In this document: positions 1 to 64,000 of the stretch, piece after piece | Layout of the letters: each line of letters opens with the position of its first letter | Position numbering within the stretch: position 1 is the first letter of the stretch | Assembly: GCA_020536535.1 (NCBI GenBank) | Contig: JAHLWZ010000853.1 | Span: forward strand, 1-64,000 | Direction of reading: 5' to 3' | Source: Pelomyxa schiedti | Taxonomy: Eukaryota > Protista > Evosea | Length of the DNA stretch: 64,000 nucleotides | Translations under genes and position numbers: made by a program | The notes under the pieces: generated by a model | Database searches by the model: none | The model's input: the letters and a program-made list of their open reading frames with translations, nothing else | What the model was told of the DNA's origin: nothing

Positions 1-1077
1 GGGGGAAGGAATGAGGGGAACACCCCACTGGAGTTCTTCCCATTTGTCCATGAGTAATCCCTCCCCTGATCAAATGTAGACACCCAAACCCAATCTTTTA
101 TTTCTGCCCACGGGTCAGGTGGTGCTGTATAGGCCAGAAGAATGTCAATCATATTTGGCTGCCCATACATAATGGCACTGATGCAAGTCACAGAAAGAAA
201 ATAAATTAAAAATCGCACACGGTATAGAAAATGTCACATTAAGAGGTTCTGCAGGGCACAACATGTGGTTATAGTGCCACTGAAGTTGACAGTCCATCCC
301 TGACCAATTTTCATCGCACTCGCAATACCCCCACTCATACATGCAGGTACCATGTTCATCACACCATTCTGTACATCCTGGAATATAGCAATCCCACCTA
401 TTAACAAAGCATCAGATCAAGTAATGGGAGGCTGCCATCAAATGAAATAGCAGTAGGGCCAAATACTTCATATCGAAAGTGTAATCTTCATAAGCCACAG
501 CTACGAATTGGGACTGAGATGAAGAATTCACGTAGTATCCGCATGTAAACACAAATAGAAATGCCACACTGCTCACAAACTGGTCCTGGCACACCATCTC
601 CACTCTGAATGTCCCACTGGTAGTCCCAGATTCAGCCTCCAACTGCACAACTGACGTCACAGGCAGGCCAGCAACTGCCACAGTAGACGTCATTGCCTCG
701 GGCAAAATCCCATCCGAGGTGGAGACTCCCGCCAGCCTCAAATCCCAGTCCGTTGTTACAAAGAAAACGCACTCTGGCAACGACAAGTCGGTGCCGTTGT
801 TTGAGCAGCCGAGGTCGAGGAGAGACCGAGACTGAGGACTGGGCGACCAGGTCCAGTCAAGATCGACCCAAGGCACGTCCGGATCGAGGTTCGGAGAGTG
901 GCATGAGTTGGCGGACATGTCTGGGTCGAATTCGGGCTGCGTGGCCCCGCAGTCCACAATGAACCCCAGATCGCCGCCATCGACGCTCAGGCCCCCTCCG
1001 CCATCTTCACAGTACAAACAAGTTCCAACTGTGCCACAAATGATAACCGACGCAACGACGGCCGTAGTTGTGTTCAT
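1..1077 (-). CDS. Secreted/surface protein with EGF-like domain, 5' part; gene runs off the window start
   Basis: Hydrophobic N-terminus MNTTTAVVASVIICGTVGTC. After a GT-AG intron (~400-470) the frame reads WDCYIPGCTEWCDEHGTCMYEWGYCECDENWSGMDC, an EGF-like C..HGxC..CxC..WxGxxC pattern. Confidence 0.6.
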
Positions 1078-1372
1078 TCAGACCTTTTTTTTTCGTGGGA
1101 AATTTGTCCCTCCCCCGAGTTCCGCGAGTGCCAGGGAGAAGCTTGGAAGTACCTTACCGGCACAGGATGTGCCTACCTTGTGTAGGATTCCGAGAGAATC
1201 GCACCACACTGGGAATTCGCCCTTGAATTGTCATCATCAGCCACGAAATTGATAGCCACAGAGAGAACCCCACGCCCTACGCGCCAACCGCCGCCCCCTC
1301 GCCCCTCCATCCCCATTGGCTTGATCCGCACCGCCCACCACATCCTCCCCTCACCCCCTCCTTGTAATTACC

Positions 1373-1528
1373 ATGCACCGCTCCCCTGCCCCTGTGCCGT
1401 CCTCCCCCACTCCCATAACTACCTCCTACGCCGCTTCCACTACGACCACTACTGCTCTGGGCTCACCTAGCAGTCCCAGGCACGCGCACCAGCAATATCA
1501 CACGATGTCACCACAATCCCATAGTCAA

Positions 1529-1563
<35 letters not shown>

Positions 1564-2288
1564 GATCCAGCAGCAACAGGCGCGGCAAATTGCTAATGGG
1601 ATTTCAACAGCTGCATGCAGTGATGACATCAATGCATTCAACCTACGTGTGCTGTGGAGATTGGACAATCACGTGTCAGGCATCGTGGTGAGGGCATCTT
1701 ACGTCGTTGCTTACGTGTGGGACCAATCTTGGGTATGATTACGATGGCAGTTTACTTCGCTCTACATTGACCTAATTGGTTACTTGTAGTTGGCACCACC
1801 CTCCCCCTTTTTTTTAAATGCTAGATGTGTTACGCCGCTGTTCTCATTGCATCAACAGATCAAGTTGGATGTGAAAGGCCCTGCTTTTGTTGTGAATAGG
1901 TTTTCTATCCTTTTTTTTTTTTACCCCATACCCATCCTCTTATTGCCTGTAAATTTTCCAAATCAAGAACTGCACCTCCCCACACACAGATAGCTGTTCT
2001 CAATTGGTGCAATACCCACAACCTCTACGTGGATTTGTCTGAGATGTCTTTCATGTGTGTGGTGCCACCTATGCTTATCTACATGCTGCGAAACAATCAA
2101 GTCTATGCTCTGTGGTTCTACAAACAAGAAGACCTGGACTCTGTATCTGCGGCTCTATCAAGGTTTCCCTATTTTCAGAAATATATCTGCTTTAACTGCT
2201 TTTCAGGCTTGGTGTATGCAACAGAGTTCCAAATCAAACCCCTATGGGCGACATGATTCCAAAGACCCATGGCCTATTCAAGTGTTGA
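1373..2288 (+). CDS. DCP1: mRNA decapping activator Dcp1 (EVH1 domain), 4 exons, poly-Q N-terminus
   Basis: Spliced product NLRVLWRLDNHVSGIVVRASYVVAY..W|IKLDVKGPAFVVNR|TAPPHTQIAVLNWCNTHNLYVDL...PPMLIY...VYALWFYKQEDLDSV matches Dcp1 EVH1 motifs (NLxxLxxxD, DVEGxLFV, IxNRxNxxN, PxLLY, IWFY). Stop TGA at 2286-2288. Confidence 0.85.
1525..1580 (+). repeat. CAA/CAG microsatellite encoding poly-Q
   Basis: Run of cagcaa units in DCP1 exon 1. Confidence 0.9.
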
Positions 2289-2361
2289 TTTGCTAAAAAA
2301 ACAGTGCGGAAAAAACAATTCCTTTTTTTTTTTTCTTCATATGTCATGTTTTAGAACAAAT

Positions 2362-3615
2362 TCACATTCTTCTGTTTCTGGTTGTGTGCATTGCTGTGAG
2401 TTTGCACTTATTTTTAAGTGCTTTGGCTAACCCAGTACAACTGGGGTTTCCTTTATGGCTTCCTTTTGGTTTTCTATATAGAGTACTTGAATACAATCGG
2501 CGGTGGGTAAGTTCATCAAGCAGGCACGGAGTTCCTTGAGAAGAGGCTGGAATATTGAGGCGATTTGTGGACGAGTTGGCGTATGCTGTAGTTGTGCTGT
2601 ACCCTACATTATTGGTAGGGTGCGGCAGTACTTTCAGTTCTTGTTCAGTGGGTGATAAACAGCCCTCCACGGTAGGTGGCAAGAACGTGCCCAGGTCGTT
2701 AATGGCATACTCCTTCATAAGCTTCTGCAGTGCTTGTGGTGAAACAAACACGCAATTCGTTCCATCAGGCCCGTCAAGCATAAGTATGGGAGGGTCGAAT
2801 AACAGAGTGCAGCTCGAGTTACACACTTCCTGCAACTGGGCGTTGTTGTTGTTGTTTTGCTGCTGCTGCTGCTGCAACTGCAACTGCTGCCGCAGTATGC
2901 ACGCCCTCTCCCTCTCCTCCTGCTCCCTCTGCTGGTCCAGTTGCGCCTGCAGCTGCTGCTGCAGTCTGTTAATCCTCGCGGCCAGTCGCGGCAGCGGCCG
3001 GGCGCCCCCCCCGCGAAGGCCGCCGCTCCCCACGCTGGTCCCTGTGTCTCCCCATCCCCTCTCAGCCCCGTCTCCCCCCAACACCGCCGCCGCACCCAGG
3101 CCCCCCACAGAGCAGCACCGCGCCCCGCGCCCCTCGCCCGTGCCCGTGCCCGTGCCCGTGCTCGTGCTCTCCGCAGGGGCGCCGATCTGCGAGGCCGGCG
3201 GCGCGCAGCCGCTAGCACCGGTACCACCACACTCGGCAGCAGCAGCCTCCTCCTCCTCCTCCTCCTCCTCCTGCCTCAGCAGCATCAGAGCGTGGCCCCG
3301 CGCGTCCAGCAGCAGCCCGCCCCTCCTCCTCCCCGCCGCGCGCACCCGCGGGTCCAGGGTCAGGCGCAGCAGGCAGTCCTCCAGCGACATCCCCGGCGCG
3401 ATCGGCGCCGCCGGCGAGCACGTGCGACGAGGGGCGAAGCGGAACGACGGCGGCGGCGCCGACGCCGGCGACAGGGACGACGACGACGAAGACTGCGGGT
3501 CGGACGGCGACGGAGCCGACAACGAGGAGGAGGGCTGGTGGGTCGATGTGGCGTCGGCTTCGGAGGCGCGCGACCGAGAAGTGTATCCCATGATGAAGAC
3601 TTGGGCTTGTGCCAA
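2362..3615 (-). CDS. Hypothetical low-complexity protein (poly-S, poly-E, TG repeats, poly-Q/N)
   Basis: 417-aa ORF with a GC-rich 5' half like the first exons of neighbouring genes. No recognisable domain. The start may be the Met of MGYTS. Confidence 0.55.
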   Translation of the reverse strand: MAQAQVFIMGYTSRSRASEADATSTHQPSSSLSAPSPSDPQSSSSSSLSPASAPPPSFRFAPRRTCSPAAPIAPGMSLEDCLLRLTLDPRVRAAGRRRGGLLLDARGHALMLLRQEEEEEEEEAAAAECGGTGASGCAPPASQIGAPAESTSTGTGTGTGEGRGARCCSVGGLGAAAVLGGDGAERGWGDTGTSVGSGGLRGGGARPLPRLAARINRLQQQLQAQLDQQREQEERERACILRQQLQLQQQQQQNNNNNAQLQEVCNSSCTLLFDPPILMLDGPDGTNCVFVSPQALQKLMKEYAINDLGTFLPPTVEGCLSPTEQELKVLPHPTNNVGYSTTTAYANSSTNRLNIPASSQGTPCLLDELTHRRLYSSTLYRKPKGSHKGNPSCTGLAKALKNKCKLTAMHTTRNRRM

Positions 3616-4191
3616 CTAGGAGGAGGATGAAGGTTTTTTTTTTTTGGTGTTTGTGGGTGTCACAATCAGGTGGCGGTGTGGTGTTGCCCCTGTGTTCTTT
3701 GCTGCGTGTACAACAAACCACCAGATTGTTGATTGAATTTTATTAAATTACCGTAACCATCTCCTTACATGTATCAAAACTGCAGAGTCAAATCAACTTT
3801 ACCAACAACCAACAATGCATCCGTGCATTGAAGAATGTTCCAGTCCTGCGCGAGTCTTCAGAAGAATTGACGATAGATGGCTGAATACAAAAAACACCTT
3901 AACCTAGCGACTAAAAAGACAGCGTTCCGGTCTGTTGATTATGTTATGAGCCCGAAAAGCAACGGCCATTCGTTTGGCACCGGTACATACGCGGTGGGTG
4001 GCGCAACCACAAAAGGGGGGCCTCAGGTCCATTGTACTGCAGAGCAGTTTGTTGTTATTTTTGTGCAAATTGGAAGTGATTGATTTGAGTAAAGTGTGTT
4101 GTTTTTTTCAGTTATTTAGTCTGGTGAAAAATATTACTGGTGTTGTGTAGTGTATTGAATCCTCTTCAGCAACTAACGAGAGCAGAGTGCG

Positions 4192-5576
4192 TTAATAATT
4201 GTGAAGTTCACAACACAAACCGGTGATCAAGAAGGGAGCCAGGGCTTCTGTGTCTGGACTTCCATGTATCGTGGCAAACGCAAAACCTGAAGAAAAGTCA
4301 CTCAACTTGATTCCCTCGGATCGGGACGGTGAATGTGCACAAATTCCACTTGAAAAGGCCATGCCTATGTTAGAGGTCAAGTTGTGGGAGGGTGGTCCAT
4401 CGCTGTTCAGATCATGCACTGTGACTGTGTGTGGATGGTGGAACACCGCAATGCTGGAAGAGTCAACAGGTTGAATTGATTTGCTGTCATGTGGGTTCCA
4501 CGTCTCCCCAGTATCAATATTGACAACAGCACAGTCATTATGATAGCCCTCGTCAAAGGTTACAAAGGCAGTGCCGGTTTGGCTGAACACGAAATGCACT
4601 GCTCCCTCAGTATTATCCGGTGACAATACAAAAAGCTTTTCGCACACTGGGGTGATTATTCCGTTCTCAAGTGTGCGGCCAATGTCTACCTTCAAGTAGT
4701 GGTATTTCCCTACCGTTGAGGAATACAGCAGTGACATTTCATCATTATGTGGAATTCTCGGGTCTCCGCTGTGCGTAAGTGCAATGGCCCTGCATAAATC
4801 AAGGTGCACATAACTTACATTCTCAACATCAGGTACTCTCTTGTCATTCTCACCCCTTTCCTTTAGACGTGTAAGCTTCCATACAAACAATCTCGCATTG
4901 AAGGCCTCATATGCCACAATCCACTTTGAATTGAACGAAAAGTTATCTTTCTTGGCGAAAGGGCATCCCATAATTGCGTCGGCCTGCCACTCGCGGCACA
5001 CATTTCTGACCACGTACTGCGGCGATTCGTACACAACAACGTGGCGCTGTCCCACAATCGCAACGGCGGTGCCGGACTCGAATTTCTCGATACGGGAGGT
5101 AGCCGCCAGCGTAGCCGACACGCGCATGCACCAAATGCCAGAAAGCGAGTTTAATAGGATGACGCGGTTGGGCTTNNNNNNNNNNNNNNNNNNNNNNNNN
5201 NNNNNNNNNNNNNNNNNNNNNNNNNNNNNNNNNNNNNNNNNNNNNNNNNNNNNNNNNNNNNNNNNNNNNNNNNNNCAATCGCAACGGCGGTGCCGGACTC
5301 GAATTTCTCGATACGGGAGGTAGCCGCCAGCGTAGCCGACACGCGCATGCACCAAATGCCAGAAAGCGAGTTTAATAGGATGACGCGGTTGGGCTTAAGC
5401 ACCCACTCGCACAGAATGTCGCGGGCCACGATCTGGGGCAGGCGCGCGGCCGCCGACGCTGCGCCGCACCGAGGCAGGTAACTGCTGCAAAACGCAATTG
5501 CTTGCCCGTGCGCCGACTGATGGCACCGGTTGGCCGACGCCCACAACGGATTACGGTCCGGCCCTCGGTAACTCAT
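4192..5576 (-). CDS. Intronless hypothetical protein with N-terminal 'xAxxQxxAF...PRCGxxS..LP' (F-box-like) motif and beta-rich C-terminus; interrupted by assembly gap
   Basis: ORFs 5151-5579 and 4192-5355 join into one continuous frame once the 121-bp duplicated overlap around the N-gap is collapsed. Confidence 0.7.
5055..5396. other. Assembly gap (100 N, 5176-5275) flanked by an identical 121-bp direct duplication
   Basis: 5055-5175 and 5276-5396 are identical (caatcgcaacggcggt...gcggttgggctt). Confidence 0.95.
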
Positions 5577-7858
5577 CAATCTTTCCAGGAATCCAGGAAC
5601 AACGATGGCTCCCCGGCTGTGTACGACAGTTTGCCTCTCTTTTTACTCCATCCACATTCTCGTGTTCAATGGTACTTTCATACAACTCAGAGTTATGAAT
5701 CCCCAAGGTTCCCCACCCAGACACTATGAGCCCCTACTACTCAATGGTGGCCCAACTTCCACGAAAGCGTGCACACTGCCGACTCCCGACACGTCAACTG
5801 TGAGTCCAATTCCCTTGTCACAACAGGCGTCTCCGATTCTGGTTCTTGTATTAGCAGTCCTTCACACCAATAATGTCTAGTAGCGGTCTGTGGGGGCTGG
5901 AATATCAGGAAGGTGAGTGAACTTGTTGAACTGGCCATTTCTGTTTCAACAAGTACAATACAAGAAGTATTTGCCAGAAGCAAAATGGAATCGGACACAG
6001 TGTCCCCAGGCGTTGTTGTCAAGTTCTTACCACTCAGGAAAAAGCCCTTTTCCATTCCTGATATCGCCGTACCGTAAAGAAACGGATGCAGCGGAATGTA
6101 TTTGATCTACTACATGTTGGGTAACGGCCACAAAGCTCGAATTCGCATCACAGTACTACCCCTAGAGATTTCGACTAAGGCCGAATCTTGACCTTGGGAC
6201 AACTGCCTATTTCAAAAATGGTACAAGAGAAATGCAGCCGTTATTTTCTTGACAGTTTTCCTTTTTACTTTCGTAAGAAGAGTCTATCGTCCATAGCCCA
6301 CATACAGACACTGAGCACAACCCCCTTCACATCAGAAAGGGCCACTCACACCAGAAAGTGACGTGAGGGTAGTTTGTGTGCACCTGGCGTCATTCGGAAC
6401 TCCCACATGGATCGAACATCAGTTCAACTAGTTGGTGACGGATGCCCGGTTGTGGCCAGGCTCACGACCCGAGAGTTGTGGCCAAGGTGTCGTGCAGAGG
6501 TGCGATTTGTTTTTTGTTGACGGTTCAATGCCTTTTTTTTTTTTACAAGTGTAGCGTTGGGATTGACTTCTTGAATTAAAAAAAAGATGGATGTGGTCTT
6601 ACAAAAACAGTGGCGAGAAGAGAGGAATTTGTCTGTGGCTGATGTATTTTCTATTGGGACTTCGGCCAAGTGCTGTGATTGCCATGCTTTTGCTGGTAAT
6701 GATAAAGCTCATAAAGAGATATTATTCTTGTGAAGAGATACATACCTGAGTTTCTCTACTTCCATTGCAAATCACTCACTTTACTTTGTAGAAGTCTTGT
6801 GCAAGCAATGTAAGGGGCCTGGTGGGAAAGTATTGGATGTGGGCATTAAAGAACACTCCCCTCTTGTGTGTGAGGATGGCAAAGTGGAAATTTTTTCCTT
6901 TACTGTCAAACAATTCTGTACTTCTTCAAAGTACTCAACCCATGTCCTACCCAGTTCTAATATGCCTCCCAAGGTCACATATCCGGGAGTCCGAACTTCT
7001 CTTGATGTTGGATTTTGGAAAGGGCTTTGTTGTTTCCACCACCAAATTCCGACTCATTGCCAGGCTATATTCCAGAACAAGTCCTGCCAAGTCAGCAACT
7101 CCAACACAATCCCAAACAAAAACGACCCCTCCTGCTCCAGCACCACCATTCTCAGCGTGTTTATTTTCTACTTACGTGCGGCCCGTCAACAAGCCTACAC
7201 ATGAAAGATCACCTAAATCGCCGAAATCTCCGCCGAAGAACTTACACCAAGCTGTGCCAGTAAAAGTGGAGCTCTCAGATACCAGCAGCATAAGCACGGA
7301 CTCTACACCCAGAAGTGGGGCAGAGATTCAAGCTCTTATACCAGCCTTTAAATGTACCTGTCCACGCATCATCCATCATTCTCACATTAGAAAATTCAGG
7401 TCCCCCAGTGGTGGTGCGAATGTTCACTTCATCCGCTACATATGCTGCGACACTTAAGCTGACCACACTTGCCCAGGAAACTGCTATGTTCCTGGGTGCC
7501 TTGATGAACATATGCCCAATTACCAATCGCGGAATATCCGGGCTCAAGTACTGCGTGACACTGGCCAAGTACAACTCCATGGTCAATGCACAAAGAGCTA
7601 TTGACATGTTTGACTCCATGATGCACGAAGTTGTGGAGTATGTTGCCAATACCACCCGCGAAGCCCTGAAAGTTTCCTGTTTGGCTGTTTTCACGAGCTG
7701 GTGAGGTCCCAGGAATATCCTGATGCATCTAACCCTTGCTCTCATCCAACCTGTACTTCTACAAACAATTAAAAACGATTTTGTGTAAGAAAAAAAAACC
7801 AAAAAAGAACAACCAAAACCATCCCAATCACTTCCTCTAAAAGCAGTTACTTTTTAAC

Positions 7859-10800
7859 ATGAACCGACGTGGGTTTTCGTGCGACGTCGTTGCACGTTGG
7901 GTACTGGCTGCATGCTGTTTTGGTTTGCAGTTGCGTATGACGTCAGTGGTTACTGGAATGGAGGCCACGTTTTCAACAGGGGAGGGAATTTGGCACCTGG
8001 GCGCGTTGTCAGTAGGCAACGTGAATGGTGATTCAGACCCAGAAATAGTACTGGCTTATAGGTGGAACTTTGGTTTTTTTTCCCCTTCTTTTTGAATAGT
8101 TTTTTGCTTGTTGTTATTTCTGGATTGCTTAGTTTGAGTTGCAGGGATGATAACTACTTGTATGGATGGACTTTGGATGTGTTCACAGTGAGTGGTGAGC
8201 ATGTTGGAGGGTTTCCTTTGCATATGGGAAGTGCTGTGTCAAATCTCTCCCCAACTTTATATGACATTGGTAACAAGACACAGGCACTTATTAGTTTCTA
8301 AAACCAAAAAATCCAAACTGCAGATGGAGATGGTTTATTGGACATACTTGTAGCATTTGACAAGAATATAACTGCTCTGAGTGGTGATGGCAGTATTTTA
8401 TGGCAGACTAAAGTTGATAGAAATAATTACATCCCAGAGTAAGTTACACCCATTGGTGTGTTTTTTACATAGTGCAGTTCAGGGTACATGGTTATTCCTG
8501 GAACCTTTTATTGGAGTGATGGTGGTGTTCAACTTGACCTACTCCCTTCCACTTCAGAATTTTATTCCCAAGTGTCCCCTCCATTAATTGTTGATTCTGA
8601 TGGTGATGGGAAAAAAGAGGTTCCAACTATCATAATATGATAGTAATGCAAATAAACCAATCTAGGTTTTAACAACTTGGAAAATTGATCCTGATACAAC
8701 TTCCTCCTACCAAGATTACAATCCAGAAATTAAGCCTGTTTATGGATTTGCTGGTAGTCACCTTAAGCTGATTCACTCACTCTAATTTGGCTTCCAAAAG
8801 ATTGGGGGACGGTAGGAGAAACTTGGTCAGGTGGTGCAGTTTTCCTGGACATGGAAACGGGAGAAATGCATTCAATCTACCACTTTGTGCAACTGGTCTG
8901 ACCATTGTCCATGTTTTCTTACGCACTTTTAACAGTGTTTTCAGGTAGAATCAGGTGCAGCGGTTGGAAAAGTTGATGACGCAACTCTCGTTTATGTTCT
9001 CAGTGATAGTGACAGTATAGAAGGATTTGATAACTCCAAGCCCCATGGATATCAAGGGAAAGGCAAGTTGCATGGGTAAGTTTGAAGCCAGAAATGCACA
9101 AGTACAAACTGTTTCCACAGACAATTCGGGAAAAATCAACGTCTGATGAGCGGTCGATTCCAACCTACAAGTTTGTTTTTTTTTTTTACTTTTTCAGGGA
9201 CCTATCAACGTGGAGTGATATAACAGCGGCTGATATTGATGGTGATGGACAATCTGAGATACTTGTTTGTACCACTCAAATAGATCCTTTATGGACTCCC
9301 CATGAGACTGTACTGGTATTTCTCTTGTTAACAATCCTTTTCTTTGTAATCCTACGAAGGATGACAGTGGTGTTATTCTTTGGCGAGAGTGGAAAGAAGA
9401 GGCATCTTACACGCATAACTATGGTTGATTGAAATGTCACCTGTTATTCACTGTTGACATTTTTCCCCTTCAGGGTGGCAAAACAGTGCTGTTATGTTTG
9501 CCATTAATCCTGATCAAGATAACCATGTGGATGTTATAACATTCAGTCACGAGCAAAAAATTCACTTCAGGTTTTTTTTCCTACTATCTTACTGCTATGC
9601 TTCCCGTAATGCAGAGAGTGGAATGGAATTGCGTTAGTAGAAAAGCAGGGATGGCCAATTGACTTCGCACCGCTTCTCCCAGTTCCTCCCGTTGTAGGAG
9701 ATATCGATGGTGATGGCGAGGAAGAAATCATTATCGCAACCTATAATCCGGAAGAACTACAAGATACAGGCTCTGGAATCAAGTTTCTCTTTAAGTTGTG
9801 TTAGTCTTGGGCTCACCCTTCCGTAGTGTTTACTCTCTAAGTGGTGTGCTGAAGCGACACATCGATATCCCTGGTGGGGTCAAACATATACCAACAATAT
9901 ATGACATTGTATGTATCACTTGTATTTCCCAGTAATATGTAACCTTCATACAGGACCGTGATGGATCCGTAGAACTCATTTTTCGGTCCTGCTATGGGGT
10001 GATCACGATAACAAATTTAGCAGATAATTCACGCACTGGGAGTGTGTCTTGGGCAACACACCGAGGGAATGTTCTCCATGACAGCATACCTGGTGTTAGC
10101 TTGTTCAAGAAGGGGACACCTATCATTTCTTCAAAAACAGAAAAGTATCAACACTGCCTTCTTGTCAATTCATACTCACTTGATGAAGGCAATTAAAGGC
10201 TTCCTTCTGCTGGAGACTTCAGGAACCACCAGGCAGTGTCACCTCACTAAAAATTTATCGAAGCCAAAGTGTCGATGGTCCATTTGCGTTTATTATCTCA
10301 CTCCCCTCTAGTGCAAATTGCTTCGAAGATCAAAGATTAGGTTGTTGCATTTTTTTTCCTTTTTGCCCACTCAGTAATCTTTATTTGTGCACAGAACCAG
10401 GGATCCTTTACATTTACGAAATTGAGGCTACTTATAGCACAGGCGAAACCCTAAGGTCATCTCCTTTGCCTATGTTGTCCCTTGTCAATAATAACCTAGT
10501 ACTCAACAGTTAAGTTTCCTGCCACCTCTTTCTTTGAAATAACAAACAAATCACAGGTGGAATAGAAGGTGACGATGACTACGCATTTGATAAGTGGTAC
10601 ACGGGTAAGTCCGTTCTGAGGCACTGAAGTTCTAACACTTTTCAGGTTCTATACCCTGGGAACACATGACTGGATCACCAACTGCTTATCAGGGCGAGCA
10701 ATCTATGTCTATAATACTTGCTGGAGAAACCAGTTGCAGTTCCATATCCCAGGTTTTTCTTGAATATCTCTCACCTCTCTAACGGCGTTATTAGTGGAAT

Positions 10801-12137
10801 CAATATGGGATTCCCGACTCGACAATGTAACTTAGATACATCTCCTTCCTCTATTACTAAAAAATATAAAGTTATACCACACCTGGCCTTTGGTACAGCT
10901 TTGGCGGTTTCTTGAAGTCTCAAGGAGTTGACATTGAGACCGAGCATTGGTTTGAGTGGTCAAGTCCACCAACAGGTATAAGTGATGGACACACCCTTGC
11001 AAATACCCAATTACGTAAGGATATGATCCTGAGGCACATCCATCCCCGCCATGGCCAAACTACTGGACCCCGCACTTGGTAGCCCCAGCCGGTACCGCTA
11101 CAGCTTGGCTATACACTGATAGAGTTTTCCTTGTACTACCCTTCCGTTTCCTCCGAGTGAATTAACTGTTCTCCACAGTTACCTGATGGATATCCCAATG
11201 TCTGCATTCGCCATCGCTGGGAAGGCACTGGATCAGCCACCGGAGTTGTGCTAATCGATAACCTTTTCTTCAGAGAATTGCCTGCTTCCCCTCTGGACGG
11301 CAATGTATGGACAACGGTCTTGCCTTATAAGTCAGTTTGGCGCTATCTTGTTGGGACAGTCACACCCGCTTCCAATTGGTACGCAATTTTTGGGGAGTTT
11401 CCGATTACATTCTGACGCAGATAGGTTTGATCCCTCTTTTGATGATTCTGCGTGGTCAGTGGGCACTGCAAAATTCGGAGCTGGTTCGGGTCCACAGAAT
11501 GTTACAACACACATCACTTCCAGTCAGCAGTATTACTACTTCAGGACGAACTTCACCTTCGGGGATACCGAACACTTGTACTGTACTCCTTTCTCTGTAA
11601 AATATAAAATTCAACTTGTATTAGCCTCACCACAAACACAGCTACGGGGAGGTTCTTCTGGCGGTCATATGCTCAGACTCGTTCCCAATTGAAATATGGA
11701 TAAACGGGAACAACCCGCCAACAACGGGCATTTCCGTGTGCTCGGGACAAGGCAACACCCCTGGATACTTTGATATGGCTCCTTTTTATGATTACCTCGT
11801 TCCAAACAGCACAAACATTGTTGCTGTAAGACTGGAAAATACATGGGCCACAAGTTGGGATGACCTAGCCTTTGACTTCAGGTTAATTCCCACCCCAAAA
11901 ACAAAACACTTGCACAAAAAAACGCAAAACTCCATTTTTACTTTTTACATATTTACATTTACATGTTTGTGCAGTGTTCTTGTTGTAGAAGACAATATGA
12001 CTGATCCATTTGGGTTCTCTGCAAGTAGCTCCAGTACAGGCACACTAAGTAGTGAGGATACTTCTGATGCTATTTTGTGTGTTGCAGACTGGTCGTTTTT
12101 GGTGCTGTGCTTATTGTCCTTCACTGTTTTTTATTGA
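7859..12137 (+). CDS. Secreted FG-GAP/VCBS beta-propeller protein with carbohydrate-binding-type modules and hydrophobic C-terminal anchor; many introns
   Basis: Signal-like N-terminus. Repeated Ca-binding motifs GNVNGDSDPEIV, DIDGDGLLDILV, DSDGDGKKEV, DIDGDGQSEILV, GDIDGDGEEEII. NNLVLN.GIEG (CBM4/9-like) segment. FDDSAWSVGTAKFG...YYFRTNF...NIVAVRLEN...DLAFDF jelly-roll. Ser-rich stalk plus hydrophobic tail. Confidence 0.75.
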
Positions 12138-12207
12138 GGTTGTAATACTGTTTTATTCTATTACAATGTTTTCGAGGAGAGCTTTGTTATTTTAAAAAGG
12201 TATAAAA

Positions 12208-14191
12208 TTACATCCCTACTACAATAGTAGGGCCGGGCGGTTCTATTGGAGGTGCTGCAGCAGGTATTGGAGCTGGTGCTGCTCTTCTGTTTGCTTTTTT
12301 AATGTGCCAGTACATTGCAAACCCATCATAAAGCCACCCAATACCAAATAGTCCAAGAGTGAACATGTATAGTACCTTTGGGTAATAAACAGGGACGATA
12401 TGGGAAAGAGTAACTACCCCACGGCAGTAATTTCCTAAATAGTAATGATGCAAGCCAAGCCATCCTCCAAAGGGAATCCAGGCAAGATATGCTGTATATA
12501 AACTCTTTTGAGTCGAAGTGCGCGAAGTCCGGGAAATTTTCATTTGCCAAGGGATGAGAAATCCTATATGTAATTAAAAAGGAGTGACAAGATACAGTGT
12601 ATGTACTGACCATCAAGGATCCAAACTACGAACCAGCCTCCCAGTGACAAAAATAATGCTAGAAATCGAACGTAATTGCGCATATACAACTGATGTAACC
12701 CGAGCCACCCTAAAGGAAACCATAGTATGTAGGTGTCCATGTAATCCATCCTCCAGCTTCTGCTAATGGGGCACATGAAAGATTCAAATTTGTGTCCTGC
12801 CTCAGCTAGCATTTGATCGTCCACAGGCACAATAGCTGGTTCACCTGGCAGGATTGCCGTGGAACTTGGTATTGTAAAAGGAAAATTTGACTCGTGATCC
12901 TTAAATCAGTGAGAGGAAGACCCAACACTTGTTAAATACTTACTGGTACTTCTGTGAGCTGAAGCTGTTCATTGACCTTAACGAATTAAAATATTGGACT
13001 ACAATGAGGTTCATACTTGCTTTACAAGCCAGTACATACGAATACCATCAACTATCCAACCAACCCCCAACAATCCTGTAGTGGTTAGTTTCATTCGGCA
13101 AGTGATCACCTTCATACCCAGAGTACACATATAAATCATTCCAATAAAATACCTCCTCAGATAAAAGTGATGAAAGCCCAACAAGCCTCCAAAAGGTATC
13201 CAGAAGAGATAGGCCTTTGCAAGAGACTTGTGTTTGGGAGAGGATGTGGCATTTTTTTCGTTGGACTTTTTGACATGATAAGGCATCAAAATGAGATCTG
13301 ATAAAGCAAGCACACCCCAACCACCAAGGGAAAAAAGATACGCCAATGCCACATCATACTGTTTCATGTAGAGCCAATGACCACCAAAAAACCCAAGAGG
13401 AAACCACGCTCTACAGTAGAATTAGGAAAGAAAAAGACATAACTGGACTTGTACCTATAAGCGTCAAGTGATGATAAAGTAGTGTGATGCACTAGTCTGG
13501 AACTGAGTAAAAAGAAAAAAAAAACTTTTCTCAACCTGAGCAGCACAGTAACCCCCCATGAGGAGTAGTGTTTGCGCGCTGCACCATAGATGGAATGCGA
13601 AACGCATCATAAATCCAGGGTAACAAAATCAAGCAAGCAGGGACAAGTAAACAGTAAGGACAGTAGGAAATAACACTGATGAATTGGGAAGTAATGAACC
13701 TACCAAGGAGAATTCCACCAAATGGAATCAATAAATGATTGAGAATAACTGTGTCAAGAATCTTACCAGTTGATAAGCAGCAGGAAAAACAGGCCAAACT
13801 GTCTCAAGTACAACAAATGGATGCCAAACAATCCAGTGAAAGGTATTCCCCACAATATATATGAAACAACTAACTTCTTCGTTGTAAAGCAGCAAGAACA
13901 CATCTCCTCAGCCGTGCTGTCAACCAGCTCCACAGTGTTTCTGCCTCCTTCTCCGCCGGCACTCATATCCATTGGCGCCACTGTATCCCCCGTTGGGCCA
14001 GTACCTGTTGTAAGCCCCGTAACTTCTTCGTGTTCCGTTGCCTCGGTGCCAACAGTAGAAACAGGATCTCCAGGAAGTATCGCTACATGGTGTGTCGGGA
14101 TCTCATCAGTCTGAAAAGACAAGCCAGTTGCATTAGACGCCGGATCTACGTTACTGTATCCGTCACCCGAAACCACCACTGTTCCTTCCAT
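12208..14191 (-). CDS. Multi-TM2-domain membrane protein (about five TM2 repeats)
   Basis: Repeats of KSxxxAYxxWxxxGxxGxHxxYL: SYILWGIPFTGLFGIHLLYL; WVFGGHWLYM; AYLFWIPFGGLLGFHHFYL; TYILWFPLGWLGLHQLYM; AYLAWIPFGGWLGLHHYYL. Confidence 0.85.
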
Positions 14192-14280
14192 CGGGATTTT
14201 TTTTTTTATCTTTTTGAACAAACAAGAACCTGTCCGTTAAACGGGGCGCAGGGAACTACGTCCGATCTTTTCGTGAGGAC

Positions 14281-17127
14281 ATGTCATCCCACAATGTGGT
14301 CTTGGCTTGCTTTGTCGCTTTGATTCTGGCCGTAGTTTGCTTGAGTTTTAGTGGCGGCGTTCCGGACCCCCGAGACCCTGTCGAGGATCAATTTTGGTCA
14401 CCTCGGGCCAACGTGACAGTGGAGGGAGGCGCCTATAGCATTATGGGATCCCTCACGGTCAACGACTGTGCCTCTCAGTGTCTTCAGAAAGATGCATGTG
14501 TCAGTTTTGTTTTCCTTGAAAATTCTGGCCAGTGCTCCCTATTTGAGTGAGTTTCATTGTCTCTATGCAATGCTACCCTTAGCTTGTTATTTGATAAACA
14601 CCAACCCCACTCTTTAAAGATATTCTATGTATTACACAGTTGTGAACTTCACTGGGGGTGGTACATCTTGGTACTATGTGAGGATTCCGGTTCTGAACGA
14701 CGAACCGGTTGGAAAAGCAGTGACTTATTCTCTAGAAGTCCCAACAACTGGTGTCACCCTAACGGAGGGAAGCCTTTTGAGACTTGTCTTTGACAACAAC
14801 ATTAATGTATGTGGATCACCTGGGTATTGTGAGTCATTCATTCTTCTTTAGTACCTTCTCCATAATTGGAATCTCGATGATTTACTCTATCCTTATCGGC
14901 AAAGAGCGAATTATACACCGAATCCAGGGCAAGCTGTTGGATGGGATACTTGGCTCCCTGGTTCTGGACTTGGCTTATTACTGATGGGTGCTGCTGGCGC
15001 CTCACGCTGGACTACTGACCTAGAGATAAATAACCGGGTGAAAGATGCTGTCCAAGGTGTACTTGACTGCAGAGCTGATGATGGGTTTTAATCCTACGCT
15101 TTTTGTGTTCACTAAATGAGCAAGATTCATCATGGCATTTGAGGAAAGCGCAATTACATGGAGAGAAAATCCGGACTATGTTCAGAGCTGGGTAACCCAC
15201 GGACTTCTGGAGGCATATACCTCTGGAAACACCGATGCTCTGTCTCTTCTCCGTAGCCATTGGGATTGGTTCGCACAGTGTCCGAATATTCCAGAAATAT
15301 ACCCTCCGGATCCCTCTCTCCCGGCGCCTCCTCCCGATTCAGGCACAGGTCACAAGCTATACCTTATTTATCAAGGGTTTCTTTTCTTTCTATTTGACAA
15401 CACTGATGAAAATGCATAGAATTATACCCCACACAAGGCTTGGTTTGTCCCCCGTCGGTCAACAAGAAGATATTGAGATTGTACAAACACTGTATGAAGA
15501 GCGCTGGTGGTTAAAACAATTAGCAGCACACAATTTGAGTGCTATATGGCAAAGGCAATATCCCCATAACTACGAGTTAACAGCGCTGGAGGCCTACATG
15601 GATATGTATATCCTTACTGGAGATAATCTTTATATCCAGGCCGTTTTAGGTGCAGTTGAAATGTTCCGGGACCACTGGGTTCACGTCGGGGGAAGTATGG
15701 CCATTAATGAAGATATAAGCAATGTGAGATACTATCCCCCTGATACATACTACATCTTTACTGGGCATAACAACCTCCCTACTGGTGAGTTATGTGGAAG
15801 TGTCTTCTGGATAAAACTTCACCAAAGACTTCATCTCCTGTTTCCTGATGAGGAGAGTTTTGTCTTCGAGATGGAACGTACACTATTCAATTCTGGGATT
15901 GCGAATCAACCAATGGATCACTACCACCTTGGAATCCGCTATTACAGCACATTGCACAAGGAAAAAGATAGCCCCAATAATGAGCTGACATGCTGTGAGG
16001 GACAGGGAACACGATTATACGGCAGCCTACCTGAGTATCTCTATACAATTGATCGACGAACCGAGTCTCCCGGGATTTATTTTGACATTTACTCCGCCTC
16101 AACGTTTATAGCAACCATTTCCAGTAAAGAGGTTAAATTCCAGTGTATTACAGACTTTCCGTACTCTGGTGATGTAGAAATTACCGTTTCCACAATTCTA
16201 TCTACTCAGTTTTCCATCAACTTGCGCATACCAACCTGGGTTTCCAGCACAGTAGTAATTTACCTAGATGGTAATACAATACAAAGTGCGGATCCCGGCA
16301 CCTATGCCAAGGTAAATTTATGTTGTGAGTGCTAAAGTTTACATTCAAACTAGATTACAAGAGCATGGACCACATCTACAATAACCTTTACTCTTGGGAT
16401 GGCCTTTAGCGCTCATTTCTATAGTGGCTACAATCAGATTGGGTCTTACCAGAGGTGGGCTTACAAGTATGGGCCAGTATTATTAGCTGCTACTGGAACA
16501 TGGACATATGAACTGGATTGTCTTATTGTGCCTGTTGATAGATCAATTGCCACAAACCCACAGGTTTTTCTTCAACAACCATCAACCGGTGTATCTTTAG
16601 CCCGAGTAGGCTTGGATGATACCAGTAGAGGGAGTACCTCTGCACTTCAGAACTGCTGATAGCACCATTGAATTCCTTCCATACTTTGAAGTCGGTGATC
16701 AGTTGTTTACAGTCTATCCAATAATCGGGAACCAAACTGACCCAACCTGCTCGACTGTAATTGCCGACGATGTGTCTTCAGCACAGCTTTCCTGTCCCAC
16801 AAATGGGACCACCATTCAAAAGGTACAATGTCACTTCCTTCACCCAATTGTTTACCCCTACCCCCAATTCCAGGTTCTTTTTGCCAGCTATGGCATGCCA
16901 CAAGGGAATTGTGCTTCCGGATTATCAACCGGGGATTGCCACTCTCACAGGTCCAAACAAGTGGCCGAATCACACTGCCTTGGTCTCTCAAGCTGCCAGG
17001 TACCACACAAACCATGCCAATCCTTCAACAAACAACAATAAAGGTACCCTCTCTAGCCGCGTTATACCTACCAGATCCTTGTGAAGGAATTCCAAAAACT
17101 CTGGCAGTTCAAGTTCAGTGCGGCTAG
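14281..17127 (+). CDS. Secreted GH127/GH146-type glycoside hydrolase (beta-L-arabinofuranosidase-like) with N-terminal PAN/apple and C-terminal SUEL lectin domains
   Basis: Signal peptide. PAN motif CASQCLQKDACVSF...CSL. GH127-like motifs THGLLEA, GELCGS, MERTLFN, TCCEGQGTRLYGSL, TDFPYSG, LRIPTW. SUEL motif SCP..I..VLFASYG.PQGNC...C..HCLG..SC...DPCEGIPKTLAVQVQC. Confidence 0.85.
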
Positions 17128-17341
17128 CACCTTATCATTTCACCTAAATCAATCATTGTGCTGTGCCTTTTTTTCGCATCGCCTTAGTCTTCGTGGGTAC
17201 TGGGAGAATAGGTTTATGTTACCCTTGAGTGGATCTGCTAAGAGACTCACCCAGATGGAAGTTGGTGTCACAGAAAAACAGAATATCAATCTCGATAAAA
17301 AAGAACAACAAAAAAAAAGAACCGCTTCCGGTTGTAAAAAG

Positions 17342-18495
17342 ATGGTGGAGCCAATGATGGAGACGAAGATCGTTCTGTTGGGCGACACTGGTACATACAT
17401 AGACCGCACACATCTCCTTTTTTTTACCGTCTCCCATTTCTATGCGATTTGATTGGATGCTCACTGGGCAATTTAAGGCGTTGGAAAAACGGCCATAGCA
17501 CAACGGTTCGTTCAGGAAAAATTTGATGGTGGCACGGAGTCTACTGTTGGGGCTTCCTACTTCTCAAAACGATTGTGTGTCATGATCTTGAGTTCTTCAC
17601 CACAATAACAAAAAAAAACCACAAAAGTACAATAGACGACATAGTTTTGAGACTACAGATCTGGGATACAGTATCTTTTTTTTCCTATCTTCATGAATGT
17701 ACACTAATTGCGTAACTTCTCGTTGCTAGGCTGGTCAAGAGAGGTAAGCACCGCTTTTCTTGCCTTTTTCTGTATAACACTTAACAGATTTAAAGCTTTG
17801 GTAGGAGCTCATGATATTTTTTGGCCCACTTAACCAAGCTTTTTCTCCCTTCATATTTGATATTCAGGCCCCGATGTATTATCATGGAGCTTCTGGTGCC
17901 CTTCTTGTGTATGTAAGACTGTGATGTCCCAGAAACTCAACTAAAACAATACAAAACAAAGATATAACTCGACTATTCCAAAAACTCTAGAGAAAGTGAA
18001 AGATTGGGCCAAAGGTATAAACTCTTCTCATTGCACTATTTTCTGATCCATTTCCAAGAACTTGCAATTAATGTACCAGATGATATCGGTAAGCCTTTAT
18101 TGTTTGCTTTCTTTGTCAGTCTTATTATTTCACTTTCGAAGTTATATCTGTTGTTGGATCAAAGACCGATTTATTACCTACACAAACCAATCACCAAGAA
18201 CTTGAGCAGCTATCTGCCGATGCCAAAGAATATGCCTCATCCATAAACGCAATTTTTGCTGAAACATCCGCCAAAGCCGGAACAGGTGTGCAATCAAAGG
18301 AAACACCAACTTCACAAATACTCTTCCTTCTTTGTACTGACTAAGAAACCTTTAGGGATCAACGAGCTGTTTACAGCTCTAGTTAGAGAAATTGTAAAGA
18401 GACACAAACCAAGTACACCAGACCCAAACGTAATCAACGTTGCATCAACACACACAACAAGCGGCCAAAAGACAAACAATGGGGGTTGTTGTTAA
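17342..18495 (+). CDS. Rab GTPase (Rab5/21/22-like group), ~9 introns
   Basis: [54 protein letters not shown], C-terminal GGCC. Confidence 0.9.
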
Positions 18496-18853
18496 AAGAA
18501 TTTCCTTGTTATTTTGTTTTTGTATGAGACTTGACTGCGGGCTATGCTTTCTTCTGACTGTAGGAAGCCTTAGGCGGCTGTCAGTGGGAGGTAGTACAAG
18601 CGCGTTGCTTGGCAACATTAAAACTAATACCTAGATTTTGGCAGGTGACCCTGAGACTGGAAGTACTTCAATGGGATCGAACTAGAAGAGACCAGTGATA
18701 GCATTACGGCACTTGCCCCATTCACTTTGTTTGTTCACTGGCTACTGTGTTTTCACGCTGAATTTCCCCGCTGTGAGCACCTCGTAGTTACACCACTGTT
18801 TTCCCCTTGAAACCAATTTCGTGTTTCGTTAAAAATTTGTAGAAGCGGAACCA

Positions 18854-21800
18854 ATGCCGTGGTACTATTGTCACACGCGTTATGTGCCCCAGCGCAAATG
18901 CGAGCTGCTACTGGAAGAGGGCGACGTAGTCAACGCCGTGGCAGCGCGCCCCGAAGTAGCCAAGTCTCCCGGCGGGGCAACAACCGCCCCTGCTGCCTCT
19001 ACCACCACCGCCACAACAGCTGCGACTACCTCCACTGCTGCTGCGGCGGATGCCGACCCCGCCGCCACGGCGGAGGCAGACAAGCAGCAGGCACCTGCAC
19101 CATCTTCGACGGCGGAGGGGAAGCCGCCCGCCCCCGAGGGAGCAGGGGGGAACACCAACGAGGGCGGGGGGGCAGAGGCCAAGGAGGAGGAGGGGGGCGG
19201 GACTGCGACTGCGACTGTGACTGTGACTGGGGCCGGGGTTGGGGCCGGGGCTGGGCCCGGGCTCGAGGAGCTGTTGAGGGACGGGGGGCCCGACGACGAT
19301 AAGGTGGAGTGGATGTTTGGCGAGGCGGGGGGGAGGCACGGCAAGTTCCCAAAGCACGTGGTGCAGCCGGTCGATTGCTCCACCGTCGACGTTGCTGTGG
19401 TTCTGTATGACTGGGCTCAGTCTGCTCCTGGTATGTTCCCAGCGCATATGTGTGCTTTTTTGCTGGGATTTTGTTCGCCACTTCTCACGGTGGTGCCTTG
19501 TACTCCCAGATCAATTGTCTCTCAAAAAGGATGAATTGGTGCATGTTAGTGAAAAACTTGAAACTGGGTGGTGGAGAGGTGCTACGTCGAGCAATAAAGG
19601 TGCACCCTGCACCTCCAAAGAACACTTACTCAATCAAGTAAACACATTTTGATTAGGGCTATTTCCAAGTAATTTTGTGAGTGCTCTACCACAAACATGG
19701 AAGACTGCAGTTGCTACATTTGACTACTTGCCCACGGACCCATCACATTTACGGTTGCCTTTCAGGATACATAGTAACCTAACAGACTCCTCAGCTTTAC
19801 TAAAGGTTCTACTGTTCTCACGTTCACTGATGACCCAAGTGGCTGGGCAGTTGGAGTTTATAATGGGTAGGATTATGTAGTTCGCACAACAAAGATTTAA
19901 AATACTATGTAACCAAGCAGTACTTTTGCACCCATACACCTAGATGACTGACCACATATATAGCCAGAAAGGTGTATTCCCTGGGAACCGCGTTCGAGTG
20001 TTAGAACCTCTTCCTCCACCTGTGGAACCAGAAAAGGCACCTGGAGACGATGACGCCATCTCTATTGGAGAGGAAATGGTAGGATCACTTGGCAGTATTT
20101 CAGGGTTGTCCCTATCTCCAACCCCCACTCCAAGGAATCAAGTAATTCTGTTGGTGATTTCACACAGAAACTCAACACACAAAAGGAAATAAAACATACT
20201 CCGAAGCTGCGTGCAAGAAAAGATCGACTTAGTGCCTTAAAGGAAACACATGTAAATCACTCCAATACAGCGCGGAGGACAAAAGGTTCTATTGACAATG
20301 TGAATGCCGGGGAAGCTCTCGCTGTGGCAGTCGCTGCAGCAGCTGCGGTTTCTGACAACGAAAACGAACTACCAGCAGAACCAGTCCCACCCCTTCCAGA
20401 ATTTGCTGAGAGTGAAGAAGAGGCGTCTGTGTACTATGAACGCCAATCAGGTGGCGAAGAATCGCGTGACAATTCTGGAAGTTCCGAGGAGAGTGGATGT
20501 CACTGCTCAAGTAAATGCAATGATGTTTGTTTACTGTCTGAATAAACTCATTAGAAAGGAAGAACAGGAGAAGTTGCCATTGTCATTGCAATTGCAACAA
20601 CGTATGAGGGGAAAAAAGGCAACTATACAAACAAAAAATTGCATTGTAGGGATTGCTGTCCAGACATTATAAGATAAAGGAACTCGAAATTGCTTTGCAA
20701 GAGGAAGTTCAAGCAAGAACTCACTGCCAACAGGAAAAACGGTACCCTTTCTGACAATTTCAATCTCTCATCTGCCACAGACAACTGGAAGCTCTAGTAG
20801 AACAAGCAAATAGACAGGTCCGCTATGAGAAAGAGCGTACACGCACATTGGTTTCTGAGTGTGAACATTTGAGCAGGGCACTGAAGGTTATGAAATTGAA
20901 AATTGAAAACAAAACTTAAGTGAGGGAAAACAAAAACAATAGAACACCAAGGTAAAAATGAAGCAATACAGTAGCATCGATTCTCGTATGGAGCAATTAT
21001 CTGTCAAGGTATCACAGGATACCAATGAGTGTCAAACCTCATCAGATCAAATTGCCTTTCTGCAAGGACAGGTTTTTTCCCACCTGCCTCCTAAGCTTTT
21101 CCAATCCTGGAATGAGAAAGGTGCAAAATCTTACAGACCAATTGACAAATGCCAGAAACGCAAATGCCGCTCTCGAAGCTGACTTGCATTTAGAAAAACT
21201 CAATTCCAAGTAATCCAAAGCCTGGCCTCTTTGTGCACATGACACATTATTTAACAGGAAGCTAGTGACAAGCATTGCTACTCTGCGAGATCGTCTTGTG
21301 GCCGAATCCCTCGTTTCGGCACCAAAGAACGCACTCAATGAGCCCGAGAATTTCTTTTCAACGTTGCAGTCTCTCCAAGAATTGACAAACTCCCTGGTTC
21401 CTTACTAGCAACTCCCTTCTACACTGATAAACACTACTAGGTACGTGAACTTAGAGTTGCGCGGGATGAGGTAAATAGTAATCAGCTGTTGGTTCAGGTA
21501 AGAAGACGACCAATTACTATTGCTCAACATCCTACCAGTTAAGAACCAGTTGGGAGAAAGAACTGCAAAGAAGAAAAAAGTTGGAAAAAGAAAATGAAAG
21601 GTATTCTTTCATTTTGGATTTTTTCCTTATCTCTCAAAATTCAAAATTTTTGTTTTAGGTTGCATGCCGCGTTGTCTGCTTTGGAAAAAGTTCCTCCACT
21701 GCCTTCACAGCCTCCGCCCACACTCTCAGCTAGCTCCCCAGCACACTTGCAAGCACAGATAAAGTCTCTAAGAGCCAGATGTCTCAAGGAGATGCATGCA

Positions 21801-21872
21801 AGAAGCCAAGTAGAGCTACAGCTTACTCAAATGCGGAAGTCGGTCCAAAGCCAGAACAACAAAAATTCCTGA
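18854..21872 (+). CDS. Adaptor with three N-terminal SH3 domains, Pro-rich region and C-terminal coiled coil (CIN85/CD2AP-like architecture)
   Basis: SH3-1 YVPQRKCELLLEEGDVV...WMFGE..GKFPKHVV; SH3-2 VLYDW..DQLSLKKDELV..GWWRG..GLFPSNFV; SH3-3 ATFDY..GWAVG..GVFPGNRV. Heptad-rich C-terminal exons. Confidence 0.8.
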
Positions 21873-21954
21873 TGCCATTCCTGCCGTGCCAGACTCGCTC
21901 ATAAATATGCTATATAAATACAATAGCTGAGGCCTCAAGTAGCCTTCCTTGCCT

Positions 21955-22648
21955 TCACATTCCACCCGCTTTGCAGTACATCAATTGTGGTGCACTGTCT
22001 AACAAAGTGTAACACTTTGTGTGAATAAATAATCCGCAATCTATTGTTTTCCATTAGAGCTAGTTTTGAGAGAATTCAGAGGATTAAAAGTACCTTCACA
22101 TCTATAAGCCTGCCTTCCCATGTGAGCAATTCTCTCACAACAGCAAGCGCATTCCACTTGGGAAGAAGCAGATAACTTCTTCAAGTTGTGACAGCATAAT
22201 TGTCTTTCAATCGTCTAATAGAAACTATTAGGAGGCTACTTACAGCTCAACGCAAAATCACACCTTGCGAACGCAAAAGCTAATTGCGGACATCCACTCG
22301 TTCATGGTTGCTTGTGAGTCGGCGATGAGAACGTAGTCGCGAGTCTTGGTGTGCACTACGAACGTGTGCGATCTCGATGTATTCACAAAACATGACACCC
22401 CTTCCCTCAATGAGATCAATCCTTGTGGGTGTCCCATCTATAAAGGAAACGCGACGTGAGATCTTAAGTACAGACAACACCCAGGACAAATAGCGAGAGG
22501 AAAAAAACACGCGAAACAAACGAAATACCTTCTCGGTCTTGAAATACGCGAGACCGGAACTCGAAAGTACGAACCAACGCCTTTGTACTGTCCTTAGTGC
22601 ACCTCCCTCCTTCGACATCCACCCATTCTTTATGACTTTGTCCATCAT
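21955..22648 (-). CDS. Small PH + C1 (DAG/PE-binding-type zinc finger) protein, 4 exons
   Basis: PH: KNGWMSKEGG..RRWFVL..LAYFK|..PQGLISL...FVVHTKTRDYVLIADSQATMNEWMSAI. C1: HNLKKLSASSQVECACCCERIAHMGRQAYRCE|DCGLFIHTKC...C. Confidence 0.85.
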
Positions 22649-22930
22649 CGCGAGAGTAATAATTTATATCGCGTATCTGTTATCACCGTCTCTCGTGTCT
22701 TGTTTGTTGTTGTTTTTTTTTTTTTAAAATGTTGTTTCGTTCTTGTACGTTGGTTAAAAAGATTTGGGGCAAATTCTTGGTTTTGTGTTGCGTGGCTTGG
22801 GGCAGTTTTCTTTTGGGGGAATTTAAAGAAAAGCCACGCGAACTGCCGTTTATGGTAGTTGTGGATGTTAGATGATCAATCGATCAATCTCAATACATTT
22901 TGTACACCGGGATCTATCTTTAGGGCTCGG

Positions 22931-24991
22931 CTAGTTGTGTGTGAGATTTTGTGGGTTCGGTGTGGCATTTGGAGGAGTGTGCTTGGTTGTTGTTACTGGG
23001 GTTGGGGCTGGTGGGGGTGTGTAATGTAGAAGAGGGTTTACGAATGAGGCCAGAACCCACCCGGCAATTCCGGCACAGCAGCGGATTCCGTTGAATATCT
23101 GCCACTTTTGCAGGGTGTTCTCAACCGAACTGGTAACTAGAGTGTTGTCTCCATACCTGCGGAGAAATAAGTTAGCAATTTAGGTTGTACATGTAGAACA
23201 ATAGGGTGCGGAGCATTACCAACCAGGTATTCTTTGTTCAGAGTAGTAAAGGGCATCGTCGATTGGTACATTTGCGAGTGTGAAAACAAAGCATATGGTG
23301 AACACTAATTGAAAGTTAGTCTGCCCAAGAAGGGAAGCTTGCACTCACAAACTATAAGGAAAATGTCAAAAACGGGCTGTGTCAATGGTTTCCCATTCCA
23401 CTGGGCACGTCTATCCCTGGCAAATCTGTCACAGGCACCAAGCAGGGAAACAGACGTGAGGAAGAAAAACAAGTGTTGCACAGGTCGGGCAATCGAAGAA
23501 TAAAATCTTAGAAATGAGGCTGCACTGGATGCAGCACCGGTAATCGGTGGAGAATGCAGTCTCGGGAGCGGGCTGAGAACGGAAATTGGGGGGACAGGGA
23601 GGTTGTTGATGTTGAAACTATAGAGGCTGAGAACAAACAGAAGAAGTGAAGCACCTCCAAGAAGTCCTTGCACAGTGAAAAAAAGCCAAGCAGTGACGAA
23701 ACTAATTTGCTTTTTGTCTTATGGGTTAATAAGATAGTTGAAGCTAAAGATACTTCTATAGTCATTCGTATAATGTCATTCTCTGTTTGAAGTTGCATCT
23801 GGTCATCTGTGGTCGTCTCTGTAGGGGGTGCCTCTTTCAATTCTGAATCTTTAGTAATTCGCTTGAAATTCCCAGTTACCACATCTGTTACTTGTTGGAA
23901 TGTAGTACAAAGTAGTTTGTGGTACAAACTCTCCATATAGTAGTCGCGTACTACATGTGGTGGTGTCACATTTGGAATATTGTCTTGAGGAAGGCTACTG
24001 GGACCCCGCTGTTCAAGTTCTACCTGTCTTACAGAAGCATCCTTAGTACTTTATATTTACTACAGATAAAAAAAAAAAAGAAGGAGGGAAGCTTACACAG
24101 GATCTCTGTGGTGCTGCCGATTTTTCATTCTACGTTTCGTGTAAGTAAAAATAGAAAGGTTTAACGAAATACAAACGGTGTGTGTGTGACAGACTCCTGG
24201 TCCCCATCGTGCTCATGACCGCCTCGAGTTCGTGTCTGTTTCATCTTACTTGTGTGTGAAGGAGACAAAGACTTATGGGTCGAGTTTCCCAGAGACCGAC
24301 CACCCTTACGCGTTGATGTTCTCTCATTTTCACTGTCACTATCACTTGCTACCAAGTCATCACTCCCATAATCATCGTTGTCACTGTCATTGTAAACGCC
24401 GTCGTCCTCCTGGAACGGGGCAGCGTTAGGGTGCAAATTTGACGCCCGGCGGCCATCCCTTCCACCGCCAGAAGCAGCAGGAGCAGCAGCAGACTTATGG
24501 GAGGACTTCTTCTTTGCCGGGTCGCGAGCACGCGGCTGCGGCGGGGGCGGAAGCAGCCCGAGCTTGCTCCTGTGCGTGAGCACGCCGCTGTCATTGTTTG
24601 TGTTGTTGTTGTTCAACTTGGGCGCCGACGCACGCCTGCTGCTGTCGTCGTCGTAGTCGTCGCCTGCGGCGTCGGAGTCGCCGTCGTCGCTGGCGTCGGC
24701 GGGGGGTGCCCGTCGTTTGGTTGCTGAGGAGGCGGGCGACGGAGACGGTGTGGGCAAAGTAGATATGGGCGCAGGGCTCGTGGCTTTGGGTTTCGTTGGG
24801 TTGACTGTGGGTGTGCCGGCAGGGACACCAGTGGGTGTCGAGGAAGAATGGGGGCCCCCAGGGTCGGCCGCCGTGGGCTTCTTTTTGGCGGCAGGCGAGG
24901 CCGCTGTGAGAGATTTAGACAAGTTTTGGGGCAGTTGTAGCGGGGGAAGTGTCGTCTTCTTGCGTGCCAGCGCAGCGCCGTTGTCCGTCAT
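22931..24991 (-). CDS. Hypothetical membrane protein: long disordered N-terminus, several C-terminal hydrophobic helices
   Basis: 276-aa low-complexity first ORF. Downstream exons include LVSSLLGFFSL, HLFFFLTSVSLLGAC, FTICFVFTLANVP, FNGIRCCAGIAGWVLASF. A possible extra 5' exon lies near 25200-25358. Confidence 0.55.
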
Positions 24992-25450
24992 TTCGTTAGT
25001 GAAATTGCTTCCCTGAAAGAGTCGTTGCTCACTGTAGAGGTGTTAGTCTATTGTGGTGCCCTTCATCATGCAAGCACTCTCCTTGTGCCTTTGTGTCTGC
25101 GGACTGGATCACCAACAAGCTGGTGGAAACCCTCTATAGAAAACACAGTGGACAAACCCCCACAAAAAAAACCAAAAAAAGATGGGAGGTGCTCACCAGG
25201 AACCCATCGGGTGGTCCGGACCCACCCAACGCAGGCTCCCAGCATCCCACAACCGCGGTCCGCGTCGCGTCGCGCCACGAACACAAGGGATTGGTGTCAT
25301 CCCGGTCCGTGGTCACGCGCATCACAGTCCTCGGCCCCGAATCCGCGTCGCGTCTCAATTCTCATTGAGCGCATCACAATTTCGGGGAAGCAGGATGTCA
25401 GTAAGTCATTCCAGGAATGAACGGTCAGGAGCCTCTTTTGGTTATGGATA

Positions 25451-25603
25451 TTGGACGTTTCAGTCAAAAAACGGCATAATGAATGAAAAATAAAAACAAC
25501 CAACAAAAAACAAGTTTATCCACTGGGCGCACCCAGTGCATTTCGTTTGATTTTGATGATAGTTTCGTTTTTTGTTTGTGTGGTTTTTGACTGAAACGTC
25601 CAA
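25451..25603. mobile_element. MITE-like element with 20-bp perfect terminal inverted repeats and TA flanks
   Basis: ttggacgtttcagtcaaaaa (25451-25470) and tttttgactgaaacgtccaa (25584-25603). TA at 25449-50 and 25604-05. Central cactggg..cccagtg hairpin. Confidence 0.7.
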
Positions 25604-25994
25604 TACTTCCATTTTATTGGGGCCCGGTCGGTTTTATTGGGACGTGCACTCAACCAACCTGGTATCGCGTGCTCTATTTTTCTGCCGTGAATCTTACTGA
25701 GAACGCTAGATCCAACTCACGTTCCCCGATATGGTTGTCCATTTCGGGCAGGCCGGATCTATGCCTCTCATCGAATGTACATGTGGTTTTCTCTCATTTT
25801 ATACCCTCCGGTTTCGGCGCCGCCATCAGTTATGGGTGGAAAGACAATAGAAAAATAACCTTTCTTTTGTATACTCTCGACCTCATTAGGAGCCTCTGGT
25901 CCTAGTACCCGTGCATCACCTTCTTACGAGGAAATGCTAGGCTGAAACAGAACATCCCCTGATCACCCTAAATGAAATCACACGAAATAACTAA

Positions 25995-28544
25995 ATGTAT
26001 TACCAGCAACGGCAGTACCCTCCATCGTCACTCACGCCGCAACAGCAACAACACGAGCAGTACCGCGGGTACGGGGTGCAACAAGCCCCGCAGTATCAGC
26101 AGCACGCGCCCCCCGCTCCTCCCCAGCATTACCACCAGCAGCAGGCACCGCAGTACAACGGGTACAACGAACCGGGGGTGCGAGGCGTGTCGGTGCCGCC
26201 GCCTGGGCCCACGGCCACGGCCACGGGCAGGAGCGCGAGGGGGCCGGAGCAGCCGCGTGGTGGCCGTGAGCCGGGGGGGGCGGCCACTGTAGGGGGCTAT
26301 TACTCTGTGGTGGTGGTGCGGTGCATGGAGCACGTGGGGGCGTGGGCGGGGTCGCCGGACAGCGTGCCTCGGGCCGTGGACCCCTCCGGGTGCAACGGAG
26401 GCCCGCGGGGCGGCGGCGGCGGCAGCAGCAGCGAGGGGGGCAGGGGTGGGTGGGACACAAGGGGAGGGGGAGGGGGAGGTGGGCAGAGGCACCAGCAGCA
26501 CGAGTACTTGGCCCAGTACTTGGAGAAATGTGTGTGGAGTGCGGGAGGGGAAGGGAAGGGGAGGGGGACAATTGTTGGGGGGTTGTTATGTGCTGTGTTT
26601 GGGTTTGTGATGATGTGGTTTTGGTTTTTTTGTTTTGTTTTTGTTGTAGAGGCACCTGTTCCTCTTTTTTTTGTCACTGATTTGAACCTAGGTTGGAGAG
26701 AGGGAATTCCTGTTACTGATGATGTTCTTGATAGGGCAGGAATTGACGCTGTGTTTTGTGTAATCAGGGGGTACATTCAGTCACTGCCAGAGCCTCTTCT
26801 CGTTGTTGATGTGGAAATACTTTCCTGTACTTACCCGCAGTTTGATTCTTCTCTTATAAATACATGCAGCAAATGATGAAGAGGCATGGAATTGTATTTC
26901 CAGTGCTGTTGCTACATTACAATTACCCAATTTTTCCGTGCTTCGTTCTCTTGTGTCTATGTGCAGAGACGTCATTCACGCAGGGAGATCATCAGTATTC
27001 TTCTTCTCGATCCAATTTGAAGTAATGCTTCTTTTGGACCATAGTTGACCCCAATGTCCCTGTGGTTGCACTCATGTTTATTTGAATATCAGCCAAATGG
27101 TGAACGTTTAAAGCAGGTAACGCGCTTACTTGTTAAAAAAGGAATGCCTAGGTACACAAAATTTGCCTACAACAAACTGGCACCAACATTATTCACTTCC
27201 TCTCAACAACCAAGAAACTGAATTCCCTTTCAACACATACTAATTCTTTATTTATTTTTATTTCTTTCTGGTCTGACCATCTATTTCTAACAGAATTTCG
27301 AATCAACAAAGTCCCAATAGTTATTCCCCTCCTGCAGTAATTGACCAGCGAAATAAAAATTTCTCTCACACTCATATTCCACCACCAGAGTTCAGTGATT
27401 TTCCACAGTCTCCAAACATTTTCTATTCCGACTCACTTCACTCACCTCTTGCACGTACTTTCCCTCAGACTTCCCTGTCACAATCGAGGCAACATTCTCC
27501 AGCACAACAACAAATTCTCGAACCAAGCTCCGCAAGAGATTTCGATCCCACATCGTACAGCTCAAGTTCCCACTGCCCACCGAATTATTACGATTTCCCA
27601 CAAACTCCCATGAATGCACAACACCCCTCCACTCCGCAAGGTTTTCCCCTTCAACAATCCAACATCTCACCCGCAAGAGAAGCTCTGCGGGGCAACAACC
27701 ATCCACACACCACTGAAGGGCACAATTTCTTAAATGAAGATGACCGCTACTCACCACCCTTTGGCTCCCAAAATTACACCAACTGCAATGATAAGTCTCC
27801 TTATGACAGGAAACCGCCATTTCAACAACCCCTAGGTGAACTTGACAAATTAAAACAGCAAGTGCACACACTTCAGTTGAGAATCGACCAAACTGAAGGG
27901 GACTTGGCAAAGAAAAAAAGAGAAGCAGCTGCCCTCCAAACCTTTGTATGTAAAACCGTAACAACTCTTAAATTTGACCTCATTATTCCAAGAAAGAACG
28001 CGCAGAATCCGAACTGCTGGGCTACAGGCAAAACATGACAAAACTGGAAGAAAGACTGGCAGCCCTCGCAGCAGAAAATAGCACTCTACGCCAGCAGAAT
28101 TCCGAACTGCAAGAAAGATGCAGAACATCTGAGGCAGAAATCCGCTCATTGCAACAACCACTCAAACAATCACACACAACTCCGCATTCCACTTCGTCAC
28201 CCCCGCAGACTCCCACGCACTCGCGGCAGCCCTCGTCCACTCCATCATCATCTGCATCAGACACACCCACTCCGGACAAAGCTGACAACAAATCATCACC
28301 TCCTGCCGATTCTGCGTCCAATTCCACGCCGACACCAGCATCGGCATCTTCGGCGGCTTCTGACCGCAATGAGGATGAAAAGAAGCCCAAGAACAACCAG
28401 CACAACAAAGCCCGGCACCACAGGCACAGTTCCTCCCGCCACCACAGTCATTCAAAGGATAAACACAATGACAATGACAATGACGGTACCACTGTTAACA
28501 AGGAAACACCCCCAGAGGGAGAAAGCGCTCCCACCAAAGACTAA
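25995..28544 (+). CDS. Protein with degenerate RhoGAP-like domain, Q/P-rich regions and coiled coil
   Basis: YLEK...IDAVFCVIRGYIQSLPEPLL...LQLPNFSVLRSLV resembles RhoGAP helices (LKxFLRELPEPLL; LPxxNxxxLxxL). Coiled-coil exons at 27830-28160. Exon chain uncertain. Confidence 0.45.
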
Positions 28545-28895
28545 TTAATGACTTGTAGACAACCCAATCAACAACTAACACAAACACCACCCACACAACA
28601 AGACAAAATACAACCAATTGAGCAAATGAATTTTTATTTTTTTGTGAGCATGGCAATTAGCTTAAACTGGCTCCTGGTGTCGGAAGTACTGTTTCGCAGT
28701 TTTCGCTTAATACAACCTTGATTGCTTCGCTGTGTCTTCAGTTTGCCAATTGGTATCTACAGGACCCACAACACTGCTTATGCTGTGGTTCCTGTTAGCC
28801 TTGCTGAGCCGAATTGATGCCGGAAAGGTCCGGCCAGGTGCCTCGGCTCATCATCACACATAATTCCCCCGAAAGAAAAATTAACGACACCGGTT

Positions 28896-30990
28896 ATGGA
28901 CCTCCTCGATGCTGACAACATGGACGGACTGTCGTTTACGTTCGAAGGTGGTTCCTCTGTGTCGAACACACTGAGATCTGGGCCTCCCATAACTGCCACC
29001 GCTTCTCCGATGACACTGGTTATTTCGTTTTCTTTCTCTTATTGTATGTTTTTGTTTCGTAACTTTGTGTAGAACGGTCCTACTATGAAAGATAACAAAG
29101 ACTACCGCGTAGAAGCTGCACACAAAGAGAAGGAAAGGGACCGAGACAGAGATCGTGACCGCGACCGCGACCGAGATCGCGATAGAATGGAAAAAGATAG
29201 GGATAGAGACCGGGAGAGCTATCGGGACAGGGATAGAGAAAGGGACAGGGAGACTATATACAGGGACAGGGAGAACTATAGAGAAAGAGACAGAGAGCGG
29301 TCTCATAGTTTGTTTCTATTGCCTTTAACGAATGTAGATTGTAGTGTTAACATTCAACAGTACCGAGTAACGCCGGAACTGAGCTATGCAAATTCTACTT
29401 GAAGGGTGCGTGTACTAAGGGAGCTGCGTGTACGTATAGGCATCCACCAAACGTTGGACCAGTGTCTACTTTCTCTCTTTCGGAGTCAGATTCTTCCACT
29501 AACTCAGCAAGTGCCAATGCACTTGCCCTGGCGAATGCTGTAAAGCAGGAGCTTGCTTCTTCATCACATTCTGGAACACCGTCTGCATCTGGAACTACGC
29601 CTCATACTAGCGGACCCCCGTCACGGCATCACCACCATGAAAAAGCTGTGGTATGCAAACACTGGCTTAGGAACCTGTGCAAGAAAGGAGAGAGCTGTGA
29701 ATTTCTACATGAGTTTGATCCCAACAAAATGCCCGAGTGCTATTTCTACTCACGATACGGTTTTTGATGCAATTAGTTCAACTTATTCAATTACTCACTT
29801 TTCTCCTTTCTCAGGTGAGTGCAGTAACCCTGAATGCATATACCTTCATGTGAGCCCTGAAGAGAAATCAAGGGAGTGCCCCTGGTACGCTCGTGGATTC
29901 TGCAAGCATGGTTGGTTTGCTGCCTCAAAATCCCAAAACACAAATAAAATAGAAAAAGAAAGAAGTGAAAGAAGCAATAGAAAAAATACATTTTTTCCCC
30001 CTCCCCACTTTCTTTTAGACTTTGGTAACTGCTCCCACAGGTCCCCGTTGTCGCCACAAACACACAACAAAACTTCCTTGTGAGAACTACTTGCTTGGTT
30101 TCTGTCCAGAAGGACCCAATTGCAAATTTGGCCAGTTAGTGTTCCCTTTAGAAGTTCCTTCCACTAATACACGTCAAGTCCGAAATTTGAGCTCCCAAAG
30201 GATGATGACCAACCAGGAAGGAAGGCACGAACACCATTAACTTGTCATAAATGTGGAGAGGTAGGCCACAAAGCGGTGATGTGCCCAAGAGGTCCGTATC
30301 ACTGTGAGTTACAACTGAATTCTAAACACTAATACTAAGGTTTCTCATTCCACTCATCTCACTCACATCCTCCTTCACACCCTCCGACAGCACAACCATC
30401 ACCAAATAGCCATTCTGCCACAGGCACCACACCAGCACCACCCACCTCAACACATAATTCATCACATCCTCCGTCCTCCATCCCCCCCGCACCAGTTTCT
30501 CTACCATCTCCTATTCCCGTAACTCCAAACATGGATACCAGCCCAATGGTTCCATTCTCTCAACCTCCTACACAGTTCCCCAGGTCTGGAATGAGACCCC
30601 TTGATCAAGTGACTTGCTATAAAGTACGCTCACCCTCATTCAACACCTCTGACTCACTTTTTCCAGTGTGGACAAAAAGGTCACTACGCCAACAAGTGTA
30701 CAACCCGCAAGCCACCGCAGCAGGGACAACAACCGCAACACCAGCAACACCCTCCACACCAACAACCACAAATGCCACCACCGTCATGGCCAGAACAACC
30801 CCCACCGCAAATGCCAATGTCAATGCCCATGCCCATGTCAATGCCGATGCAAATGCAAATGCCGATGCAGATGCCCATGCAAATGCCATATCCTCCACCA
30901 ATCCCCATGCAACAACAGCAACAGCCTCCACCACAACAGTTCTACCCTCCTCCACCAATGCAACCACAACAGCAGCAACAATACTGGTAA
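28896..30990 (+). CDS. CPSF4: CPSF30/Yth1 (cleavage and polyadenylation factor): five CCCH fingers, two CCHC knuckles, RD-repeat insert
   Basis: VCKHWLRNLCKKGESCEFLHEFD..KMPECYFYSRYGECSNPECIYLH..ECPWYARGFCKHGPRCRHKH..CENYLLGFCPEGPNCKF. Knuckles TCHKCGEVGHKAVMC and TCYKCGQKGHYANKC. Confidence 0.95.
29130..29300 (+). repeat. Arg-Asp/Arg-Glu dipeptide repeat (in CPSF4 exon 2)
   Basis: RDRDRDRDRDRDRDRDR...RERDRE encoded by degenerate hexamers. Confidence 0.9.
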
Positions 30991-31262
30991 TTCTATTAAA
31001 ACCTGCTTTTCCACGCCACGGGTTCTCTCTTGGTTGTTTGTGTTTTGGGTATTTATTCATAGGCAAACTCCCCCTGTTGCGGAGGACAGACTCTGAGGCT
31101 GAGCCTTGTGTGACTCACGAAACGTAATTTTTGGCTGGTGACCACACCCATATCGGGAATGGAACGAGCGTTCGTTCTCTTCGCGGATTTATAAGATGGC
31201 GATTCATCAAACCTCATTGTAACAGAAACAAAAAGAAAAAAACCAAGTGACGCAGCACATAG

Positions 31263-34200
31263 ATGAGCTCCTCTTCATCGTCCCCCGCCAGGAAGAAGAA
31301 GACCACGAGTAGTGAAAAAACCAGGCTCATACCTGACGACCAGGACGAGAGGGAAGACCTCACCAGCTACACTGCAGCGTCCTCGTCATCCCACAATGGC
31401 GAATCTGGCGCCGGCAGCAGCTCCAAGACGCACAGGCACAAGCACAAGCATCACCACAGGCACCGCCACCATCATCGCCACGACGACGACGATGCTGAAA
31501 TCACGGGCCGCATTGAATTGGACCACAGGGACGCGGTACAGTGCTTTTTTCTTTTAATGAATGCCTGTCTCGTGATTGGAAAGTTTAAAGAACTGTGTGG
31601 TGGAGGAAATGTATTCTTTTTTTTTTTTGAAACTTATACTTCCATTAGAGTGGAGAAGATACTGCTACCGCAGAATCTGATGAAAAAGCACCAGATGCCA
31701 AAGACCCAAAAAACAAGGTGTCCCTCATCAGATTGTTTCAGTTCTCCTCGTGGCTTGACCGATTGATGATACTGGTAGCCATTTTCATGTCCATGGCTCA
31801 GGGTGCTCTTACACCAGTATTTTCGGTACGGCAGGAAATTTCTTCATAAATGTATCCCTAACTTCTCCAGGTATTAATGGGAAATATGATTGGAGGGTTC
31901 ACACCAATCGTAAGCTGCATACGTACTTTTAGTTCACTGAAATACAACTAGATTCCGTCAAACATTACAAATTCTTCAGCCTCCAACTTTATTTCTTCGG
32001 GATTTATTTCTTCCATTGGGTCTGCACTTGTTAGTGATGATGTTGTTATTACCGTCGACATGGATGTAATTATGGAGAATATCATTTATCTTGGAATAAT
32101 TGGTTCCTGTACTCTCGTTATTGCTTTTGCTCAGGTTCCTAATAAACTATGGAGTATACTTTCTGAAGTAACACTTCAAATACTTGTAGAATGCATTATG
32201 GTCTCTCTCTGCCCTTTCTCAAGCCACAAGGATACGCAAACTGTTTTTCCGATCCATCATGTCACAAGAAATAGGCTGGCATGACCTCAATAAAAGTGGT
32301 GAGCTTAATGCTCGTATATCTGGGTGTGTTATGGAGTGTAATGAATATTCATCTCAATATGTTACACAGAGATACCTTGAAAATTCAAGAGGCATTTGGG
32401 GAGAAACTTGGAGTTCTTGTACAAAACGTTTGTTCTTTCATTGCTGGCTGGATAGTGGGTCTCTGGATCAGCTGGAGATTGGCTCTGGTGATTATTGCAG
32501 TGACACCTCTTCTTGTTGTCACTGGTAAGCCCATCTCCTATCCTCAAAACCTCATATTCTGAAGCTGCGGGCGTTACCCTTCTTATGAGGTCTATAACTA
32601 CCAAAGGTCAACAGCTATACTCAGAAGCTGGGGCTGTTGCTCAAGAGGTTCAATGTACGCTAACTCGGTTGCGTCTCACATAGAATAAGGTTCTCTCTTG
32701 CATGCGAACTGTTACTTCACTTGGTTCCCAAAAAAGAGAAGAAAGAAGGTCCCGTTTAACCTTCTTTTTTCTTGAACACTCAAACTTCCCAAGATATGAG
32801 AAGTATTTGATAAGCACATGGAAAATGGGCAAAAGAAAGGGAATAGTGGCAGGATTATCATTTGGATTCTTTTTATTTATCATGCTCTCCACGTCAGTAA
32901 TATCTTGAAAAATCTATCTTACATTCAATAGTTATGCCCTTGGATTTTGGTATGGATCAACTCTGGTTAATAAAGGCATTACGACCCCTGGAGATGTAAG
33001 TCTCTTAATATGAAGTGATTAATTTCGACATAATACAGCTCGTTATGTTGCTCAAGTATTTTCACAGGTTATGACGGTGTTCTTTGCGGTTATGATGGGT
33101 ATAGAACTATTGAAGTTTTGATTTTCTAACAGGAGAATAGGCGCCATGGCAGTTGGACAAATCGGTCCTGATATGCAAGCTGTGGGGGAAGGCCAGGGTG
33201 CAGCTTATGAAATTTTCAATGTACCCTGATGTGAAATGTTATGTTTATTCTCAGATTAGTTGTAGGTAATTGGACGCACATCACAAATTGATGCACTTAC
33301 TGACAGTGGAGAGAAACCAAGTACCTCCCTTTGTTTTTTAATATTTTCCCCCAGTTTGTTTTCTCACTCTTTCAGGTTTATTGGGCAACATTGACATCTC
33401 TGATGTGCATTTTTCTTACCCTTCACGCCCTGATGTAGATGTTCTAAATGGAATTTCCATAAGTATCAAGAGCGGGTATGGACCTAAAAAAATTTTTGGT
33501 TTAAGATGAAGAATTTCCCCCTAGTCAAACAGTTGCCCTGGTTGGCCCAAGTGGATGTGGAAAGTCTACTATCATAAGTCTCTTACAAAGATTTTACAAT
33601 TCCAAGCAAGGCTCTATTTTGTTTGATGGGCATCCCATTGAATCGCTCTCTGTCCCATTCTTACGTTCACAGGTACAATGTGGGAAAAGTTTAGATCTAT
33701 CATCTAAGTAAATAACCAAGATGGGAGTGGTTGGGCAAGAACCTGTTCTTTTCCCTATTTCTATCAGGGACAACATTGCTCTTGGCTGTAACGGTGATGC
33801 GTCTTTTGAAGAAGTAGTGGAAGCAGCGAAAAAGGTTAGAACTTGTGATAAGGAAGCGAAATACCTTACATCCATAAAAGGCCAATGCCCACCATTTTAT
33901 TTCCCAGCTTCCTGATAAGTATGGGACTCTTGTTGGTGAGCGAGGTGTTCAGTTATCTGGAGGCCAGAAGCAAGTATGTCTCTTACTTAATTTATTAGTT
34001 TTCCTCAATCTTTTCAACAGAGAATTGCTATTGCTCGGGCAATTGTGCGGAATCCTGCCATTCTTCTTCTGGATGAAGCCACAAGCGCTCTAGACACGGA
34101 GTCCGAACTCGTTGTTCAAGATGCCTTGGAAAAGGCAAGGCAAGGCAGAACAACCATTGTCATAGCACACAGGTGAACGTGAAGTTGCCTAACTCAAGAC

Positions 34201-36955
34201 TGACGTACAAGTAGGCTATCTACAATACAAAGTGCTGATAACATCCTTGTTATCGACCATGGCTCCATTGTGGAAAGTGGTACTCACAGCAGTCTTATTG
34301 ATAAAAAAGGGTTATACCATCAACTTGTTATGCGACAACAACTTGCTGGTGGATTCGATCTTACAAAGAAGAAATCTCAGAAAAATTCCCATTCAGAGTC
34401 AGCCGTTAGTGACCAGTCTTTAGTAAGTTGATTACCATGAGAATTAAACATAACAGCCTCAGATTGTTGAAGAAGAGATCCTAACTGGTGACAAGAAAAA
34501 CCTCGAAGCACAAAATCTCGTCAAAGTATTTGTGGAAGTTATTTTTTTTTTTCCCTCACAACGAAATAGTCTGTACCATTTAGAGTTGTGATACGAGCAT
34601 TACTTCTTATGAAACCAACTTGGGGGTGTGCAACTCGCCTCCACATCTACAACTCATTTTGAATAGCCTTCTATTCCTTGGTGTGACTGCCGCATGCATT
34701 TTGGGAGTTCTTTTCCCAGCAATGGCCCTAATTTTCTCTGAGATGGTGAACGTTCTTGTCAGTTTCTTGGGAATGACTCCTGAGGAATACAAGGTATGTG
34801 AATTAACTGTATTTCTGTCCTCACCCTTTTCACTCTTTGGAATAGGATAAAGTGCTATTCTGGGTGGTAGGGTTCATTATCTTGGGAGTGACGTTCTTTT
34901 TGGTGTTATTTACACAGTCTTCTTGCATGTCTATCAATTCAGAGACTTTGACAAGACGATTACGGAGCCTGAGCTTTTCTGCCATGTTGCGGCAAGAAAT
35001 AGGGTGGTTTGACGATCCACAAAATAGCACTGGCGTATTGACAACGAGGCTTTCAACAGAGGCTACCTTGGTTGATGGTAATTTACCATTAAATACACTT
35101 CCCCACTTACGAAGTATATAACAAAGCTGCTTCTGGTGGAAGACTGGCCTCTCTTATTCAGTCAATATCTTCCCTTGTTGCAGCTCTTGGTTTTGCATTT
35201 TTCTCATGCTGGCAACTGGCTCTTGCAGTCATCGGCTGTTTTCCCTTTATGGCTGGAGCAAATTATGTGCACATGAAGTTTCTTAACAAGTATTTCATTA
35301 TGTTTTCTTTTACAAAATTCTTTTCCTCTAACTCCAACAGTAATAGCGCCAATATGAAGAAAGCGTATGAAGATTCCGGGCAGGTTGCCTGGCAAGCTGT
35401 TGATGGCATAAGAACCGTTGCTATGATCGGCCAAGAAAAGACATTTATTCAACGTTATTCAAAGGAGTTGGAAAAGCCCATTACACAAGGTACTACATAT
35501 TTTTTCCTTTGTTGTCACTGAAACATATTGTAGGAAGGAGGGCTGCAATTGCCAACGCTGTTGGTGTAGGAGTGAAAAAAACCTTCACTTATGGAATTTC
35601 TATGGTCGTTTTCTATTATGGAGGCATCCTCGTCAATGATGGTAAAGCAACTTTTGATGATCTAATCAAGGTAACCTTAAAGCAGCGGAAAGTTCGCTTA
35701 AGTGATAAATAGGTGATGATGTGCATAATGATGGGAACTGCAGTTTTTGTAATGTCCGCAATAGCACCGGACTACTCTAAGGCCAAGTTGGCTGCATATC
35801 ACATTTTCAAGCTTTTGGACAGAATACCACTAATTGACATAACCCGAGATGGGGGTGACACACTTGTGAGCAAGTGAATGCATTCTTCCTTAAACTGATT
35901 CCTTTTCCTACAGAGCGAAGTCAAAGGATGCATCTGCTTTAAAAATGTATCGTTTTCGTACCCCACAAGGCCAGGAACTGTGGTGCTCGACGACTTTTCC
36001 CTCCAGGTTCCTGCTGGTGCTAGAGTTGCTCTTGTAGGGACTAGCGGGTTTGTGGCACCTTGTTACCGCCAATCTTACGCTGTGTAGTTGCGGAAAAACT
36101 ACAGTTATATCCCTCCTCGAACGGTTCTACGATGTTTCCTCAGGAAGTATCATGTTGGATAATTCTGACCTGCAATCCTTAAACATTCAGTGGCTCCGTA
36201 GCCAGGTAAATAGGCAACCATAATTAGTTGGCATTGACACACCTGTAAGATTGGACTTGTAAGCCAAGAGCCTGTCCTTTTTGGTTGTAGTATAAAGGAA
36301 AACATTGCACGAGGTCTTCCATCTGGTTCAGCTACAATGGAACAAATAATTGATGCTGCCAAAGATGCCAATGCACATGATTTCATTATGGCTCTTCCTA
36401 AGAAATATGGTATTTTTTTTATCACACCCAGAGTCCCTGTCCTGACATGTATTTTTCAAATAGACACATACGTTGGAGAGAAGGGCACCCAGCTATCTGG
36501 AGGGCAAAAGCAGGTTCTTTTATTTTGTATTTGAAATTTGAAATAGTAAAAGTAATGGTTCACCAGAGAATCGCTATTGCTCGAGCTTTGATACGCAATC
36601 CCAAGATACTACTGTTGGATGAGGCTACCAGTGCCCTGGATACAGAAAGTGAGGCTGCGGTTCAGGTACAGTGCCTTCATGTACCTCATTGTCCCTCATT
36701 CTTTCAACAGGAAGCCTTAGAACGGGTTCACCAAGGCAGAACCACTATTGTAGTTGCACACCGGCTGTCCACGGTTCAGAATTCAGACCAGATTATCGTG
36801 TGCTATCACTTTGCCCTATCCAAACGTCCCACTTATACTACCCAAAGGTCATTTCAAAAGGCAAAGTTGTAGAAACAGGCACACACCAACAACTCCTTGA
36901 AATTGGGGGAGAGTATGCCCGGTTGGCAAACAACCAAGCACTTTTCACGGAATGA
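31263..36955 (+). CDS. ABCB1: Full-size ABCB (MDR/P-glycoprotein) transporter, many introns
   Basis: Two TMD-NBD halves: [29 protein letters not shown], Walker [10 protein letters not shown] and GTSGCGKTT, two [30 protein letters not shown], GRTTIVxAHRLST. Confidence 0.95.
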
Positions 36956-37161
36956 AATTTAAAAGCAAAAGCAAACAAACAAAATATTTCATTTTGATTT
37001 ACCTTTTGTTTGGTACCCACTATGTCGAAGTTACAATGAAACCCCTGCGTGGATGCCAAAGTGGTTTTTAAGAACAAGGGATCTTGAGTTCCACATAACT
37101 GCTATTATTTTCTCGAGCCTTGTCTTGTATTGTTCTTGGGCATTTCCAGTGGAAGTTACAA

Positions 37162-37753
37162 ATGAGGAGCACTGTAAAAATTTTAATGATCTTGGTTATG
37201 GCTTGGTGTGTGGCCTCTAAGGACCAGTGGTGGGAAAATTGTGGCACCAAATCTGACCACGCAAAGGCTTGAATGCATTTTCATATAAAAAAATATGCTC
37301 ACAACAGCAAAGTTAGTGGATCTTGAGACATCTCCCGAGAAGCCAAAGTGGGGCCAGGACTTCACTGTTGACATTACACTAGATCTTGGTAGCGTTCAAA
37401 AATAGAATACCCCAAGTGGCACTAATCCATCGTAGATGAAACCGTCAATGATGGCGTTGTTATTGCAAACATGACATGGAACAGGATTGCGCTCCTACCT
37501 ACAACGTCGTTCCCCCTATGTACTAGTGGTATTCCCGGAATCAAGTGTCCGATGGAACAAGGCAGAATTCACAGAGTCGAGACTGTCAAGGTTCCATCAT
37601 ATTTCCCCAAGGTTGTGTCCCCCATTCCCATAGTTACACTGCCTGCCATCTGACTGCTTTCCCCAGGGTCAGTATGACGCTTACGTAGTCGCCAGAGATG
37701 AAAAGTCAGAACAACTGGGATGTGTCCACATCAAGCTTGAACTCACAGACTGA
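37162..37753 (+). CDS. ML-domain (NPC2/MD-2-like) lipid-binding protein
   Basis: Signal peptide MRSTVKILMILVMAWCVAS; WENCG; SPEKPKWGQDFTVDI; LC...CPMEQG; VPSYFPKGQY; QLGCVHI. Confidence 0.85.
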
Positions 37754-37951
37754 CTCCCCGCCGTCGAGTGACGTAGAAAAATTTTTAAATTTTCCCACAT
37801 GATCTCACCTCTGTGTGCCATTTTTTTTGCGGTTTTTCTTAGTTGTCTGGTTCCCAGCCATTTATACATTGTCTGTCGGGTATGCCCATTTTCTTCTTTA
37901 TTCCAAAGTTGTAGAAGTTCCTGCTTGTGTTACATACTCACTAGTACAAAA

Positions 37952-38797
37952 ATGTTCAAGGGGAAGAAGAATAACAAGAACAACAAGAAGGGGGGCAAGA
38001 AGTCTAGCCACACTGAGAAAAACAACAACTCCAAGGTGGCACAGCAGCAACCAATGGGAAATGGCCATGCCGCTTCGAAGCCCAACAAGAACGACAACTC
38101 TAGTGCTGGGAGCGTGAACGCCAACGTGCCTGTTGTTGCTGCCGCTGAAGGGTCTACTATTGCCGCCACGTCAACGTCGCCTTTGGTGCCCCCGGCGCCC
38201 AAGAGGGACCTGGCCAAGGAGATGGAGGAAATGGCTGAGGCTCTGCAGGCTCTGCGACTAAAGAACGAGGAGGCAGAGGCCCAGGTTCGCGCCGCCCAAG
38301 AAAACGCCGACAAGCTGGTTGCCGTGTACGAGGCCAAGTTGGACTCGGCGTCGTCTGGCCGCGCCCAGGCCCTCACTGAGATGGAGGAGAGGCACAAGAG
38401 GGAGCTCATGGCCAGTGACGAGGCGCACGCGGTGGAGATGAACGAGCTGCGAGAGGCCATGGAGGTGCAGAGGCAGAGGCAGGAGGCCAAGTGCGCCGAG
38501 GCGCAGGGCCGGGTGCAGGAGCTAGAGGCCCAGCTGTGCGTGCAGGGCGAGCGCCTCAGGGGTGCCAGGTCAAAGGTGCGTGCCTTGGTGGAGAGGGAGA
38601 ACGAGACTGCAAAGGTGCTGTGTGAGGTGCGCGACGAGATGGAGAAGGCCGCCACTGGGGCCTCGTTCATTGGCAGGACAAGGGCCTACAAGTCGACCGG
38701 TATGTCTGGCGCTTTTTCCTTTTTTGTCCTCCCATAACTTTGTATTGCAGCTGACACCAATGTGCTTAACCCAATGCCTATTGTTGACCACGTCTGA
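37952..38797 (+). CDS. Hypothetical coiled-coil protein with basic K/N-rich N-terminus
   Basis: MFKGKKNNKNNKKGGKK followed by ~150 aa of E/A/R heptads. One intron at ~38700-38750. Confidence 0.65.
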
Positions 38798-38914
38798 GGA
38801 GCACCGCGCTTTCTGCCTGGAGTGAAATAGAAAAGCAAACAATTCTTTTTTATCAACAATCCCCTGCACAAAAAGTTCAGAGTCGTCTTCAGATCATTTC
38901 ATAAAAACAATAAA

Positions 38915-41484
38915 ATGTCGTTTGGATCTTTTGTGGTGTTAACGGGCACTGAGAGGGTGACAATAGTGGCACACAGTGGCGCTGTGCCGTCCCCGGTCGT
39001 GGTTATCGATCGTGCAAGTGGGGAGATCTCGCTGTCCGATGTCGCTCCCTCGGGTTGTTCGGTTTTATATACGCGTTTTCCATGTCGACTCAATGTGATT
39101 AACTCTATCTTTTTCTATAGACTCCGAGTTGAGTGGCACACCCGCCGTTGGTCTCAGGGGTATCGTTGGTATCGTTCGTCTTTTATCAGGTTAGCACTTC
39201 GTTATCTTTTGTCCCTCTTGTAATGTATCTGTGAAGGCCCTTACATCATCGGTATTACTGCTTGTGACCTTGTTGGGACTGTATGTGGCCAAGAGATCTT
39301 CAAAATCACAGCAACAAAACTCATAAAGTGTGGTCGCTCGGAAGACGAGAAAGTTGTCTTGCCCCTTCTCTTTTCTTCTGTCACATATTCATTCTCCGTA
39401 GTCCAGAGATGAGGCTATCTATGTCCGCATGTTGCAGCAAATACTTAATGTCAAGTCATTTTACTTCACATACTCTGGAACAGTGCTCACACTCACAGCC
39501 CAGCAACGAGAGACCCTCACCTCTCAGGGTAAACATATGGAACCTGCTTGGAAAACAGTATGTCACGTGTTACGTGTTTAACACTTACATTCGAAAAGGC
39601 TGATGAACGTTTCTTCTGGAACAAACACCTTCTTTCCTTTTTCATTCAACACAACTTGGACTCTTGGATCATACCAATAATGATGGGGTGTATCCTTTTT
39701 CCTTTAGAGACGTGTACAATTACAGTTCCTTGACTCTGGCAGATATAGAATGTGTAGATTGCGCAGTGGACGGAAAATCCTTCCAGTTTGTCCTCATTTC
39801 TAGAAGGAACCACAAACGAGCCGGTACATATGGAAATAGCTGATCTGATCTTCCACAGATTTCGTGACTTTGTAAAAAAAAAGGTACCAGATGGAACATG
39901 AGGGGCATAGATGAAGAGGGATCCGTTGCCAACAATGTGGAAACAGAACAGTGCATAGTATACAATAACTCTGTATGCAAGCACTATTGCAGTAGTATTT
40001 TCTAAAAGCAATAACCTCCAGATTGTTGCCTCTTATGTGCAAACTAGAGGTTCTATTCCACTGTTTTGGACTCAGAAACCCACTTTGGCCTACAAACCTC
40101 CTCCAACACTTTCGCGACCTTTAGATGCAGCGGTTAGCGGACTTATAGTTTTCTCCCAGTCCTAGATTAAACTTCTTACAAACAGATGCCTGCCTGCATA
40201 AAACATTTTGAAGAACAAATGAGGCTTCATGGGGACCAAGTTTGCATAAACCTCGTGGATCAAAAAGGCAAAGAACTCATTTTAGCACAAAACTACAACG
40301 CAGCTGTAACGAAGATGGCAAACCCCAAGATCAAGTTACTTATTTTCTACAGGTACTGATGCAATACTCTAATTTACTTGCACAGATACGTTGCCTTTGA
40401 CTTCCATAAGCATGGGTCAAAAAATCTTCATCTTCTCATGGAGCAAATTAAAACCGAAATTGATTCCTTCGGGTATGTAACTCACTCGTTAGTTATCCAG
40501 TAATTTCTCCTGAAAAGTTACTTCCTTGCACCACTTTCGCATGGGACAGTAGAGCAAGTGCAGTCTGGCGCTTTTAGGACGAATTGTGTTGACAACTTAG
40601 ACAGGACAAATGTAGTTCAGGTGTGGCTCAGTAATTTTTATTTCTTCCCGGCATGCACATCCACTTACTGAGAGTGCAGAGCATGATAGGTTTCGCAGTG
40701 CTACAAAAACAACTTACTCGCCTTGGTATTATTCCTGGGGTTTCGTTGCCCACAAACTCTTCCTTTATACCAATCTTCAAGAACGGTAATTTGTCCACAT
40801 CGTTCCAAACACTTACTGTTGTGTCTCAGTTTGGGCAAATAACGCCAATGCACTAAGTACTCAGTATTCTGGAACTTGTGCTTTGAAGAATGATATAACA
40901 AGGTTCCAACCCGCGGGCTTTGGCCTTGTATGAATGACTTGTATATTCTAGAACTGGCAAAAGAACCCTGATGGGAATGAAGGATGACGGGATGAATTCG
41001 CTGACTCGTTATTACCTCAACAATTTCTCTGATGGGTATACACAGGTAGTACTAAATCTTTTTTTTTGTCTTGTTTTTAACGATCCTTTTATGCCCCTGG
41101 CAGGATGCTTACAACCTCTTTTTGGGTCTCCACCAACCGAGGAAAGGCCAAGAATCCCCCTTTGATACATCATCAACTTTCCTGGTAATTTTCATTTGCT
41201 TTGATTCCCTTCTACAATGGAGTCAAAATAATCATCTCCAGATCCGGATGCTTTTATTTATCCTTGTGGCGGTTGTGTGCTTGTGGGTAGTTCCAAACAG
41301 TATGTTCCCCATAACTCCTCAGCATACTTCCCACCTAATACAACACACAGACTACTCTCTGACACACCGTTTCCTGCTGACCATTGTTGCCCTTCTTTTT
41401 GTGTACTTTGTTGCCAAGAAGAACCGGGGCAAGCTAGTGAATGTCCCCAGGCTACCTCTCAATGCCAAGGCTAAGTCCTTATAA
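38915..41484 (+). CDS. SAC1: Sac1 phosphoinositide phosphatase
   Basis: [45 protein letters not shown], catalytic [30 protein letters not shown]. Two C-terminal TM helices and a KAKSL (KxKxx) ER-retrieval tail. Confidence 0.95.
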
Positions 41485-41719
41485 GAAAAAAGCACCCAAA
41501 ATAAAGGACCCTCACACATTATTTCTTTTTTTTTTTTTTGTCTGTTATGGCTGTGACCTACCATCCCCAAACACAGCTCCTTGTGCACTCACCCACGGGA
41601 GTGCAGAGTACCCAACAGGGACACCCCTTCTCGTACAGGCAGGTTCCGGAATTTCAACTGACCTGTTATGTGAACCTTTTTCTCCTTCGTTCAGGTTCCC
41701 AGAACACAAGGAAAAATCC

Positions 41720-43616
41720 ATGTCGGGAGCGGGGCCGTCTTTGGGCAGCGACGAGGGCGCGAACGTGCCGCCGCCGTCGCAACCTCCACCGGGCTACGAC
41801 GGGCGCGACGACGACGTCGCAGTGCCGGTGGCCCACCACCATCACCACCACGATCACGAGCACTACGGGGCCGAGTCGCCGCAGACGCCTGACGGTGGGA
41901 GGCCCGACGAAGGCATGGTGAGGGCCGACGAGGAGAAGAGAGGGAGTTATGGGACGGGTGGCGGCGCTTCTGGGGCACCAGTGAAGCAGCCGCTGAATTC
42001 CGAGAAAGTGCCTCTTGTGGAGAAGCCACGTGCAATGAGGCACTTCAAGCGATCTGTATTCGGGTCTGTCTGATTATTGCGGTCATTTCAAATTTTAGAA
42101 ATAACACACACACAAAAAAAAAACAGATGGTTGTGCTTTGGCCTTGTTTGGAGTGAGTCATTTCTCTCAGTACTGTTATCAAATAGCTAACTCACAGCAC
42201 AGATATTCTAAACACTGCTGTCTTCGCAACACTGTATGAACCAATGCTTATAATTAATAACCACTTATAACTTGCAACAAGCACACAACCTCCCTGAAAT
42301 GGAAAAAAGGTATCCAAAAATCTTGCAGACAATAGATGAGAACTATGTGTCTGACTTCAGCACTGCCAACATGATTACCACGCTCCTCTCATCTTTCCTT
42401 CTGCCACCTCTTGGGAGCCTTGCTGACCAGATGAAGCAGGTCTGTTTGTTGTAGTCTTTCATTTCCATTCTCTTCGAACTTCCCCCTTAAAGGCTGCGTA
42501 ATTAGGTCAGGAGATGGATGTTTGCCACTGAATTGGTGGGAATTGCCCTGTGCTACGTGTTTCTACCCATGACGTACCTCAACTCCCCAACAGCACAGAT
42601 TGTTCTTGCGCAGATCCTCTACACTCTCACATTATTCTTCCTCCGAGTGGCAGTCATGGACAACAACGCACTGTTAAATTGCTTCCCTGATGCACATCGA
42701 ACGACTCTGTCCCTTCTCACCAACTTCATTGGTTTTGGTGCTGCTTTCCTGAGCCTCTTCATCCTTTTCCTTCTCACCAAGGGTGATGATCCTCCACTTT
42801 CCAATGTTGCTCTTGTTTTCATCTTCGCACTTGTTGTGACCGTCATAGCACTCTTCACATACCTGGCTCCTTCTGATGCAGTTCCTCTCCGTGAGAAACA
42901 ATCCTTCGGCAAAGTGGTTATCAAGTCATTTCAAAGAATGGGAACAACTTTTCTGGCATTGAAGAATAAGCCCGAGTACCGGAAAATCGCTTACTTTCTC
43001 CTCGCATACCTGTTCTACTCTACATCTGGAACAGTCTTTACGATCTATGTGATCACTTTTTTCATTGACCTTTATGGCGTGGATACAAATCAAAGCGTTG
43101 AGATTAATATGTGTTACTTGGTTTGCATTCCCTTCCTCAACGAGTGAATCCGCTAATTTTCTGCAGCTGGCCAGTTTCTTTGGAACTCTAATTGGGATGC
43201 TCTACAAGAAGTTCATTGGTGATCATGAAATTTGGACTCTGCTCATCCAGAACTGTCTTTTCTTGGTCTTATTTATTATTCTGTTCCTCAGTTATATATG
43301 GGACTGGGGGATTTATGCCAGTCTTGGAATATCTCTTGGAATCAGCCTGAATTATGCATGGAATGCCGGTCTCTCACGAGGCTACTTATTTAAAATCACA
43401 CCCGGGGACAAACGCGGCGAGTTCAGCGGGTTCTACAGCACATTCACATACCTTGGAATCAGTATTGTGAGCGGCGTGTTTGTCATAATGACCAACTGTG
43501 ATGTTGGAACCCAGTGGCTTCTTCCACTCTTAGCCTCATTTTCACTGCCCTCCTATATTTTCTTCTTCCTGTTGATATGGACACAGAGACAAGAATCCAA
43601 AAATACTGTCAACTAA
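41720..43616 (+). CDS. MFS transporter, Atg22/UMF1-like
   Basis: PPLGSLADQ, NNALL, YFLLAYLFYS, LSRGYLFKITPGDKRGEFSGFYS (Atg22/UMF1-type SRxxxxxxxPxxxxxEFxGFY). About 12 hydrophobic segments. Confidence 0.75.
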
Positions 43617-43800
43617 GCCCAAATAAATAAACCCAACCACACACCAACCATCTCACCACGTTACACTGCAGGAAAGAAAGACTGAAACGGCATTCATTGA
43701 ATCACATTTCACCTGAATCTCTAGAGAAAGAATCAATTCTCGACTTTTGTTGTTTTTTTTACGGAGTTCGGTTTTTTTTCCCCGTTTTCGTTTCTGATTG

Positions 43801-46800
43801 ATGGAGGCGATTAAAATTGTGGCCGTAGGTAGGAACAGTCTCCACCACCTTTAAAGCATTTTGCGTCATAGTGATGCAATTGTGCAGGTGATGGTGCAGT
43901 TGGCAAGACATGCATGTATATTAGTTATTCAACAGGGGCATTCCCTTCGGGTCTGTCAGATTGCCTTTTGTTTTAATTCCATTCTTTTTGGTGAACAAAA
44001 TAACTTACGTGCCCTTTTGGGGTTTTTTCCCTGTGGCTCCATGACAGAATATGTGCCCACAGTATGTTCCCTTCCTTTCACTCTTGGTCTTAACTGGACT
44101 TCAGGTTTTTGACAACTACGTGGTAAATGTAACGATCAATGGCAAACCTTGCAGCGTTGGATTATGGGTTAGTGATCACTGTCTTGTACCTTTCCCTTAC
44201 CAAACAAAATGTAGGATACAGCAGGCCAAGAAGAGTATGATAGACTCAGACCCCTCTCGTATGCAAGACTGAGACAAATAACGTATTGAACCGAAAAAAG
44301 CTTACTGTTCCATCAGATATGCTGGCACCTCGTGCTTCCTCGTTGTTTACAGTATTACAAACCGATGGTCTTTCAACAATCTGTTCAAGTGGATATCTGA
44401 GTTTCAACACTATTGTGGAGCAAACCAAAAATTTGTCTTGGTAGGAAATAAATTAGATTTGGAGCACCTTCGACAAGTACGAGAGTTATTGTGAACTACT
44501 TAATTACTCTTCAAGTTAGGTACCTACACAAGAGGCAAGGGATTTTGCTGACAAATATGGGGTCCCTTTCTTTGAAGTATCGGCGCTGACCCAACAAAAC
44601 CTTAAAGTTGCATTCGATGAAATGATAAGTTGTACTAACTGTTTTTATATTTGAAAATTAACAAACCCTAGAACTGGCCTGCAGAACAGGGGGAGCCCCA
44701 AGGCGGCCACGTAAGAAACCATGTTGCTTATGCTTTGCTCCCCCACCAAAAAATGAGAAGCCTACTGACATGCACCATGACTCTGTAAGTTAGTTCACTT
44801 ACACTGCATAGTTTCTTATAGAAATAGATTTGGTGTTTGGAAGTGTCTCCCCCTTATTTGTACAGTGGCGGACGCGACAAGAAGCTATGGTGTTGGGATA
44901 TTGCATCAGGACGATGTGTAGCTGCTTTGGAAGGCCATACTGGTCAAATATTTCAAATTGTGCGCTTACACGAATTTTCCCTTGCCAACTCTTCTAGATA
45001 GCAAACGACGTGTATGTTTTCACCTGCTCTTCTGATGGCAGCATAAAAAGATGGTACAATCTAGGTGATACTGCCTTTGTGGAGATTGATCATTCACCTT
45101 GATGCTAGGATATTCCGGTGAAATGAACCATAGTGATTATGCCAACTGCATGCAAATCGTTGGGAATACACTATTTTCTGGATCCAATGACAAAACGGTA
45201 GCATCCTGGGATAAGGGTACATGCGCTCGAACTAGAACCTATGTCGGTAGTAGTGCAGCCATAAATACACTACAAGTGGTACGTACCAGGCAAATTGACT
45301 CCTTCTGATTCTTCTAGGTGGGGGATTTCATATGGACTGGCTGTGCTGATGGAAAAATACGAGTATGGAAGTTGAACTACCCCGACTTGTATGACGAATT
45401 TGAAGGTCATACTGCCTCTGTAAACCGTAAGCTAGGAGAGTTTTGAAGTAGTATTGTTTCTCACCATTCTTGTTAAAAAGAGATGTTACAGTGTCATGGA
45501 GATGGAACAGTTGTGGTATCTGGTGATGCAGCGGGAGGCCTTAGGGTTTGGAATACGTGTGTTAGTTTTCACGTAACTTCATCTTATGATTTACCAGAAC
45601 CGAACCCAGTCTCCGGCACACTCTAAATCCGCATAATGAAGCAATTAATTATATGTGTGTCAGTGGGAAAGTACTTTACACAGCTTCCAGAGGTTCTGTT
45701 CCTTCGCTCCCCTTTTCCAATGTCTCTTCTGTAGTAATCTTGGGTTATATCTTTTATAGATAGGACAGCTCGAGCATATAAACCACATGTAGGTCAGCTT
45801 TTGCGCGTTTTCCAGGGACACACTGCTACTGTGAGATCCTGTGGTGCTGCTCATGGACTCCTTGTCACGTACTTCCCTTAAAAACAACATTATTTAGTTT
45901 TAACCCGTTAAAGGGGTGGAACAGATAAGACTATAAGATGTTACAAGCCAGATGGAACGATAAAATGGGCATACGATGGACACGAAGATTGTACGGTGCA
46001 GACTTAATTTCGTAATTTTAACCCTCCCAGATATCAACCGAATTTATGTAAATTCGGACTCTGCGTATACAGCATCACGAGATTGTACTATTCGAAGATG
46101 GAGACTGAAGGATGGGAAGCTATTAAGAGTATTTTTTTTTTTTGGGCAAAGACACCCCTGTGAACTTTGAAAGGTGTTCGCAAATACCAGAACAAGAATT
46201 TCAAATGAATGGACCCCACCATTTGAAATTATTGTTGGGCTTGTAATGATATTTGTGGAATTTGTGCAACTCACTGCCTTTGCGTTTTCATCTGGAATAC
46301 CGTGGTGGGCAAAGCATCCACTTATTAAAATCGCATCACCTTTGCAGCTGAATTTTTCATTTATCGATTGGTCGGCATTTTTTCTTCCACTGTATGTCTC
46401 TCAACAACCTTTCTTTCTATCTTATCTCCAATAGGTACATATTATCTTCCATTGGCATTGTACTATTTGAAATCGCCTTTGCGTATGTACTTAATGCTTT
46501 TAAAAAGTGGATTGGAGCTAAGTTCTATTCAAGTTTCAGCAGCAGAATCGTGGGGAGTGACGATTACGCCTTGAAAAAAAATTTGTGGTATCCATCGTGT
46601 TTCATCTGCTGGCTAATGTCCACAGTTTGCTTCATACCAGCAGTTCGAAGCATAATTTCTGTAAGAATCGACACTAATGTAAACTCACCACTGAAGATTT
46701 TATCTTGTATTTTGTAGGCCCTGCCCTGCTATGATTCCGTTATCCCCAGCAGTGATATTACGTGTTGGAGTGGCGCCCATATAACCTTATTCATCCTGGC

Positions 46801-47560
46801 GTTCCCGTTAATTGCAGGTTTGGCATATTAGGTTGGCTTCTAATCCATCCGTGTTTCATTAGGGTACCTCCCTCTCAGTCTTCGAATGTCCACTGTTGAT
46901 GGCAGTCTATCCAGAGTCGCAGTGTACATGTGGAAAGATTGGTCTAATGATAAGCCTGACACAAGGCGCCTTCATATTTTGTCCCACAGATCATTAGCAT
47001 CAAATCGCATGTTTCTGTTGATCAACTTCTTCACCACTGTTGCCTCAGTATTTCTTGGCTACGCAGGTATTAATTTAACTTCTTGTTTGAAGAGTAACGA
47101 ACACAGAATCCGATGTAAGTACTTCATCTTCAGGTGACGGGACACTCTCTCACAAAGATTGGGGTCTCCTTTTGGCACTTGTGGCAGTACTTATTGTGTC
47201 TGCTTTGTCGTTATCTCTTTCCGTTTTAAAGGTAAAGATATACATATATTGATAACTTGGCTCGGCCAACAAATAATTGTGTAGAGTCCGCCCTACTACA
47301 ACATCCACATCAACTCCATGAGGTTATCACTTCTTCTAACGGTTTTTTGGACAAGTGTGCCACATCCTTTGTTTCACATTTTAACTTTATCTTCTGTGAT
47401 AATAGATTGCTGTGCTTTGGCTACACTCATTGTAAATGATACCTCCAGTAAAGTGACGAGCGTGGTTCATGTATTGGGGTACCCAGTCGTTATATGTATT
47501 GGAATTATTTTGATGCGGATACGAGCCCACTTCATGGAAGTGAAAGAAAGAAAGATGTAA
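43801..47560 (+). CDS. Fusion protein: Rho/Rac-like GTPase + ~8 WD40 repeats + ~8-TM membrane domain
   Basis: IKIVAVGDGAVGKT, EYVPTVFDNY, LWDTAGQEEYDRLRPLSY, GNKLDL, EVSA. No stop after RRPRKKPCCLCF. Phase-0 GT-AG joins into WD repeats (MHHDS|IWCL..WCWDI) and from the last WD into TM exons (KLLR|VFANTR..IIVGLVMIFVEFVQLTAFAF). Confidence 0.8.
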
Positions 47561-47618
47561 CCATTCATCCCAAACCGAATCATCACTCAATATCCTTGAA
47601 AAACCTAACAGGAATCTA

Positions 47619-48132
47619 ATGCTTTACAACTCCATTGGTGTTCCATCCCGTCTATTTAGACTTCTACCGGGTTTGGTGCCCCTTCTATAAGAATAACCTT
47701 CACATATTCACAAACTAAGTCACACCAGGACATCCAAATCAACTTAATGACGAAAACTATGGAGCACCTCCGTCCGGAATTGCAATTATCCACTGCGCGG
47801 CGTGCAACGTAGCAGTTCTGCGGGGATTATGGGACGAGCACATCAACTCGGTCAAGCACCACAACCACACCCACCCAATGGTCTCCAACATCAGCAATGC
47901 ACCTTTGGTTCCGCCGGGAGATGGAATCCAACCACCCGAAGTGGAATTCGAGATGGACGAGGAGCTCAAGACGTGGGAAAAATCTGGGAAGCGAAAGCTG
48001 GGGGTCTGGGAGGGCAGCCACTGGGGAAAAAAGGCTGAGCAAGAACTGGCTCAGTGGAGTGCTACTTTGCAGGATGACAGAAACAAAATGGAAGAGGAGG
48101 CCAAATACATTGCACCACAGGAATTGTCCTGA
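47619..48132 (+). CDS. Small protein with U1/matrin-type C2H2 zinc finger (start exon tentative)
   Basis: The frame upstream of ORF 47878 reads IHCAACNVAVLRGLWDEHINSVKHH. An in-frame stop at 47716 requires a 5' exon; ATG 47619 with intron ~47638-47728 fits the phase. Confidence 0.5.
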
Positions 48133-48267
48133 CACCAGAAAAAAATTGTAAAGTTTTTTTTCCTGATAGGACACAGTCCACTGCTTGAATGGGTGTTTTC
48201 CTGAGAACCTCGAGAGATCATGAAAAAAAGTGAGTGGCTTGTTTTCCAAGCTACAAGTAATCGTGCT

Positions 48268-50811
48268 TTAGAGTGATACAAATATTTTTTCTCTCCACAT
48301 TATGTAGGATACTATGACCCACGCAGAGACACAAGTTACATTCTCCAACATTTTCCACCAGTGTGTTGGATCAGGAAGCTTGAAGGCGAACGGGAAGTAA
48401 CCACTAAAAACCTGAAAAGAGCGTAAGTTCCGGTGTGGAAAAGACAAGAAAAGGGATTACCTCAGAAAGGCAATACATGGATATCGAATTCATTCCCATG
48501 AATAAGAATGGTTCTCCTTCCCATAACTTCAGTACATCTTGCACAATATAGCACACAGTAAGGCAAATGTTCGCTCCTCCAGCAAGTGCTAAAACAAAAG
48601 ATAGGCTCCACAGGTTTTTGTTTACTGGAATTGGACCGCCATCCCTCCGGCCCAGGCAAAGAGCAGTTGCAATAGAGCCAAGAACAATTCCCCATATCAA
48701 CCATCTGCTTATTCGTTGGGTATCTGTTTGGAATGAATCAGGTTTTTTTTTATCTGTTGTGGTGTTGTACGATTTTTGTAATGGGTGAGAATGCGCCCAG
48801 CCTGCAGACCCAAATAGCACATTAAAAACGATGTCAAGTACCCAAGGATGCCCTCTGCAAGAAATCAGTGTTTCGTGAATGAGAAGAAATTTGCCTGGGT
48901 CATAGGGACCAGTAATATAAATTAACCTAAAAAAGGTTGGATGTTACAAACAGAAATGAAAAATTTATACTTGCAGGTAGGCCATTGATAAATCTGGGAG
49001 GGAAAACATTTGAGAAGGAAACAACGAAAGGGAGAAAGCGTACATGGTCTTTTCCCAAGATAAGGCGATCAATATATCCAGCAGCTCCGCCAGTACAATT
49101 CTTTTTCATCCCTAAATCTCCCAATAGGCCGCCAGCTCCCAAGTAGCCTCGGCCACAGCCTGGAACATCCAGAAGAAAAGTAACCAGTAGCCAAATCTTT
49201 CGGGTTAGTTGTTAAAGAAGAAATGAAAATTCGTGAACTCACCGTAACAAATATAAGAATGATTAACCACTGCAGGGCATAAGGTAAAATATCGGAAAAT
49301 GGCTTCTCAGTTTCTGAAGGTGCTCTGGCAGATTGTTGAAGGTTCAGAGGTTCTGTTTGTGTCTCCCCAAGCAAGGGTTCCGATTTCTTTTTACGGAAAG
49401 ACAGTGGTAATGCAGGAACAAAAACAGCAATGCATGACACTACAAAGAATGTCAAGCCAAATCTCTGTAGGACACCTGGTATTCTCCAGTTTTTGTAATC
49501 ATATCTACAAAGGATTCTCAGTGATTTTACTGTAGAAGAAACAGTACCCTGGGAAGAAATTAGTGATTGATCCTGATAGTGTTTATCTTACCATTATTCA
49601 GAAATAGGCCTAAGCAGAATAACTTCAATGATCGGATAGTAATTTTTTTAAGTAACTCCAGGTAGCTTGCCTTTCTTCTTCTGAAGGACAGAGCCATGGA
49701 TGTGCCCATTAGAAAAACAAACCTACAATTGTCGGAGGGGAGCAGAATCGTTGGTAGTAATACCAAGGGAAAACTAAATCTGCTACTGTGAGTCCATTCC
49801 ATATCTTTTTTTGGAGTAAGAACGAAACTCGGGCAAAAAACCTCTTACAGAGTGGTGCATATACCAGTACCCTCCCCCTCCAGCATTAACAAATATCATA
49901 ATTACAAGTGAAATTCCTCTGTGAAAAAACCCATTAAAAACCCATTATTGGGAAACTCAAAACCTAAATGTATCAATGCTCCCAATTCTGTCAACAGCAG
50001 GTGCAGTATCAGAAGGGGATCCTGAGGAGATGTTTACATATTTATTGCCCACCAACCTTGTTTTTAGGTACCTGAAGTGGAACGCTTCCGTTTTATCCAG
50101 TAGGTTCGGAAAACTAAAAATGCTTGCCATAACACAAAGAGGAAAATTAACCCCTGCCAATAGTGAGGAAAGGCTTGAAAGGATAGTGGTACCAACAAAA
50201 ATACAATCTCAGGAATCCAATTTTTGTGAGGTGAAACGTCTTCAGTTATAGTCATCTCCCACGAACTGCTGTTAACAAATAGGGTATAAACACCCCACTC
50301 TCCAAAGTGATACCTAATGGCATAAGAACAGAACTAATATTAAGGCAATGGACCGTATAGAGCTACGATAGTTTTCATCATTGTCATACACTGAGATATT
50401 CATTCCAACGCGCGTTTGTATAGGGTGAAAGTACTACAGTGATTGAGTGATACGAGCAAGATTTTTGGAAGCATTTCTCCATTATTCGGCTAGTAATAAA
50501 CACTATGAGCTTAGACTCACATCTTCTGTTTCACCTGACACGCGCCTCTTCAGTAGCTCAGGCGAGCAATTATAGCACTCATCCAGAACGTTGTAGTAAT
50601 GTGTTATACCCCTTCCCGACACATACACCCGTACCTTTATTTTGATTTTGGTTTGTTTTTTTTAAACCATATTATATTAATACAATAATTGAACCTTGCA
50701 AGTGTCCATGGGATAGTCTGTGGGGTCTGTCGTGTTGGGGTCGGGCAGAACTCCCCCCAAGACACCCATAATTGCCGCTCCCCATAGCAACGCAATCCCT
50801 GTGCACTTCAT
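48268..50811 (-). CDS. HGSNAT: Heparan-alpha-glucosaminide N-acetyltransferase family membrane protein
   Basis: [95 protein letters not shown]. Confidence 0.92.
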
Positions 50812-51008
50812 CCCCAAACTACCACTGCACCAGCTTGTGATTTTTTTTCTGACGGTTCGCCGATTCGGAAGACACAGATCACAGATGATCAAACGAACAC
50901 GAAAACGCGATGACGAAGGGCCGTGTAGTCACGCCGGCTTGTTTCGTACCGACTTGTGTTGGCCAGTGATATTTGTTGCAGTCCCACAAGTTGGTTGGTG
51001 CTACGATT

Positions 51009-51965
51009 ATGACGAGGATAAGAATAGAAGCTGTTGCTGTTGCTTTTGTTTGTTGGGGCGTCGGCAAGGTTGTTTGTGGTGAGTCAATAACGATGGAAGT
51101 GCCACCTCTGTCAACAGAGTGCGTTGGTGCCACAGTCAAAGTGCCTGTATGGCTGTCTTTGTTGTTCCACATGATGTATTCTACATATACTTACTTTCCA
51201 TAATCACTATAGGGGTGACTTTGTTAATGTGGCTTAAACAGAGTGGAGAACGTATTGTTGATATTGAATGGATGGTTGTGAGGGGCGGGCTGCTGGATAT
51301 CCACGTGAGAGTATGTGGCAAACTCTCACCCTGGGCCAAACCACAAAAATAAAACACTGGCAACTAGTTGCGAATATCGAGTTTGTTGTAATGCACAACT
51401 AAGATGACTGTCAATGATGTGATACTGTACAACAGAATGCACTTTGAAGGCCAAGATATGGGAAAGCGTACTCTGACTCTGGACCAGGACTCCACTATTT
51501 CTGTATATAATCCCCCTTCTTGAACCACACCTTCAATTTCTTGGGATAATTTTCCACCAGGTTTGCTTTGGAAACACCATGGCTCGATTTACCAGCAAAG
51601 TAGTGCGCCTTACTTCAAATGCCAAAGACGAAGATCCCGAAAACCTATCACCTGAAACTGAAGGTTTTTTCCCGGTTATAATTTTGAGCCTTATCTTTCT
51701 TTCAGAGTTACATGGTGTTACAAGAAAAGTCTGTGACTCAGTAGATAGGCTCTTAGAATCGATTCTCAAACAAAAAGCTCCGCAATCATTGGAATTTTTT
51801 AGTATGCAAAACCAACCACAGAGAAAGATCCAACCATTTTTATGTACAGATGCAATATCTTTAGGGAGGAAAGTGACTTTCTTTGGGGCCGTTTTGACAA
51901 CCGCAATAGTTGTGTTCAGTGTTGTCCAAGTCTATGCCATAAAAAGCTTTTTTTCTTTCAAGTAA
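51009..51965 (+). CDS. p24/emp24/TMED family GOLD-domain cargo receptor
   Basis: Signal peptide; VPPLSTEC; WMVVRGGLLDI; VCFGNTMARFTSKVV; coiled coil; TM ending QVYAIKSFF. Confidence 0.85.
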
Positions 51966-51990
51966 CCAAAAAAACCTCTACATTTTATTT

Positions 51991-53997
51991 CTACAATATT
52001 TCTTTCATTCCTTCTATGGCCAAGGCTATCCATGTTGGCCAGTCCTCTAAAGAAACATTTTCTGCCATTGCTCGTTCAAAAAGGGATTCTAAATCCACAG
52101 AAGAAAACCTGTTTGATGATGAGTTCAGAATTCCTTATTGCACTGATACAAACCACCCACAAAGAGCCCCCTGGATTTTGGCAGCCCTCCCAAGGGCGGC
52201 GAAATATTTCTTCTTCACTTCAGGGAGTGTGTTGTTGTCGTCAACCTTTGTTTTATTGTTGGTTTGTTGGGAATGAGTTACATTGGGACATACATTTGAA
52301 AGAACTCGAGAGCTTGGAGAGGCAGCATCTATTAAGGGCTGTGGGAAGAAGGTTAGTATGAAGAAAGATAGTGAATCGGTGGGCATGCAGTGGGGTGTGC
52401 TGCGACAGATTGCCCTTCTGTGTGCCTTCCAGCTGAATGCTTTTCGGGAGTGCTATCTGATACAGTGGCTTCGGTGATGCTTGCATTGGTTCCATTAGTT
52501 CCAAGTGTATTCACTACAGTTCGGTCATTATTATCAAGCCTAGCTTGCAAATTGGCAACTGTTTCTGCCATCTTCTCCTTCTCGGTAACTATAGAAGCCA
52601 GACTGCTTGTGAGTACCGCTTTCTCCTTCGAAATTTCGAGGAGAGTGTGTTGGTATTCTTTTTCCTTTTGCTGTAACAACTCTTCTGCATGAGTGGCACT
52701 AAACTGGTCAGATTTGGTGAGTGGGATGTGGTACCTGGCCGTGGAGCGTGATTCACTTGCTTTTATGAGTTCTAATTGCTCTCTAATGATTGTCAAACAT
52801 GCAAATCCGGGATCAATACCTTAGGGCATTTATTTCTGTTGTCTTGTCTCGTTCAAGTGTGTCTAATTGTATTCTGCTTAAAACGTTAATTTGCTTGTTG
52901 TGTCCAGTTAAATCTCTAAAAACCTTAAATCATGGGAACTGCTTTCTGCAGCTGAGCCCCTATTGCGAAAATCACTATTTTCAATCCCAAAACTCGGGAA
53001 ACCTGGATACAGAAGTATCTGTATGGGCCAATTGTTCTCTTTGCGTGTGTAAGAGAGGAATTGGCAGATTAGTGGCCAAGAAAAACAGTATGAGGAAATC
53101 TACTTTAGTTTGGTTATTTCTGTTCTTTAGAACAATCGGTCAGGGAAAGGAGGGAATCCAAATAATGTGTTAAAATTATAAAGGTGGGAGAATTACTTAA
53201 GTGAGTTGATTTCCTCAGTCGAAGATTTCGTCAAGTTGGCAAGTAGATCCCTATCCAAGGTAAGACTTAATTAATTTTAACAAGGAAATACTTGAGCATT
53301 GCCACTTCCCTGTCTTTACTTGCCTAAATATTTCCCATGACTTAAAATAATAAAGTGATAATTGGACTGACCATTGCCGATTGAATTCTACCAGAGCCAT
53401 ACTCAGATGCCTTCAGGGACAATTCTTGGATTGAAGGAATCCTAAAGAAGTATAAGGAAGACAGTAAATTCTGTGACAAACAAAACCATATTCGGAGATC
53501 AGATTCAGAAAGTGCCTTCATTTTAAAGGTTCTTCCAGTTGTTGTAACTTCAAACTCAAGGTTTTCCTTTGGCCAGTGTCATGAAAAGAGAATGGATTGA
53601 TAAAGAACATTGAGGTCCTTGACAGACTCTATATCACGCAGGTCAATTCTTCCTTGTGGCTTCCGTTCTGTTTTTTCATGGGTGTTTTTTTGTTATCGTT
53701 GGCAAAGCTATGGAAGTAGATAATAATGAATTCAAACTCACTCACTTTCTGGAGAGGTTGTGTACTCCCAATAAAACATCTCGGAAACGTAGAACCACCT
53801 CTTCTTATATGCAGAAAGGGGATTTTCACCCCGTTTGAACAACCATCCCTTTAAAAAAAGGTTTGCAGGAAGGAAAAAAGCTACCACTGACTAAAAAATA
53901 AAAATAAATAACGCACAGAAAGCTCCTTTATCAAAAGCGCCTGGACTTGAGGCTCCAGGTCTTGTCCCTTGGACTTATGGGATGACAACCTCAACAT
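51991..53997 (-). CDS. PH-domain + coiled-coil protein
   Basis: Spliced PH: GWLFKRGENPLSAYKKRWFYV..EY|..KPQGRIDLRDI..|FEVTTTGRTFKMKALSESDLRIW. Coiled coil at 52500-52900. C-terminal KKYFAALGRAAKI..LESLFERAMAENVSLEDWPTWI. Confidence 0.75.
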
Positions 53998-54399
53998 TAC
54001 CAACCAGTCACTGACACCAAGAGAAAGAAAATAACGGAAACAATGATTGATGGGTTGATTGTCGTGATCAAATGGAAGTTCCGAGTTCCGAGTTTTTCAC
54101 TACCTGAGTTGCTTAGGGACCACGAACCGTGTCTTTTGCTTCACTCACATGCACAAAACCAGAGAAGAATCCGATGGTTTTGGTGACTGTTGTCTCAGGA
54201 TGCATGGTGTATTGAGGTTGATGAGTGGTTTACCCCACTCAGATTATACATTGCCTTCACCAAGGGACCCTCAGAAATCTAGTCACATTTCTGGTTATCA
54301 CCTGCCTAATTACAAACCACCATCACTGTGATCAGTGTTGTGTGGAGTGTTGTGGTTTGCTGTGATGTTTTTGTGTGATATGACGACAACATAAAAGTG

Positions 54400-56725
54400 G
54401 CCCCAGGATTAAAGGAAGGATCGCAGGCAAGAAGGTGGCACTCACACTGGACACAGGGGGCAACATTATCCATCCTGGACGAGACGACATTCAGGTGGTT
54501 ACGGACCACAAGGGACGACATCACCAGATCACCATGGTGTAGCAGAGTTGCAGGAATCGGGGGACGAGCGGCAGCCACGGGCTGCACCATAGTACCCTTG
54601 CACGCGTGGGCAGCGATTGCAACACGAGTTTGTACCATGCAAGGATGCCCTGTTCAAGTGCTGGTTGGGATGGATTTACTGGGCAAACGAAAGGCCGAGC
54701 TAAACATCGCCGAGACGCATACAGTGTGGAGACTGAATGAAGAATTTTGCAGGTCCGGCAGGTTGTGGAATCAAGTCCGCCTTGATGGCTACAGCGGACT
54801 GCTACGTAAAGCCAGGTGACGAAGGCGCAGTGGCAATCAAATCAAACAGACCACAAGGCATTAACATGGATGCAAGACCAGGCAACCCACAGGGAAAGTT
54901 GCACACTGGCAGATGCTACCAGACGACTATGGGGCAATAGTGGAATTCAGGCCTGGAAAGGAGTCGTGGAACGTGGATGCACTCAGCAGAATACCCGAGA
55001 GGGCTCTCATGATAGTGGCCTTGGAGGATAGGCTCATATGGTGGAGGGAGGCCCAGGCTAAGGACAAGGACTGCCAGGCGCTGTTAGCATGGATAGGAGG
55101 CAAGAGCCTACCTGAGAGGCTGAGGACCGGGCTCAATCGCCACGATTTCGTCACTGAGAGCAACGTCTTACACCGGGTGCAGGCAGATCCCTTGAAGACC
55201 AGGGCAACGAAGGCTGTGGTGGTGCCCAAAGAACTACGCCAACAAATCAGGTTGATAACCACAACAGCATTTTCGCAGGACACATGTCAGCACCATACAC
55301 ACTGGAGAGGATACGGCACCACTTCTGGTGGCCAGGAACGAGGGCCGACATAGAGGGGTTCTGCCAGGGATGTCACCAGTGCACAGTTGCGAAAGCAGCA
55401 GCAAGGAAGGACTTAGCACTAGGATATCCACTACCAACCAACCTGGGGACACCATGAGTTTGGACTTCGTGGGGCCCCTTAGGGCCACAAGGCGAGGGAA
55501 CTCTTATATTCTCGTGATGATCGACCACCTCACTGGGGATGTTGAGCTCAAGGCCACCAGGCACCCAGATGCGGAGTCCGCTGTTAGGGCTCTGGTGCAC
55601 AGTTGGGTGTGCCGGAAAGGAATACCGAGGGTGATGATTAGCGATCGAGGCACCCACTTCACCAACAGGATCATGACCGGGCCATGCAGTATGCTGGGGA
55701 TTGAGCAGAGGATGACAACGCCTTACCACCCTCAGGCCGATGGTAAGACCGAGCGGTACAACCGCATACTCGTGGGATGAGCTACTACCGATGCTGGCGT
55801 TCGCGCACCGAACGGCGATTAGTCGAACGACAGGGTTCTCCCCCTTCTATCTGCAACATGGACGGGATGCCAGGACGCCAGGTGCGTTGCTCGACTACAG
55901 CGGGGCTGGAGAGGCCCACAGGCAGGCGGAAAAACTGACAAGGAGGGTGTGCGAGGCTTGGAAATTGGCCCAACGGACAGCAGAGTTGACGAAGCAGACA
56001 TGGGACTCCAGCCGCAAACCGCACATTGAGCACTGGAACTAGGGAAACTGGCAGATAAGTGGAAGGTACCATATCACATCACAGACATCCCAGTAAAGGG
56101 AGCCACAAGATTGGAATCCTTGGAAGGGGAAGTGTCACAAGCTTGTAAACCTTGGGCAACTCTGCAAGCACCGCGGGAACATAGCCCCAATCCTAGGAGG
56201 GGGGGAGAAGGGGCAAAGGGACAGCAGGGACTTCGTGAAGGAGGCCCCACCAACAAATAACAACTGACACACAAAAAGAGGCCAGCAGGCACAGAGCCAG
56301 ATACCAAGGGAAGCCAAGCAAAAACAAAGCCTGAAGTTGAGGCTGTGGTGGGAGAGAGATGGAAGAGTGATGGGAAGCAATATTTAATAAAGTGGAAAGA
56401 TCAGGACGAAAAGTACAACACGTGGCAGTATGAGGACGACTGTGCAGGCTGCACAGCACTGATTGAGAAGTTCAGGGAAGAGTGATTGAAGAGGAGACAC
56501 TGAGGGAATCACCAGCGGCTATGGCTGGTAGCTCTAAGAGGGGGAATGTGTGGGCGCACCACTATGACTAGACTCTAGACTGAGGACCCAACCTGGCTCA
56601 AGAGTCAAGAGATCTGCTGTGACGGCAGTTAGCACCTGCACACGGACAATAACCAGAGAAAAAGAAGAAGAATAGATACCCAAAGTTATCCCTCTTTATT
56701 GCTTAGAAGGCCCCGGATTACTACA
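54400..56725 (+). mobile_element. Degenerate Ty3/Gypsy LTR retrotransposon with chromodomain integrase; RT absent
   Basis: Protease LDTG (54450) ..VLVGMDLL; RNase H tail TDHKALTW..EFRPGK..DALSR; HHCC (GHM..FWWPG..CHQC); integrase SLDFVGPL, ISDRGTHF, YHPQADGKTERYN; chromodomain QYLIKWK..NTW; multiple frameshifts; PPT aagagggggaa 56536-56546 followed by TG. Confidence 0.9.
56547..56725 (+). repeat. Putative 3' LTR (TG...CA); right boundary tentative
   Basis: Starts with TG immediately after the polypurine tract; candidate end ctaCA at 56725. No matching 5' LTR found in the window. Confidence 0.5.
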
Positions 56726-56956
56726 GTTGGGAAGACATGGCGATCAGGTGATGTCAGAAGCGTAGCTTAGAGCCAAGAAATCGGCAAAAAACAGGGTTTT
56801 TTCGGAGTAAACTCCGCATAAGACAGCGGAAAAAGCTCAGGAGAACACGATCGGGAGTCACCACAACCTATTGCTCTCGAAGGTGGTGGGTGCAAGTTTT
56901 TTTGTGGTGTTGTTTTCTAAGATTGTAGTGAGGTTTTTTTTTACTGTGGGCACACA

Positions 56957-58656
56957 ATGAGCCAAAGCACTTCCTCCCCAAACAAGAAAGACCACCCAAA
57001 CCAGCATCCTGTCTGGTTACCTAAGGAGTTGCATGACACACTTCAAAAACTTGTGGGGAAAGGACATGTGACCTCAACAATGCTGTCTGCAGTTCAACAA
57101 TCACTCCCCTCTGCATCCAACAACAGCGACTCAACTTGTGACAAGCTGTTGCAAGCAAGGTGCATTCGTTGGTTGTCAACTTATGTGAGTTACCTGAAAT
57201 TCTTGCCATTTCTCATGTATGATCATGGTTTTGTTCTTTCGTAACCATTTTATTTCTTTCAGTTGTGCACAACTGGTAAAGTAATTACTTTGGAGCAACT
57301 TCCAAGTAGAAGTGACATACCCAATATCAATGCTGCCCTGGCTGAATTGGATTTCCAACACTTTGCAGCCAATTTGAAAGGGGTTACTACCTATCATTTA
57401 CTCATGGATGAGTCCAAGAGACGCTGTCAGAGTTTCACTCCTGTGTTCATTGCATACCACTCTGCTGTGGAGAATACTACAGTGTGCAAAGTGCTGAGTT
57501 TCTCTTTCACTCCACGCTGCTCAGCTGAAGAACTGGCAGAACATGTGAGTTGGTTTGGCCTCTGTACCTCCTACCACAGTTATTGGGGTCAATGAAAAGG
57601 GGTCATTCAAGCGCTCAATAAAAAGCCCTAATGCCAATGTAGTGGCAATGTTGTATCACATTTGGTGGATTTTGCATAAAGGAATGAACCCCTCAGAGGC
57701 CATCTCTCAATTTCTGCATTGGTGTCACAACCATAAGTTAGATCCCCCTGATGAAACCACCATTCCCCTTCCTCTGGCCACTTGTTGGTTGACTGTGCTA
57801 AATGCTGTTGTATGGGTTGAGCAAAGGATTCCACAAATCCAAGGATTTCTAAAGTATATTAATGACCAGCAAGCAACTGCTGTACTTTGAGGTAGACTTG
57901 CTATGCCATGAGAGCTTGGTTACAGAATCCTATACTTCAAGTGCAGCTCTCTCTCCTTTCTGAGTTTGCTCCTTGAGCACAATTTACCAGCATCATTCAA
58001 AGCCCATCTTCTCCCTGCACAGGTATGTATTACATATATACCTGTTACCATCCCTGTGTTAAAAGAGTTTTTGGGTGTACTTTTGGCAAGACCAGTTAAA
58101 TCAGATGTCTGCAGATTTGTCAACACACTTTCACAAAACTGATAAGTTGTCTCCCATCAATACCAATGATGTGACACTTGGTATTGATGTGGCTAAAGCT
58201 TTCCTGGGAGCATACAAAGCTACATTTGCTCATTACTTCCAAAAGTGGACAAGCTTTCCCCAAGCTGTAACTGCATTAGGAGATGACCACCACTGTGCTA
58301 CTTGTAACACAGCCCGAAAAGCAGCTTCACAACACTGTCAGGATCACTTGACACCTGAAACTCCCTTTATTGATCCTCATCCCCAAGTGTCTCTGCCTGT
58401 CCCACAGCCTCAAATTACATCAGCTGTCACACAATCACCTCAAATGACACCAGCTGTCACACAGCCACTTCAAATCCCACATACCTCCCAGGTCCAGCAG
58501 CCCTTCCAGCTTGCCACAGTTCAGGCCTCTTCCTTAAGCAGTACCGTAATTCTGTCAGTGATGGTGCCTGAGCCTTTGCATATGGAAGAAATCCCAGCAG
58601 GTCCTGCTCCACAAGTCAAAAAAAAGAGGTTCCACAAGGTGGTTAATTCACACTGA
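56957..58656 (+). pseudogene. Degenerate hAT-like DNA transposase relic
   Basis: YHLLMDES (first catalytic Asp motif), SAEELAEHV, PLATCWLT (TRWxS motif with R>C). Broken by stops and frameshifts. No TIRs found. Confidence 0.55.
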
Positions 58657-58859
58657 ACCCACTCAACCCACACAAAGACACTCCCAACAATTTCACAAAA
58701 CACCACCCCCAAAACAACATCACACACGTTCCTGGCACAGAAACAACCACCATTGGCCAATGGTTATGCTAGAGAGTAAGCTTTTGTAATAATACCTTCT
58801 GTTCTTTCAACATGCTCCAAGGGGAGACTACATTACAAAAGGCACTAAGCACACTAACT

Positions 58860-58962
58860 ACACTGGACATCAATGGAACCAACTTTCACATCACAAGGGA
58901 AATCATGATATTAAAACAAGGCAATCAATCAGTACAACAATATTATGAGAAGTTCATCTTTT
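58860..58962 (+). mobile_element. Retrotransposon gag fragment
   Basis: REIMILKQGNQSVQQYYEKF matches the LxQGxxSVxEYxxxF Ty3 gag motif. Confidence 0.55.
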
Positions 58963-59457
58963 CCTTGTGCATTCTTACTTTGATCAGTCAATGTACAACT
59001 GTGGTCATTGTCATTGTAGTACTTGTCTGTGGTGGTGATCTCCATAAGATCATCCCTTGGCACCACTTCTTCTTCTTCATCCACATCAAACCTGCCTAGG
59101 TTGACATGTTGCATGACACATGAGTTGTCCTACCTCTACCATTTTATTCGTCCTGCTCTAACAGTTAGAAACAAGTAAGATGAATAATGTCTTTCTATTT
59201 GACTTTGGCCACAATTAAACAATTTTGGTTCTGCTTAAGAGCATGTAACTTTTCTTGTGTGGTGGTGCAGTGTTCTGTGGCTAACATCATTTGGTGATGC
59301 CATCGTGTCTTGGTATGATCATTGATGTCAGTGCCAACACACGTGTGTGTTAGCTTATCCAAGGCTTGGTTCCAGATTGAGGGAGGGGATGCCTGGGGTG
59401 TTGAGGTTCCTTACTAAGTTTTGCTAGTTGTTTGTGTTGTGGTCATGGTGATGTTGA

Positions 59458-59540
59458 GTTTGTGGTGCAAACTCCCACCTATTCTGTGGGAGAAGATAGG
59501 TGGGATGGAAACAGAATAGGTGGGAGTTTGCACCACAAAC
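59458..59540. repeat. Perfect 30-bp inverted repeat with 23-nt spacer
   Basis: gtttgtggtgcaaactcccacctattctgt (59458-59487) and acagaataggtgggagtttgcaccacaaac (59511-59540). Confidence 0.95.
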
Positions 59541-60055
59541 AGCAAGTCTGCATCACAGCCTCATCATCAACATCATGTGTAAACAAGCTTTAGCTCTATG
59601 GTGATTGATTCTAATCCATTCCAACCTTTGTTCTTTCTGAAACAACCAGGCAAATGTTGTCCTCACCTCTATGGGTCAGGAAAGTTCACTCTTTGAAGAG
59701 AAGGTTTGGATGAGCACTGAACTGCACAACCGATGTGGCCTGTGAGTATGACTGCAAGCACATGTAAGGTTGTTTTGCAAAACCAATGGTTCTGGATTTG
59801 ATTCCAAAAAGTCTACTTCTAAGTCTGTTTTCCCTTGGTCTCAGCCTTCCGCTTTTAGTCACCGACCAAAACAAGAATGTTGATTTTCGACGAAATGGTG
59901 CTTCTTTTTGACGAGACTGCATTCTTCAAATCTGCTCCGGAGTTTTGGACGATGAAACCGCGAAAAGGTACTTGTGGGTCGCATTTTTTTGTTGAGACAA
60001 TCAATCCGCTTGTTTATGCGAAATCAGCACTTTCCTCAGAAAAAGAGTTTTACAG

Positions 60056-63000
60056 ATGAACCCCGAGAAAGAGCGAGAGTTGGAGCGGTACGTAGTATCA
60101 CAATGCACGTGGGAGAACCTGCCGCAGCACATACGAGCCAACGTGGAGCACAACCCCAAGAGGTGGCGGGCATTCGTCATCGCTTACAGCGTGCAGCACC
60201 AGCTGCCCTGGAGAACAACTCTCGTGAGGACGATGATTGACGAGAAGGCTTATTACGAGGAGTTACTTCAAAAGAGCCGCTTGTCTCTGCTGGTTTCCTC
60301 TTTCTTGCTTCTTATCTTATTTTGGGTTTTTGGGTTTTTTGAGTTTCGTGGTTTTGTTTCTTTTCCACGCTTATTCGGTTTTTTCTAACAAATTTTAGTT
60401 GTTTCCTTATCACCTTTCGGATGTATTGGACAAAGTATGCCACATTACTCCTTTCAAGTACTATCACGAAATGATGCTTGATGTTATGATTTCTGGTTTT
60501 TTTGTAGAGGGATTTTACAAAATTTAACTTTCATCATAGAGAGGTCATATGATGCACTACCAAATTTCACTGCGGCAGACTGTTAGTTCACCTTCACATG
60601 ACACAACAACAAACAAAATCAACAGGTGTGAGACTCCTCAGTATTGGGAGGAATGAATTCATTGACATAATGAACCGATTTCGGGCAAAAGGTTGGTTGC
60701 TTAAAAAGAGAAGAGCAACGATCCGTTCCATGCTTCCTCCACAAACTACTTTCCAGGGTATTTCCCGCTTCTCTATATTTCAATTCTCTTACACTCCAAA
60801 GAACCAGACTATTGGTGGGAAGTGGCTGCCTGTACAGCCACAGAGGACGATTTAAGGGTACCCATTGTTAATCGTATACTGCAACTAAGAAGTTAATCAG
60901 AACCTCCCTGAACAAGAGCACCAAGTTTTACAGCAGCTCTCTACTGGAGTGAAAGCTGCAGGAGAACTTGATAAAGCAACAGTAGTGTCACTGTACAAAA
61001 AGGAACTTGTTTACATCACTGTTCCTGTGAATAACACTGATCATATTGCTGGTAGTCCCTCCATTTTTTTGAAAAAATCTCAACTTTCCAGTTCCTCCAC
61101 TTGAAAATTTTGTTATGAACAGAGTTTTGGGAGATTACTTTGAAAACCTCTTGTACAACGTGTTTGTTTCCATAAATGAGCGCACAACAGTGGCACAGCT
61201 TGCTGAAGTTCTGCAGACCGATGTAGAAAATGTCAAAGTAGACAATATCTGAACCATAAATTGCCACTAAAATTATTTAGCAAGCAGTATCGCTGTACAT
61301 CATGCTAGGCTTTGCAAAGAACAAAAGTGTAGAACCATTGGTGTGTCGGTAGTTTCTTTTTTCGAGTTTTCACCAAGGTTTTGTGATTGCAGACTTTTGA
61401 TGCATCAAAAGGCTCCAAGTGGCACCCGTCATGGTTGTCTCATCAAGTGTGTTTCGAAAATAATCGTTCTTTTCCTTATTCTTCAAGCATCAACTGCCTC
61501 AACAACACAGTGAAACAGAGTCTACTCCTGACCCTGTCTCTGCTGCCAAACTACCCTCAGATCAACCCTCGGGGGTTTCTTCTACTACACTGCAGCCCAC
61601 TGTAATTGATGATGGCAGTAAGTTCTCTTCCTTCTTTTCCCTTCGTTGTCCCAATGTCGTATTAAATCGGCCTCTCACAGCGGAACAGAGGATAAAAAGA
61701 ATAGGTTTCTTTTTTGACTCGACTCTGACCGCATTTTTGATGATGGGTAATCTTGGAAGTGGCCTTAAGGTTTCATTTTCTTCCGTTTTAGGTCCCATTA
61801 AAAATGACAGATGCATGCTGTTACAATGTTTGAAGTGGGCAAACTTGCAAACGAAGTCATGGACGATTTTCTTGCCGAACTAAATAAAGTACCAGCTCAC
61901 CCTAACTTGTGTTTAACGTCCCAAGGTGAAACAAACAGCTGAAGGTGACGCACAGCGCTATGCGGACCATGCTATTATTTTGAGGTAGTCGCTGCCTTCG
62001 ATGTGTCAGGTTTATAACGTTTTGTAGGGAAACACTAGGATTTTTGAGAAAAATTAGCCTTCCTGATTGTGAGGGTTTAGGTAGACTCTCACCTTATCAT
62101 TGAATTCTGAAATTTCTCTAGATTTACTACGATGTGAGCGCATCAACACGTTAGATACAGCCACTAAAAATAGGATATCCTTTTTTCAATTACATTTTCT
62201 TTCTGATTTTCCATAACTGTCTCGAAATATTGCAAAAGAATTACGCCCTACTGATCTCTATGGCACCCATTGCCCCAGATTCTCAGCCTGTCTCAACATG
62301 CACTCCACTTCACTTCGGACCACCTATTCCAGAAGTATGTATTGTATAACAACAAAGGTAGGATGTGAAAACCCACTTTTTTAGATCGAATCCAACTGGT
62401 TCCGATTTTATGTGTACAAGATTTCTGGCTGTGGTCCTGCCTCTATTTTGTTTCCCAAGGGATATATTGTTAGACGACTTCCAACAATATTTGAGGTTTG
62501 GCTTTTACCACACTTAGTGCTTATTTACCTTTGTCAAGGGAGTTCAAAAACTGTGTATAATTCCTTGGGACCATGAACCCATAATAACCAACTATGGGCA
62601 AGCTTTACCAGTACTCAACAACAGGCTGAAAAGTAAGCCCGTTCTTGTGCACGCCTACTCAAAATGCAATTCCAACCCCACGTTTGTTGACGTTCCATTC
62701 CCTCTACCTCGAGAATCTGTTGATTTACTTGGAAATACTACTCCTACTGGCCCAGAGGAAACAGGTACACAATCACAACATCTGAAAATAATCATATTTG
62801 TCACAGGTTTTAATTCGAAAAACATGCATATGCACCCTGCTGTTATCAAGCTTTCACATAGCTTGTCCCTCGACCATTCCTGTGGTTACATTCGGATGAT
62901 CAATATACCCTCTGATCATTCTAGTGCGCCCACAGTACCGGTTCAACAACCCGAAGCACTTGTCGACACAGCAGCATCTACTTCACAACCGCATGTTCCA

Positions 63001-63393
63001 GAAAAAACCGTTCCCACTTCAACCAGTGCAACTCCCACTGATGCCAACTCCTGGATGCCCTTCAGTCTTCACTTTGGAATTCCGCTCTTCAACCTTCCAC
63101 TCAACCGCGCCGTTTGCGAACGCATACAGCAGCAGCAACTCTTCTCGGTTGAGAACCTTGCATCGTTCAGTGGCTGGTCCCGCATGCTATGCCTGAGACT
63201 CCTGGACTTCATTGCCCAGTGCCAATCACCAAGCATTGCACCAAGGGGAACCGGCGGCAACTTATCTGCAACTAGCAGCCTTACAACTCCTCTACCCCTA
63301 AGCAGTGACTCTGTGGTACCATTCCCCACATGTCCTGTACTATTCCATGAAGGCATGTTGTACAAGGCCCAGGACGTTCAATATGGAAATTAG
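60056..63393 (+). CDS. FAM91A1: FAM91A1 homolog (endosome-to-Golgi tethering factor)
   Basis: [124 protein letters not shown]. Confidence 0.95.
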
Positions 63394-63573
63394 GTTCACA
63401 ACAAATTCAACAGGTGTCTGCCTGCCAACTTTGCCGGCGTTTCACTACGCAAAAAATTTTAAGATGCCAAAGTTCATGTGCAACTCTTGTCCAGTTATTT
63501 TGGTACAAAAAGTGCGGGTAGGCAATCTCGTCCTATTGCAGATTCTCAAGTGACGCTGCCTGTTTGAGTTGAG

Positions 63574-64000
63574 ATGGTAAACGGGTGCCCCGGAAATGTG
63601 TGGCTTGTTGTGCCCATGTCATTCGTCACAGGGATGGGATCTGCTTCTTTAGGAGCCTCAGGTTGAAAGCCACTTTTTTTTTTCCTCAACATTTACAATG
63701 GACACGCATAGCGTGGATGATGGTGGTGCCCATTTTGCTGTTATTCGAATGTTGGAAGTTGTATGATGTGCTGTTCATTGCGTGCTGTATGGACATTGCA
63801 TCGAGCGCCGCAATGACAGCGGTGTATTTCGAGCAGAAATACATTTGGAAGGCGCCATTATGGCTGGGACTTGCAATGGTGATTGGCGTTATTGAAATTA
63901 CTGTCGTTGGCATGTTTTACCACCATCTTACCAGTGTTAATTGCTTACAGTTGCATTGCTTCATAATTTTGCCATGGAAAACCAAGGTTTGTTCGAGACC
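63574..64000 (+). CDS. TauE/SafE (sulfite exporter, TSUP)-like membrane protein, 5' part; runs off window end
   Basis: MVNGCPGNVWLVVPMSFVTGMGSASLGAS|AWMMVVPILLLF..LYDVLFIACCMDIASSAAMTAVYFEQKYIW matches the TauE N-terminal pattern (GxxxGxxGxxxxxxxVP, then D/S..S..xYxxxxxI). It is not in the ORF track because it is open to the edge. Confidence 0.55.

Follow-up and report, generated by a model that had tools for sequence, protein, structure and literature searches.

A Rac-type GTPase fused to a WD40 propeller and a predicted eight-helix membrane domain in Pelomyxa schiedti and a small protist family

Introduction

The gene KAH3745933.1 (P0001) of the anaerobic amoeba Pelomyxa schiedti, which carries only the label 'Rac1 protein' at NCBI, joins a Rac-type switch, a WD40 domain, a membrane domain and a zinc finger in a single chain, and our comparisons place it in a small protist family with the predicted layout small GTPase, basic/Cys linker, eight-bladed WD40 propeller, eight transmembrane (TM) helices of TmcB type, and C2H2 finger. 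Rho-family switches are usually free, prenylated proteins that are shuttled by RhoGDI, with RhoBTB, Miro and Roco as the known large forms. The component domains described here are all of known types, and fusions of GTPases with membrane segments have precedent.

The gene lies in the window analysed here, a stretch of 64,000 nt (positions 1 to 64,000 of contig JAHLWZ010000853.1, assembly GCA_020536535.1), in which a sequence-only reading had proposed a single-gene fusion of a GTPase, a WD40 propeller and a membrane domain, with an architecture not previously described. As we will demonstrate below, the fusion itself is borne out by the matching NCBI protein, by genomic frames in two metagenomic relatives, and by further colinear relatives. 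The claim of novelty stands in part: a literature search, with most subscription papers outside its reach, found no description of this architecture, but the protein belongs to a small family and is not a one-off. The main text of the P. schiedti genome paper makes no mention of GTPases (PMC8887013).

Results

The coordinates of the gene and its parts are collected in Table 1. Exon 18 served as the sole query that retrieved P0001, and the P0001 record was then used for all full-length comparisons; translation of our corrected 27-exon splice model matches that 1010-aa protein exactly. The introns are 38–97 nt long (median 45), with GT-AG borders in all 26. In agreement with the sequence-only reading, the GT-AG splice model gives a single open frame from the ATG at 43801 across the G domain, linker, WD40 and TM parts, and both junction introns are in phase 0. 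The gene does not end near 47560, as that reading had supposed, but at 48132. The stop at this point was ruled out as the gene end: the apparent stop codon (47559–61) sits within an intron (47557–47611), and the exons that follow are conserved. Two downstream exons, contributing the zinc finger and tail, had thus been missed, along with a 51-nt in-frame intron inside the TM-coding part.

Table 1. Features of the KAH3745933.1 locus, in window coordinates.
Feature	Position	Strand	Basis
Whole gene KAH3745933.1	43801..48132	+	27 exons, 26 GT-AG introns, 1010 aa
Rac-type G domain, aa 1–164, exons 1–8	43801..44682	+	Pfam Ras 8e-54; PDB Rac1 1.9e-50
Polybasic and Cys-cluster linker RRPRKKPCCLCF, aa 165–197	44683..44781	+	comparison with free Rac tails
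Predicted eight-bladed WD40 propeller, aa 198–511	44782..46179	+	AlphaFold2, Foldseek, Pfam WD40
GTPase–WD40 junction intron, phase 0, within WD repeat 1 (HHDS/IWC)	44785..44827	+	splice model
WD40-to-TM junction intron, phase 0	46129..46173	+	one spliced RNA contig, 9-nt overhang
Predicted eight-helix membrane domain	46216..47556	+	hydrophobicity/positive-inside pattern, AlphaFold2, profile tests
TM1 with EFVQL	46228–46284	+	
Extra 51-nt in-frame intron	46483..46533	+	exact fit to P0001; L004 intron at same position
PPYY..N	47288–47314	+	
TM8	47459–47515	+	
Exon 26, cytosolic linker	47612..47670	+	corrected gene model
C2H2-type zinc finger C-x2-C-x8-W-x2-H-x5-H, aa 896–921	47785..47862	+	conservation, weak Pfam
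Unconserved C-terminal tail and stop codon	47863..48132	+	9–17% identity

Spliced RNA contigs from the same study confirm the introns at 45869–45913 and 45991–46030, and a further RNA contig (47754–47959) spans the zinc-finger coding region. For the two domain junctions, the outcome of the RNA comparison is split: one contig (depth 3.8) begins with the 9 nt of 46120–46128 spliced to 46174, and so crosses the WD40–TM junction, whereas no P. schiedti RNA contig covers 43748–45617, and hence none crosses the GTPase–WD40 splice. The first WD His does lie in the last exon of the GTPase (exon 8), as had been claimed from the sequence; the accompanying statement that the WD part has no start of its own was slightly overstated, given an in-frame ATG (M194, 44770) upstream of that His in KAH3745933.1. 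This ATG is missing from P0011, L005, L006 and L009 (introduced below). Retention of intron 8 leads to an early stop and a product that ends in DSVS; neither this nor any other splice or retention product has a CaaX end, and a free prenylated Rac isoform was ruled out on these grounds. An assembly chimera was likewise ruled out, both by DNA contigs of two runs (possibly the assembly source) in which the locus is unbroken and by the recurrence of the layout in relatives.

Within P. schiedti, the paralogue C731 (L004; P0011 = KAH3758879.1, 1061 aa) has the identical four-domain order and the same junction intron. L007, a Pelomyxa-like Logan contig of 39% GC whose introns are short, aligns colinearly from aa 18 to aa 943. 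Two GC-rich JGI metagenomic contigs carry the same layout: the intron-poor L009 encodes all four domains of a 1054-aa protein in one genomic frame, with only two introns, both of them 5' and neither at a domain junction, and L006 presents an intronless four-domain frame broken only by a single in-frame TAG at a column where the relatives have Gln. The position of the GTPase–WD40 junction intron is common to L004, L005 and L007, and the intron is missing in L006 and L009. These junction-intron-free frames, together with the repeated layout, make the fusion independent of the splice model. Compared with KAH3745933.1, L006 and L009 are 33–34% identical in the TM domain, 47% in the WD40 part, 50–53% in the finger and 9% in the tail, and the L009 G domain is 57% identical; across the family, the corresponding ranges are 47–60% for G domain, WD40 and finger, 33–59% for the TM domain and 9–17% for the tail. 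L010 and L011 represent a more distant WD40–TM copy whose 5' end lies beyond the contig, and L008, which contains a frameshift and an in-frame TAG, was used as alignment pieces only.

A second paralogue, C955 (L005), has a different N-terminal part. In front of its WD40–TM–finger unit stands a degenerate G domain with a Cys5 linker; farther 5', a single exon holds a Cys11 run that connects a canonical Ras with a further divergent G domain. All of these parts can be spliced into one frame, provided that a 37-nt intron is assumed between the Ras and the third G domain; one of the other introns has GC-AG borders. Because C955 carries Ras and degenerate G domains in place of Rac, Rac output would not be essential to the family. 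Searches of limited reach found no members in Entamoeba, Dictyostelium, animals, fungi or prokaryotes, and a metagenome scan with full-length patterns yielded no relatives. Four GTDB matches were rejected as homologues, being bacterial WD40 proteins of the ordinary kind that have no G domain and show no match to the TM part, and P0004 and P0005 were set aside as chance matches.

The G domain of KAH3745933.1 scores 182 bits against Pfam Ras versus 79 against Roc, and its closest solved relative in the PDB is human Rac1, in an alignment gapped at the Rho insert. All of the G motifs can be recognized (G1 GDGAVGKT, G2 YVPTVFDNY, G3 DTAGQ, G4 NKLD, G5 SAL), and G12, T35, W56, Q61, NKxD and SAL are all intact; the Rac catalytic and switch residues are kept. 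Relative to free Pelomyxa Rac, the fused G domains are identical at 17–18 of 18 positions in switch II and 12–14 of 15 in switch I (17/18 and 12/15, respectively, for KAH3745933.1), but at only 34–46 of 101 positions outside the switches. This pattern of near-identical switches within a diverged remainder would be predicted under continued binding of shared Rac regulators and effectors.

The Rho insert, a stretch of about 13 aa downstream of G4 that acts as a secondary effector site (PMC3641396), is present in the free Pelomyxa Racs and missing in all five fused domains. In the alpha3–beta6 half of the KAH3745933.1 G domain the top scores go to Rab27/Rab11, and in the same half of L009 the top score is still Rac1; the simplest reading of the Rab-like half is drift following loss of the insert. 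In a tree built with the insert columns excluded, from sequences assembled from BLAST pieces and with an unsure root, a 99/97 branch sets the five fused G domains apart from 17 further Rho-family GTPases of Pelomyxa, which fits a single origin of the fused domains without proving it. Two candidate RhoBTB-type Pelomyxa Racs (L053 and L060, with a proline-rich extension) fall outside the fused clade.

Free Pelomyxa Racs terminate in a basic stretch followed by GGCxxx and the stop. The linker of KAH3745933.1 is similar and internal, and on this comparison we interpret it as a relic of the Rac hypervariable tail. Its internal position makes prenylation of the linker Cys residues impossible, and a terminal CaaX is missing as well, the C-terminus being QELS. 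The Cys cluster recurs in most relatives, with 3–10 Cys in the four proteins counted and 1 Cys in L007; that it has been maintained or enlarged suggests palmitoylation.

The AlphaFold2 model of the propeller contains 32 strands, and thus eight blades (pLDDT about 70–92). In Foldseek, designed eight-bladed propellers such as Tako8 rank top, the best natural matches are Fbw7 and Rsa4, and Cdc4 and beta-TrCP come lower. G-beta has a seven-bladed propeller and an N-terminal coiled coil, and Pfam WD40_Gbeta reaches only 56 bits on KAH3745933.1, under its cut-off of 150; the notion of a G-beta-like scaffold is therefore not supported in the strict sense. Several propeller Arg and Asn residues are conserved (R215, R414, R440, R493, N277, N357, N400, N479), and from the general WD40 register the conserved Arg/Lys/Asn positions are presumably located on the top binding face. 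The full-length model (pTM 0.41) gives no information on inter-domain contacts.

For the membrane domain, the positive-inside pattern indicates an N-in/C-in topology in 4/4 proteins tested, with seven helices above threshold in P0012. The predicted topology places a conserved Cys pair outside the cell and the G domain, propeller and finger in the cytosol, and the predicted outer loops are short (8–33 aa). Polar residues are conserved within the helices (E538, Q541, N721, N793, W805, T806). The AlphaFold2 model of this domain is of low confidence (pLDDT 60), and neither Pfam and PDB-sequence searches nor fold searches with that model produced a match: Foldseek against the PDB returned nothing usable, the best Z in the wide VIA search was 7.4 (background level), TM scores in the atlas were at most 0.42, and no ligand match was found. 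The domain departs from a GPCR in its eight helices and cytosolic N-terminus, and the fold searches with the low-confidence model gave no significant match. In language-model space it lies close to unnamed membrane proteins of oomycetes and Preaxostyla and to a TRP-like cluster (PF06011), the latter with scores of 0.90 and 0.87 that are lead-level only; the PF06011 HMM showed no match to the membrane domain up to E 10, nor did PF06011 match anything in the P. schiedti genome (a weak negative). A profile search for free-standing relatives of the TM module (230–740 aa) found one fragment only.

The sequence-only reading had likened the membrane domain to TmcB-like proteins, and profile comparisons run in both directions with TPR_TmcB loci of the same genome support this as remote homology. 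We considered 12 TPR_TmcB loci of the P. schiedti genome and 38 control tiles, at a threshold of at least 4 bits. The fusion-family profile matches 8 of the 12 loci, at TM6-PY[YH]..N-TM7, and 0 of the 38 control tiles. The reciprocal TmcB profile scores three relatives at 18.3, 12.2 and 7.6 bits, exceeding 250/250 local shuffles, and is marginal on KAH3745933.1 itself (3.4 bits, with 5/250 shuffles equally high). The likeness lies mainly across TM6–7, with a correspondence also in the first helix (e.g., LEIVQLFTFAF / VEFVQLTAFAF). These results make the membrane domain a distant homologue of the TmcB-type TM module, which has more than 20 matches in the P. schiedti genome; Pfam finds no TPR_TmcB domain in KAH3745933.1.

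The zinc finger lies inside exon 27 (47729–48132), where Pfam gives weak AKAP95 and OrsD matches, and the finger region (aa 890–921) retains 50–56% identity in all aligned relatives. Both the finger and the missing Rho insert had been overlooked in the earlier reading of the sequence.

Discussion

The nearest described cases, namely RhoBTB/RacA, the Rheb-TM paralogue of SAR, Miro and Roco, each depart from the present family in a defining feature. Roco proteins (LRRK2-type) likewise combine WD40 and a Ras-like G domain within a single chain, but in them COR invariably comes after Roc, together with a kinase and LRR, whereas the fused G domain is Rac-like and is followed directly by WD40. Miro is membrane-integral, has two G domains (as L005 likewise has tandem G domains) and was once grouped with Rho; it has EF hands and a single C-terminal anchor, in contrast to eight TM helices, and lacks WD40 and the eight-TM module. 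TmcB-like proteins (TPR_TmcB, PF25474) share the TM segment PY[YH]-x4-5-N-x-LK[IV] and resemble the fusion family in the E..Q of the first helix, but have TPR_TmcB after the TM module, and PAS or cyclase beyond it, whereas the fusion has GTPase and WD40 before the module and a finger after it. RhoBTB and Dictyostelium RacA combine an N-terminal Rac-type G domain, no CaaX and scaffold domains that follow (PMC8305917); these are BTB domains, however, with neither WD40 nor membrane helices. None of COR, EF hand and BTB is among the best 25 Pfam families for KAH3745933.1, in which WD40 follows the G domain. Rheb-TM of SAR has transmembrane segments in place of the prenylation motif, but is a Rheb with four TM segments and without propeller or zinc finger (PMC5869587). 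Entamoeba EhRho1 is another archamoeban Rho-family GTPase without the Rho insert and, despite that absence, binds a formin and drives actin (PMC3641396, PMC8305917); unlike the proteins considered here, it is free and isoprenylated.

Judging from sequence comparison and structural models, we consider with moderate confidence that the likeliest role of KAH3745933.1 is that of a membrane-fixed, prenylation-independent Rac signalling platform. Most likely it originated when a Rac gene, deprived of its stop codon and CaaX terminus, became fused to a WD40–TM–zinc finger unit. In such a platform the TM domain, aided by a palmitoylated Cys linker, would substitute for geranylgeranylation, and a Rac anchored in this way should not be extractable by RhoGDI, binding of which requires isoprenylation (PMC3641396). 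The fused Rac would then be active only at the membrane to which the TM domain is sorted, with GTP cycling driven by the Rac GEFs and GAPs generally available in the cell; the GTP-bound form would recruit Rac effectors and bring about local actin or membrane remodelling. The conserved Arg/Asn-rich face of the propeller would be a binding site for a partner or cargo, and an outside cue may reach the G-domain switch through the TM module. Against this role stand the eight conserved helices, which exceed the needs of an anchor, the missing Rho insert, the Rab-like scores of the alpha3–beta6 half of KAH3745933.1, the lack of Rac in C955, and a GTPase–WD40 junction that no P. schiedti RNA contig crosses.

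An alternative that we regard as doubtful is a cis-gated channel or transporter. Here the eight-TM module would conduct ions or a solute and the fused G domain would open or close it, as in FeoB and, loosely, Miro; the propeller and finger would serve regulation or assembly. The TRP-like cluster among the language-model neighbours points in this direction, but with lead-level scores and a PF06011 family that has no match in the genome (itself a weak negative), and the Pfam, PDB-sequence and fold searches are without any channel or transporter match. The polar residues conserved within the helices, and a G-domain identity that changes between paralogues, would also suit gating in cis. A purely internal switch, however, would not need an effector-facing surface near-identical to that of free Rac, and the TmcB-type relatives are tied to cAMP signalling, not to demonstrated conduction, Dictyostelium tmcB being associated with macrocyst formation and cAMP signalling (PMC12750705).

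We think it rather unlikely that the protein is a self-contained receptor, in which the TmcB-type module would sense an outside cue and activate the small GTPase of its own chain, the G domain being evolutionarily exchangeable. Decidedly unlikely is a trafficking or turnover adaptor anchored in the membrane, whose Fbw7/Cdc4-like propeller would capture phosphorylated or acidic endomembrane cargo, for example at a symbiont or food vacuole, and whose G domain would time its release. The eight blades, with Fbw7 as best natural fold match, and the conserved Arg/Lys/Asn at usual WD binding-face positions (presumed from the general register) are what such an adaptor would display; the fold match, however, reflects blade number alone (18–25% identity), and no F-box or BTB is found among the best 25 Pfam families. 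That two or three neighbouring genes have merely been joined by annotation or splice model is very improbable, since the RNA-free GTPase–WD40 junction, M194 just upstream of WD repeat 1 and the early stop upon intron 8 retention are outweighed by the unbroken genomic frames of L006 (one TAG) and L009, a junction intron common to four intron-rich copies, a retained-intron product (DSVS) without CaaX, RNA across the WD40–TM junction, and DNA contigs of two runs that span the locus.

Under the preferred reading as a Rac signalling platform, and in the architecture itself, a Rac with intact switches is fixed in an eight-pass membrane protein that carries its own propeller. The layout is kept across organisms even though the TM domains are just 33–34% identical, and the family has been concealed in databases under 'Rac1 protein'. 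For the TmcB-type module the fusion provides a handle, as the loading of its attached G domain with GTP is a possible output that could be measured in one polypeptide. If the receptor reading were true, these proteins would represent a route from the membrane to a small GTPase without a heterotrimeric G protein or a separate GEF, and would offer the first assayable output for the widespread, uncharacterised TmcB-type TM module.

Genomic context of the fusion gene and its third paralogue

The gene encoding the Rac–WD40–TM–finger fusion is flanked upstream by a multi-pass transporter-like gene, which is expressed and spliced; its RNA contig reaches to 43674 and stops some 130 nt short of the fusion ATG. 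Downstream lies a convergent gene with RNA spliced at 48410-48458, in which an 11-residue motif recalls, we presume, heparan-alpha-glucosaminide N-acetyltransferase. When compared with the assembly, the two single-cell DNA runs each differ at this locus: run X2 lacks 4 nt at window 43723, ahead of the fusion ATG, and run X3 has an A>T change in an intron at window 43975, both outside coding sequence. In the third P. schiedti paralogue, on contig C955, as many as three small-GTPase domains in tandem (one divergent, one canonical Ras and one degenerate) precede the WD40–TM–finger unit; the first is followed by an 11-Cys run and the third by 5 Cys.

Coordinates of the neighbouring genes, the third paralogue, and the in-frame TAG codons
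Feature	Location	Strand
Multi-pass transporter-like gene, upstream of fusion	window 41600-43616	+
Convergent gene, downstream of fusion	window about 48300-49900	-
Third paralogue	L005:8578-5724 (G000:C955)	-
In-frame TAG, metagenomic relative (L006)	1651
In-frame TAG, L006	5058
In-frame TAG, L006	about 560	-

A possible reassignment of UAG in a metagenomic relative

On the contig of the intron-poor metagenomic relative L006 (JGI 3300048575, Ga0498942_018047), three adjoining genes, namely the Rac fusion and two that we take to be Sas10/Utp3-like and nucleotide-sugar-transporter-like, each carry one in-frame TAG. One of the three TAGs falls at a Gln column conserved in relatives, and the Rac fusion itself ends in TAA. 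These features hint at a protist genetic code that reads UAG as Gln, the alternative being sequence errors; our literature search found no report of such a code in Archamoebae. The reading frame of a further, intronless family member (L008; ENA ERZ27233564 k141_843156) shifts near 420 and contains a TAG at 894; this member is either a degraded copy or an assembly error.

Other Rac-like and TmcB-like genes in P. schiedti

In two further Rac-like genes, L053 (C965) and L060 (C1006), the insert is shortened, a proline-rich extension is present, and the open frame is long (about 780-795 codons); both are probably of RhoBTB/RacA type. The TPR_TmcB domain has 24 matches in the genome (L024-L041; contigs C818, C630, C1038, C970, C806, C923, and others), and the TmcB-like proteins have an APY[YH].W..N.LK motif in common. 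The number of matches points to a large family of TmcB-like membrane proteins in P. schiedti.
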